Below are positions 1 through 64,000 of a stretch of DNA of 64,000 nucleotides, piece by piece. Below the pieces are notes generated by a model. That model was given only the letters and a program-made list of their open reading frames with translations. It was not told the DNA's origin and did not search any database. Position 1 is the first letter of the stretch. Each line of letters opens with the position of its first letter. The stretch is from assembly GCF_002854065.1 (NCBI RefSeq), contig NZ_CP024147.1. One strand, 5' to 3'. The DNA is from Escherichia coli (GTDB lineage: Bacteria; Pseudomonadota; Gammaproteobacteria; Enterobacterales; Enterobacteriaceae). A program made the position numbers and the translations under genes.

Positions 1-520
1 GGTTCGAGTTCTGCTGTGATAACGGAGAGAGACTGCGTGTCACGTTCGCGCTGGACTGCTGTGATCGTGAGGCACTGCACTGGGCGGTCACTACCGGCGG
101 CTTCAACAGTGAAACAGTACAGGACGTCATGCTGGGAGCGGTGGAACGCCGCTTCGGCAACGATCTTCCGTCGTCTCCAGTGGAGTGGCTGACGGATAAT
201 GGTTCATGCTACCGGGCTAATGAAACACGCCAGTTCGCCCGGATGTTGGGACTTGAACCGAAGAACACGGCGGTGCGGAGTCCGGAGAGTAACGGAATAG
301 CAGAGAGCTTCGTGAAAACGATAAAGCGTGACTACATCAGTATCATGCCCAAACCAGACGGGTTAACGGCAGCAAAGAACCTTGCAGAGGCGTTCGAGCA
401 TTATAACGAATGGCATCCGCATAGTGCGCTGGGTTATCGCTCGCCACGGGAATATCTGCGGCAGCGGGCTTGTAATGGGTTAAGTGATAACAGATGTCTG
501 GAAATATAGGGGCAAATCCA
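1..520 (+). mobile_element. IS2 right-end fragment; element continues beyond the window start
   Basis: Frame-0 translation from nt 3 gives IS2 InsD C-terminal half (…[20 protein letters not shown]…[19 protein letters not shown]…NRCLEI); terminal sequence GGGGCAAATCCA ends at 520 as recalled for the IS2 inverted repeat. Confidence 0.85.
3..509 (+). CDS. insD: IS2 transposase InsD (OrfB), 5'-partial at window edge
   Basis: Integrase-core motifs in translation; ORF runs open to window start. Confidence 0.85.
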
Positions 521-1063
521 TTGACCAAGTACTTTTGTTAAAGCGGTAACTCTGCCAAGCAATTCTGCCGACTGATTTTTTGCCTGCTGATAAAGGTCCA
601 TAAAACATATCTTCTTGGCTGGAAAACGTTCCATCAAAGATTGATATTCTTCTAGCTCGCCCAGAATCACAGCAAGTTTGGCTTCATGAATAACTTTTTC
701 TTTTTCTATATCGACCAAGAAACGATCAGCCCCCGGTGCCGACGGTTTCATTTTTTCGGGCATAGCGATAAGCCGCGAATTCTTTGGCAACGCTCTTGGT
801 ATGAAAATAGTTGAATGAAAACTTTCCGTTTTCTTATACACACTTCTGGACTTGCCACCACTACTCTCAATTTTATAGATGAAGCCCAGGGACTCTAACC
901 GAAGAAGTTGTCGGTGAATGAATTTTCTAGCCTCAGTAACTTCTGCGTAGTCATCTGTAATCTTCAGCAAAGCATCCCTGAGATGGATAGCGCAGAACTC
1001 ATTAAAACCCATCTCAATCAATAACTTATACATATATGGATGCAACTTTACTGCAGATTTCAT
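521..1063 (-). pseudogene. Hypothetical protein gene, 3' end interrupted by the IS2 insertion (last 28 codons of the 209-aa ORF are IS2-derived)
   Basis: ORF 434..1063 crosses the IS2 terminus at 520/521; native part ends …LTKVLGQ; no family recognised. Confidence 0.5.
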
Positions 1064-1161
1064 TATAAAAAATCCAAAATAACAAACTTAGAATTGCTAA
1101 GTATACAGAAACCAACGAAACTTAGACAATCTCAGCACCCTAAGGCAATGATGATGAATAC

Positions 1162-1473
1162 GTGGCTCACCCAAACCCGATACCCGAGAGGCTCAAAGCG
1201 GCCAGAACAAAAGCTGGGATCACTCAGAAGGAATTGGGGATCCGAATTGGCATGGAACCCAGCTCGGCGAGTGGTCGTATGAACCATTATGAGAAAGGGA
1301 GACACACTCCTGACATTGATACCCTCAAGCGTATGGCTGATGAACTTGGGGTACCAATTAACTATTTCTTTTGCGAGAACGACATAACTGCAGAATTAGC
1401 ATGTCTGATAGCTAAAATGACTGAGCAGCAGCAGATTGAATTGATTGCTATGCTAAAGAAAAATCAATCTTAG
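1162..1473 (+). CDS. XRE-family helix-turn-helix transcriptional regulator (103 aa, GTG start)
   Basis: HTH signature ITQKELGIRIGMEPSSASGRMNHYEKGRHTPDIDTLKRMADELGVPINYFF; divergent from 521..1063 gene, same strand as downstream ATPase. Confidence 0.7.
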   Translation: MAHPNPIPERLKAARTKAGITQKELGIRIGMEPSSASGRMNHYEKGRHTPDIDTLKRMADELGVPINYFFCENDITAELACLIAKMTEQQQIELIAMLKKNQS

Positions 1474-1861
1474 ATTTTTCACAGAACTCATACCTGAATA
1501 ATATCAGGGTTTCTTAGATATCCTTGACCTGCGACGTATACGCCTCCTCGAAGGGTATCCGCAATTTCTTATCTCATGTATCAGCTACCACCCAAACCGA
1601 ATCTTCATCAGTTCCGGACGTCATGTAATAAACCATAATTCTGGAAATCAAGGAAGCAAATCTAATTGTGTAAATGACCCCGTTGTTTCAGTAATTGAGT
1701 AACATGCCATAAACGGGATTAATAAAGACTTCATTTTAATTTCAACGCCCTTATCAGCCTGAAGTAAAATATGACTTGCAGATCACGTGAATACCTAAGC
1801 TGGAAGAGTATCTTTTACTATTGCAGTCCAACGTGAGAAAACAACAAGTCAACAAGGATTC

Positions 1862-4474
1862 ATGATGCTCAGTAGCGAGTTTTTGCGCTTTTTTCAAACC
1901 TTAAACACAACAGAAGTCCCCAGTAATGTCAGGAAAATAGCGAATCTTGTGTGGGATAACCTAGATGATATAACCCCATTGGGCACTTCGCAGGGTCAGC
2001 GAGTCAGGCGCATTGTCTCTCTGGCACAGTCTGCATGGGATGCCCTCAGTACAGAAGTACAGCCACTACCAGAGCAGACCGCTGAACGCGTCTCCACGTT
2101 TAGTCGGCTGAGAAAGATATCTGTTGGACCATTTAGAGGGTTTGCAAAGCAAGAAGAATTTGATCTGGATTCACGTCTAGTGCTGATTTACGGCCCCAAT
2201 GGTACTGGGAAGTCAAGTTTCTGCGAAGCGCTTGAATATACATTACTGGGCAATGTGGCTGAGGCCGAAAGCAAGCGTTTCCGGAATCAAAACGACTATT
2301 TTAAAAATGCACATGTCAATCGGTTTTCTGTTCCAGAGATAATTGGTGTCGGAGATCATGGGCAGGATGTGTCGATTGAGAATAACGAAGCACAGTATCG
2401 CTTTTGCTTTGTTGAAAAAAATCGTATCGACAACTTTTCAAGAATCGCGGCTCTGGTCCCAACAAGGCAGACTGAACTTATCTCAACACTATTCGGGCTA
2501 GATAGTTTTAATGATTTTGTGCGAAATTTTACATCAGATATTGATGCCAGATACATCGATCTAACAGGCGTAAAAGCAGGTCAGTTGGCAGAAAAGCGCA
2601 AGTCTCTTCTGGCTGCACAGCAGCAATTGGCGACAGGTCAGGCTGCCCTGGAAGGGTTGGCATCAGAGGAACAGACACTGGCTTCTGTTTATCGTGAAGG
2701 CCTGTCTTACCAGCAGATGCTAGCTGAGTTAAAAGGGGATGAACAAAATATCGGAACCATCCGACAGCTTGAAACAGAGTTACAAACGCCACTTCCGAAT
2801 CAGAGTAGCCTGACATCTGCTATTTTGAACGATATAAGTAGCGCTGTTGAAACGGCACTTATAGATCTGGAAAGCAAGCAGAAGCAACTGGCAGAGGCAA
2901 GTCAGCAGGTTTCATATAAAAATTTATTTGAAGCAGTTGTCCAGTTACAGGGTACCAGCCCGGAACAATGCCCTGCATGCCATACCCCTCTTCAGCAAAC
3001 CGCCAAAAACCCCTACAGCCATGCCTGTGATGAATTGCTAAAGCTTGAGTTTCTGTCGACATTACAGGGAGAAATAACTCAGCTGGAAAAATTAATTGGC
3101 CAGTTGATGTACAGTGTTTCACAAGTAATCGGCACATGCTGTCAGTTTTTGCCACATGACAATGCTCTTGAAGTATTCCGAAATGAAAATGGCATCACTT
3201 TATGGCGTAATCTGCGGCAGCAAACAGGAGATGGCATAACTCCCTGGGCTCAGCTTGAAAAACAGGTGTGGCATCTGGAGGGAGAAGATAAAAAAATAGA
3301 GGAAGCAACTAAATTGCGAGAATCCCGTCAGCGGGATCTTGCGAGAATGCGTGAATCTGATCGCCAGATAACGATTTTGCAGACAAGAAGAGATACGATA
3401 GAAAAAACCATCTCTGCGGCTCAGTTGTTGATTGGCAACTTTGATACTGAAAACAGGCAGCTAATTGAAGAAGTTGCTCACGAAGAAGACATTGTAAGGA
3501 AAAACAAAGCAATTTCAGAAGCGTATTCCCGGTTCGTTTTACAGCTGAACGCCTATAAAGAGGGATTACCTCAGAGACTTGTAGCGAATCTTGGGGATCA
3601 CATTGTCACTCTCTACAACGCATTTAACCGTAATGACCCCCCGGGAGAAAAGCTAGCAGGTATCAAACTACCTCTGCTGCAGAATCAGCGACTGGAAGTA
3701 GCGTTTCAGAATAATCCAACGCAACTATTCGATGCCCTGCATGTACTTAGTGAGGGGCATGTACGCTGTATAGGGCTGGCTATTTTGTTGGCAAAAAACA
3801 TTAATGAACAGTGTCCACTTTTGATATTTGATGACCCGGTCAATGCTATTGATGACGATCACAGAGAATCGATTCGGAGAACGTTGTTTGAAGATGCTTT
3901 CTTTGCTGAAAAACAAATCATTCTGGCCTGCCATGGAGAGGAATTCTTCAAAGACATCCAGAATTTATTGCCAGCGCCGGTTGCCGCACAGTCCAAGACT
4001 TTCAGCTTCTTACCGCGTCTTGACGAATTGCATATCCGCGTAGATTTTAACTGCGCTCCCAGGAACTATATTATTTCTGCACGAGGGCATTATGAGCGTA
4101 ATGAGATTCGGGAGGCGCTTGCAAAATGCAGACAGTCACTTGAATCGTTGATGAAGGGGAGAGTCTGGCGATATGTAAATAAATATGGTGATGGTAATCT
4201 TAGTCTCAAGCTAAGGTCAGCAACGGCACCTATTGAGTTACGTAACTTGTCGGATCAATTGAAGAAACAGATCAATAAAGCTGAGTTCCGTGACCAAAAT
4301 AAAAACGCCGTATTCACACCAATTGATGTGTTAACTGGGCTAAGTGGAGAATCACGAGAATGGCGCTATCTAAATAAAGGTACGCATGAGGAAGACGGCA
4401 GGGCTGAGTTTGATCGAGCAACAGTAGAAACCATGATTTCTGCCCTTGAGGCGCTCGATCAGGCTGTGAGTTAA
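1862..4474 (+). CDS. Rad50/SbcC-like ABC ATPase with central CxxC zinc hook and C-terminal putative nuclease domain (RloC-like anticodon-nuclease candidate), 870 aa
   Basis: RBS AAGGA at 1852; Walker A GPNGTGKSS (nt 2192-2218); CPAC at nt 2969-2980 at the midpoint between the ATPase halves; signature-like LSEGH, Walker B LLIFDDP (nt ~3818-3838), H-loop ACHGEEF; C-terminal ~200 aa with REWRYLNKGTH (R-x6-H). Confidence 0.55.
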   Translation: MMLSSEFLRFFQTLNTTEVPSNVRKIANLVWDNLDDITPLGTSQGQRVRRIVSLAQSAWDALSTEVQPLPEQTAERVSTFSRLRKISVGPFRGFAKQEEFDLDSRLVLIYGPNGTGKSSFCEALEYTLLGNVAEAESKRFRNQNDYFKNAHVNRFSVPEIIGVGDHGQDVSIENNEAQYRFCFVEKNRIDNFSRIAALVPTRQTELISTLFGLDSFNDFVRNFTSDIDARYIDLTGVKAGQLAEKRKSLLAAQQQLATGQAALEGLASEEQTLASVYREGLSYQQMLAELKGDEQNIGTIRQLETELQTPLPNQSSLTSAILNDISSAVETALIDLESKQKQLAEASQQVSYKNLFEAVVQLQGTSPEQCPACHTPLQQTAKNPYSHACDELLKLEFLSTLQGEITQLEKLIGQLMYSVSQVIGTCCQFLPHDNALEVFRNENGITLWRNLRQQTGDGITPWAQLEKQVWHLEGEDKKIEEATKLRESRQRDLARMRESDRQITILQTRRDTIEKTISAAQLLIGNFDTENRQLIEEVAHEEDIVRKNKAISEAYSRFVLQLNAYKEGLPQRLVANLGDHIVTLYNAFNRNDPPGEKLAGIKLPLLQNQRLEVAFQNNPTQLFDALHVLSEGHVRCIGLAILLAKNINEQCPLLIFDDPVNAIDDDHRESIRRTLFEDAFFAEKQIILACHGEEFFKDIQNLLPAPVAAQSKTFSFLPRLDELHIRVDFNCAPRNYIISARGHYERNEIREALAKCRQSLESLMKGRVWRYVNKYGDGNLSLKLRSATAPIELRNLSDQLKKQINKAEFRDQNKNAVFTPIDVLTGLSGESREWRYLNKGTHEEDGRAEFDRATVETMISALEALDQAVS

Positions 4475-4607
4475 TATATGTAAAGTGGTCTATAAAATTG
4501 GCCACAACATGAGAATTACTGTTCGTTGGTTCCTGGCACAGAGCGTCTGTCAGATTTAGTTTAGCTCTGTGTCATACCAGTGGTAGCTCAAGTCGCGGCT
4601 AATGCAA

Positions 4608-5336
4608 TTAATCACTGAATACCAACGAATCTAATACACCTTGTCCACTATGAACTCCTCCTTCAACTGACTCTGCTGATTTGCTACGGATCAAATACCC
4701 AGCAAAACTGTGATCAGCGCTAGATGCATTGTTACCTATCTGGACGGAGAACATTCCTAGTTCGCTGACCAGATCAGTAACCTGATATAACTCCCCTTTA
4801 CGGACAACCAGAGAAGGTGTAGCTCGCGGGACAGGATGTATCCGACGCATGAACGACCAGGATTGATATTGCAGCGGGTCAAGTCTTGCCAGTTTTAACT
4901 GGATATCAGAGCCAAACAGACAATGCCCACCCCCTTCGCCCTGGTTTTTGAGAACCCATGAATCAGAAGGAGACTCTTTTACAATGCTGATTGTATCAGG
5001 GCTAACAGGAAGCATTTCGCCCAACACCATTTTTATGATATCAACCTCTTCCGGCTTCAGTCCAAAAGCAATCAGTTCATCGCACCCCAAATGAGAGAGC
5101 AACATTTGTACTCGCTTACTTGTCGCAAGTTGCTGAGCGACTGTTGCATTCACCGCAACTCGGTGCTGCTCAATCAATACTCGCGTGGCCATTAGCGTCT
5201 GGCAACACTCCTTCTCATTGAGACTGGCGGCTTCATAATCTGAGTATTGATATCCGGCACGTAAGTAAACAGAAGTAGTATGGGTGTATGAACTTGTCAT
5301 TGTTTTGACATTTATCAAATATATTCGATTATGCAT
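4608..5336 (-). CDS. Hypothetical protein (242 aa; alternative start at 5300 gives 230 aa), divergent from arsR; contains vicinal Cys pair (KECCQT)
   Basis: Only long ORF covering this interval; convergent with the ATPase gene; no recognised family; weak RBS at both candidate starts. Confidence 0.45.
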   Translation of the reverse strand: MHNRIYLINVKTMTSSYTHTTSVYLRAGYQYSDYEAASLNEKECCQTLMATRVLIEQHRVAVNATVAQQLATSKRVQMLLSHLGCDELIAFGLKPEEVDIIKMVLGEMLPVSPDTISIVKESPSDSWVLKNQGEGGGHCLFGSDIQLKLARLDPLQYQSWSFMRRIHPVPRATPSLVVRKGELYQVTDLVSELGMFSVQIGNNASSADHSFAGYLIRSKSAESVEGGVHSGQGVLDSLVFSD

Positions 5337-5353
5337 ATGTGTTGTTGATTTTC

Positions 5354-5368
5354 ATCTCCGCAGGAGAT
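5354..5368. promoter_or_regulatory. Perfect 15-bp palindrome ATCTCCGCAGGAGAT in the divergent promoter region just upstream of the arsR RBS
   Basis: Seen directly; RBS AGGAGG at 5387-5392. Confidence 0.3.
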
Positions 5369-5393
5369 ATCGTTACCTAAACGAACAGGAGGA

Positions 5394-5747
5394 ATGATGT
5401 CGCTTACTTCCCTACAACTCTTTAAGAATCTGTCTGATGAAACACGTCTGGGTATTGTTCTCATACTCAGAACTATGGGGGAGTTGTGCGTATGTGATCT
5501 TTGCACTGCACTTGATCAATCACAGCCTAAGATCTCCCGGCATCTGGCTATGTTGCGAGAAAGTGGGATTTTGCTTGATAGTAAACACGGTAAATGGGTT
5601 CATTACCGGTTATCCCCACACATTCCTTCATGGGCTGCACAGATTATTGAGCAGGCCTGGTTAAGCCAACAGGACGATCTTCAGGCCATCGCCCGTAAAC
5701 TGGCTTCAGTCAACTGCACTAACAGCAGTAAGGCTATTTGTATTTAA
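5394..5747 (+). CDS. arsR: Arsenical resistance operon repressor ArsR (R773-type, ELCVCDLC As(III) site)
   Basis: 117 aa; near-identity to recalled R773 ArsR (…LQLFKNLSDETRLGIVL…ELCVCDLC…). Confidence 0.92.
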   Translation: MMSLTSLQLFKNLSDETRLGIVLILRTMGELCVCDLCTALDQSQPKISRHLAMLRESGILLDSKHGKWVHYRLSPHIPSWAAQIIEQAWLSQQDDLQAIARKLASVNCTNSSKAICI

Positions 5748-5793
5748 AAATTTGCCTGAATATATATGATTTCCCACATATGAGGTATTGAGA

Positions 5794-6156
5794 ATGAAAA
5801 CGCTAGCGGTATTCGACCCGGCAATGTGTTGTAGCACCGGTGTCTGCGGTACTGATGTCGATCAGGCTCTGGTTGATTTTTCCGCGGATGTGCAATGGCT
5901 GAAACAACGAGGTGTTCAGGTAGATCGTTTCAATCTGGCACAGCAACCGATGAGCTTTGTCCAGAACGAGAAAGTTAAAGCATTTATTGAGGCTTCTGGT
6001 GCGGAAGGGCTGCCATTACTGTTACTGGATGGCGAAACAGTGATGGCCGGGCGTTATCCGAAACGGGCTGAACTTGCACGGTGGTTTGGAATTCCGCTGG
6101 AGAAAGTAGGATTAGCGCCTTCAGGCTGCTGCGGTGGTAATACTTCTTGTTGTTAA
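5794..6156 (+). CDS. arsD: Arsenic metallochaperone/secondary regulator ArsD
   Basis: MKTLAVFDPAMCCSTGVCG…GCCGGNTSCC; start set at ATG 5794 after RBS TGAGG. Confidence 0.92.
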   Translation: MKTLAVFDPAMCCSTGVCGTDVDQALVDFSADVQWLKQRGVQVDRFNLAQQPMSFVQNEKVKAFIEASGAEGLPLLLLDGETVMAGRYPKRAELARWFGIPLEKVGLAPSGCCGGNTSCC

Positions 6157-6173
6157 GTATGTCAGGAGGACAT

Positions 6174-7925
6174 ATGAAATTCTTACAGAACATCCCCCCT
6201 TATCTGTTTTTTACTGGTAAAGGAGGCGTTGGTAAAACCTCTATTTCCTGCGCCACGGCGATCCGTCTGGCAGAACAGGGTAAACGAGTGCTGCTGGTCA
6301 GTACCGATCCGGCCTCAAACGTAGGCCAGGTCTTTGGCCAGGTTATTGGCAATACTATTCAGCCAATAGCCACTGTTCCTGGATTGTCGGCACTTGAGAT
6401 TGATCCTCAGGCCGCTGCGCAACAGTACCGGGCCAGAATCGTTGACCCTATTAAAGGTGTCCTGCCTGATGACGTCGTTAGCAGCATCAACGAACAACTG
6501 TCTGGTGCATGCACAACAGAGATTGCGGCTTTTGATGAGTTTACCGGATTACTGACAGACGCCTCTTTGCTGACCCAGTTTGACCATATCATCTTTGATA
6601 CCGCGCCAACCGGCCATACTATTCGCCTTCTCCAGTTGCCAGGCGCCTGGAGCAGCTTTATTGACAGCAATCCCGAGGGCGCATCCTGCCTCGGCCCGAT
6701 GGCGGGGCTGGAAAAACAGCGTGAACAGTATGCCCATGCCGTTGAAGCACTGTCCGACCCAGCGCGTACCCGCCTGGTTTTAGTTGCCAGACTGCAAAAA
6801 TCCACCCTGCAAGAAGTCGCCCGAACTCATTTAGAACTCGCCGCAATTGGCCTTAAAAATCAGTACTTGGTCATTAATGGCGTTCTGCCCAAAACTGAAG
6901 CGGCAAACGATACACTGGCTGCGGCTATATGGGACCGTGAACAGGAGGCGCTGGCCAATCTTCCTTCTGACCTTTCCGGTCTGCCAACTGACACGTTATT
7001 CCTCCAACCACTCAATATGGTCGGCGTGGCTGCATTAAGTGGGCTTCTCTCCTCTCAGCCTGAGGCAGCATCATCTTCTGAAGAATACATTCAGCAACGA
7101 CCTGAAATTCCGTCGCTCTCAGCGTTAGTCGATGATATTGCCCGTAACGAACATGGTCTGATAATGCTAATGGGCAAAGGCGGTGTGGGGAAAACCACGA
7201 TGGCGGCAGCCATTGCCGTCAGACTGGCCGAAATGGGATTTGATGTCCATCTGACCACCTCAGATCCAGCAGCACACCTCAGCACAACCCTGAACGGTAG
7301 CCTTAACAATCTGCAGGTCAGTAGAATCGATCCTCACGAGGAAACAGAACGCTATCGTCAGCATGTTCTTGATACCAAGGGTGGAGAACTGGATGAAGCG
7401 GGTAAACGCCTGCTGGAAGAAGATTTACGCTCTCCTTGTACCGAAGAGATTGCGGTCTTCCAGGCCTTTTCACGGGTGATTCGTGAAGCGGGTAAGCGCT
7501 TCGTGGTCATGGATACGGCACCCACCGGGCATACCCTACTGCTGCTGGATGCCACCGGGGCGTATCACCGCGAAATTGCTAAGAAAATGGGCGATAAAGG
7601 CCATTTCACCACGCCAATGATGCAGCTTCAGGACCCGGAGCGAACCAAAGTGTTACTGGTCACGCTGCCGGAAACCACGCCCGTGCTTGAGGCGGCAAAT
7701 TTGCAGGCCGACCTTGAACGCGCAGGGATTCATCCCTGGGGCTGGATTATCAATAACAGCCTTTCCATTGCGGATACCCGTTCGCCGCTGCTTCGTCTGC
7801 GGGCGCAACAGGAACTTCCGCAGATCGAGAGTGTTAAACTCCAGCATGCCAGTCGCGTAGCTCTTGTTCCTGTACTGGCGTCAGAACCGACCGGCATCGA
7901 CAAACTCAAACAACTCGCTGGTTAA
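6174..7925 (+). CDS. arsA: Arsenite-translocating ATPase ArsA (two nucleotide-binding domains)
   Basis: Two GKGGVGKT P-loops and two DTAPTGHT motifs; start at MKFLQN after RBS AGGAGG. Confidence 0.92.
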
Positions 7926-7972
7926 TTATTGTCATTACTCGGGGCAGCTTTGCTGCCCTTTCGGGAGGTTAT

Positions 7973-9262
7973 ATGTTACTGGCAGGAGCCATTTTTATCC
8001 TGACCATCGTGTTGGTTATCTGGCAGCCAAAGGGATTAGGCATTGGCTGGAGCGCCACGCTGGGTGCCGTACTGGCTCTGGCATCGGGTGTGATTCATAT
8101 CGCCGATATTCCGGTGGTGTGGAATATCGTCTGGAACGCCACGGCCACCTTTATTGCCGTCATTATCATCAGTCTGTTGCTGGATGAGTCCGGCTTTTTT
8201 GAATGGGCTGCACTGCACGTTTCCCGCTGGGGCAATGGGCGTGGACGTCTGCTATTTACCTATATTGTTCTGCTCGGCGCGGCGGTGGCGGCATTGTTTG
8301 CCAACGATGGCGCGGCGTTAATTCTGACGCCGATCGTTATCGCCATGCTACTGGCGCTGGGATTCAGTAAAAGCACCACGCTGGCTTTCGTGATGGCCGC
8401 AGGGTTTATTGCCGATACCGCCAGCTTGCCACTTATCGTATCGAACCTGGTCAATATCGTTTCGGCTGATTTCTTCAAACTGGGATTCACGGAGTATGCG
8501 TCAGTTATGGTGCCGGTGGATATTGCCGCCATTGTCGCCACGCTGGTGATGCTGCATCTTTTTTTCCGCAAAGATATCCCGCCCACTTATGAGCTGGCGC
8601 GACTGAAAGAACCCGCAAAAGCCATCAAAGATCCTGCGACGTTCAGAACCGGCTGGGTTGTGCTCCTCCTTCTGCTGGTCGGTTTTTTTGTCCTTGAGCC
8701 GATGGGGATCCCTGTGAGTGCGATTGCGGCAGTGGGGGCGGCAATCCTGTTTGCGGTGGCCAAAAAAGGTCATGGTATTAACACCGGTAAAGTGCTGCGC
8801 GGCGCGCCCTGGCAGATCGTGATCTTCTCACTGGGGATGTATCTGGTGGTATACGGGTTGCGTAACGCCGGTCTGACGGATTATCTCTCTGACGTGCTGA
8901 ACGTACTGGCAGATAAAGGACTGTGGGCCGCGACGCTGGGGACAGGATTCCTGACTGCATTCCTCTCTTCTATCATGAACAATATGCCGACCGTACTGGT
9001 TGGCGCACTGTCGATTGATGGCAGCACCGCGACCGGCGTTATCAAAGAAGCGATGATTTATGCCAACGTCATTGGCTGCGATCTGGGGCCGAAAATCACC
9101 CCTATTGGTAGCCTGGCGACACTGCTCTGGCTGCACGTGCTTTCACAGAAGAATATGACAATCTCGTGGGGATACTACTTCCGCACCGGGATTATCATGA
9201 CCCTGCCTGTGCTGTTTGTAACGCTGGCTGCGCTGGCGCTACGTCTCTCTGTCACTTTGTAA
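7973..9262 (+). CDS. arsB: Arsenite/antimonite efflux permease ArsB
   Basis: 429-aa polytopic membrane protein, C-terminus …[12 protein letters not shown] as in ArsB. Confidence 0.92.
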
Positions 9263-9274
9263 TGAGATTCTGAT

Positions 9275-9700
9275 ATGAGCAACATCACTATTTATCACAA
9301 CCCAGCCTGCGGCACCTCGCGTAATACGCTGGAGATGATCCGCAACAGCGGTACCGAGCCGACCATTATTCTTTACCTTGAGAACCCACCTTCGAGGGAT
9401 GAATTGGTCAAACTCATTGCCGATATGGGTATTTCAGTACGAGCGCTGCTGCGTAAAAACGTTGAGCCTTACGAGCAACTGGGTCTTGCAGAAGATAAAT
9501 TTACTGACGATCAGCTCATCGACTTTATGTTGCAACACCCAATTCTGATTAACCGTCCGATCGTGGTTACGCCGCTGGGAACCAGACTGTGCCGTCCTTC
9601 TGAAGTGGTTCTGGATATCCTGCAGGATGCGCAGAAAGGGGCTTTCGCTAAGGAAGACGGTGAAAAGGTCGTTGATGAAGCAGGAAAACGGCTGAAATAA
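9275..9700 (+). CDS. arsC: Glutaredoxin-dependent arsenate reductase ArsC
   Basis: 141 aa, HNPACGTSRNT catalytic Cys motif. Confidence 0.92.
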   Translation: MSNITIYHNPACGTSRNTLEMIRNSGTEPTIILYLENPPSRDELVKLIADMGISVRALLRKNVEPYEQLGLAEDKFTDDQLIDFMLQHPILINRPIVVTPLGTRLCRPSEVVLDILQDAQKGAFAKEDGEKVVDEAGKRLK

Positions 9701-9702
9701 AT

Positions 9703-9728
9703 AATAAGGGGGCGAATGCCCCCTTATT
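9703..9728. terminator. Hairpin AATAAGGGGGC-GAAT-GCCCCCTTATT between convergent arsC and GNAT gene (bidirectional terminator candidate)
   Basis: GC-rich 8-bp stem with flanking A/T runs. Confidence 0.6.
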
Positions 9729-9734
9729 CGTACC

Positions 9735-10271
9735 TCAGAGCATCATGCCTGAATCCGATGGTAACGTGCTGTTCCCTTCGCCCAGATTTCGTTGCAGCAA
9801 CACTGTGTCAAGCCAACGACCATGCTTGAAGCCAATATTTTTCAGCGTACCAATCTCAGTAAATCCAACCTGCTGATGGACTTTCAGCGAACCTTGATTA
9901 TTGCTATCGCCGACAATAGCAATCATCTGCCGATAGCCGTGAGTTTCTGCCCAGGCAATGACGTAGCGCAGCAACGCTTTTCCTGTCCCCTGACGCTGTG
10001 CGTCCGGGTGAATATAAATCGAATCTTCGAGAGTGTGGCGGTAGGCGTAGCGTTCACGGTAACGAGTGAGATAACAATACCCGATAACCTTTTCTTCCTC
10101 TAACGCGACAACCCACGGTAGCGCCTGATTGCGGATCTTTTTCAGGCGGGTAAGCATCTCGTGGGTATCCGGAGGTTCAGTTTCAAAGCTGGCGGTACCG
10201 TGAAGAACATGATGGGCGTAGATATCGCGTATAGCGGGGATGTGCTTTTCTTCTGCGTTAACGATTTTCAT
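9735..10271 (-). CDS. GNAT acetyltransferase of the phosphinothricin-acetyltransferase family (ArsN1-like arsinothricin N-acetyltransferase candidate)
   Basis: 178 aa; resembles E. coli MnaT/PAT proteins (…IYAHHVLHGTASFETEPP…YIHPDAQRQGTGKALL…); positioned in an ars island. Confidence 0.7.
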   Translation of the reverse strand: MKIVNAEEKHIPAIRDIYAHHVLHGTASFETEPPDTHEMLTRLKKIRNQALPWVVALEEEKVIGYCYLTRYRERYAYRHTLEDSIYIHPDAQRQGTGKALLRYVIAWAETHGYRQMIAIVGDSNNQGSLKVHQQVGFTEIGTLKNIGFKHGRWLDTVLLQRNLGEGNSTLPSDSGMML

Positions 10272-10435
10272 TGTTCTGTTCCCGTTGGCATCTTTTTCAA
10301 GGTTACTTGAAAATCCTGAGGAAAGGTAAATACAAAAGCTTATGACCCAATAAGCAGGCTAATCTTCAATCCCATCTTTTGTTTTCATTCATGCAGGGAG
10401 ACAAATATGTGCTTCCAGTATCCTTATTTTTTATG

Positions 10436-10479
10436 TTACCTTTTCCGTTATGTCTAAAATGACATAACGGAAAAGGTAA
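10436..10479. promoter_or_regulatory. 44-bp perfect palindrome (19-bp arms TTACCTTTTCCGTTATGTC / GACATAACGGAAAAGGTAA, 6-bp spacer) ending 4 nt before the tauE-like start codon
   Basis: Seen directly; right arm contains the putative RBS AAAGG. Confidence 0.5.
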
Positions 10480-10483
10480 ACCC

Positions 10484-11308
10484 ATGTCCTCAGAATCAAA
10501 ACGGAACGGAAAAGGTTTTTTATCAGGCACGTTAATCGGTGCTTTAGGCGGCTTAATTGGCCTCGGTGGCGCTGAGTTCCGCCTTCCCGTCCTGATGGGT
10601 AGTTTCAAAATGCCGACGCTTGAAGCGGTTATTTTTAACAAAGCGATGAGCCTTACTGTTGTCGCTGTTGCTTTGATATTCCGCACAAAATCCATCGCCG
10701 TCGACCAGCTGTTTGCTCATCTTGATATTGTCATCAATTTGCTGGCCGGGAGCCTTATAGGTGCATGGTGGGCAGCAGGAAGAGCCATAAAAATGTCCCG
10801 TATTTGGCTGGACAGAACCATTCTGCTCCTGCTTGTTATCCTGTCATTCGTCATGTTTTCAGAAGCATTGATGCCTCTGCATGATAGCTCCGCTGGATTA
10901 TTCCAGCCCGGAATCGCGACCATTATTGCGGGTGTTATTGCGGGTGTTATTGCGGGTTTCTTCATCGGGAATGTTGCTGCTTTGCTGGGTGTTGCAGGGG
11001 GAGAGCTCCTGATACCAACTATCGTTATCCTTTTTGGGGCTGACATTAAACTGGCTGGCAGTTTGTCACTCATGATCAGTTTACCGACGATGATTGTGGG
11101 GTTCTCTCGCTACACTAATGCAGATGCTTTCCAGATCCTGAGAAAAGAGAAAAAACTTTTTGTGTGGATGGTCATCGGTTCCGTTATAGGTGCCGCTATT
11201 GGGGGCCTTATGCTCGGTATGTTCCCGGTAAGAGTACTTATGACTCTGTTAGGCGCGGTACTTCTTATTTCCGCGATCAAAACCTTTAAGCATACCCGGC
11301 AAAGATAA
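10484..11308 (+). CDS. TauE/SafE (TSUP/DUF81) family anion exporter-like membrane protein
   Basis: 274 aa, two glycine-rich hydrophobic halves (GALGGLIGLGGAEFRLP…; …GVAGGELLIPTIVILFG). Confidence 0.7.
   Translation: MSSESKRNGKGFLSGTLIGALGGLIGLGGAEFRLPVLMGSFKMPTLEAVIFNKAMSLTVVAVALIFRTKSIAVDQLFAHLDIVINLLAGSLIGAWWAAGRAIKMSRIWLDRTILLLLVILSFVMFSEALMPLHDSSAGLFQPGIATIIAGVIAGVIAGFFIGNVAALLGVAGGELLIPTIVILFGADIKLAGSLSLMISLPTMIVGFSRYTNADAFQILRKEKKLFVWMVIGSVIGAAIGGLMLGMFPVRVLMTLLGAVLLISAIKTFKHTRQR
10925..10960 (+). repeat. 12-bp tandem repeat ATTGCGGGTGTT x3 (last copy degenerate) inside the tauE-like gene, encoding (IAGV)2-IAGF
   Basis: Seen directly. Confidence 0.6.
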
Positions 11309-11370
11309 TAGCCGTTTACGCTTTGGACTATTCCGCATTACAGAGAAAATGATTTCGAAAAGGTATCAGA

Positions 11371-11739
11371 ATGAAAAAGAATCCCCTTAAATCAAACTTA
11401 ATCTTAGTCAGACCGAGGATCTATATTAACGACAACATCTCGCTGGGGCCGGGGAAGGTTGACCTTTTAAGGGCGATTGATGGCTTTCACTCTCTTTCTG
11501 CGGCAGCTAAAGATTTGGGGATACCTTATAAAAAAGCATGGCTCTTAATTGACACTTTGAATAAAGGGATTGGTCAGCCAGTTGTAACCACTTCCACTGG
11601 TGGTAACAAGGGCGGTGGTACAGTTCTGACGCCATTGGGGCGTAGCCTGCTGATCTGGTATGACCAGGCCGAGGCCCACCTCAATGAGCAATCTCAGCAA
11701 CAGTTAATCGAACTTGAAAAGATTCTTTTTGGAAAATGA
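11371..11739 (+). CDS. ModE N-terminal-domain-like winged-helix regulator (single domain, no Mop/TOBE domains)
   Basis: 122 aa; …AAKDLGIPYKKAWLLIDTLNKGIGQPVVTTSTGGNKGGGTVLTPLGRSLLIWY resembles ModE N-terminal HTH with the GG(K)GGGG loop. Confidence 0.6.
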   Translation: MKKNPLKSNLILVRPRIYINDNISLGPGKVDLLRAIDGFHSLSAAAKDLGIPYKKAWLLIDTLNKGIGQPVVTTSTGGNKGGGTVLTPLGRSLLIWYDQAEAHLNEQSQQQLIELEKILFGK

Positions 11740-11784
11740 CAGAGACCTTTGTTATCCATCGGGAAAATAGAGTGACAGCAATGC

Positions 11785-11810
11785 ATGAAGGGGGCTAATG
11801 CCCCCTTCAT
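11785..11810. terminator. Hairpin ATGAAGGGGGC-TAAT-GCCCCCTTCAT between convergent modE-like gene and arsA2; 19/20 identical to the hairpin at 9703-9728
   Basis: Seen directly. Confidence 0.6.
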
Positions 11811-11812
11811 TA

Positions 11813-13570
11813 TTACTTCGCCATTTCTTCCAGCAGGTCAATACCAACCGGCTCTTCGCTCTGTAGCGCTGTTAATGCAATACGCTTTGCATACTGCTCT
11901 TCCACATCAGAGATGAGAGGCAGCTCGCGGTTAGCTCTGGTCTTCAGGAAAGGTGAAGACGGCTCAGCAGCTGCCAGGCTGTTATTCACAACCCATGCCC
12001 ACGGCTCAATGCCAGCCCGACGCAGATCCTGCTGCAGGTTAGCGGCTTCCAGTACAGGTGTCGTTTCGGCAAGCGTCACGATAATCACCTTCGTCTTCTC
12101 CGGGTCCTGCAATTGCATCATTGGCGTCATCACATGGTCATGTGTTTGCCCCATCTGGCGCACCATTTCCCGGTGATAGGCTCCAGTCGCATCCAGTAGC
12201 AGAAGTGTGTGACCCGTTGGCGCGGTGTCCATAATGACAAAATGATCGTCTGCCTCTTTGATTATCCGCGAGAATGCCTGGAAGACGGCGATCTCTTCAG
12301 TACATGGTGAGCGGAGATCTTCTTCCAGCACCGCCAGCCCCTCAGCGTCTAATCCTTTGCCCTGATTCTCCAGTACAAAACGGCGATAACGCTCTGTCTC
12401 CACCTTCGGATCGATACGGCTGACCTGCAGATTTGGCAGCGAGCCATCCAGCGTGTAAGACAGATGTGCTGCCGGATCGGACGTGGTCAGATGGACTTTA
12501 TGACCGCGTTTTGCCAGCGATACCGCGACCGATGCTGCAACAGTCGTTTTGCCCACGCCGCCTTTCCCCATCGTCATTACCAGCCCTTTGCCTGTCAGAC
12601 TGAGTTCATCCACTAACGAGGAAAGTTTCGGTAAATCCAGAGCATTTAGCGTTGTATTGGAGAGAGACAGTGGCGCTTTGCTCTCTGTTAATAACTCTCG
12701 CAGGGCTTCCAGACCGACCAGATTAAATGGCTTCAGAGACAGCTGCGAGCGGGGAAGATTAACCAGATTATCAGGCATTGCCTGTAATGCTTTTTCTTCC
12801 CGAGCCAGAATACTTTGCGCCAGTGGATCATTTTCACCGGCAAACGGTGGCAGCACACCATTAATGGCAAGGTGTTGATGCTGCAAACCAATAGCAGAAA
12901 GCTCATCGTGCGTATGAGAAACCTCTTTCAGCGTTGAAGCCTGAGCTCGGGCAACCAGCACTAAGCGTGTGAGAGCTGCGTCGGACAGCGCTTTAACCGC
13001 ATCGGAGTACTGGTGCTGTTGTTTCTCAAGCCCTACCAGAGGTCCAAGGTTTGCAGCGGCATCAGGGTTCGCTTCGAGATAACCGCTCCAGGCTCCCGGC
13101 AATTCAAGCATGCGGATGGTGTGACCGGTTGGCGCGGTATCAAATACGATATGGTCATATTTTCCCCGCAGCTCATGATTGGTCAGCAGACCAGTAAACT
13201 CATCAAACGCAGCGATTTCCGTGGTGCATGAGCCGGAAAGCTGCTCTTCAATGCTGCTGACCACATCGGCTGGCATCAGCCCGCGAACAGGGTCGAGCAC
13301 ACGGTCACGATAGGCTTGCGCTGCAGCCATCGGATCAACTTCCATCGCGGCAAGATTTTCTACAGTACTGATATCTGTGATTCGGTGGCCGATAGTCTGG
13401 CTAAATACCTGGCCGACATTGGAAGCCGGATCGGTACTCACCAGAAGCGTTCTCTTACCCTGATCGGCCAGCCATACTGCAGTAGCACAGGCCAGGGATG
13501 TCTTACCCACTCCACCTTTACCAGTGAAGAAGATGAACGGGGGAATGTCTTTTAAAAATGGCATATTCAT
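11813..13570 (-). CDS. arsA: Second arsenite-stimulated ATPase ArsA (divergent paralogue)
   Basis: Two GKGGVGKT / DTAPTGHT sets; start MNMPFLKD with RBS GAGGAG. Confidence 0.85.
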   Translation of the reverse strand: MNMPFLKDIPPFIFFTGKGGVGKTSLACATAVWLADQGKRTLLVSTDPASNVGQVFSQTIGHRITDISTVENLAAMEVDPMAAAQAYRDRVLDPVRGLMPADVVSSIEEQLSGSCTTEIAAFDEFTGLLTNHELRGKYDHIVFDTAPTGHTIRMLELPGAWSGYLEANPDAAANLGPLVGLEKQQHQYSDAVKALSDAALTRLVLVARAQASTLKEVSHTHDELSAIGLQHQHLAINGVLPPFAGENDPLAQSILAREEKALQAMPDNLVNLPRSQLSLKPFNLVGLEALRELLTESKAPLSLSNTTLNALDLPKLSSLVDELSLTGKGLVMTMGKGGVGKTTVAASVAVSLAKRGHKVHLTTSDPAAHLSYTLDGSLPNLQVSRIDPKVETERYRRFVLENQGKGLDAEGLAVLEEDLRSPCTEEIAVFQAFSRIIKEADDHFVIMDTAPTGHTLLLLDATGAYHREMVRQMGQTHDHVMTPMMQLQDPEKTKVIIVTLAETTPVLEAANLQQDLRRAGIEPWAWVVNNSLAAAEPSSPFLKTRANRELPLISDVEEQYAKRIALTALQSEEPVGIDLLEEMAK

Positions 13571-13590
13571 CAGTGATAGCTCCTCTGGAA

Positions 13591-13953
13591 TTAAGGCATA
13601 CGTGGAATGCTGCAGCAACGCGGTTGCGTACTGTCTTCACTCCAGTCCTGAGTTAGCGGAATATCTGCCCAACGGGCGATATCTTCACGAGTCGGCAGTT
13701 TGCCTGCCATCACCAGCTTGCCGTCGAGCAAGGTGACAGGGAGGGATTCCATCCCTGATGTGTTCATAAACTCTTTGATTACAGGGGTATTCAGGAACTG
13801 CTGCGGGTTTTTCGCAAGGCTGTAGCGCTGAATATCAACGCCATTCTTTTTCGCCCATTCGGCGCTGGCATTCCATTTGACGGCTTCGTCGCTCACCACA
13901 ACGCTGCTGGTTGCGCAGCAGCCTGCTGCTTCAAAGATCTCAATTTTTGACAT
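13591..13953 (-). CDS. arsD: ArsD-like metallochaperone (divergent; only the N-terminal CC pair conserved)
   Basis: 120 aa, MSKIEIFEAAGCCATS…, immediately upstream of arsA2. Confidence 0.7.
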   Translation of the reverse strand: MSKIEIFEAAGCCATSSVVVSDEAVKWNASAEWAKKNGVDIQRYSLAKNPQQFLNTPVIKEFMNTSGMESLPVTLLDGKLVMAGKLPTREDIARWADIPLTQDWSEDSTQPRCCSIPRMP

Positions 13954-14028
13954 GGATTGTTTACCTCAGTGTTTAGTCATTTGGCTTTACACTGAGGTAA
14001 ACGAAGGTGGTGGGAAAAAGATGCGCGA

Positions 14029-14574
14029 TTAATTCATTTTTTTGTGGCAGCAGACAAAAGATGTGTCATCCGCCTCAATCTGGCAGAGTTCTGTCATCGT
14101 CTCTTTCAGGTGTTTTCTGGCCCGAAGTAGTCGGGATTTAAACGCTGTAAGCGTGATTCCCCATTCATCGGCCAGGGACTGCTGGGGACGCCGGTTAAGG
14201 TCGGACTCTTCAATCAACCACCGCTCATCTTCGGGTAAAGCCTGTAATGTTTCAGGCAGGCAAATATCCAGTGTTGAGATTGCATCAAGGGATGCGTCTG
14301 TTAATAGGGCATCTTCTTCCAGCTCAACAAACGCCCTGGTGGTTCGGTACTCATCAATCAGCAGATTCCTTGCTACCCGATACAACCAGGCTCGCGGATT
14401 TTCCATCTCACAAAAAATGTCTGAATGGGCTCGGGCACGCAGGAAAAGGTCTTGCAGAAGGTCTGCTGCTTTTTCGCTATCGCCTGTCTTCGATATCAGA
14501 AAGCGAGAAAATTCGCCTTCATGCTGCCGCCAGAACACGCTCATACAGCTGTTGAATGCTGTTATGTCACTCAT
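14029..14574 (-). CDS. ECF (sigma-70 family, group IV) sigma factor with C-terminal Cys-containing tail (…ELCQIEADDTSFVCCHKKMN)
   Basis: Region 2 (…NPRAWLYRVARNLLIDEYR) and region 4 (…SLADEWGITLTAFKSRLLRARKHL) motifs; ATG 14574 with RBS GAAGG overlapping arsH stop codon. Confidence 0.75.
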   Translation of the reverse strand: MSDITAFNSCMSVFWRQHEGEFSRFLISKTGDSEKAADLLQDLFLRARAHSDIFCEMENPRAWLYRVARNLLIDEYRTTRAFVELEEDALLTDASLDAISTLDICLPETLQALPEDERWLIEESDLNRRPQQSLADEWGITLTAFKSRLLRARKHLKETMTELCQIEADDTSFVCCHKKMN

Positions 14575-14582
14575 ACTAACCT

Positions 14583-15293
14583 TCAAATTTTGCTCTGATT
14601 AACCCGTCGGGAAAGTTCTTCTGCAGACTCTTTTCGTTCACTGTAGCGATCGACAAGATAGGCAGAATTTGCCCGGGTCAACAATGTAAACTTCATCAAT
14701 TCTTCCATCACATCCACGATGCGGTCGTAATATGGTGACGGTTTCATACGTCCATCGTCATCAAACTCCTGCCAGGCTTTTGCTACCGAGGACTGGTTCG
14801 GAATAGTGATCATTCTCATCCAACGACCAAGCACGCGCATCTGGTTGACTGTGTTGAATGACTGGGAACCTCCACACACTTGCATAACAGCCAGAGTTTT
14901 TCCCTGAGAAGGACGAACAGCACCTTCAGATAATGGTATCCAGTCAATTTGTGCCTTCATAATACCAGTCATCGCTCCGTGTCGTTCCGGAGAGCACCAC
15001 ACCATTCCTTCAGACCAGCGGACCAGTTCACGCAACTCCATAACTTTTGGATGTGACTCCGGTGCATCATCAGGAAGTGGAAGGCCAGATGGATTAAAAA
15101 TGCGGACTTCTGCGCCCATCGCAGTTAACAACCGACCAGCTTCCTCTGTCGCCAGTCGACTGTATGAGCGCTCACGAACTGAGCCATAAAGCATTAGTAT
15201 ACGAGGGGGGTGAGATATTGTCGGTATCCCCATTTTTTGCTCAGTTATTGCAGCATCAAATAAATCAGGAACTATATTATTTAGCTTATTCAT
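14583..15293 (-). CDS. arsH: ArsH, NADPH-dependent FMN reductase (organoarsenical oxidase)
   Basis: 236 aa; …[18 protein letters not shown]… flavodoxin-like motif typical of ArsH. Confidence 0.85.
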
Positions 15294-15391
15294 TTTTTAT
15301 TTTCCCTATAGATTCGGGATCTTAGTAGGATGGATTCAGACGGTTCGATGCAGCTTTCGTCAATCATGACAGTTATGAGTTTTTCGGTTAC

Positions 15392-15715
15392 TTATCCATT
15401 TTTGCCAGCGGGTTCCGTAACATCTGTTTTACTGTTTACACAGCACTCTTCACGTAAGAATTCGATGATAGCTTCCAGTATTTCGTATTGAGAGACGCAC
15501 ATGAGCGTTCGACTCTCCCGGTTTTGTGTGACGAGTCCTACTGATACTAAGGCTGAAATATGATGACTTAACGTTGATGAGGGAATGCCAAGCTGCTTTT
15601 GCAATTCACCTACAGGCAAACCTTGTTCTCCAGCTTTTACAAGATGTTTGAATATGAACAAACGGGTCGGGTGACCCAGCTCTTTTAGTGCTTTAGCTAC
15701 TTCTTCCAATTGCAT
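15392..15715 (-). CDS. arsR: ArsR/SmtB family repressor, C-terminal vicinal-Cys type (…REECCVNSK…)
   Basis: 107 aa; HTH …LPVGELQKQLGIPSSTLSHHISALVSVGLV…; lacks the CVC site of R773 ArsR. Confidence 0.8.
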   Translation of the reverse strand: MQLEEVAKALKELGHPTRLFIFKHLVKAGEQGLPVGELQKQLGIPSSTLSHHISALVSVGLVTQNRESRTLMCVSQYEILEAIIEFLREECCVNSKTDVTEPAGKNG

Positions 15716-15735
15716 GTGACAACCCTCTGTCTAAT

Positions 15736-15798
15736 GATATTTCGATAATACCAGAAATATCTTGACCAGAATTATATTTCGATTATTCTAGAAATGTA
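15736..15798. promoter_or_regulatory. Two tandem imperfect palindromic operator-like sites (GATATTTCGATAATACCAGAAATATC at 15736-15761 and TATATTTCGATTATTCTAGAAATGTA at 15773-15798) in the arsR2/arsP divergent intergenic region
   Basis: Seen directly; candidate ArsR2 binding sites. Confidence 0.45.
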
Positions 15799-15820
15799 GA
15801 TTTTGTCAAGAGGGTTTAGT

Positions 15821-16954
15821 ATGAATAGTTGGATTTCTATGCTGCAAGATGCCGCAGAGATGTTTTTGTTTTTGGCCGTCGAGCTATCTTTGCTGTTTAT
15901 TGTCATCAGTGCCGGTGTGAGCCTGATAAGGCAAAAGGTCCCGGACCATAAAATCCAGCAATTGTTGGGGGCGAAAAAAGGAAAAGGCTACCTGCTGGCC
16001 TCGTTGTTGGGAGCCGTTACCCCTTTCTGTAGTTGCTCAACAATTCCAATGCTACGAGGGTTGTTGTCGGCGAAAGCAGGGTTTGGTCCGACACTCACTT
16101 TTTTGTTTGTTTCACCGTTGCTTAATCCCATTATCGTGGGGTTAATGTGGGTTACCTTTGGCTGGAAAGTAACTTTGTTGTACGCGATCATCGCTGCCGG
16201 TGTCTCAGTCCTTGCCAGTATCGTATTGGATTTACTAGGATTTGAACGTCATATTGTTGATCACAAAAACTCAGCATCAAGTGGTTGCGCCACCAAATGT
16301 GATGATTCCGAAGCTTCGGTAAAAACGTCGGCGGGTTCCAGTTGTTGCAGCACTAGCTCGACTCAATTGCCTGTAAAAACGAGTTGCTGTACTTCATCAG
16401 CGAACCCCATAATTAACTTAAGGACGGTAAAGAACGAGCAGAACGTATCAACGTGTTGTTCATCAATATCATCTGAACAACCAGCTGTTAGCTGTTGCAG
16501 CAGCGAGAATCTGGGCAATGTGAATCTCACACCGAATACCACCTCTGGCCCAATAAAGTTAGCTATGAAAGATGCCTTACAGCAGTTTAAGGATGTTCTG
16601 CCTTATCTTTTGTTAGGTGTATTAATAGGTTCATTTATTTATGGCTTTATCCCTTCAGAGTGGATTGCAGCTCATGCCGGAGCAGATAATCCCTTAGCCA
16701 TACCGCTGAGTGCAGTTGTTGGTATTCCGTTGTATATACGCGCAGAGGCAGTGATACCACTTGCATCAGTGCTGATGACTAAAGGAATGGGCCTGGGGGC
16801 ATTAATGGCCTTGATAATCGGTAGTGCTGGAGCGAGTTTGACAGAAGTAATACTGCTTAAATCAATGTTCAGAATGCCTATGATAGTCGCTTTTCTGACA
16901 GTTATCTTAGGTATGGCAATTCTAATGGGTTATCTGACTCAATTCTTGTTTTAA
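15821..16954 (+). CDS. arsP: ArsP-type organoarsenical efflux permease with Cys/Ser-rich loop
   Basis: TPFCSCS motif recalled for ArsP; start ATG 15821 after RBS GAGGG; central loop has four CC pairs. Confidence 0.8.
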   Translation: MNSWISMLQDAAEMFLFLAVELSLLFIVISAGVSLIRQKVPDHKIQQLLGAKKGKGYLLASLLGAVTPFCSCSTIPMLRGLLSAKAGFGPTLTFLFVSPLLNPIIVGLMWVTFGWKVTLLYAIIAAGVSVLASIVLDLLGFERHIVDHKNSASSGCATKCDDSEASVKTSAGSSCCSTSSTQLPVKTSCCTSSANPIINLRTVKNEQNVSTCCSSISSEQPAVSCCSSENLGNVNLTPNTTSGPIKLAMKDALQQFKDVLPYLLLGVLIGSFIYGFIPSEWIAAHAGADNPLAIPLSAVVGIPLYIRAEAVIPLASVLMTKGMGLGALMALIIGSAGASLTEVILLKSMFRMPMIVAFLTVILGMAILMGYLTQFLF

Positions 16955-16965
16955 AGCATTACAAC

Positions 16966-16997
16966 AAGGGTCTTCTGCCTCAAGATCGAAGACCCTT
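16966..16997. terminator. Hairpin AAGGGTCTTC-12 nt-GAAGACCCTT downstream of arsP (weak T-tract; terminator-like)
   Basis: Seen directly. Confidence 0.35.
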
Positions 16998-17451
16998 CAG
17001 TTTCACTAGCAGATTGCCAGTTCTAGTAGCCAATTAAGAGAGGAGTGGATTGTTCTTTGGGTATTCGCAAACCCAGCAACGGTAAAATCAGGACTGACCC
17101 AAAAATTCAACGAGAATCCACCCCTTTAAATCTTTGATCCCTTCCCGGAAGCAGTATACGGCATATCTGAGTTAATCGTTTCTATTGGAGCTTCAGGGAA
17201 GCGACTCTTAATAGAAATCTGTTAATACTGTCCAAAACTGATTCCCTTTATCCCGAGCTGAACCGTAACAAAACCATCTCTCTTTGAGATCTCACATACT
17301 CAACGAACATAAGCCATTGCTGCTACATACAATTTTACGAAGCATATCACCTTAGTTGATCATGAAATCCATCCTGAATACAGATTGATTTTTATACTAT
17401 ATTAAGTGAGATATGATCTTCTTTAGAGTTGAGCTAAAAGGAGTCGAGGCG

Positions 17452-27147: not shown

Positions 27148-27195
27148 TGTCTCTCTTCCTTCCAGATAAATGCCCCGAAATATCGGGGCAGATGA

Positions 27196-29178
27196 TTACC
27201 ATTGATAACTCACGAAAATTTTTCCGTTACGACCATCCTGTGGGATGCCTTGCGGCGACCAGTACTCTTTGTCGAAAGCGTTACCCAACACCAAAGTAGT
27301 GGTCATACCTTTGAGCGCCTGTTGTCCTTGATAACTGACGTAGAAATCATTCACGCCATAGCCTGGTTGTTTGCTGTAACTGCTGCTGATATGTGTTGAG
27401 CGATCGGCAAACGTACCAACCCACCCAACAGAGAAGCCACTGTGAGCGATCGGAATATTCAGAGTGCTGGTAACAGTATCCGGGTTAATGCTGGAGATGT
27501 ATTCGCCGGTATCGGTGTCTTTGCCGCGGGTACGGTTATAGGCCACATCAAGGCTAAACAGATCAGTGGTATATTTCGTCATCACATCCCAGCCCCAGAT
27601 TTTGGCGTTCGGGACGTTATACGACATAGTCGTCGCCGCCGCGAAATCGACGGTCGTGGAGATGTAATCCTTCGCTTTGGTATCAAAGTAGCTGGCTTTA
27701 AATTCCAGAGCATCATTGGACAACATCAGGTCATCAAAACGCAGCCCAAAACCGTACTCCTGAGTTTCGTTAGTTTCCGGACGTAAGTTCGGGTTTGGCA
27801 CCCAATAGTTGGTATAGAAGCGACCAATCGAGAAGTGCTTAGAATCGTTATACATTTCGCCCATCGTCGGGGCGCGGAATGCCTGGGCATATGAGCCAAA
27901 TAACATCAGCCAGTTAGTCGGATTGATAGTCATCCCCGCACGAGATGACCATTTGTCGGCATCAACATCTTTGTAACCGTCACTGCTACCGCGATAACTG
28001 TCATAGCGGGTTCCGCCAAGCAGGGTAATCGGCAGATCGCGTAAGGTGATCTCATCCTGTAGCCAGCCGGAGCTAAAATCGATTTTTGCTTGCGGGAAGC
28101 CCGTCGTCGCGCCGCCCGGATGTTGTTCCTGACGATAATACTCACCGCCATATGTCAGTAAGTGAGAAGCGAAACTGTCGGCAAAGAGAGTGGAACGGTT
28201 CTCCAGCCTGGCTCCTTTTGTTATCTGTTCACGATACTCGCCGGAACTCCCCGTGTTTTGCGCATTAATACGGACTTCCGACCAATAAATTTTTGCATCT
28301 GCATTTAACCAGTCGTTGCCCTGCGGGGCGAGTTTATAAGAAAGCTGCGCATCGCGTTGAATTGTTGAACGATCAACCATCGGGTTGCTGCTTTCAGAAG
28401 CCTCAACGGTCTGCGGATTTTTTGGTTCACGCGCGTCGTTGTTGTAGTAACGCACTAAACCGCTCAGAGACTGGGCTGAATCAATTTGCCAGGTCCCTTT
28501 CGCCAGCATGTTATTAATGGACTCGTCATTCGGCGCGGTTTCACCATTGCTTTGCCGTAAATCACCCCGATCGCGACTGGACCAGGCCACAATACCATCC
28601 AGATTTTCAGTTCGCCCAAACGCGCTCGCGCCTAATCCCAGGCTATGGTCCCCCGTACCGCCAGTACCAAAGACACGAAAACCACTGCTTTGTCCTTCCT
28701 GCAATAAATCTTTTGCATCGACCGTATCGTAGGAGATCACTCCACCCAGCGCGCCACTGCCATACAGTAATGCTGAAGGTCCGCGAACAATCTCAACACG
28801 CTTGATCAGCGCCGGATCGAGAAAAGTGCCATTCAGGTGTCCGGTATCCGTTCCCTGGCGAACACCATCGATAAGAACCAGCACGCCGCGATGATCATAG
28901 CCACGCATATTTACATCCTGACCGTTGGTTCGTCCGGTACCATCCAGAGTAATTCCAGGAACATGACGCAGCAGATCGGTGGCTGAAGTAGCCGTTTGAT
29001 TTTCAGGAGCGGAAGTGTCGATGACGCTGACCATCATAGGCGTTTCGAAGGAACTACGGGCATTCCCCGTTGCCGTAACGGTCATGGTTTCAGTAGCAAA
29101 AGCAAACGTTGGCAAGGTGGCAGAAACAGCCAAGGCCAACAAACTCAAACGCAACGAGGTAAATTGCGGACGTGACAT
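27196..29178 (-). CDS. chuA: TonB-dependent outer-membrane heme receptor ChuA
   Basis: 660 aa, signal peptide, TonB box, C-terminal …SYQW. Confidence 0.9.
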   Translation of the reverse strand: MSRPQFTSLRLSLLALAVSATLPTFAFATETMTVTATGNARSSFETPMMVSVIDTSAPENQTATSATDLLRHVPGITLDGTGRTNGQDVNMRGYDHRGVLVLIDGVRQGTDTGHLNGTFLDPALIKRVEIVRGPSALLYGSGALGGVISYDTVDAKDLLQEGQSSGFRVFGTGGTGDHSLGLGASAFGRTENLDGIVAWSSRDRGDLRQSNGETAPNDESINNMLAKGTWQIDSAQSLSGLVRYYNNDAREPKNPQTVEASESSNPMVDRSTIQRDAQLSYKLAPQGNDWLNADAKIYWSEVRINAQNTGSSGEYREQITKGARLENRSTLFADSFASHLLTYGGEYYRQEQHPGGATTGFPQAKIDFSSGWLQDEITLRDLPITLLGGTRYDSYRGSSDGYKDVDADKWSSRAGMTINPTNWLMLFGSYAQAFRAPTMGEMYNDSKHFSIGRFYTNYWVPNPNLRPETNETQEYGFGLRFDDLMLSNDALEFKASYFDTKAKDYISTTVDFAAATTMSYNVPNAKIWGWDVMTKYTTDLFSLDVAYNRTRGKDTDTGEYISSINPDTVTSTLNIPIAHSGFSVGWVGTFADRSTHISSSYSKQPGYGVNDFYVSYQGQQALKGMTTTLVLGNAFDKEYWSPQGIPQDGRNGKIFVSYQW

Positions 29179-29467
29179 AGCGATTCTCCATGAGGAAAAT
29201 AAAAAATGCTGGCTGCCTGGGTTAATACCGGGGTGGCTGGCGAAAAATAAATTTATTTAAAATTCAGAGCGATAATATTCGCCGGGTGAGTTTACAGGCG
29301 TTTATATCCCATGAAATTGCCTGATAACTCGGCAATTACGCAAAAGCACGCCCTCTTTGTCAGGCAAAACGATATGCCCCATCAGGAGTGAAGAGAGCTG
29401 TGCGTTATCCCTTGCAAATGCTATGGTTTTGTTATCCATATGGTCGTGTTTTGTTAAATGCAAACGT

Positions 29468-29486
29468 GATAATGAGAATTATTATC
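29468..29486. promoter_or_regulatory. Fur box GATAATGAGAATTATTATC upstream of long chuA leader
   Basis: Close match to Fur consensus GATAATGATAATCATTATC. Confidence 0.7.
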
Positions 29487-29818
29487 GATCAATTTTTTAT
29501 GATCAAGTTTTTTTTTAACCACCATTAACACAATAAACAGGGGGTTATGAAACCTATCCTGCGCCCTGTAAACCACCTTGTTTTTATGGTTATCCCCCCA
29601 TGCCTCATCACTAAATTTTGTCGTTAACAGTGATAATTTTTTCTTCTCTTTGCTCTGCAAGCCTCGATATCTCTGGGTTATCAGCTTTTTCCCGCGATGA
29701 AATTTAGTCGGTAACAAGAACGTTAGCTGACGAAGCATCTTGATAAAAATCAAAAATAAATACGCTTGTAACGCCTTGCGTATTGAATCGACGGTTGTAT
29801 TTCATATATAACTCAAAT

Positions 29819-29837
29819 GATAATCATAATCATTCTC
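29819..29837. promoter_or_regulatory. Fur box GATAATCATAATCATTCTC upstream of chuT
   Basis: Close match to Fur consensus. Confidence 0.7.
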
Positions 29838-29860
29838 AATTTGATAAGAGTTCTCACATT

Positions 29861-30775
29861 ATGCCAAGGATCATCACCAGGCCGTTTCTTTTTTCCCCAC
29901 TGACGTTATGTATTTCAGCCGTGGCCTCTGCCGCGAAGACCGCAGTAAAACGAAAAAAATTGTTTACGGCAGTACTGGCTCTTAGCTGGGCTTTTAGCGT
30001 AACGGCTGCCGAACGTATCGTGGTCGCAGGAGGATCGCTGACGGAGCTAATCTACGCGATGGGCGCTGGCGAACGCGTGGTTGGTGTCGATGAAACGACA
30101 TCTTATCCACCAGAAACCGCCAAACTGCCGCATATTGGCTACTGGAAACAACTCAGCAGCGAAGGCATTTTGTCACTTCGCCCGGATAGCGTAATTACCT
30201 GGCAGGATGCCGGGCCACAAATTGTGCTCGACCAACTACGAGCGCAGAAAATCAACGTCGTCACCCTGCCGCGTGTGCCTGCCACCCTTCAGCAGATGTA
30301 CGCCAACATTCGCCAACTGGCAAAAACGCTACAGGTTCCTGAACAAGGCGAGGCACTGGTGACAAAAATCAGCCAACGCCTGGAGCGAGTACAGCAAAAC
30401 GTGGCGGCCAAAAAAGCCCCGGTTAAAGCCATGTTTATTCTCTCCGCGGGCGGAAGTGCGCCACAAGTTGCCGGTAAAGGCAGCGTCGCGGACGCCATTC
30501 TTTCGCTTGCCGGAGCAGAAAACGTCGCTCCCCACCAGCAGTACAAAAGCTACAGTGCAGAATCACTGATTGCGGCTAATCCAGAAGTGATTGTCGTAAC
30601 CTCACAAATGGTTGATGGCGATATTAATCGGCTACGTTCTATTGCTGGAATTACCCACACTGCCGCATGGAAAAACCAGCGCATTATCACCGTTGATCAA
30701 AACCTGATTCTGGGAATGGGTCCGCGTATTGCTGATGTCGTTGAGTCTTTACACCAGCAGCTTTGGCCGCAATAA
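29861..30775 (+). CDS. chuT: Periplasmic heme-binding protein ChuT (start placed downstream of Fur box)
   Basis: 304 aa with signal peptide; ORF-track start 29783 is TTG upstream of the Fur box. Confidence 0.8.
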   Translation: MPRIITRPFLFSPLTLCISAVASAAKTAVKRKKLFTAVLALSWAFSVTAAERIVVAGGSLTELIYAMGAGERVVGVDETTSYPPETAKLPHIGYWKQLSSEGILSLRPDSVITWQDAGPQIVLDQLRAQKINVVTLPRVPATLQQMYANIRQLAKTLQVPEQGEALVTKISQRLERVQQNVAAKKAPVKAMFILSAGGSAPQVAGKGSVADAILSLAGAENVAPHQQYKSYSAESLIAANPEVIVVTSQMVDGDINRLRSIAGITHTAAWKNQRIITVDQNLILGMGPRIADVVESLHQQLWPQ

Positions 30776-30794
30776 ATGGATTTAAATCAGACGA

Positions 30795-32132
30795 ATGAAC
30801 GCAATTAACACCCTGGATCTCACGCCACATTTTGCTTTAGACGGTGATCAGCCATTTAAAGACAGGCGCGCCATGATGCCGTTTCGTGGAGCCATTCCGG
30901 TTGCCAAAGAGCAACTGGCACTAACCTGGCAAGAGATGCTCAATCAAACGGTATCACCTCGTAAGCGACTGGTTTACCTACACATTCCTTTTTGCGCGAC
31001 ACACTGCACGTTTTGTGGCTTTTATCAGAACCGTTTTAATGAAGATGCGTGTACTCATTATACCGACGCCCTGATTCGTGAAATAGAAATGGAAGCGGAC
31101 AGCGTATTGCATCAGTCTGCCCCCATCCACGCGGTCTATTTCGGTGGCGGTACGCCTTCCGCACTTTCGGCACACGATTTGGCCAGAATCATCACCACAT
31201 TACGAGAAAAGCTGCCACTGGCCCCTGATTGTGAAATTACTATCGAAGGACGGGTATTGAATTTTGACGCTGAGCGAATCGATGCTTGCCTTGATGCAGG
31301 AGCAAACCGCTTCTCAATTGGTATCCAGTCGTTTAACAGCAAAATCCGCAAGAAAATGGCCCGCACCTCGGATGGCCCAACCGCTATTGCGTTTATGGAA
31401 AGCCTGGTCAAACGTGACCGTGCTGCGGTGGTCTGTGACCTGCTGTTTGGCCTGCCGGGTCAGGATGCGCAAACCTGGGGAGAAGATCTGGCTATTGCCC
31501 GCGATATCGGTCTCGACGGCGTCGATCTCTATGCGCTCAATGTCCTGCCCAATACACCGCTGGGCAAGGCCGTGGAAAATGGGCGTACTACCGTGCTCTC
31601 TCCGGCAGAACGTCGCGATCTTTATCTGCAAGGGTGTGACTTCATGGACGAAGCCGGTTGGCGCTGTATTAGTAACAGCCACTGGGGCCGTACCACACGC
31701 GAACGCAATCTCTATAACCTGCTGATAAAACAAGGTGCCGATTGTCTGGCCTTTGGTTCCGGAGCCGGCGGTTCGATTAATGATTACTCCTGGATGAACG
31801 AACGCAATCTTCAGACCTGGCATGAATCCGTCGCGGCAGGCAAAAAACCGCTGATGATGATCATGCGTAACGCCGAACGTAATGCGCAATGGCGTCATAC
31901 CTTGCAGTCAGGTGTTGAAACAGCGCGCGTACCGCTGGATGAACTTACGCCACATGCCGAAAAACTCGCGCCGTTACTGGCTCAATGGCACCAAAAAGGC
32001 TTAAGTCGCGATGCTTCAACTTGCCTGCGGCTGACTAATGAAGGTCGTTTCTGGGCAAGCAATATTTTGCAGTCTCTTAATGAACTAATTCAGGTACTTA
32101 ATGCGCCAGCGATTGTGCGTGAAAAACCATAA
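30795..32132 (+). CDS. chuW: Radical-SAM anaerobic heme-degrading enzyme ChuW
   Basis: CATHCTFCGF radical-SAM motif. Confidence 0.85.
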   Translation: MNAINTLDLTPHFALDGDQPFKDRRAMMPFRGAIPVAKEQLALTWQEMLNQTVSPRKRLVYLHIPFCATHCTFCGFYQNRFNEDACTHYTDALIREIEMEADSVLHQSAPIHAVYFGGGTPSALSAHDLARIITTLREKLPLAPDCEITIEGRVLNFDAERIDACLDAGANRFSIGIQSFNSKIRKKMARTSDGPTAIAFMESLVKRDRAAVVCDLLFGLPGQDAQTWGEDLAIARDIGLDGVDLYALNVLPNTPLGKAVENGRTTVLSPAERRDLYLQGCDFMDEAGWRCISNSHWGRTTRERNLYNLLIKQGADCLAFGSGAGGSINDYSWMNERNLQTWHESVAAGKKPLMMIMRNAERNAQWRHTLQSGVETARVPLDELTPHAEKLAPLLAQWHQKGLSRDASTCLRLTNEGRFWASNILQSLNELIQVLNAPAIVREKP

Positions 32133-32144
32133 CAGGAGTGATTT

Positions 32145-32639
32145 ATGAGCCATGTCTCGTTACAAGAATTTTTGAAAACGGAGCCGGACGGTACGCTGGA
32201 AGTGGTAGCCGAACAATACAACACCACACTGCTGGAGGTAGTGAGAAATCTACCCTTCTCTACCGTAGTGCCAGGCGATAAATTCGATACTGTCTGGGAT
32301 ACCGTCTGCGAATGGGGCAACGTCACCACGTTAGTACATACTGCCGATGTAATCCTCGAATTTAGCGGCGAACTGCCTTCGGGTTTCCATCGCCACGGCT
32401 ATTTCAACCTACGCGGAAAGCACGGCATGTCCGAGCATATCAAAGCAGAAAACTGCACGCATATTGCCTTTATCGAACGTAAATTTATGGGCATGGACAC
32501 CGCGTCCATTCTCTTTTTCAATAAGGAAGGCAGCGCCATGCTGAAAATCTTCCTCGGTAGGGATGACCATCGTCAGCTCCTGAGCGAACAAGTCAGCGCC
32601 TTCCATACTCTGGCGGCATCGTTAAAGGAACACGCCTGA
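32145..32639 (+). CDS. chuX: Heme utilisation protein ChuX
   Basis: 164 aa, position in chu operon. Confidence 0.8.
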   Translation: MSHVSLQEFLKTEPDGTLEVVAEQYNTTLLEVVRNLPFSTVVPGDKFDTVWDTVCEWGNVTTLVHTADVILEFSGELPSGFHRHGYFNLRGKHGMSEHIKAENCTHIAFIERKFMGMDTASILFFNKEGSAMLKIFLGRDDHRQLLSEQVSAFHTLAASLKEHA

Positions 32640-33262
32640 TGACGCCGTGGCTACTCTTTGGCGCAGGCGGAAAAGGTGTGGGTGTCAGAACGCTTGAACT
32701 GGCGCTGGCGGAACAACGTCCGGTCGTTGCTGTCATTCGTCATGCCGATGCCGCCACGAAACTGGCGCAACAAGGCGTACAGGTTTTTACAGGCGACGCC
32801 TGTGATGCCAGCGTAGTCGCGGCTGCTTGCCGCGCAGCTGGCCCGGATGCGCTTATCATCTCCACAATGGGAGGAGCTCAGGATTATCTGGCGCACAGAA
32901 CAGTGATTGATGAGGCCGAAAAGGCCGGCATCAGTCGCATGATTCTGGTGACCTCTTTGGGATGCGGCGATAGCTGGCCGTTTTTATCGGAGCGGGCAAA
33001 GGCTGCGTTTGGTCAGGCGGTACGGGAAAAAACGCTGGCGGAAAGCTGGCTGCAAACCAGCCAGCTTGATTACGCCATTCTCCGCCCTGGTGGTCTGCTT
33101 GACGGCGCAGCAACAGGCAAAGCACAACGGGTACAAAATCAGGAGTGTCATGGTTTTGTCCGCCGTGCCGATGTCGCCGCACATATCCATGAACTAGCAA
33201 ATGCGCCAGCACTTAACCAGCAGGTCTACAGTCTGATTGAACCGGACCTGAAACCGGCGTGA
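32639..33262 (+). CDS. chuY: ChuY (NAD(P)-binding, anaerobilin reductase)
   Basis: 207 aa, Rossmann-like N-terminus, operon position. Confidence 0.8.
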   Translation: MTPWLLFGAGGKGVGVRTLELALAEQRPVVAVIRHADAATKLAQQGVQVFTGDACDASVVAAACRAAGPDALIISTMGGAQDYLAHRTVIDEAEKAGISRMILVTSLGCGDSWPFLSERAKAAFGQAVREKTLAESWLQTSQLDYAILRPGGLLDGAATGKAQRVQNQECHGFVRRADVAAHIHELANAPALNQQVYSLIEPDLKPA

Positions 33263-33310
33263 TACCCCGGCGCGGCATGTCCGCGCCGTAATGTCGTAAC
33301 GGAGTTTTGC

Positions 33311-34303
33311 GTGCACAAGGATTCATTTTCATCCGCCAGGGTCTTTATGGGGCTATCACTATTATTGCTTGCCCTAGTGCTGTTCGGTGCTAGTCAGGGA
33401 GCGTTAAAGATCAGTTTTGATGCCCTTTTTGATGAGGAATACCGCGATATCTGGCTCAATATTCGTCTACCACGGGTTTTGCTGGCGGTGCTGGTAGGTG
33501 CAGCGTTGGCAACCGCAGGGGTAATTATGCAGGGGCTTTTTCGCAACCCAATGGCTGACCCAGGATTACTTGGCGTCAGTAGCGGTTCTGCATTAATGGT
33601 TGGCGTTGCTATTGTGCTGCCCTTCTCCTTCCCAGTGGTGCTGGTGCTCTATGAGCAAATGATGTTTGCCATTGCCGGAAGTTTAGTGGTCTGCACCATC
33701 ATTTTTCTCATCACGCAGCGCCATCGCGATGGCAGCATGATGCAATTATTACTCGCCGGTATCGCCATCAATGCCCTGTGCGGCGCAGCGATCGGCATCC
33801 TGAGCTATATCGGCGATGAGCAGCAGCTACGACAACTCACATTGTGGATGATGGGCAATCTTGGACAGGCGCAATGGCCGACGTTATTGGTTGCCAGTTC
33901 ATTCATCCTTCCGGCCATTATCGCAACAACTAGTCTCGCCGGAACGCTGAATTTACTGCAGCTCGGTGATGAAGAAGCTCATTACCTCGGCGTGAACGTT
34001 AAGCGTAAACGCCAGCAATTACTGTTAGTGAGCTCACTGCTCGTTGGTGCTGCCGTATCGGTAAGCGGCATTATCGGCTTTATTGGCCTGGTGATCCCGC
34101 ATCTGATTCGCATGACTACCGGAGCAAATCACCGCTGGCTAATCCCTTGTTCCGCCCTCGCCGGAGCCTGTTTATTGCTGATGGCAGACACGCTTGCCCG
34201 CACGCTGGTACAGCCAGCAGAAATGCCCGTAGGATTATTAACCAGCCTGCTTGGTGGCCCTTATTTTATGTGGTTGATTCTGCGAAATCGGAGGATCACA
34301 TGA
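33311..34303 (+). CDS. chuU: Heme ABC transporter permease ChuU (GTG start at 33311 or later Met)
   Basis: FecCD-type permease. Confidence 0.8.
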
Positions 34304-35070
34304 TCAGCGCCCAGAATCTGGTTTATAGCCTTCAGGGGCGGCGTCTGACTGATAATGTCTCGCTGACTTTTCCCGGTGGGGAAATTGTTGCAATTCTCGG
34401 CCCTAATGGTGCGGGAAAATCTACGCTGCTTCGCCAGTTAACCGGCTATCTTCAACCTGATAGCGGCGAATGTCGGTTGTTTAATAAGCCATTAAATGAA
34501 TGGTCGATTACTGAACTGGCGAAACACCGGGCCGTGATGCGTCAAAATAGCCACATGGCGTTTCCATTCAGCGTACAAGAAGTTATCCAGATGGGGCAGC
34601 ATCCGCATCGTACTGGTAATCAGGATAATGAAACAGCACAAATAATGGCGTTATGTGACTGTCAGGCGTTAGCAAACCGCGACTATCGGCAATTATCCGG
34701 TGGTGAACAACAGCGCGTGCAACTAGCGCGCCTGCTGGTGCAACTCTGGGAACCTACTCCCTCACCGAAATGGTTATTTCTTGATGAACCAACTTCGGCG
34801 CTGGATATTCACCATCAGCAGCACTTGTTTCGTTTATTACGCCAGTTAGTTCACGAGCGGCAGTTCAATGTCTGCTGCATATTGCACGATCTAAATCTTG
34901 CCGCGCGTTATGCAGACCGTGTTGTATTAATGCAAAAAGGAAAGGTTATCGCAAATGGTAAACCACAGGACGTATTGACACAGCAGGCGCTGACAATGCT
35001 CTACGGCGCGGATATTACCGTACTTAAAGATCCTGCCAACCATTCACCACTGATCGTCCTCGATCATTAA
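34300..35070 (+). CDS. hmuV: Heme ABC transporter ATPase ChuV/HmuV
   Basis: Walker [22 protein letters not shown] overlap with chuU; RBS GGAGGA. Confidence 0.85.
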
Positions 35071-35121
35071 AAGCAACAGGAGTACCGCACTGGTACTCCT
35101 GCGAATAAATAACTATACAGA

Positions 35122-35769
35122 TTAGCTAATTGAAACGCCTTTCACCCCTGCCATACCTTTTAATAATCGCAACAGATCTTCTATCGACGTTGTGGCATGA
35201 AGCTGGATATCAATGGCGACCACTTCATGATCTTCATTTTCCTGCAACGAAACTAAATCAGTTTTTATTTTTTGCTGCTTAAACCAGTCGAGCATTGATA
35301 CCGTATTACCGTTCACTAGTGTCAGCTGTAAATGGTAATTTTTGTTCATCAGGCGGAAGGTTAATTGATGGAAGACTTCCAGCACCAGCAAGGTCATCAC
35401 TGAACCATAAATACCCAGTTCGTACATACCACTGCCAATAACCATACCAATGGCGGCGGTCACCCAGATATCCGCTGCAGTCGTCAGACCTACAATATTT
35501 TGGTTACGAACGAGAATGTTACCTGCACCGATAAACCCGACGCCCGTCACCACCTGAGCAGCAATACGGCTGGGGTCCAGTCCGACGTGATCTAAAGACA
35601 GCACGTCAGCAAAACCATATTTCGAAACAATCATAAACAGGGCGCTTCCCATGCCAATTAATACATGTGTGCGTAACCCTGCTCCTTTGCCGCGTATTTG
35701 CCTTTCCATGCCAATAGCGCCACAGGCAATTGCCGCGAGTATAAGACGTATAATAAATTCTGCTGTCAT
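35122..35769 (-). CDS. yhiD: MgtC-family inner-membrane protein YhiD
   Basis: 215 aa, recognised. Confidence 0.85.
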   Translation of the reverse strand: MTAEFIIRLILAAIACGAIGMERQIRGKGAGLRTHVLIGMGSALFMIVSKYGFADVLSLDHVGLDPSRIAAQVVTGVGFIGAGNILVRNQNIVGLTTAADIWVTAAIGMVIGSGMYELGIYGSVMTLLVLEVFHQLTFRLMNKNYHLQLTLVNGNTVSMLDWFKQQKIKTDLVSLQENEDHEVVAIDIQLHATTSIEDLLRLLKGMAGVKGVSIS

Positions 35770-35832
35770 ATAAAAATGCAAAAAGGAGCAGCAAGATGGC
35801 TCAACTTGCTACTCCTTTTTACTTGTACCTCA

Positions 35833-36159
35833 TTAATTCGGCAAGTCATTAGATGCTTGATTTTTGAAGGTATACAAATTTTTCTGCGGGTTTTTCTTAC
35901 AGTATTCGATCACTTTAGGAATTTGAGTGAGATCGGTTTCATTTAAAGTAACGGTATCGCCACCTTTATATACTGTTTCTTCATGCAGCATCCACCATGC
36001 AACCGGGGTCATTGCTTTTGGATTCAGATCAATAAATTCCTGGCAGGTCATATCTTTAGCGGATTCATTGGCTGCCAGCGCAGATTGTGCGTTCACCAGT
36101 GACAAAGCCGCTACAGCGCCCATAAAAATAAACGCTTTACGGAGAGATGAAATATTCAT
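35833..36159 (-). CDS. hdeB: Periplasmic acid-stress chaperone HdeB
   Basis: MNISSLRKAFIFMGAVAALSLVNAQSALA…. Confidence 0.92.
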   Translation of the reverse strand: MNISSLRKAFIFMGAVAALSLVNAQSALAANESAKDMTCQEFIDLNPKAMTPVAWWMLHEETVYKGGDTVTLNETDLTQIPKVIEYCKKNPQKNLYTFKNQASNDLPN

Positions 36160-36274
36160 TTTGTAACCCATTCAATATAGAGATTATATATGAACAGGAG
36201 GAATAGCTGCTTTTAAAGAAGATATTCCGGCCTGTTCAATATGCAAGGAAGTACGATGTAACGCATTCCCGGAA

Positions 36275-36607
36275 TTACATATCTTTCTTAATTTTGTCCC
36301 ATTCGCCTTTAACTTTATCTTTAAAGTTGGCTTGTTTATCCTGAGTACAAGCCTGAACGATAGCTGGGGTTACGGTTGCAATACCCTGAACATCTAAAAC
36401 CGCATCTTCTGGTTTATCTTTGTTGTTCAGCGCTTCAGCAAAACCAACTGCAGTTGGCTGGAAGGATTCGTCCACAGCCAGGAAATCTTCACAGGTCCAG
36501 GAGTTGACCGGTTTTTTGTTATCAGCTGCTTTTTGCGCATCCGCTGCATTGCTCACAACTGGCAGAAGAAGCAGACCACCAAGAATAACGCCTAATACTT
36601 TTTTCAT
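36275..36607 (-). CDS. hdeA: Periplasmic acid-stress chaperone HdeA
   Basis: MKKVLGVILGGLLLLPVVSNAADAQKAADNKKPVNSWTCEDFL…. Confidence 0.92.
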   Translation of the reverse strand: MKKVLGVILGGLLLLPVVSNAADAQKAADNKKPVNSWTCEDFLAVDESFQPTAVGFAEALNNKDKPEDAVLDVQGIATVTPAIVQACTQDKQANFKDKVKGEWDKIKKDM

Positions 36608-36861
36608 CGTAATATCCTCAACTATAAAGTGAAAGAGCCGTCACGAATCAATTTCGACACTGAGGTTATAACCTGGTTTTCTGTATATGTCATGTTGATG
36701 GAAAATATCAAAATCAGATATTTTTATTTCAATACAATGAGTTACAGATGCATCAGATACTGCAATTAGGAAATTTTTATTAAATCGACTGCATTCTTAG
36801 ACGCGTTTTTGGCATAGATTGATAGCAGGGGATTTTCTTCTTAATTTTATAGGGTGGTTCT

Positions 36862-37434
36862 ATGTTATATATAGATAAGGCAACAATTTTGAAGTTTGAT
36901 CTGGAGATGCTTAAAAAACATCGCAGAGCAATCCAGTTTATTGCCGTGCTGCTGTTTATCGTCGGGTTGCTGTGTATCAGTTTCCCGTTCGTCTCTGGCG
37001 ATATTTTAAGCACAGTAGTGGGTGCATTATTAATCTGCTCGGGTATTGCGCTTATTGTCGGGTTATTCAGCAACCGCAGTCATAATTTCTGGCCGGTATT
37101 ATCCGGTTTCCTCGTCGCAGTCGCCTATTTATTGATCGGCTATTTCTTCATCCGCGCACCGGAGCTGGGCATTTTTGCCATTGCGGCATTTATTGCCGGT
37201 TTGTTCTGTGTTGCAGGGGTTATTCGCCTGATGAGTTGGTATCGTCAGCGTTCAATGAAAGGCAGCTGGCTACAGCTCGTTATTGGTGTGCTGGATATCG
37301 TCATTGCCTGGATATTCCTTGGTGCAACGCCGATGGTGTCTGTAACGCTGGTTTCCACACTGGTGGGAATTGAACTGATATTTAGCGCCGCCAGCCTGTT
37401 CAGCTTCGCCAGTTTGTTCGTTAAGCAGCAATAA
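36862..37434 (+). CDS. hdeD: Acid-resistance membrane protein HdeD
   Basis: 190 aa, recognised. Confidence 0.9.
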   Translation: MLYIDKATILKFDLEMLKKHRRAIQFIAVLLFIVGLLCISFPFVSGDILSTVVGALLICSGIALIVGLFSNRSHNFWPVLSGFLVAVAYLLIGYFFIRAPELGIFAIAAFIAGLFCVAGVIRLMSWYRQRSMKGSWLQLVIGVLDIVIAWIFLGATPMVSVTLVSTLVGIELIFSAASLFSFASLFVKQQ

Positions 37435-38231
37435 TTATCCCGGTTGTCACCCGGATCATAGTCACTTGATGTGACTATGATCCGATTAATACTCTCTCCG
37501 CTACGCGGAGTTGTAGATCAATTGCGCACTATCATTGAAATAATTACCTGCTAGTGATTATTTCAACCTACTGAATTTCATCTAATTTTTTTCACTCCAT
37601 GGCAAATTAGCCATTTCAAACATTATCATGGCTGATATTTTCCGTAGTCAGGTTTAATGTTTTAAAAGTGCTGTGGGAAAGTGAACAAAGAGTTCCGTAA
37701 GCGTTGATGCTATGGGCGGTTAAATAAGTAATCCGGGTTCATTTTTTTGCAACTGGCGTTGATTACATTGCATAAATATCCGTGTCTCCAGACGCTATAT
37801 AAAAACCTGAAGACATGAATGAGTTATTTACTCAGGTAATTTCAATGCGTTAAAAGAAAGCTGGCAATCCAATTGCCAGCTTAAGTCGAAACAAGGAGAC
37901 TCGATATTTAAATCGGATTACATTATAACTTTAGTAATATTCTTCAGAGATCACAAACTGGTTATTGATAACTTATTCTTGGGCAGTAATCCGCAAACGT
38001 TACTTTTTGCTCACTGCTTACAAATTGATAACAACCAGGAATTTTACTTAGGATCAATATATGGAGTGCGTGATGGATAAATCTGAAGTATTGATTAGTG
38101 TTAATAGACGTATTAGTTCACGAAGGGCAAAGTTCTTATAGGCGTTTACTATATTGAACAACGATTCGGACAAGGATGTAAATAATGAAAAGGATGACAT
38201 GTTCGAAACGATAACGGCTAAGGAGCAAGTT

Positions 38232-38759
38232 ATGATTTTTCTCATGACGAAAGATTCTTTTCTTTTACAGGGCTTTTGGCAGTTGAAAGATAATGACGAA
38301 ATGATAAAAATCAATTCCCTGTCAGAGATCAAAAAAGTAGGCAATAAACCCTTCAAGGTTATCATTGATACCTATCACAATCATATCCTTGATGAAGAAG
38401 CGATTAAATTTCTGGAGAAATTAGATGCCGAGAGAATTATTGTTTTGGCACCTTATCACATCAGTAAACTAAAAGCTAAAGCGCCTATTTATTTTGTTAG
38501 CCGCAAAGAAAGTATCAAAAATCTTCTTGAGATTACTTATGGTAAACACTTGCCCCATAAGAATTCACAATTATGTTTTTCACATAATCAGTTCAAAATT
38601 ATGCAACTGATTCTGAAAAATAAAAATGAAAGCAATATCACGTCGACGCTCAATATTTCGCAACAAACATTAAAGATTCAGAAATTCAACATTATGTACA
38701 AGCTGAAACTAAGACGTATGAGCGACATCGTCACCCTGGGTATCACATCTTATTTTTAG
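38232..38759 (+). CDS. gadE: Acid-resistance LuxR-family activator GadE
   Basis: MIFLMTKDSFLLQGFWQLKDN…; RBS AGGAGC; ~800-bp upstream regulatory region. Confidence 0.9.
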   Translation: MIFLMTKDSFLLQGFWQLKDNDEMIKINSLSEIKKVGNKPFKVIIDTYHNHILDEEAIKFLEKLDAERIIVLAPYHISKLKAKAPIYFVSRKESIKNLLEITYGKHLPHKNSQLCFSHNQFKIMQLILKNKNESNITSTLNISQQTLKIQKFNIMYKLKLRRMSDIVTLGITSYF

Positions 38760-54635: not shown

Positions 54636-55958
54636 ATGCAAGCAACAGCCACAACTCTCGACCACGAGCAAGAATACACGCCGATCAACTCGCGTAATAA
54701 AGTCCTTGTCGCCTCTCTCATTGGCACGGCCATTGAGTTCTTCGACTTTTATATTTACGCCACTGCGGCCGTTATTGTGTTTCCGCATATCTTCTTCCCG
54801 CAGGGCGATCCAACGGCAGCAACGCTACAGTCGCTCGCCACCTTCGCCATCGCCTTCGTCGCGCGCCCCATTGGCTCTGCCGTTTTTGGTCATTTTGGCG
54901 ATCGCGTTGGGCGTAAAGCGACGCTGGTCGCCTCGTTGCTAACGATGGGGATTTCGACCGTGGTGATTGGTCTGCTGCCGGGCTATGCCACGATTGGTAT
55001 TTTCGCCCCGCTGCTGCTGGCGCTGGCTCGATTTGGTCAGGGTCTGGGCTTAGGCGGTGAATGGGGCGGCGCGGCGCTGCTGGCGACTGAAAACGCCCCA
55101 CCGCGCAAACGTGCTCTGTATGGCTCCTTCCCACAGCTGGGCGCACCGATTGGCTTCTTCTTTGCCAACGGCACTTTCTTGCTGCTTTCCTGGCTACTGA
55201 CCGACGAGCAGTTTATGAGCTGGGGCTGGCGTGTGCCATTTATCTTCTCGGCGGTGCTGGTCATTATCGGCCTGTATGTTCGCGTGTCGCTGCATGAGTC
55301 GCCGGTGTTTGAGAAAGTCGCTAAAGCGAAAAAACAGGTGAAGATCCCGCTGGGTACGCTGCTGACCAAACATGTTCGCGTAACCGTACTGGGTACGTTC
55401 ATCATGCTGGCAACCTATACGCTATTTTACATCATGACGGTCTACTCGATGACCTTCAGTACCGCCGCCGCGCCAGTTGGGCTTGGCCTGCCGCGTAACG
55501 AAGTGTTGTGGATGCTGATGATGGCAGTTATTGGTTTTGGCGTGATGGTGCCAGTCGCCGGATTACTGGCTGATGCCTTTGGTCGCCGTAAAAGCATGGT
55601 AATTATCACCACGCTGATCATCCTGTTCGCGCTGTTCGCCTTTAACCCGCTGCTCGGTTCTGGCAACCCGATTCTGGTTTTTGCCTTCCTGCTGCTGGGG
55701 TTAAGTCTGATGGGGCTGACCTTCGGGCCAATGGGTGCGCTGTTACCAGAGCTGTTTCCGACAGAAGTGCGTTACACCGGAGCATCGTTCTCTTACAACG
55801 TAGCGTCGATTCTCGGGGCTTCCGTTGCGCCGTATATCGCAGCCTGGTTGCAGACTAACTACGGGTTAGGTGCGGTGGGGTTATATCTGGCGGCGATGGC
55901 TGGCTTGACGTTAATCGCCCTGCTGCTGACCCATGAGACGCGACATCAGTCGTTGTAA
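54636..55958 (+). CDS. yhjE: MFS transporter YhjE
   Basis: 440 aa. Confidence 0.88.
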   Translation: MQATATTLDHEQEYTPINSRNKVLVASLIGTAIEFFDFYIYATAAVIVFPHIFFPQGDPTAATLQSLATFAIAFVARPIGSAVFGHFGDRVGRKATLVASLLTMGISTVVIGLLPGYATIGIFAPLLLALARFGQGLGLGGEWGGAALLATENAPPRKRALYGSFPQLGAPIGFFFANGTFLLLSWLLTDEQFMSWGWRVPFIFSAVLVIIGLYVRVSLHESPVFEKVAKAKKQVKIPLGTLLTKHVRVTVLGTFIMLATYTLFYIMTVYSMTFSTAAAPVGLGLPRNEVLWMLMMAVIGFGVMVPVAGLLADAFGRRKSMVIITTLIILFALFAFNPLLGSGNPILVFAFLLLGLSLMGLTFGPMGALLPELFPTEVRYTGASFSYNVASILGASVAPYIAAWLQTNYGLGAVGLYLAAMAGLTLIALLLTHETRHQSL

Positions 55959-55970
55959 TAAGAGTGAAAA

Positions 55971-56132
55971 GCCTGATGCGCTACGCTTATCAGGCCTGAA
56001 TTTCCATACAATATATTGAATTCGCAAGGATTTGTAGGCCGGATAAGGCGTTCACGCCGCATCCGGCATGAACAAAGCACACTTTGCCAACAATCTAAAT
56101 CTGTTTAATTGCCGGATGTCAGACATCCGGCA
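55971..56132. repeat. REP elements plus terminator-like hairpin (TGCCGGATGTCAGACATCCGGCA) between yhjE and yhjG
   Basis: Seen directly. Confidence 0.65.
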
Positions 56133-56139
56133 ATTATCA

Positions 56140-58197
56140 TCACTTCTTCATCTGCGACAATATCGTCCGACACTGATTAGCCTCCCCTTCGGAAGGTGAG
56201 ATCAGTGCCAATAACGCCGCCGGTGTTACCAGCGTTGCCAGTGCCGCAGCAACAGCACCACGGGCAATCAGCGGTCCGGCTTTCACCCCAGCCTGCGGAT
56301 TTTTAAACGTCCCACGCACATACAGCGGCGAACGCAGTGTGATAATCCGAATTCCTTTACTCTCCGGATCAATAGTCAAATCCAGCTGTTCCGAAGCAAA
56401 ACTTGCCGTGCCGGTAACGTTAATCAACGCGTTCTCAGTATCGAAAGCAAAAATCTGCGGGCGCGCCACGCCGTTGGCAATATTCAGATTCGCCGCCGCG
56501 CAGTTCACCCGCACCTCATCGTCACCAAATATCGCACCGACAATGTAGTTGCCGACATTCAGCCCAACAATCTCCATCAGGTTGCGGCTCACCAGCCCGT
56601 CATTCATCAACAGTTTCAGGTTGCCGTTACTGTTGCCTAAAAGCGCCGCCACCGAGTTACCGCTACCGCGTAGTTCCGCGTCACCGTTCATTTCCCCCAG
56701 CGTCTTCTGCATCAGTTCCACATCGGGCATCAGTTCTTTCAGTTTCAGTCGACGAGCCTGAATATCTGCCCGCCCCTGCATCGGCTTTTTATCGCCTTCC
56801 AGATGAATATTCGCCGCAATGCTGCCGCCCGCCATGCCAAATTTCAGCGGTTGCAGGCGCAGGTCAGCATTTTTGAGGATGATATGAGTAGAAAGATCGC
56901 TAATCGGCAGGCTACTGCCATGCTCAATGCGCCGCCCTTTGAAGCGAACATCGGCATCCATAACGTCCCATTTATCGGTTTCGAAGCGGTCATAAGGCAG
57001 CACTTTGCCCGCAGGCTGAACGCTTTTTTCGCCCTTCTTCTGTTCAGACCGTTTCGACTTTTCAGCCCCTTTCCCGGAATCAACGCCAATCAACGGTCCC
57101 AGGTCCGCCAGCCGCAATTGCCGCGACTCGACATCACCTTCGAGTTTTGGTCGTGGCTTGCCGGTGGTGTAGATCAGAGAACCGTGGATATCGCTATCGC
57201 CAATGCGCCCATTAAAACCGCGATAATCAAAGACCGACGATTTTTCAGTGTCGATTTTCGCTACCAGCCGACCATCTGTTTCAAACGGCGGGGTATCGGG
57301 CAGCAGAACGCCCGTCAGTTCATAGAGATCACCCAGTGAATCGCCAGAAAATTTAAGCCGTAAATCGACACCGCCCATCTTCATTGGGTCATTCACGACG
57401 CCATCAAAAGCAACACGGGTATTACCTGAACGGAAATCAGCCTGTACCGGAAACGGCGTCCCTTCGCCACGCAGCGCCAGCATACCTCCTATTTTTCCCG
57501 TACCAGTGAGCGGTTCACCGTTATAACGTCCCTGCGCCTTCAGGCCAAAAACGTAATCGCCCACCTTTTCTGTATCCGCTTTACCTTTCGATCCAGTAAC
57601 TTCGCTGAACGGCAGCGGCTTGCCTAACGGATCGACAAAAATTTCCAGATCCGCTTTGCTTACTTTGTCATCAATGGCGATCCGCCCTTGATCGAACAGA
57701 ATATTATCCAGCCGAAACGACCACGCCGACGGCTTTGCATTCGCGTTTTTGTTGTCATCGTTGGCAAGATTAAACGTCCAGTTATTGTTCTTTTCAGAGA
57801 GGCGAATCAGGCGCGCGTCGGGCTTTTCGAGCTTGATCCACGGCAGCCAGACCGTTTTGGTCAGCAGCGCCAGCGGGGCCAGCGTTGCCTCTACGCGTGG
57901 CAAATGCACCATCGTGACTTCGGGAATATCCGGTGGATTGCCAAGAATGATGTCTTCCGCGTGTACATGGGGCCACGGCACCCAGCTGCGCCAGCCAGTT
58001 TCTTGCTTTTGCCGCTCCCACACCACGCCCAGATCGCCACGGATAGCGAACGGACGATTCAACTCCGCAGAGACTTTCTGGTTGATGGTCGGTTTGAGTC
58101 GATTCCAGTCAAAAGTTGCAATCAAAATGATCGCCACGACAATCAACAACAAGAAAGCCCCTGAAATCGCAGCGGTTATTTTGCCTGCCTTGCTCAT
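56140..58197 (-). CDS. yhjG: AsmA-family protein YhjG
   Basis: 686 aa from MSKAGKIT…. Confidence 0.88.
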   Translation of the reverse strand: MSKAGKITAAISGAFLLLIVVAIILIATFDWNRLKPTINQKVSAELNRPFAIRGDLGVVWERQKQETGWRSWVPWPHVHAEDIILGNPPDIPEVTMVHLPRVEATLAPLALLTKTVWLPWIKLEKPDARLIRLSEKNNNWTFNLANDDNKNANAKPSAWSFRLDNILFDQGRIAIDDKVSKADLEIFVDPLGKPLPFSEVTGSKGKADTEKVGDYVFGLKAQGRYNGEPLTGTGKIGGMLALRGEGTPFPVQADFRSGNTRVAFDGVVNDPMKMGGVDLRLKFSGDSLGDLYELTGVLLPDTPPFETDGRLVAKIDTEKSSVFDYRGFNGRIGDSDIHGSLIYTTGKPRPKLEGDVESRQLRLADLGPLIGVDSGKGAEKSKRSEQKKGEKSVQPAGKVLPYDRFETDKWDVMDADVRFKGRRIEHGSSLPISDLSTHIILKNADLRLQPLKFGMAGGSIAANIHLEGDKKPMQGRADIQARRLKLKELMPDVELMQKTLGEMNGDAELRGSGNSVAALLGNSNGNLKLLMNDGLVSRNLMEIVGLNVGNYIVGAIFGDDEVRVNCAAANLNIANGVARPQIFAFDTENALINVTGTASFASEQLDLTIDPESKGIRIITLRSPLYVRGTFKNPQAGVKAGPLIARGAVAAALATLVTPAALLALISPSEGEANQCRTILSQMKK

Positions 58198-58266
58198 CGT
58201 TCGCTTCCTCATATTCTTCCTGTGCCAGTCCTAAAGATAGTCCAGCCAGGCGGAAAATGAGGCAGC

Positions 58267-59034
58267 TTATAGCGCCAGAACCGCCGTATTCAGCGTTTCT
58301 ATCGGTGCCGGGCGTGAAAGAAACCAGCCTTGTGCGGCGAATGCGGGCGAGTTCTGTACATCACGCCACTCTTCCGGCGTTTCTACGCCCTCGACAATCA
58401 CCCCGCGACAATAGCGATTCATTAGATGTAAAAGCTGAGAAAAGAGTGTGCGTCCTTCCGGCGACTGACGCAGCATCACAAACAGTTCTCGCGCGATTTT
58501 GATGTAGTCATAACGCACTTCACTTAGTGCAGAGAAATTTGCCATCCCGGTACCAAAATCATCCAGCCACAGCGGGCCAAATTCACACATCGAGGCAAAG
58601 GTTGAATCTTTCGGCAGACGGATATGCTCCACCAGTTCGAAACGCAGCCAGGGAAGACGCTCAATTTGGCGCAGGATTTTTGGTTGCTGACGCAGGGCGA
58701 TGAGCGTAGGGCCATCAATATTGACCGATGCCAGCAGGCCGTGCTCTATAAAGAAGTCGGCTTTTTGCGCCAGCAAATCAATCTGCTCTTTCACAACCTC
58801 CATCCGATGGCTGACGGTGATTTCAGTAAAATAGCGATCCGGCGGCAGGCGTTGCGAAGGGTTCAAGGGATGCGTGACCACCGTTAATAGCTCCACGGCC
58901 ATTAACCGCCCGCATGTTTGATAGATCGGCTGCCAGGTGTAAGCACGCTCACACTGCAACCAAAAACGCCGTTCCTGCAAGCTCTCGATGCTTGCTTCAG
59001 GGTTGCTTATTCGCTGGATAACCTGCCTTATCAT
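58267..59034 (-). CDS. pdeH: c-di-GMP phosphodiesterase PdeH (YhjH), EAL domain
   Basis: 255 aa from MIRQVIQRISNPEAS…. Confidence 0.88.
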   Translation of the reverse strand: MIRQVIQRISNPEASIESLQERRFWLQCERAYTWQPIYQTCGRLMAVELLTVVTHPLNPSQRLPPDRYFTEITVSHRMEVVKEQIDLLAQKADFFIEHGLLASVNIDGPTLIALRQQPKILRQIERLPWLRFELVEHIRLPKDSTFASMCEFGPLWLDDFGTGMANFSALSEVRYDYIKIARELFVMLRQSPEGRTLFSQLLHLMNRYCRGVIVEGVETPEEWRDVQNSPAFAAQGWFLSRPAPIETLNTAVLAL

Positions 59035-59265
59035 CAAAGATGTCCTGTGTTTAAAAGTGATGCTGCCCGGACTCGACAAAGATTATCGGCGCGCAAGGGC
59101 AGAACTTTACCGCCTGGCCGGGGTAAATTTCCCCTCTCCACAACGGAATCTTTCAGGAATACGTTCTGGCTCAAAAAAATAATGGAACACTGTTTTAATA
59201 TGGTTGACCAGCAAACCACCACAGCGCAAACTAACGCTAATTTTTTACAGATCAGGTTCACGACT

Positions 59266-60195
59266 ATGTCCAAAAAGATTGCCGTGATTGGCGAATGCAT
59301 GATTGAGCTTTCCGAGAAAGGCGCGGACGTTAAGCGCGGTTTCGGCGGCGATACCCTGAACACTTCCGTCTATATCGCCCGTCAGGTCGATCCTGCGGCA
59401 TTAACCGTTCATTACGTAACGGCGCTGGGAACGGACAGTTTTAGCCAGCAGATGCTGGACGCCTGGCACGGCGAGAACGTTGATACTTCCCTGACCCAAC
59501 GGATGGAAAACCGTCTGCCGGGCCTTTACTACATTGAAACCGACAGCACCGGTGAACGTACGTTCTACTACTGGCGTAACGAAGCCGCTGCCAAATTCTG
59601 GCTGGAGAGCGAGCAGTCTGCGGCGATTTGTGCAGAGCTGGCGAATTTCGATTATCTCTACCTGAGCGGGATTAGCCTGGCGATCTTAAGCCCGACCAGC
59701 CGCGAAAAGCTGCTTTCCCTGCTGCGCGAATGCCGCGCCAACGGCGGAAAAGTGATTTTCGACAATAACTATCGTCCGCGCCTGTGGGCCAGCAAAGAAG
59801 AGACACAGCAGGTGTACCAACAAATGCTGGAATGCACGGATATCGCCTTCCTGACGCTGGACGATGAAGACGCGCTGTGGGGTCAACAGCCGGTGGAAGA
59901 CGTCATTGCGCGCACCCATAACGCGGGCGTGAAAGAAGTGGTGGTGAAACGCGGGGCGGATTCTTGCCTGGTGTCCATTGCTGGCGAAGGGTTAGTGGAT
60001 GTTCCGGCGGTGAAACTGCCGAAAGAAAAAGTGATCGATACCACCGCAGCTGGCGACTCTTTCAGTGCCGGTTATCTGGCGGTACGTTTGACGGGCGGCA
60101 GTGCGGAAAACGCAGCGAAACGCGGGCACCTGACCGCAAGTACCGTTATTCAGTATCGCGGCGCGATTATCCCGCGTGAGGCGATGCCAGCGTAA
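59266..60195 (+). CDS. kdgK: 2-dehydro-3-deoxygluconokinase KdgK
   Basis: 309 aa from MSKKIAVIGECMIELSE…; ORF-track upstream extension rejected. Confidence 0.9.
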   Translation: MSKKIAVIGECMIELSEKGADVKRGFGGDTLNTSVYIARQVDPAALTVHYVTALGTDSFSQQMLDAWHGENVDTSLTQRMENRLPGLYYIETDSTGERTFYYWRNEAAAKFWLESEQSAAICAELANFDYLYLSGISLAILSPTSREKLLSLLRECRANGGKVIFDNNYRPRLWASKEETQQVYQQMLECTDIAFLTLDDEDALWGQQPVEDVIARTHNAGVKEVVVKRGADSCLVSIAGEGLVDVPAVKLPKEKVIDTTAAGDSFSAGYLAVRLTGGSAENAAKRGHLTASTVIQYRGAIIPREAMPA

Positions 60196-60290
60196 ACGCA
60201 GCATATGCAAAAGGCTGGATAAAGTGTTACCCCTCTATCCAGCTCATCCATAAATACCTGATGGTTGTGCTAACTCATCACCATCAGGCA

Positions 60291-61787
60291 TTACTGTGCA
60301 GGTGGAATATCCGTCACTTCAGGATGTACGTCATCCGTGGCGACAGAGGTGGTCGCAGCGGCGGTAGATGGGGCCATGATTTGATCCCAGGCCGCCTGCA
60401 ACGCTTTCATGTTAAATTCCGGCTCGCCTTTCGGCTGCAGCAGTATTAACGCCATATCATTCGACAACTGCTGACGCAGATCCTGATTTAACATCTCCAC
60501 AGTCAGGCTGTTAAGGAAATCCTGCCGCAGTTTCTGATACTGCTCCGGCGCGATATCGACGACCTGATTTTGCAACGAACGCATCCGCTGACCCATCAGA
60601 ATATCGGTATCAGCTCGTGCATAGGCGGCAAACAGTTTCTGCAGCTCCAGTTTCTTTTGCGCCACTAACGCATTGAACTCTTCTTCCGGCAGACCTTTAT
60701 CGCGAACCTTCGCCAGTTCACGCGCCACCAGATTAAGGTTGCTGTTCAGCTTGTCGTTTGGTGATTCGATGTTGATGGCACACTGCGCACGCAGATACAG
60801 CACACGGCAGTCAAATCCAAGACCGATGTCTTTGCTGTTACTGGCGCTTAACGCTTGCTGAACATGCCAGAACAGCGCCTCACGGGCCAGGTCCGCACGC
60901 CAGTAGCGCAGCAGTGCGGCTGATTCACGAATCGGCTGCCACGGCGTATCCCACATGATAGATAACCGGTCCTGACGCACCGCGTCAGTCATAATACTCA
61001 CCGCTTCCGCACGCAGCGGAGAAAGCGTCGGCACCGGAGCCGGTGTTTCACGTTTGCCTTTCAGTTCGCCAAACGTTTTGTTGATTTGGTCGACAACCGA
61101 GCGCGCATCCACGTTTCCCACCACCAGCAGCGTCATTGCATCCGGGGTGTACCATTTCTGATAGAAATCTTTAATCTTTTCCGCTTCAACGGGTTGTTTC
61201 AGCGGATCGGCAGGATCGTGACCTAACAAGGTTGACCCTTTCAGACGATAGCGCCACCAGCCCTCTTTAGTATCGGCAGGCCAGGTTGCCACCATGTCCT
61301 GACTTTGCAGCGCGTGGTTGATGGTTTCTGGTGTGATGGTCAGTTTGCCAGTGGCATTTGCCAGATAAGAGAGCGCTTCTTTCAGCAAGTCGTTACGGTT
61401 ATTGGGCAAACTCAGATTAAACAGCGTGGTGTCATAAGAGACAATTACCGGCGGCATCGGGCGTTTAGGGTCGATCCCCTGCTGCCACAATGAACGCGCC
61501 TGTGCTGCGTCAAGGCCACCGCTTTGCGTTAGCGCAATACGAGGGATGGCGTGACTGTAACCGCTCTGTTGTGTACTTTCGGCGAGCGAACCGGTATTAA
61601 CCAGCAGGCGAATTTCAACACGATCGCTGGGACGCTGGGGGGTGGTCAGCACTTGCCACTGTAAACCGTTGGAAAGCGTCCCCTGTTGCCATGCTGGATC
61701 AGGCTGGAGCGCATCTGCCTGCACATAGCCAGCAGTGGCCATCATCAGCAAACCGCCCGCTAAAAGTCGAATTTTTGTGCCCTGCAT
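60291..61787 (-). CDS. yhjJ: M16-family peptidase-like protein YhjJ
   Basis: 498 aa with signal peptide. Confidence 0.88.
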   Translation of the reverse strand: MQGTKIRLLAGGLLMMATAGYVQADALQPDPAWQQGTLSNGLQWQVLTTPQRPSDRVEIRLLVNTGSLAESTQQSGYSHAIPRIALTQSGGLDAAQARSLWQQGIDPKRPMPPVIVSYDTTLFNLSLPNNRNDLLKEALSYLANATGKLTITPETINHALQSQDMVATWPADTKEGWWRYRLKGSTLLGHDPADPLKQPVEAEKIKDFYQKWYTPDAMTLLVVGNVDARSVVDQINKTFGELKGKRETPAPVPTLSPLRAEAVSIMTDAVRQDRLSIMWDTPWQPIRESAALLRYWRADLAREALFWHVQQALSASNSKDIGLGFDCRVLYLRAQCAINIESPNDKLNSNLNLVARELAKVRDKGLPEEEFNALVAQKKLELQKLFAAYARADTDILMGQRMRSLQNQVVDIAPEQYQKLRQDFLNSLTVEMLNQDLRQQLSNDMALILLQPKGEPEFNMKALQAAWDQIMAPSTAAATTSVATDDVHPEVTDIPPAQ

Positions 61788-62007
61788 GTGAACCCCTGAT
61801 CAACTATCCTGGTAATAAAAAAACTGCCCGTTGTCGGTCAGTCTAAATGACGTTAAAAACACTTCGTGTTAGACCGCAAGAACATGAAAATGTCACGGAA
61901 GAAGTGAAATAAACCTGAACTCACCCAGGTGGTAAGTTCAGGCACAGGGGTCAATTATGCGCAAACACCCGCACTCGGGGAAGGGAGTGCGGGCATAAGT
62001 GATGAGA

Positions 62008-63330
<1,323 letters not shown>

Positions 63331-63476
63331 TTATGGGGTACCTGCGGCCTTAAAATAACACCCAGACAACATCACAGAAATGTACCTGGATCATAATTGA
63401 AACAAAAAGGTTAAAAAGTTTGAGCTGGCTCGCACAAACCAGCACTTTTTAAAGTTTTGTAATCAGTTTGGGGTAG

Positions 63477-64000
63477 CTACTTTTCTTCCAGGTAACTCTC
63501 TTCGAAGATTTCAATAGGGAGTGGGCGAGCAAAAAGGAAGCCCTGGGCAATACCAACGCCCGCTTTTGCCAGCCAGTCGCGTTGTGCTTCAGTCTCCACA
63601 CCTTCGGCAATCATTTGTAAGTTCAGGCTCTGCGCCAGCATGATAATTGCAGCAATCATGCTGCTATCTTCCGGCAAGCCTTCAACAAACATTTTGTCGA
63701 TTTTCAGTACGTCGATTGGCAACGATTTCATATGCTGCAGCTGACGCAGCCCTGCGTAGCCCATGCCGAAATCATCCAGCGCCACCCGAACTCCGGCATT
63801 GCGCAGCGGACGGAGGATTGCCACCGCAGCATGAGGGTCGTCAATACGTCGGCTTTCTGTCACTTCCAGAATCAGTGTTCCCGGCTGAATGCGATAGCGG
63901 GTTAACAGTTCCAGCATATCCGCCACCATATTCGGGTGCATCAGTTGCAGCGCAGAGAGGTTTACCGACAAGGGCAGCATAATGCCGCGCTCTTGCCAGG
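63477..64000 (-). CDS. pdeK: c-di-GMP phosphodiesterase PdeK (YhjK), C-terminal EAL domain; 5' part outside window
   Basis: EAL-domain motifs; ORF open to window end. Confidence 0.8.

Follow-up and report, generated by a model that had tools for sequence, protein, structure and literature searches.

The arsR2-arsP locus and its surroundings

We analysed a stretch of 64,000 nucleotides from Escherichia coli, here called the window, which contains an island with two ars operons. The repressor gene of the second operon, arsR2 (15392-15715, minus strand), encodes an ArsR/SmtB protein of 107 amino acids with cysteines at positions 73, 91 and 92. It is transcribed away from arsP (15821-16954, plus strand), which codes for a 377-amino-acid permease of the ArsP_1 family with a TPFCSCS motif (PF03773, E = 8.6e-55). 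The arsP start codon, an ATG at 15821, agrees with the RefSeq annotation, in which the two genes are labelled merely as 'ArsR/SmtB family transcription factor' and 'permease'. Downstream of arsR2 and likewise on the minus strand are arsH (14583-15293; TIGR02690, about 403 bits), a gene for a SigZ-like ECF sigma factor (14029-14586; TIGR02959), an arsD-like gene (13591-13953; NF033727) and arsA (11813-13618; TIGR04291). Judging from the spacing of the genes, this minus-strand segment (11813-15293) is probably co-transcribed with arsR2.

The ArsR2 protein matched the family models NF033788 (63.2 bits, cut-off 55), PF12840 (55 bits) and PF01022 (31 bits) and contains the winged helix-turn-helix domain of the ArsR/SmtB family. 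The vicinal cysteine pair, Cys91 and Cys92, was invariant in 20 ArsR2 homologues, and the tail that follows it, VNSKTDVTEPAGKNG, contains no cysteine at all. The closest relative with a solved structure was AfArsR (PDB 6J05, E = 2e-11), in which Cys95 and Cys96 align with Cys91 and Cys92 of ArsR2. In this protein, from Acidithiobacillus ferrooxidans, the cysteine pair likewise ends the C-terminal helix and forms a type 2 As(III) site together with Cys102. ArsR2 has no third cysteine of the AfArsR type, which makes three-coordinate binding of As(III) impossible at its Cys91/Cys92 site.

The chromosome of E. coli CUWW06, a strain from wastewater in Thailand, contains the window at 100% identity, with positions 1-24000 corresponding to about 4.43-4.45 Mb of NZ_CP182139.1. 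Among 5,426 complete E. coli genomes, a single one contained the 19-kb stretch from window positions 4000-23000 at a coverage of at least 80%. The island adjoins dinQ and a remnant of arsC from the native ars locus and is flanked by IS2 and IS1, and the segment 17413-22271 contains a gene for a site-specific integrase followed by three hypothetical ORFs. The same order of island genes was observed on the IncFII plasmid NZ_CP024882.1 of C. freundii, and the arsR2-arsP module was found on about 640 enterobacterial plasmids, with alleles at 99.4% and 92.9%. On the plasmids the gene pair often occurs without arsH, and in one case (L001 among the plasmid loci) it is located between copies of IS26. 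Poultry and swine, which used to receive organoarsenical feed additives, are listed as the hosts of many of these plasmids. The segment between the two ars operons (9735-11739) codes for an ArsN1-like GNAT acetyltransferase (NF040504, below the cut-off), an exporter that RefSeq names as a member of the TauE/SafE family and a ModE-like winged-helix regulator. To our knowledge, accessory genes of these three kinds are not typical of classical ars operons.

Palindromes and promoter elements in the intergenic region

Inverted-repeat analysis placed two palindromes inside the 105-bp gap between arsR2 and arsP. The arsR2-proximal putative operator, site 1 (15736-15761), has the plus-strand sequence GATATTTCGATAATACCAGAAATATC, that is GATATTTC-N10-GAAATATC, and reads GATATTTCTGGTATTATCGAAATATC in the sense of arsR2. 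Its arms are complementary at 8 of 8 positions across a spacer of 10 nt, and its core (15737-15760) starts 45 nt ahead of the arsR2 ATG. The arsP-proximal putative operator, site 2 (15773-15798), has the sequence TATATTTCGATTATTCTAGAAATGTA, that is TATATTTC-N10-GAAATGTA, with arms that are complementary at 7 of 8 positions and a core (15774-15797) that starts 47 nt ahead of the arsP ATG. The two sites form a direct repeat with a start-to-start distance of 37 bp and identical nucleotides at 20 of 26 positions. A preliminary description of this DNA had noted two 26-bp palindromes, 37 bp apart, between arsR2 and arsP, and both the coordinates and the description of the arms were correct.

When the entire 64 kb was scanned with the 22-nt motif ATATTTCGATWATNNNAGAAAT, allowing at most 3 mismatches, the two palindromes were the sole matches, which is far above chance (2 vs 0.05 expected from dinucleotide shuffles of the window). 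Scored with a weight matrix built from orthologous sites, site 1 reached 40.1 bits and site 2 reached 37.2 bits, while the next best position in the 64 kb scored 4.8 bits. Neither the pattern scan nor the weight-matrix scan recovered a third ArsR2-type site in the 64-kb window. The matrix was seeded with a pattern derived from the window itself, and the controls that are independent of this seed are the k-mer test and the comparison of upstream DNA with DNA elsewhere (both below).

The predicted promoter elements coincide with the palindromes. The arsR2 promoter is predicted at 15745-15753 on the minus strand, with an extended -10 element, TGGTATTAT, whose hexamer TATTAT (15745-15750) is in the middle of site 1, and with transcription predicted to start near 15738. 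For arsP, the promoter scan yielded a predicted -35 hexamer TTGACC (15762-15767, plus strand), which abuts site 1, and after a spacer of 16 nt a predicted -10 hexamer TATTCT (15784-15789, plus strand) in the middle of site 2, from which transcription would start near 15796. The same scan detected a minus-strand combination of TTGACA (15804-15809), 16 nt and AATAAT (15782-15787), which matches the consensus at 11 of 12 positions and of which the -10 overlaps the arsP -10 within site 2. Since its -35 hexamer is retained only in the enterobacterial clade of alignment A2 (below), this element (15782-15809) was ranked below the site-1 promoter, as a possible additional arsR2 promoter further upstream. 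In each of these promoter readings both operators would cover -10 elements, as is classical for repressors that act by promoter occlusion. Closer to the genes, both start codons are preceded by the Shine-Dalgarno sequence AGAGGGTT, at 15721-15728 on the minus strand for arsR2 and at 15809-15816 on the plus strand for arsP, the two copies of which make up inverted repeat I3.

A larger dyad of 52 bp was also observed at 15760-15811 (TCTTGACCAGAATTATATTTC / GAAATGTAGATTTTGTCAAGA, 76% complementary). Within it, mirror-image -35 hexamers (TTGACC on the plus strand and TTGACA on the minus strand) flank site 2, and two face-to-face promoters would have overlapping -10 hexamers in common.

Conservation of the sites and relation to known operators

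A profile of ArsR2 homologues was used to collect 80 genomic loci with protein identities of 57-96%, sampled from Aeromonas, Citrobacter, Vibrio, Photobacterium, Shewanella, Serratia, Hafnia, Marinobacterium, Endozoicomonas, Paraglaciecola and one Desulfobulbus MAG. In 74 of the 80 loci, the 250 nt ahead of the arsR homologue contained the dyad ATATTTC-N10-GAAATAT with 11 or more of its 14 positions matched. This count, like the other locus counts given here, overstates independence because the loci are phylogenetically related. With the weight matrix at a threshold of at least 14 bits, 73 of the 79 scorable loci had one or more sites within the same 250 nt, and the positions of the matrix sites were distributed as 152 in 17.5 kb of upstream DNA versus 8 in 461 kb elsewhere. 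In the pattern count, 7 matches fell outside the upstream zone, and 6 of them immediately precede an arsP gene in a non-divergent arrangement with arsR (L029, L032, L063 and L065), indicating that the motif follows both genes, arsR as well as arsP; the arrangement with arsP divergent from the arsR2 homologue was seen in about 58 of the 80 loci. When 7-mers were counted in the 63 most distant loci, over the 150 nt that precede the arsR homologue and with no motif preset, TCGAAAT was enriched 90-fold and GAAATAT 50-fold, with CGAAATA and ATCGAAA also among the top 7-mers.

Both sites were conserved in an alignment of 19 intergenic regions (A2), together with a GGTCAAG block that speaks for the predicted arsP -35, while the remainder had diverged. 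Across distant genera, the most conserved positions were those of the outer half-sites ATATTTC and GAAATAT (1.3-1.9 bits). The consensus dyad was ATATTTC(G/T)(A/G)-N-TCGAAATAT, with ATATTTCGAT-N4-ATCGAAATAT as its most symmetric form. All 60 of the 60 unique arsR-proximal sites have at their centre a -10 hexamer of the type TAnnnT, mostly TATTAT, and conservation of the palindrome centre may reflect this -10 element rather than protein contacts. Sites in which the hexamer is preceded by TG, as in an extended -10, had no recognisable -35, while TTGAAT or TTGCAA was present 16-18 nt upstream in the sites that lack the TG. The mean number of matches to the -35 hexamer was 2.6 of 6 with TG versus 3.7 of 6 without (Mann-Whitney p = 1e-7, a value that ignores the kinship of the loci and overstates their independence). 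In most loci the arsR-proximal site is directly followed by TTGAC(C/A) or TTGATC, the predicted arsP -35. In loci with wider spacing, the predicted arsP -10 corresponds to the upstream half-site of the arsP-proximal site (TATATT or TATAAT).

The distances to the start codons were nearly fixed. The arsR-proximal core starts 40-47 nt ahead of the arsR ATG in about 60 loci, and the start of the arsP-proximal core is 39-48 nt from the arsP ATG in compact loci. The distance between the sites differed among taxa, being 37 or 39 bp in Aeromonas and the enterics, 49-51 bp in many marine genera, 62-66 bp in a few loci and 108 bp in S. putrefaciens, which argues for one operator per promoter instead of an obligatory phased pair. 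Cooperative binding to a phased tandem was rejected as a conserved feature on account of these differences in spacing; locally, at 37 bp, it could matter.

The homologues fall into two groups by their C-terminal cysteines: 37 of the 80 have a two-cysteine tail like ArsR2, and 43 have a third cysteine 3-10 residues after the pair. Two-cysteine tails were seen in the enterics, most Aeromonas and several Shewanella and Photobacterium, and three-cysteine tails (for example CCVNEQC) mostly in Vibrio and also in Serratia. Going by the sequences of the tails, this split looks like a repeated gain or loss of a third As(III) ligand, and the 43 members with the additional cysteine may sense As(III). The presence of both groups among the 80 loci means that the operator is common to repressors that are presumed to be selective for organoarsenicals and to repressors that are capable of responding to arsenite.

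Genes for SigZ-like sigma factors accompany the arsR2 homologues elsewhere as well. Such a gene immediately follows arsR in some 20 or more Vibrio loci (such as L026, L034 and L045), and in the window it comes after arsH. In the three that were inspected, the C-terminal tails are rich in cysteine (...CQIEADDTSFVCCHKKMN in the window and ...ECCSFSFDKQGRMTDCNQNGSSCDKC in Vibrio), and the SigZ-like factor is possibly an arsenic-linked, thiol-sensing protein.

A related arsP-arsR-arsH system with the repressor SpArsR, from Shewanella putrefaciens 200, was reportedly described by Chen, Nadar and Rosen in 2017. SpArsR has been described as an AfArsR-like protein without the third cysteine that binds MAs(III) via Cys101 and Cys102 and is unresponsive to As(III) (PMC11868830, PMC13236881). 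A biosensor has been constructed that combines SpArsR (Sput200_1227) with the 222-bp region ahead of arsP (Sput200_1226), and in E. coli SpArsR alone, in combination with this 222-bp promoter, made a regulated switch (PMC12124457). For our comparison, the SpArsR and promoter sequences were taken from Text S3 of the same paper, the text of which contains small extraction errors. ArsR2 and SpArsR are about 54% identical, and Met1 of ArsR2 aligns with Met11 of SpArsR; with this offset of 10 residues, Cys73, Cys91 and Cys92 correspond to Cys83, Cys101 and Cys102. ArsR2 has the vicinal cysteine pair, lacks a third cysteine after it and is encoded in the gene order arsP <-> arsR2-arsH.

The 222-bp promoter from S. 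putrefaciens contains two of the sites, TAATTTCTGGAATTATGGAAATAT (27.4 bits) and GATATTTCTGGTATTATCGAATTAC (28.7 bits), so that an orthologous repressor acts on a fragment in which the dyads are the conserved elements that can be recognised. The two systems share an AfArsR-like fold, the vicinal cysteine pair, an adjacent arsP gene and two palindromes of the type ATTTC-N-GAAAT, and the proximal site of S. putrefaciens, GATATTTCTGGTATTATCGAATTAC, is near-identical to site 1. They differ in that SpArsR carries an N-terminal extension of 10 residues and is only about 54% identical to ArsR2. They also differ in the spacing of the sites, which at 37 bp here versus 108 bp in S. putrefaciens implies that in the window one site serves both promoters. 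Moreover, the E. coli unit has additional genes for an ECF sigma factor, arsD and arsA and, unlike that of S. putrefaciens 200, it is found on a chromosomal island and on hundreds of enterobacterial plasmids. The suggestion in the preliminary description that the palindromes are ArsR-type operators of a divergent promoter is supported by the footprint over 80 loci, the fixed distances to the start codons, the overlap with the -10 elements and the occurrence of the same palindromes in the arsP promoter under SpArsR control.

Canonical ArsR/SmtB operators are imperfect 12-2-12 repeats with the core TAxAxTCAAATAxxTATTTGAxTxTA, each of which binds one dimer, and the smt region contains two of them, S2/S1 and S4/S3 (PMC6555750). 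Similar to these, the sites in the window are imperfect dyads of about 26 bp that overlap a promoter, and there are two dyads in one region as at smtB/smtA. The canonical 12-2-12 core itself had 0 matches in the window at up to 3 mismatches. In contrast to the 12-2-12 operators, the conserved blocks in the arsR2/arsP dyads are the outer ATATTTC and GAAATAT, 10 bp apart, and the centre is a -10 hexamer. A literal search of 8 million papers with the operator string returned unrelated sequences only. The arsRM promoter of Noviherbaspirillum denitrificans, as printed in Text S3 of PMC12124457 (TTGACATTTCCAGTATTTTGAAATATCG), contains ACATTTC-N9-GAAATAT, that is the same half-sites with a 9-nt spacer, from which a base may have been dropped in the machine-read text; NdArsR is a MAs(III)-responsive ArsR of betaproteobacterial origin (PMC12124457).

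A candidate methylarsenite switch and its alternatives

The two palindromes are non-random and conserved, they are located on promoter elements, and ArsR2 carries the cysteine signature of SpArsR. We consider it very likely, from the sequence comparisons, that they are the operators of ArsR2, and likely that ArsR2, as an SpArsR-type ArsR with two C-terminal cysteines, operates a methylarsenite-sensing switch. Binding by ArsR2, the transcription starts and the identity of the inducer are what we infer here, and the selectivity for methylarsenite is extrapolated from a homologue that is about 54% identical. Understood in this way, the palindrome pair belongs, as an ordinary example, to a kind of methylarsenite-sensing switch that is already known, and the finding of the operator pair does not overturn current understanding.

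In the proposed switch, one ArsR2 dimer would bind to each 24-bp dyad. A dimer on site 1 would cover the arsR2 -10 element (TGGTATTAT) and abut the arsP -35, and a dimer on site 2 would cover the arsP -10 (TATTCT) as well as the possible upstream arsR2 promoter. With sites on both promoters, bound ArsR2 would block RNA polymerase at both divergent promoters. This would repress arsP on one side and arsR2-arsH on the other, the latter probably together with the sigma factor, arsD and arsA. When a trivalent organoarsenical bridges Cys91 and Cys92, methylarsenite being the likeliest candidate, the inducer-bound repressor would leave the DNA and both transcription units would be turned on.

The preliminary description had also pointed to a related motif at 5320-5333, in the region of gene D and arsR, and had suggested from it that one ArsR-type repressor recognises several promoters of the island. 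The string, TATATTCGATTAT, is indeed present there and resembles the left part of site 2 minus one T. The 9-mer TTCGATWAT, which it has in common with the two sites, occurs 5 times in the window versus 1.5 times expected, yet two of these copies are in unrelated places (22717 and 59647). As an instance of the palindrome motif the string does not hold up: the second half-site is absent, there is no match to the dyad motif at 3 mismatches and the best weight-matrix score is -5.8 bits, compared with 40.1 and 37.2 bits at sites 1 and 2. The segment that contains it (5319-5352, plus strand; ATATATTCGATTATGCATATGTGTTGTTGATTTT) is instead a putative ArsR1 operator of the E. coli/R773 type, identical at 24 of 34 positions to the binding sequence of the E. 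coli chromosomal ArsR, ACACATTCGTTAAGTCATATATGTTTTTGACTTA (PMC6555750). In an alignment of arsR1-upstream regions from plasmids of Klebsiella, Enterobacter and Providencia and from the chromosome of E. whittamii (A3), the motif is within the sole conserved block. ArsR1 is itself an R773-type protein (PRK10141, 218 bits) with the sequence ELCVCDLC and a Cys32/Cys34/Cys37 site, and operon 1 (5394-9700) is an R773-type arsRDABC operon. The conserved block, the match at 24 of 34 positions and the type of ArsR1 taken together indicate that 5320-5333 is the 5' part of ArsR1's own operator, which is unrelated to the arsR2/arsP palindromes except for a short TTCGAT-like string. Hence 5320-5333 was rejected as a third ArsR2 site, and it is very unlikely that a single ArsR, be it ArsR2 or ArsR1, reads this motif at several promoters of the island; two ArsR proteins with distinct operators appear to be present.

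The annotated start of a glutathione-synthetase-like ORF (4608-5336, minus strand) overlaps the ArsR1 operator. Its match to the Pfam model is confined to the C-terminal, ATP-binding part, and the homologue on plasmid pTB202 has 478 amino acids. Somewhere between about 5272 and 5323 the similarity to the plasmid copies breaks off, pointing to a recombination joint.

Operators of ArsR2 have further to be weighed against recognition by another regulator of the region, against promoter or RNA elements without a dedicated repressor, and against a different inducer. It is highly improbable that the palindromes are instead targets of the SigZ-like ECF sigma factor or of the ModE-like winged-helix protein (11371-11739). 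The gene for the former does lie downstream of arsR2 or its homologues, here and in over 20 Vibrio loci, but the motif is also present at Aeromonas, Shewanella and Serratia loci that have no sigma factor match within 3 kb on either flank, it is a dyad and not a pair of -35 and -10 elements, and SpArsR alone regulates the 222-bp promoter in E. coli (PMC12124457). We give almost no weight to the idea that there is no dedicated operator, with the palindromes arising from AT-rich promoter elements (-10 or UP), from chance low-complexity similarity or from a hairpin formed by the leader RNA of arsR2. In favour of it are the resemblance of the site centres to -10 elements and the folding of RNA with site 1 included, which is slightly more stable than that of shuffled sequences (z = -2.2), yet the most conserved positions are the outer half-sites, which are not promoter consensus, and only 0.05 matches are expected by chance. 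Given the predicted promoter within site 1, a hairpin would not be transcribed intact. An RNA element was rejected, as there was no Rfam match and the z value is a trivial consequence of a DNA palindrome. Of more substance, though still unlikely, is a switch with the same operators and the same repressor in which induction is naturally by inorganic As(III)/Sb(III), or by arsenicals of many kinds, and not by methylarsenite selectively. The unit includes arsD-arsA, which serve the efflux of As(III), and 43 of the 80 homologues have a third cysteine as in AfArsR. Against this, ArsR2 itself has only the Cys91/Cys92 pair beyond helix 5, a two-cysteine pattern that reportedly abolishes the As(III) response in SpArsR (PMC11868830, PMC13236881), and the genes under immediate regulation, arsP and arsH, are MAs(III) resistance genes in the SpArsR system.

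Beyond ArsR2 as repressor of this promoter pair, we tentatively propose, at rather lower confidence, that ATATTTCGAT-N4-ATCGAAATAT represents an undescribed class of operators with an embedded -10 element that belongs to the ArsR clade with C-terminal cysteines, which comprises the AfArsR and SpArsR types, is distributed throughout the Gammaproteobacteria and is carried on more than 600 enterobacterial plasmids. If true, the repressor and RNA polymerase would compete for the same 24 bp in this class, which would span two-cysteine, organoarsenical-sensing members as well as three-cysteine, arsenite-sensing members. The plasmid copies would then represent a compact arsP switch inducible by methylarsenite or roxarsone.

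For the ArsR2/SpArsR family, the results give a definition of the operator at the sequence level, comprising the consensus, its register on the -10 element and the presence of one site per promoter. Such a definition may be used for the rational design of methylarsenite biosensors and for annotation of the regulon in genomes and plasmids. Within the island, the two ars operons would be wired to two ArsR proteins with different operators, which fits a separate sensing of inorganic and organic arsenic. As the module is common on enterobacterial plasmids (about 640 records), its inducer and its regulation bear on the spread of organoarsenical resistance.

Follow-up and report, generated by a model that had tools for sequence, protein, structure and literature searches.

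The window, by which we mean the whole 64,000-nucleotide stretch of Escherichia coli DNA analysed here, encodes an ArsP-family permease whose two membrane halves are joined by a long loop containing several vicinal cysteine pairs. Comparison with homologues indicates that the loop cysteines are kept by selection while other loop positions drift, and conserved cysteines within a drifting loop suggest a built-in arsenic-catching tether. The gene and its presumed active-site motif are as follows:

15821..16954, + strand: ArsP-family (PF03773) permease gene, 377 aa, stop codon included (ORF list, Pfam, RefSeq)
16019..16039, + strand: TPFCSCS motif, aa 67-73 (Cys70, Cys72), helix-break-helix; presumed translocation-site thiols

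Ahead of the ATG at 15821 stands AGAGGG (15809-15814), a Shine-Dalgarno sequence, and RefSeq annotates the permease from the same ATG, with the product name 'permease' and the same coordinates in NZ_CP182139.1; given this agreement and the Shine-Dalgarno sequence, an alternative start at TTG 15803 was judged unlikely. Two reverse-strand ORFs overlapping the gene (15988-16191 and 16363-16542) were set aside as artefacts of the ORF list, the forward frame being the conserved one.

The permease is a member of the ArsP family. Its residues 10-375 match Pfam ArsP_1 over profile positions 4-294 of 294 with 186.4 bits (cutoff 32.3), and the gene lies beside an ars cluster under an ArsR regulator. ArsP proteins of 'cluster 2' carry a C(S/T)C motif with a tPF prefix in a membrane segment (Yang et al. 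2015, PMC4435449), and both elements are found here, aa 66-74 reading VTPFCSCST. Across 92 homologues T67-S73 are at least 90% conserved and F69 is invariant, and the AF2 model places helices at 55-66 and 71-83 with a break at 67-70. ArsP architecture consists of two homologous halves with a hydrophilic loop of variable size between them (PMC7176098). The permease shows the same build: its first half (aa 26-139) matches the second half of Campylobacter jejuni ArsP (201-315) by BLASTP with E = 0.029, and the secondary-structure pattern of its two halves is mirrored in the AF2 model. The sequence-only reading of this DNA had called the gene an ArsP permease with a TPFCSCS motif, and the ORF, the PF03773 match, the identity to C. 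jejuni ArsP given below and the ars context all bear this out.

PGAP and RefSeq name the protein only 'permease', whereas NCBI names its C. jejuni and C. coli counterparts 'organoarsenical efflux permease ArsP'; an NCBIfam scan of the permease returned no ArsP model among its matches, and the missing name is a matter of annotation rather than of biology. The best NCBIfam matches were the SO_0444 Cu/Zn efflux family (NF033936, 123 bits against a curated equivalog cutoff of 300) and SaoE (NF040736, 91.7 bits against 325), both under cutoff, which places the permease outside either family. These two branches share PF03773 and the CSC motif with the permease, and neither occurs in an ars context. 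Because the TPFCSCS motif is nearly invariant across PF03773, the SO_0444 and SaoE branches included, it does not discriminate substrate.

The closest characterised relative is C. jejuni ArsP (TC 2.A.119), which likewise combines PF03773, a two-half architecture and an ars-operon context. Chen and colleagues reportedly demonstrated organoarsenical transport in 2015, for Campylobacter ArsP only (summarised in PMC6205960), and only Cys65 and Cys67 of the C. jejuni protein are said in that work to be required. The two proteins align over their full length (34% identity, 52% positives, E = 2e-65), the TPFCSCS motif is common to both, and Cys65/67 align with Cys70/72 of the permease. They differ in that C. 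jejuni ArsP has 315 aa, a central loop about half as long and a single loop CC (Cys169/170), while the permease has 377 aa, a 112-aa loop and four CC pairs plus a CxxxC; all 65 alignment gaps between the two fall in the loop. That C. jejuni ArsP functions with a single loop CC counts against the tether proposed below. A literature search on ArsP with Cys65 or vicinal cysteine found nothing relevant. The Ion-transporter-superfamily fold (DASS proteins such as LaINDY; ArsB, PDB 10tp) gave no detectable sequence similarity and nothing significant by Foldseek, and ArsP, with ~290 structured residues, is much smaller than those proteins; the literature assigns ArsP to the TOG superfamily, with a published topology model of 4+4 TMS.

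The loop and its cysteines map as follows:

16241..16549, + strand: central hydrophilic loop between the homologous halves, aa 141-243 (AF2 pLDDT, C. jejuni ArsP alignment)
16286..16300, + strand: CxxxC (Cys156, Cys160; GCATKC); Cys156 conserved in 96% of 119 homologues
16343..16348, + strand: CC pair 1 (Cys175/176), 'extra' in the 377-aa lineage; lost in 54-nt and 96-nt deletion alleles
16385..16390, + strand: CC pair 2 (Cys189/190); 93% and 75% conserved (119 homologues), lost in the 96-nt deletion allele
16454..16459, + strand: CC pair 3 (Cys212/213) (translation, homologue alignment)
16493..16498, + strand: CC pair 4 (Cys225/226), the most conserved pair; 98% and 96% across Enterobacteriaceae and Aeromonas homologues
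16313..16420, + strand: loop module A, aa 165-200 (SVKTSAGSSCCSTSSTQLPVKTSCCTSSANPIINL); aligns with module B
16424..16531, + strand: loop module B, aa 202-237 (TVKNEQNVSTCCSSISSEQPAVSCCSSENLGNVNL); aligns with module A

Measured between alignment anchors 141-252, the loop is 112 aa long, against a family range of 28-137 aa and a median of 49 aa, and aa 151-250 consist of 23% Ser, 11% Thr and 10% Cys, in keeping with the earlier description of an expanded, Ser/Thr/Cys-rich loop with four CC pairs. The spacing of successive pairs had been put at ~15-20 residues, which is roughly right; the actual values are 14, 23 and 13. Pair 1 is present in only 11-14% of 119 close homologues and falls in a gap in 86%. 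Loop shuffles contain 0.74 CC pairs on average and reach four or more with P = 5e-4, and the pairing is therefore no by-product of loop composition. Modules A and B align with a score of 61 (CC-preserving shuffles 37.5 +/- 7.3, P = 0.0055), so that the two loop halves are related at the protein level and the loop is built from repeated units, as the sequence-only reading had supposed. A Pfam search found no ArsD or thioredoxin match in the loop.

This repetition does not extend to the DNA, for which the same reading had claimed a repetitive coding sequence: Tandem Repeats Finder reported no array at score >=30 across 15700-17100, and a repeat search of the gene gave only 12-13-nt matches forced by the S-C-C-S codons. 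We accordingly rejected a slippage-prone, hypermutable tandem-repeat (contingency) tract, since no head-to-tail DNA repeats were found in the gene. What the coding sequence does contain is dispersed direct repeats of 7-9 nt, two sets of which coincide with the end-points of natural deletions:

16319..16327, + strand: first GTAAAAACG direct repeat (codons V-K-T), at the left boundary of the 54-nt deletion
16373..16381, + strand: second GTAAAAACG direct repeat, at the right boundary of the 54-nt deletion
16317..16323, + strand: first CGGTAAA direct repeat, at the left boundary of the 96-nt deletion
16425..16431, + strand: second CGGTAAA direct repeat, at the right boundary of the 96-nt deletion

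The in-frame 54-nt deletion, carried for example by pJSMCR1_1, removes one CC unit, and the 96-nt deletion, also in frame, removes two. In a systematic sample of 60 E. coli records the shorter deletion occurred 15 times and the longer 12 times, and both are common on plasmids. Units are lost by deletion between short direct repeats, and circulating alleles therefore have two, three or four CC pairs; all are in frame and retain at least two. Single cysteine losses occur as well, for example SYCT in homologues P0001 and P0005. Because alleles with two, three and four pairs circulate alongside such losses, no individual CC pair is essential, and the benefit of the pairs may be small. Of the earlier proposal that the loop could expand or contract, contraction is documented by these alleles, while we infer expansion only from the old internal duplication.

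Three sets of comparisons bear on how the cysteines evolve. Within the close group, loop cysteine columns are 92% conserved, compared with 66% in the remaining loop columns and 93% in the membrane core; among 119 homologues the cysteine columns are again conserved like the core and the Ser/Thr columns are not (0.64 versus 0.22-0.25). The loop evolves at a dN/dS of 0.30-0.46 and the core at 0.03-0.05, which makes the loop about ten times faster than the core yet still below 1. Across 95 family representatives, 63 CC pairs were observed in the loop against 12.6 +/- 3.1 in shuffles, a five-fold excess; at least one pair is found in 32 of the 95, with up to seven. A loop with CC pairs is hence common in the family, but its length and CC number are highly variable, which disposes of the objection, raised with the original proposal, that the loop might be both common and invariant. 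The alignment with the characterised C. jejuni protein, suggested at the same time, gave the loop-confined length difference described above. The remaining 63 representatives have no loop CC pair and 32 of the 95 have no loop cysteine at all, and because of this the basic transport cycle does not need the loop thiols.

In the AF2 model pLDDT is mostly above 90 in the core but falls below 50 at aa 168-224 and 226-237, and aa 168-237 are predicted to be disordered. Both loop flanks are K/R-rich across 92 homologues, and on this charge distribution the loop probably faces the cytoplasm, an assignment of topology that rests on charge statistics.

Upstream of the permease, on the opposite strand, lies a regulator, and between the two genes are sequence elements of a promoter region:

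15392..15715, - strand: divergent ArsR/SmtB regulator, 107 aa, C-terminal EECC (Cys91/92), Cys73; no third Cys downstream
15739..15758, no strand assigned: operator-like palindrome 1, ATTTCGATAATACCAGAAAT (ATTTC-N10-GAAAT), read from the sequence; putative function
15776..15795, no strand assigned: operator-like palindrome 2, ATTTCGATTATTCTAGAAAT, read from the sequence; putative function

Palindrome 2 lies just downstream of TTGACC (15762-15767) and contains TATTCT (15784-15789), two elements that likely form the permease promoter. An EECC-type ArsR stands directly upstream of the permease in all 17 related loci that include upstream DNA. The SpArsR type is defined by a C-terminal vicinal cysteine pair without the third cysteine of AfArsR (PMC11868830, PMC13236881); such a two-cysteine ArsR is specific for MAs(III) and controls the arsP promoter in Shewanella putrefaciens (PMC11868830, PMC13236881, PMC12124457). 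The regulator in the window has this cysteine arrangement, its C-terminal stretch (EECCVNSKTD...) containing no cysteine downstream of Cys91/92. Among its best 120 ArsR homologues the CC is kept in 115, and 89 have no further cysteine within 12 aa. SpArsR of S. putrefaciens 200 is absent from these best 120 matches, the nearest Shewanella among them being S. colwelliana at 68% identity; a genome-contig search with the single permease protein likewise returned six loci, none of them Shewanella.

We tentatively propose, with a confidence that stops a little short of an even chance, that the protein is an ArsP-type exporter whose loop is a cytoplasmic thiol tether, catching trivalent (organo)arsenicals and passing them to Cys70/Cys72. 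We infer the substrate of permease and loop, its binding and its hand-off along the following lines. Cys70 and Cys72, where a helical hairpin has its tip or break, would be the substrate-translocating thiols of a secondary exporter whose two inverted homologous halves are joined by a disordered, Ser/Thr-rich cytoplasmic loop of ~100 residues. Each CC pair would be a two-thiol site for a trivalent arsenical, and MAs(III), phenylarsenite and roxarsone(III) need exactly two sulfur ligands; the loop would therefore be a capture tether. It would concentrate substrate at the cytoplasmic mouth of the permease, and thiol exchange would then move the substrate from the loop to Cys70/Cys72, by which it would be exported. 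The divergent ArsR, sensing through its own vicinal pair, would induce expression. The loop itself is modular, with VK(T/N)...S-CC-S units, and arose by duplication of a two-CC module.

Several known systems offer precedents for such a segment. ArsD binds As(III)/Sb(III) through vicinal cysteine pairs, and MerT/MerA use such pairs to relay Hg(II), while the His-rich loops of CDF and ZIP transporters and the Cys-rich N-terminal domains of P1B ATPases are flexible, length-variable cytoplasmic segments that capture substrate or regulate transport; these are other families with other ligands, whereas here an S-CC-S unit is repeated in a Ser/Thr-rich, predicted disordered loop. In ArsD of the R773 type, the vicinal pairs Cys12-13, 112-113 and 119-120 bind trivalent metalloid, which is then delivered to a transport protein. 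The likeness to the permease lies in these pairs, and the role proposed for the loop is the same in kind, but ArsD is a separate soluble thioredoxin-fold protein feeding the ArsA ATPase, and here the pairs sit in the permease's own loop. By analogy the loop may work like ArsD, yet it is no member of the ArsD family, being predicted disordered and without an ArsD or thioredoxin Pfam match. In SpArsR and AfArsR, too, a CC pair is the arsenical ligand, though within a DNA-binding sensor protein rather than a permease loop.

A predicted disordered, probably cytoplasmic loop with conserved CC pairs could equally bind the ligand through its thiols yet act as a sensor or gate, for instance by releasing an autoinhibitory plug or otherwise changing activity, or as a local buffer that sequesters it, with no conveyor involved. 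That two to four units are tolerated is as compatible with a dose-dependent buffer as with a tether. We nevertheless consider these roles unlikely: with four or five sites on each transporter, a stoichiometric buffer would count for next to nothing beside millimolar glutathione, structured loop-core contacts are not predicted where pLDDT is below 50, and the paired ArsR already provides regulation.

Instead of organoarsenicals, the permease might export Sb(III) or a soft metal (Cu(I), Cd, Zn, Hg), with a metal-binding loop comparable to those of CDF, ZIP and P1B proteins. Distant members rich in CC have heavy-metal genes, not ars genes, around them (the neighbours of P0138 are PadR, CDF and Metal_resist genes), and because of this the ligand could be a soft metal; the best NCBIfam matches with their common CSC motif point the same way, as do Aeromonas copies with no ars genes nearby. 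This reading also strikes us as improbable, given scores far under the family cutoffs, a regulator of the AfArsR/SpArsR C-terminal CC type, and a permease that travels with arsH on plasmids and adjoins ars operons on chromosomes. Plasmids carrying the arsH-arsR module with its divergent permease include p3_W5-6 and others, and in most Enterobacteriaceae loci arsH, arsRBC or arsRDABC adjoins the permease, with only arsRBC in E. fergusonii and E. whittamii. In the window, arsR and arsH adjoin the permease, and the same island holds a complete arsRDABC operon, whose ArsD1 shows ArsD-type vicinal cysteine pairs, and an ArsN1b-like acetyltransferase, a further point against metal export.

The island also contains a second arsDA pair:

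14583..15293, - strand: arsH (organoarsenical oxidase family); TIGR02690, 403.6 bits, cutoff 292
13591-13953: arsD2, in the arsR-arsH operon, divergent from the permease
11813-13618: arsA2, in the arsR-arsH operon, divergent from the permease

This pair has no ArsB/Acr3 gene of its own. In R773 numbering, ArsD2 has Cys12/13 and lacks the equivalent of Cys18, while ArsA2 has the equivalents of Cys113 and Cys422 and an Asn at that of Cys172; both proteins therefore keep only two-thiol sites. These features would suit a loop that is a docking or acceptor site for partners, with ArsD2 and ArsA2 delivering substrate and energising ArsP as an ATP-driven organoarsenical pump, a reading we hold to be very unlikely. 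It can point to arsP-arsD-arsA clusters in Clostridia (PMC12124457) and to a coupling of ArsA with ArsP proposed earlier (Castillo and Saier 2010, as cited in PMC6205960). Most permease copies, however, have no adjacent second arsDA: six plasmid loci (L002, L003, L006, L008, L020, L021) show none within the DNA examined, and Aeromonas veronii (L012) has none nearby. Where arsDA does lie near the permease (Salmonella L009/L010, Citrobacter L013/L017, Aeromonas rivipollensis L016), it shares only ~63% identity with ArsA2, and the enterobacterial examples are part of a complete arsRDABC operon. The CC pairs are nonetheless conserved in all these loci; moreover, ArsB of the window's own arsRDABC operon could serve either ArsA. 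With an equally slim chance, the four CC pairs might form a link in a 'two-thiol' organoarsenical pathway, in which ArsD2 would pass MAs(III) to ArsA2 and the loop, and ArsA2 would dock to make an ATP-driven methylarsenite pump. On that reading the arsenic proteins of this half of the island, namely ArsR, ArsD2, ArsA2 and the loop with its vicinal pairs, would all lack the third cysteine needed by inorganic As(III).

It is just as improbable that the loop is a neutral, fast-evolving low-complexity linker with incidental cysteines, or a periplasmic loop with disulfides: its variable length, the many members without loop cysteines, the loop's tenfold higher dN/dS, the large deletions tolerated in nature and, for an external loop, the published 4+4 TMS model would all allow it, but the core-like conservation of the cysteine columns as opposed to the Ser/Thr columns, the family-wide CC excess and a loop dN/dS below 1 speak against neutrality, and the K/R-rich flanks on both sides against a periplasmic location.

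To our knowledge, ArsP is the only efflux system specific for trivalent organoarsenicals, a group that takes in the natural microbial toxin methylarsenite and roxarsone-type feed additives in their active forms. If the loop is indeed a tether, it would offer an easy way into the recognition of two-coordinate arsenicals by ArsP and would account for a feature that recurs across a large transporter family about which little is understood, with the natural two-, three- and four-unit alleles already at hand as an experimental series. The loop peptide might also find use as a small tag that binds organoarsenicals or as part of a biosensor. Were the loop dispensable, the CC pairs would be a conserved curiosity in a variable linker. 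The two-thiol pathway, if true, would add a new ArsA-partner combination and would mean that cysteine number sets selectivity for inorganic versus organic arsenic along a whole pathway.

The gene, annotated only as 'permease', is mostly plasmid-borne in E. coli, plasmid copies occurring in ~6% of complete E. coli genomes, with pigs, poultry, people and wastewater as sources. A count of 2,591 E. coli records was rejected as a measure of its frequency, consisting mostly of matches to flanking DNA in the query; the permease alone matches 370 E. coli records.

Translation of the permease gene placed its cysteines as follows:

15803/15821-16954, plus strand: permease open reading frame, from the ORF listing
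Residues 66-74 of the 377-aa product, plus strand: VTPFCSCST motif, from the translation
Residues 156 and 160, plus strand: C156 and C160 (GCATKC), from the translation
Residues 175/176, 189/190, 212/213 and 225/226, plus strand: four CC pairs, from the translation

The ATG at 15821, also the start used by RefSeq, has AGAGGG ahead of it at 15809-15814. Ten cysteines lie outside the VTPFCSCST motif, every one of them within residues 156-226, and the segment 151-250 is composed of 23% Ser, 11% Thr and 10% Cys. In shuffled versions of the 112-aa loop the mean was 0.74 CC pairs, and just 0.05% of trials had at least four, so the vicinal arrangement is not explained by composition. The Ser/Thr/Cys-rich loop with four CC pairs proposed in the sequence-only reading was thus confirmed.

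The permease matches Pfam ArsP_1 (PF03773) end to end (186 bits), and is sub-threshold for the NCBIfam SO_0444 Cu/Zn-efflux model (123 against a cutoff of 300) and the SaoE model (92 against 325). Among 92 diverse homologues, conservation of the T-P-F-C-S-C-S motif is 90% or higher; the motif is common to the Cu/Zn and SaoE branches, and is therefore a marker of the family, not of substrate. A profile search built from Campylobacterota relatives led to proteins named 'organoarsenical efflux permease ArsP' by NCBI, of which one, P0425 (315 aa; Cys at 65, 67, 169, 170 and 277), can be aligned with the query from end to end at 34% identity (E = 2e-65). Every one of the 65 gap positions falls within the central loop, and since P0425 carries Cys169/170, characterised ArsP has one vicinal pair in the loop whereas the query has four; the loop is indeed expanded. 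This ArsP-family permease is uncharacterised, widespread and mostly carried on plasmids: the gene alone was found in 346/5,426 complete E. coli genomes, at 389 places, of which 372 are on plasmids.

We then surveyed the loop in 95 full-length representatives of 50%-identity clusters. Its length ranged from 28 to 137 aa (median 49), 63/95 loops held at least one Cys, and CC pairs numbered at least one in 32/95, at least two in 15/95 and at least four in 5/95, the record being seven in one metagenomic protein. Together the loops contain 63 CC pairs, compared to 12.6 ± 3.1 after each was shuffled, most commonly flanked by Ser. The vicinal-cysteine loop is a recurrent, optional and highly variable family feature, and not an invariant one. 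In a set of 120 close homologues (65% identity or more), the FERH-to-KDA anchor segment spans 64-112 aa in full-length proteins and contains between one and four CC pairs; it is longest in the query lineage. Just 11-14% of these homologues have CC pair 1 (175/176), hence an 'extra' unit. Thousands of member sequences belong to a 333-aa homologue (P0046, P0049), 75% identical and with three CC pairs.

Within the close group (84% identity or more), loop Cys columns were 92% conserved, the membrane core 93% and other loop columns 66%; across all 119 homologues the values were 64%, 89% and 22%, with Ser and Thr columns at 23-25%. Against three alleles, dN/dS (Nei-Gojobori) was 0.03-0.05 in the core and 0.30-0.46 in the loop. 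As the Cys columns are conserved like the core and loop dN/dS exceeds that of the core, the spacer can drift freely while the thiols are held; the expanded, modular vicinal-cysteine loop is under selection.

The sequence-only reading had also described the coding DNA as repetitive and able to expand or contract. No DNA tandem repeat was found in the gene. At the protein level, residues 165-200 align with 202-237 (SVKTSAG-SSCCSTSSTQLPVKTSCCTSSANPIINL with TVKNEQNVSTCCSSISSEQPA-VSCCSSENLGNVNL), with a score of 61, where plain shuffles gave 32 ± 6 and CC-intact shuffles 37.5 ± 7.3 (P = 0.0055); this points to a two-CC module of VK(T/N)...S-CC-S units having been duplicated long ago. Contraction is seen in natural alleles, so that proposal holds in its outcome, but it comes about through short dispersed direct repeats and not through a repeat tract. 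A 54-nt in-frame deletion lies exactly between GTAAAAACG copies at 16319 and 16373 and takes out CC pair 1; a 96-nt natural deletion, between CGGTAAA copies at 16317 and 16425, takes out both pair 1 and pair 2. Systematic sampling of 60 of the 370 E. coli records gave 31 full-length alleles, 15 with the 54-nt deletion, 12 with the 96-nt deletion and 2 partial ones; in-frame indels of 12 and 15 nt are also present among alleles. The 54-nt deletion is carried by two different downstream backgrounds, having either arisen repeatedly or spread through recombination. The allele of pJSMCR1_1 (L020) is a chimera with its junction at the repeat: its first 450 nt match the NRG857C-type allele at 100% identity, and the sequence from the loop onward matches the window-type allele at 97%. 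Mixed 5' ends are also seen in two further related loci, L022 and L006. These mosaic plasmid alleles indicate frequent recombination inside the permease gene.

An AlphaFold2 model built with a 92-sequence alignment (mean pLDDT 82, pTM 0.77) has a membrane core mostly above 90, while residues 168-237 fall below 50 with no secondary structure. In each half, a long first helix and a short helix precede a helix-break-helix, after which come a second broken helix and the final helix; the helix-break-helix spans 55-66/71-83, with TPFC at the break, and its mirror copy 293-304/308-320. A PDB sequence search and Foldseek returned no match for the permease. The high values of mean K+R in 92 homologues were those of loop 1 (4.4), the segment following the first hairpin (1.2), the two central-loop flanks (2.0 and 3.7) and the segment preceding the last helix (2.0); the low ones were those of the N-terminus (0.8), loop 5 (0.5), the segment following the second hairpin (0.7) and the C-terminus (0.0). 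From this pattern we infer an N-out/C-out inverted repeat, with the 55-83 hairpin entering from the cytoplasmic side and the central loop cytoplasmic. The charges do not fit the simple published 4+4 TMS model; the family description containing it has a hydrophilic loop of varying size between two homologous halves, and does not mention cysteine (PMC7176098).

Charge statistics and the model together favour a cytoplasmic, disordered loop, and a disordered cytoplasmic tether is its best-supported reading. Each CC pair would offer two sulfur ligands, as needed by MAs(III), phenylarsenite or Rox(III); the loop would increase substrate concentration locally, and thiol exchange would move the arsenical on to Cys70/72, in the hairpin that faces the cytoplasm. 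The same logic underlies the feeding of ArsA by ArsD, the mer vicinal-Cys relays and the loops by which CDF, ZIP and P1B transporters bind metal. Against a strong effect, alleles with two, three and four units all persist, CC pairs are absent from most family members, and C. jejuni ArsP is reportedly functional with one. The loop could instead act as a sensor, gate or buffer, or as a docking site for ArsD2/ArsA2, the second such pair of the island. Its ligand could be a soft metal and not an arsenical: two other four-CC proteins have PadR/CDF/Metal_resist genes or an ArsR-family gene as neighbours, and no ars genes. The seven-CC protein, like the query, has an EECC-type ArsR as its divergent partner. 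The remaining rival is a neutral or periplasmic linker, set against held thiols and a predicted cytoplasmic position. The interpretation in the sequence-only reading is supported in part, the observation behind it fully. The vicinal-cysteine loop appears to be undescribed in the searchable literature; the kind of device is familiar, making it interesting, not astonishing, to a specialist. Natural allelic variants make its role directly testable.

The same ArsR lies ~105 bp upstream on the opposite strand in 17/17 related loci that include upstream DNA (from E. coli, Salmonella, Proteus, Citrobacter, E. fergusonii, E. whittamii, Buttiauxella and Aeromonas), with 79-99% identity across those genera. 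Its cysteines are Cys73 and EECC (Cys91/92), with none downstream; of its best 120 homologues, 115 retain the CC, and 89 lack any other Cys within 12 residues. In AfArsR, As(III) is bound by Cys95, Cys96 and Cys102, whereas S. putrefaciens SpArsR is without the third Cys and has MAs(III) as sole inducer (PMC11868830, PMC13236881); SpArsR also controls the arsP promoter (PMC12124457). By sequence, the cysteine pattern of the permease-paired ArsR is exactly that described for SpArsR. The intergenic region (15716-15820) contains two near-identical 20-bp palindromes, ATTTCGATAATACCAGAAAT and ATTTCGATTATTCTAGAAAT:

15739-15758, intergenic: palindrome 1, ATTTC-N10-GAAAT
15776-15795, intergenic: palindrome 2, ATTTC-N10-GAAAT

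They bracket a sigma-70-like TTGACC-N16-TATTCT promoter-like site, with outer inverted repeats AACCCTCT and AGAGGGTT at either side of the region, and are probably a double ArsR operator.

The ars island of the window sits between IS elements and the chu/ars region and comprises:

arsR-D-A-B-C
ArsN1b-like acetyltransferase gene
TauE-family protein gene
Minus strand: second arsA-arsD pair, SigZ-like sigma factor, arsH and ArsR
Permease, divergent from the minus-strand ArsR, then a recombinase-containing block

Elsewhere in E. coli, the usual form is an arsH-arsR|permease or arsR|permease module. The arsR|permease pair adjoins arsRBC or arsRDABC at chromosomal enterobacterial loci, is often accompanied by arsH or arsH remnants on plasmids, and stands alone in A. 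veronii. With flanks included, a 2.1-kb query hit 2,591 E. coli records, for the most part chromosomal and at 80-90% identity, compared to 370 for the permease gene alone, so some element in 15300-15820 or 16955-17400 is widespread in E. coli.

The second arsD-arsA pair (13591-13953 (-), 11813-13618 (-)) is without its own transporter gene. By the R773 numbering, ArsD2 keeps Cys12/13 and Cys113/114 with Ser at the Cys18 position, and ArsA2 keeps the Cys113 and Cys422 equivalents with Asn at the Cys172 position; ArsA1, from the complete arsRDABC operon, has all three. With the two-Cys ArsR, they form an apparent set of two-thiol sites that might be organoarsenical-selective. The annotated GNAT acetyltransferase at 9735-10271 (-) most resembles ArsN1 family B (arsinothricin resistance; 145 bits, below the cutoff of 210) and, if true to type, would be a third organoarsenical-related function in the island beside arsH and the permease. 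Between arsH and arsD2, the SigZ-like ECF sigma factor (14029-14586 (-); 132 bits, below cutoff) ends in ...SFVCCHKKMN, a further vicinal Cys pair; a 38% identical sigma factor in the Salmonella locus L010 (1357-1899) lies beside a different ArsP_1 permease and a Thioredoxin_3 gene. Downstream of the permease, the block 17413-22271 (+) begins with a tyrosine recombinase (weak Phage_integrase match), followed by three large ORFs with no match in Pfam or NCBIfam; it may serve as a mobility module for the island, which has an IS2 copy on one side and the chromosomal dinQ/arsC/chu region on the other. A 242-aa ORF at 4608-5336 (-) matches solely the C-terminal ATP-binding half of eukaryotic-type glutathione synthase, and plasmid p3_W5-6 has a full-length 'glutathione synthase' of ~479 aa near its permease module, so genes for thiol supply may move together with these ars modules.
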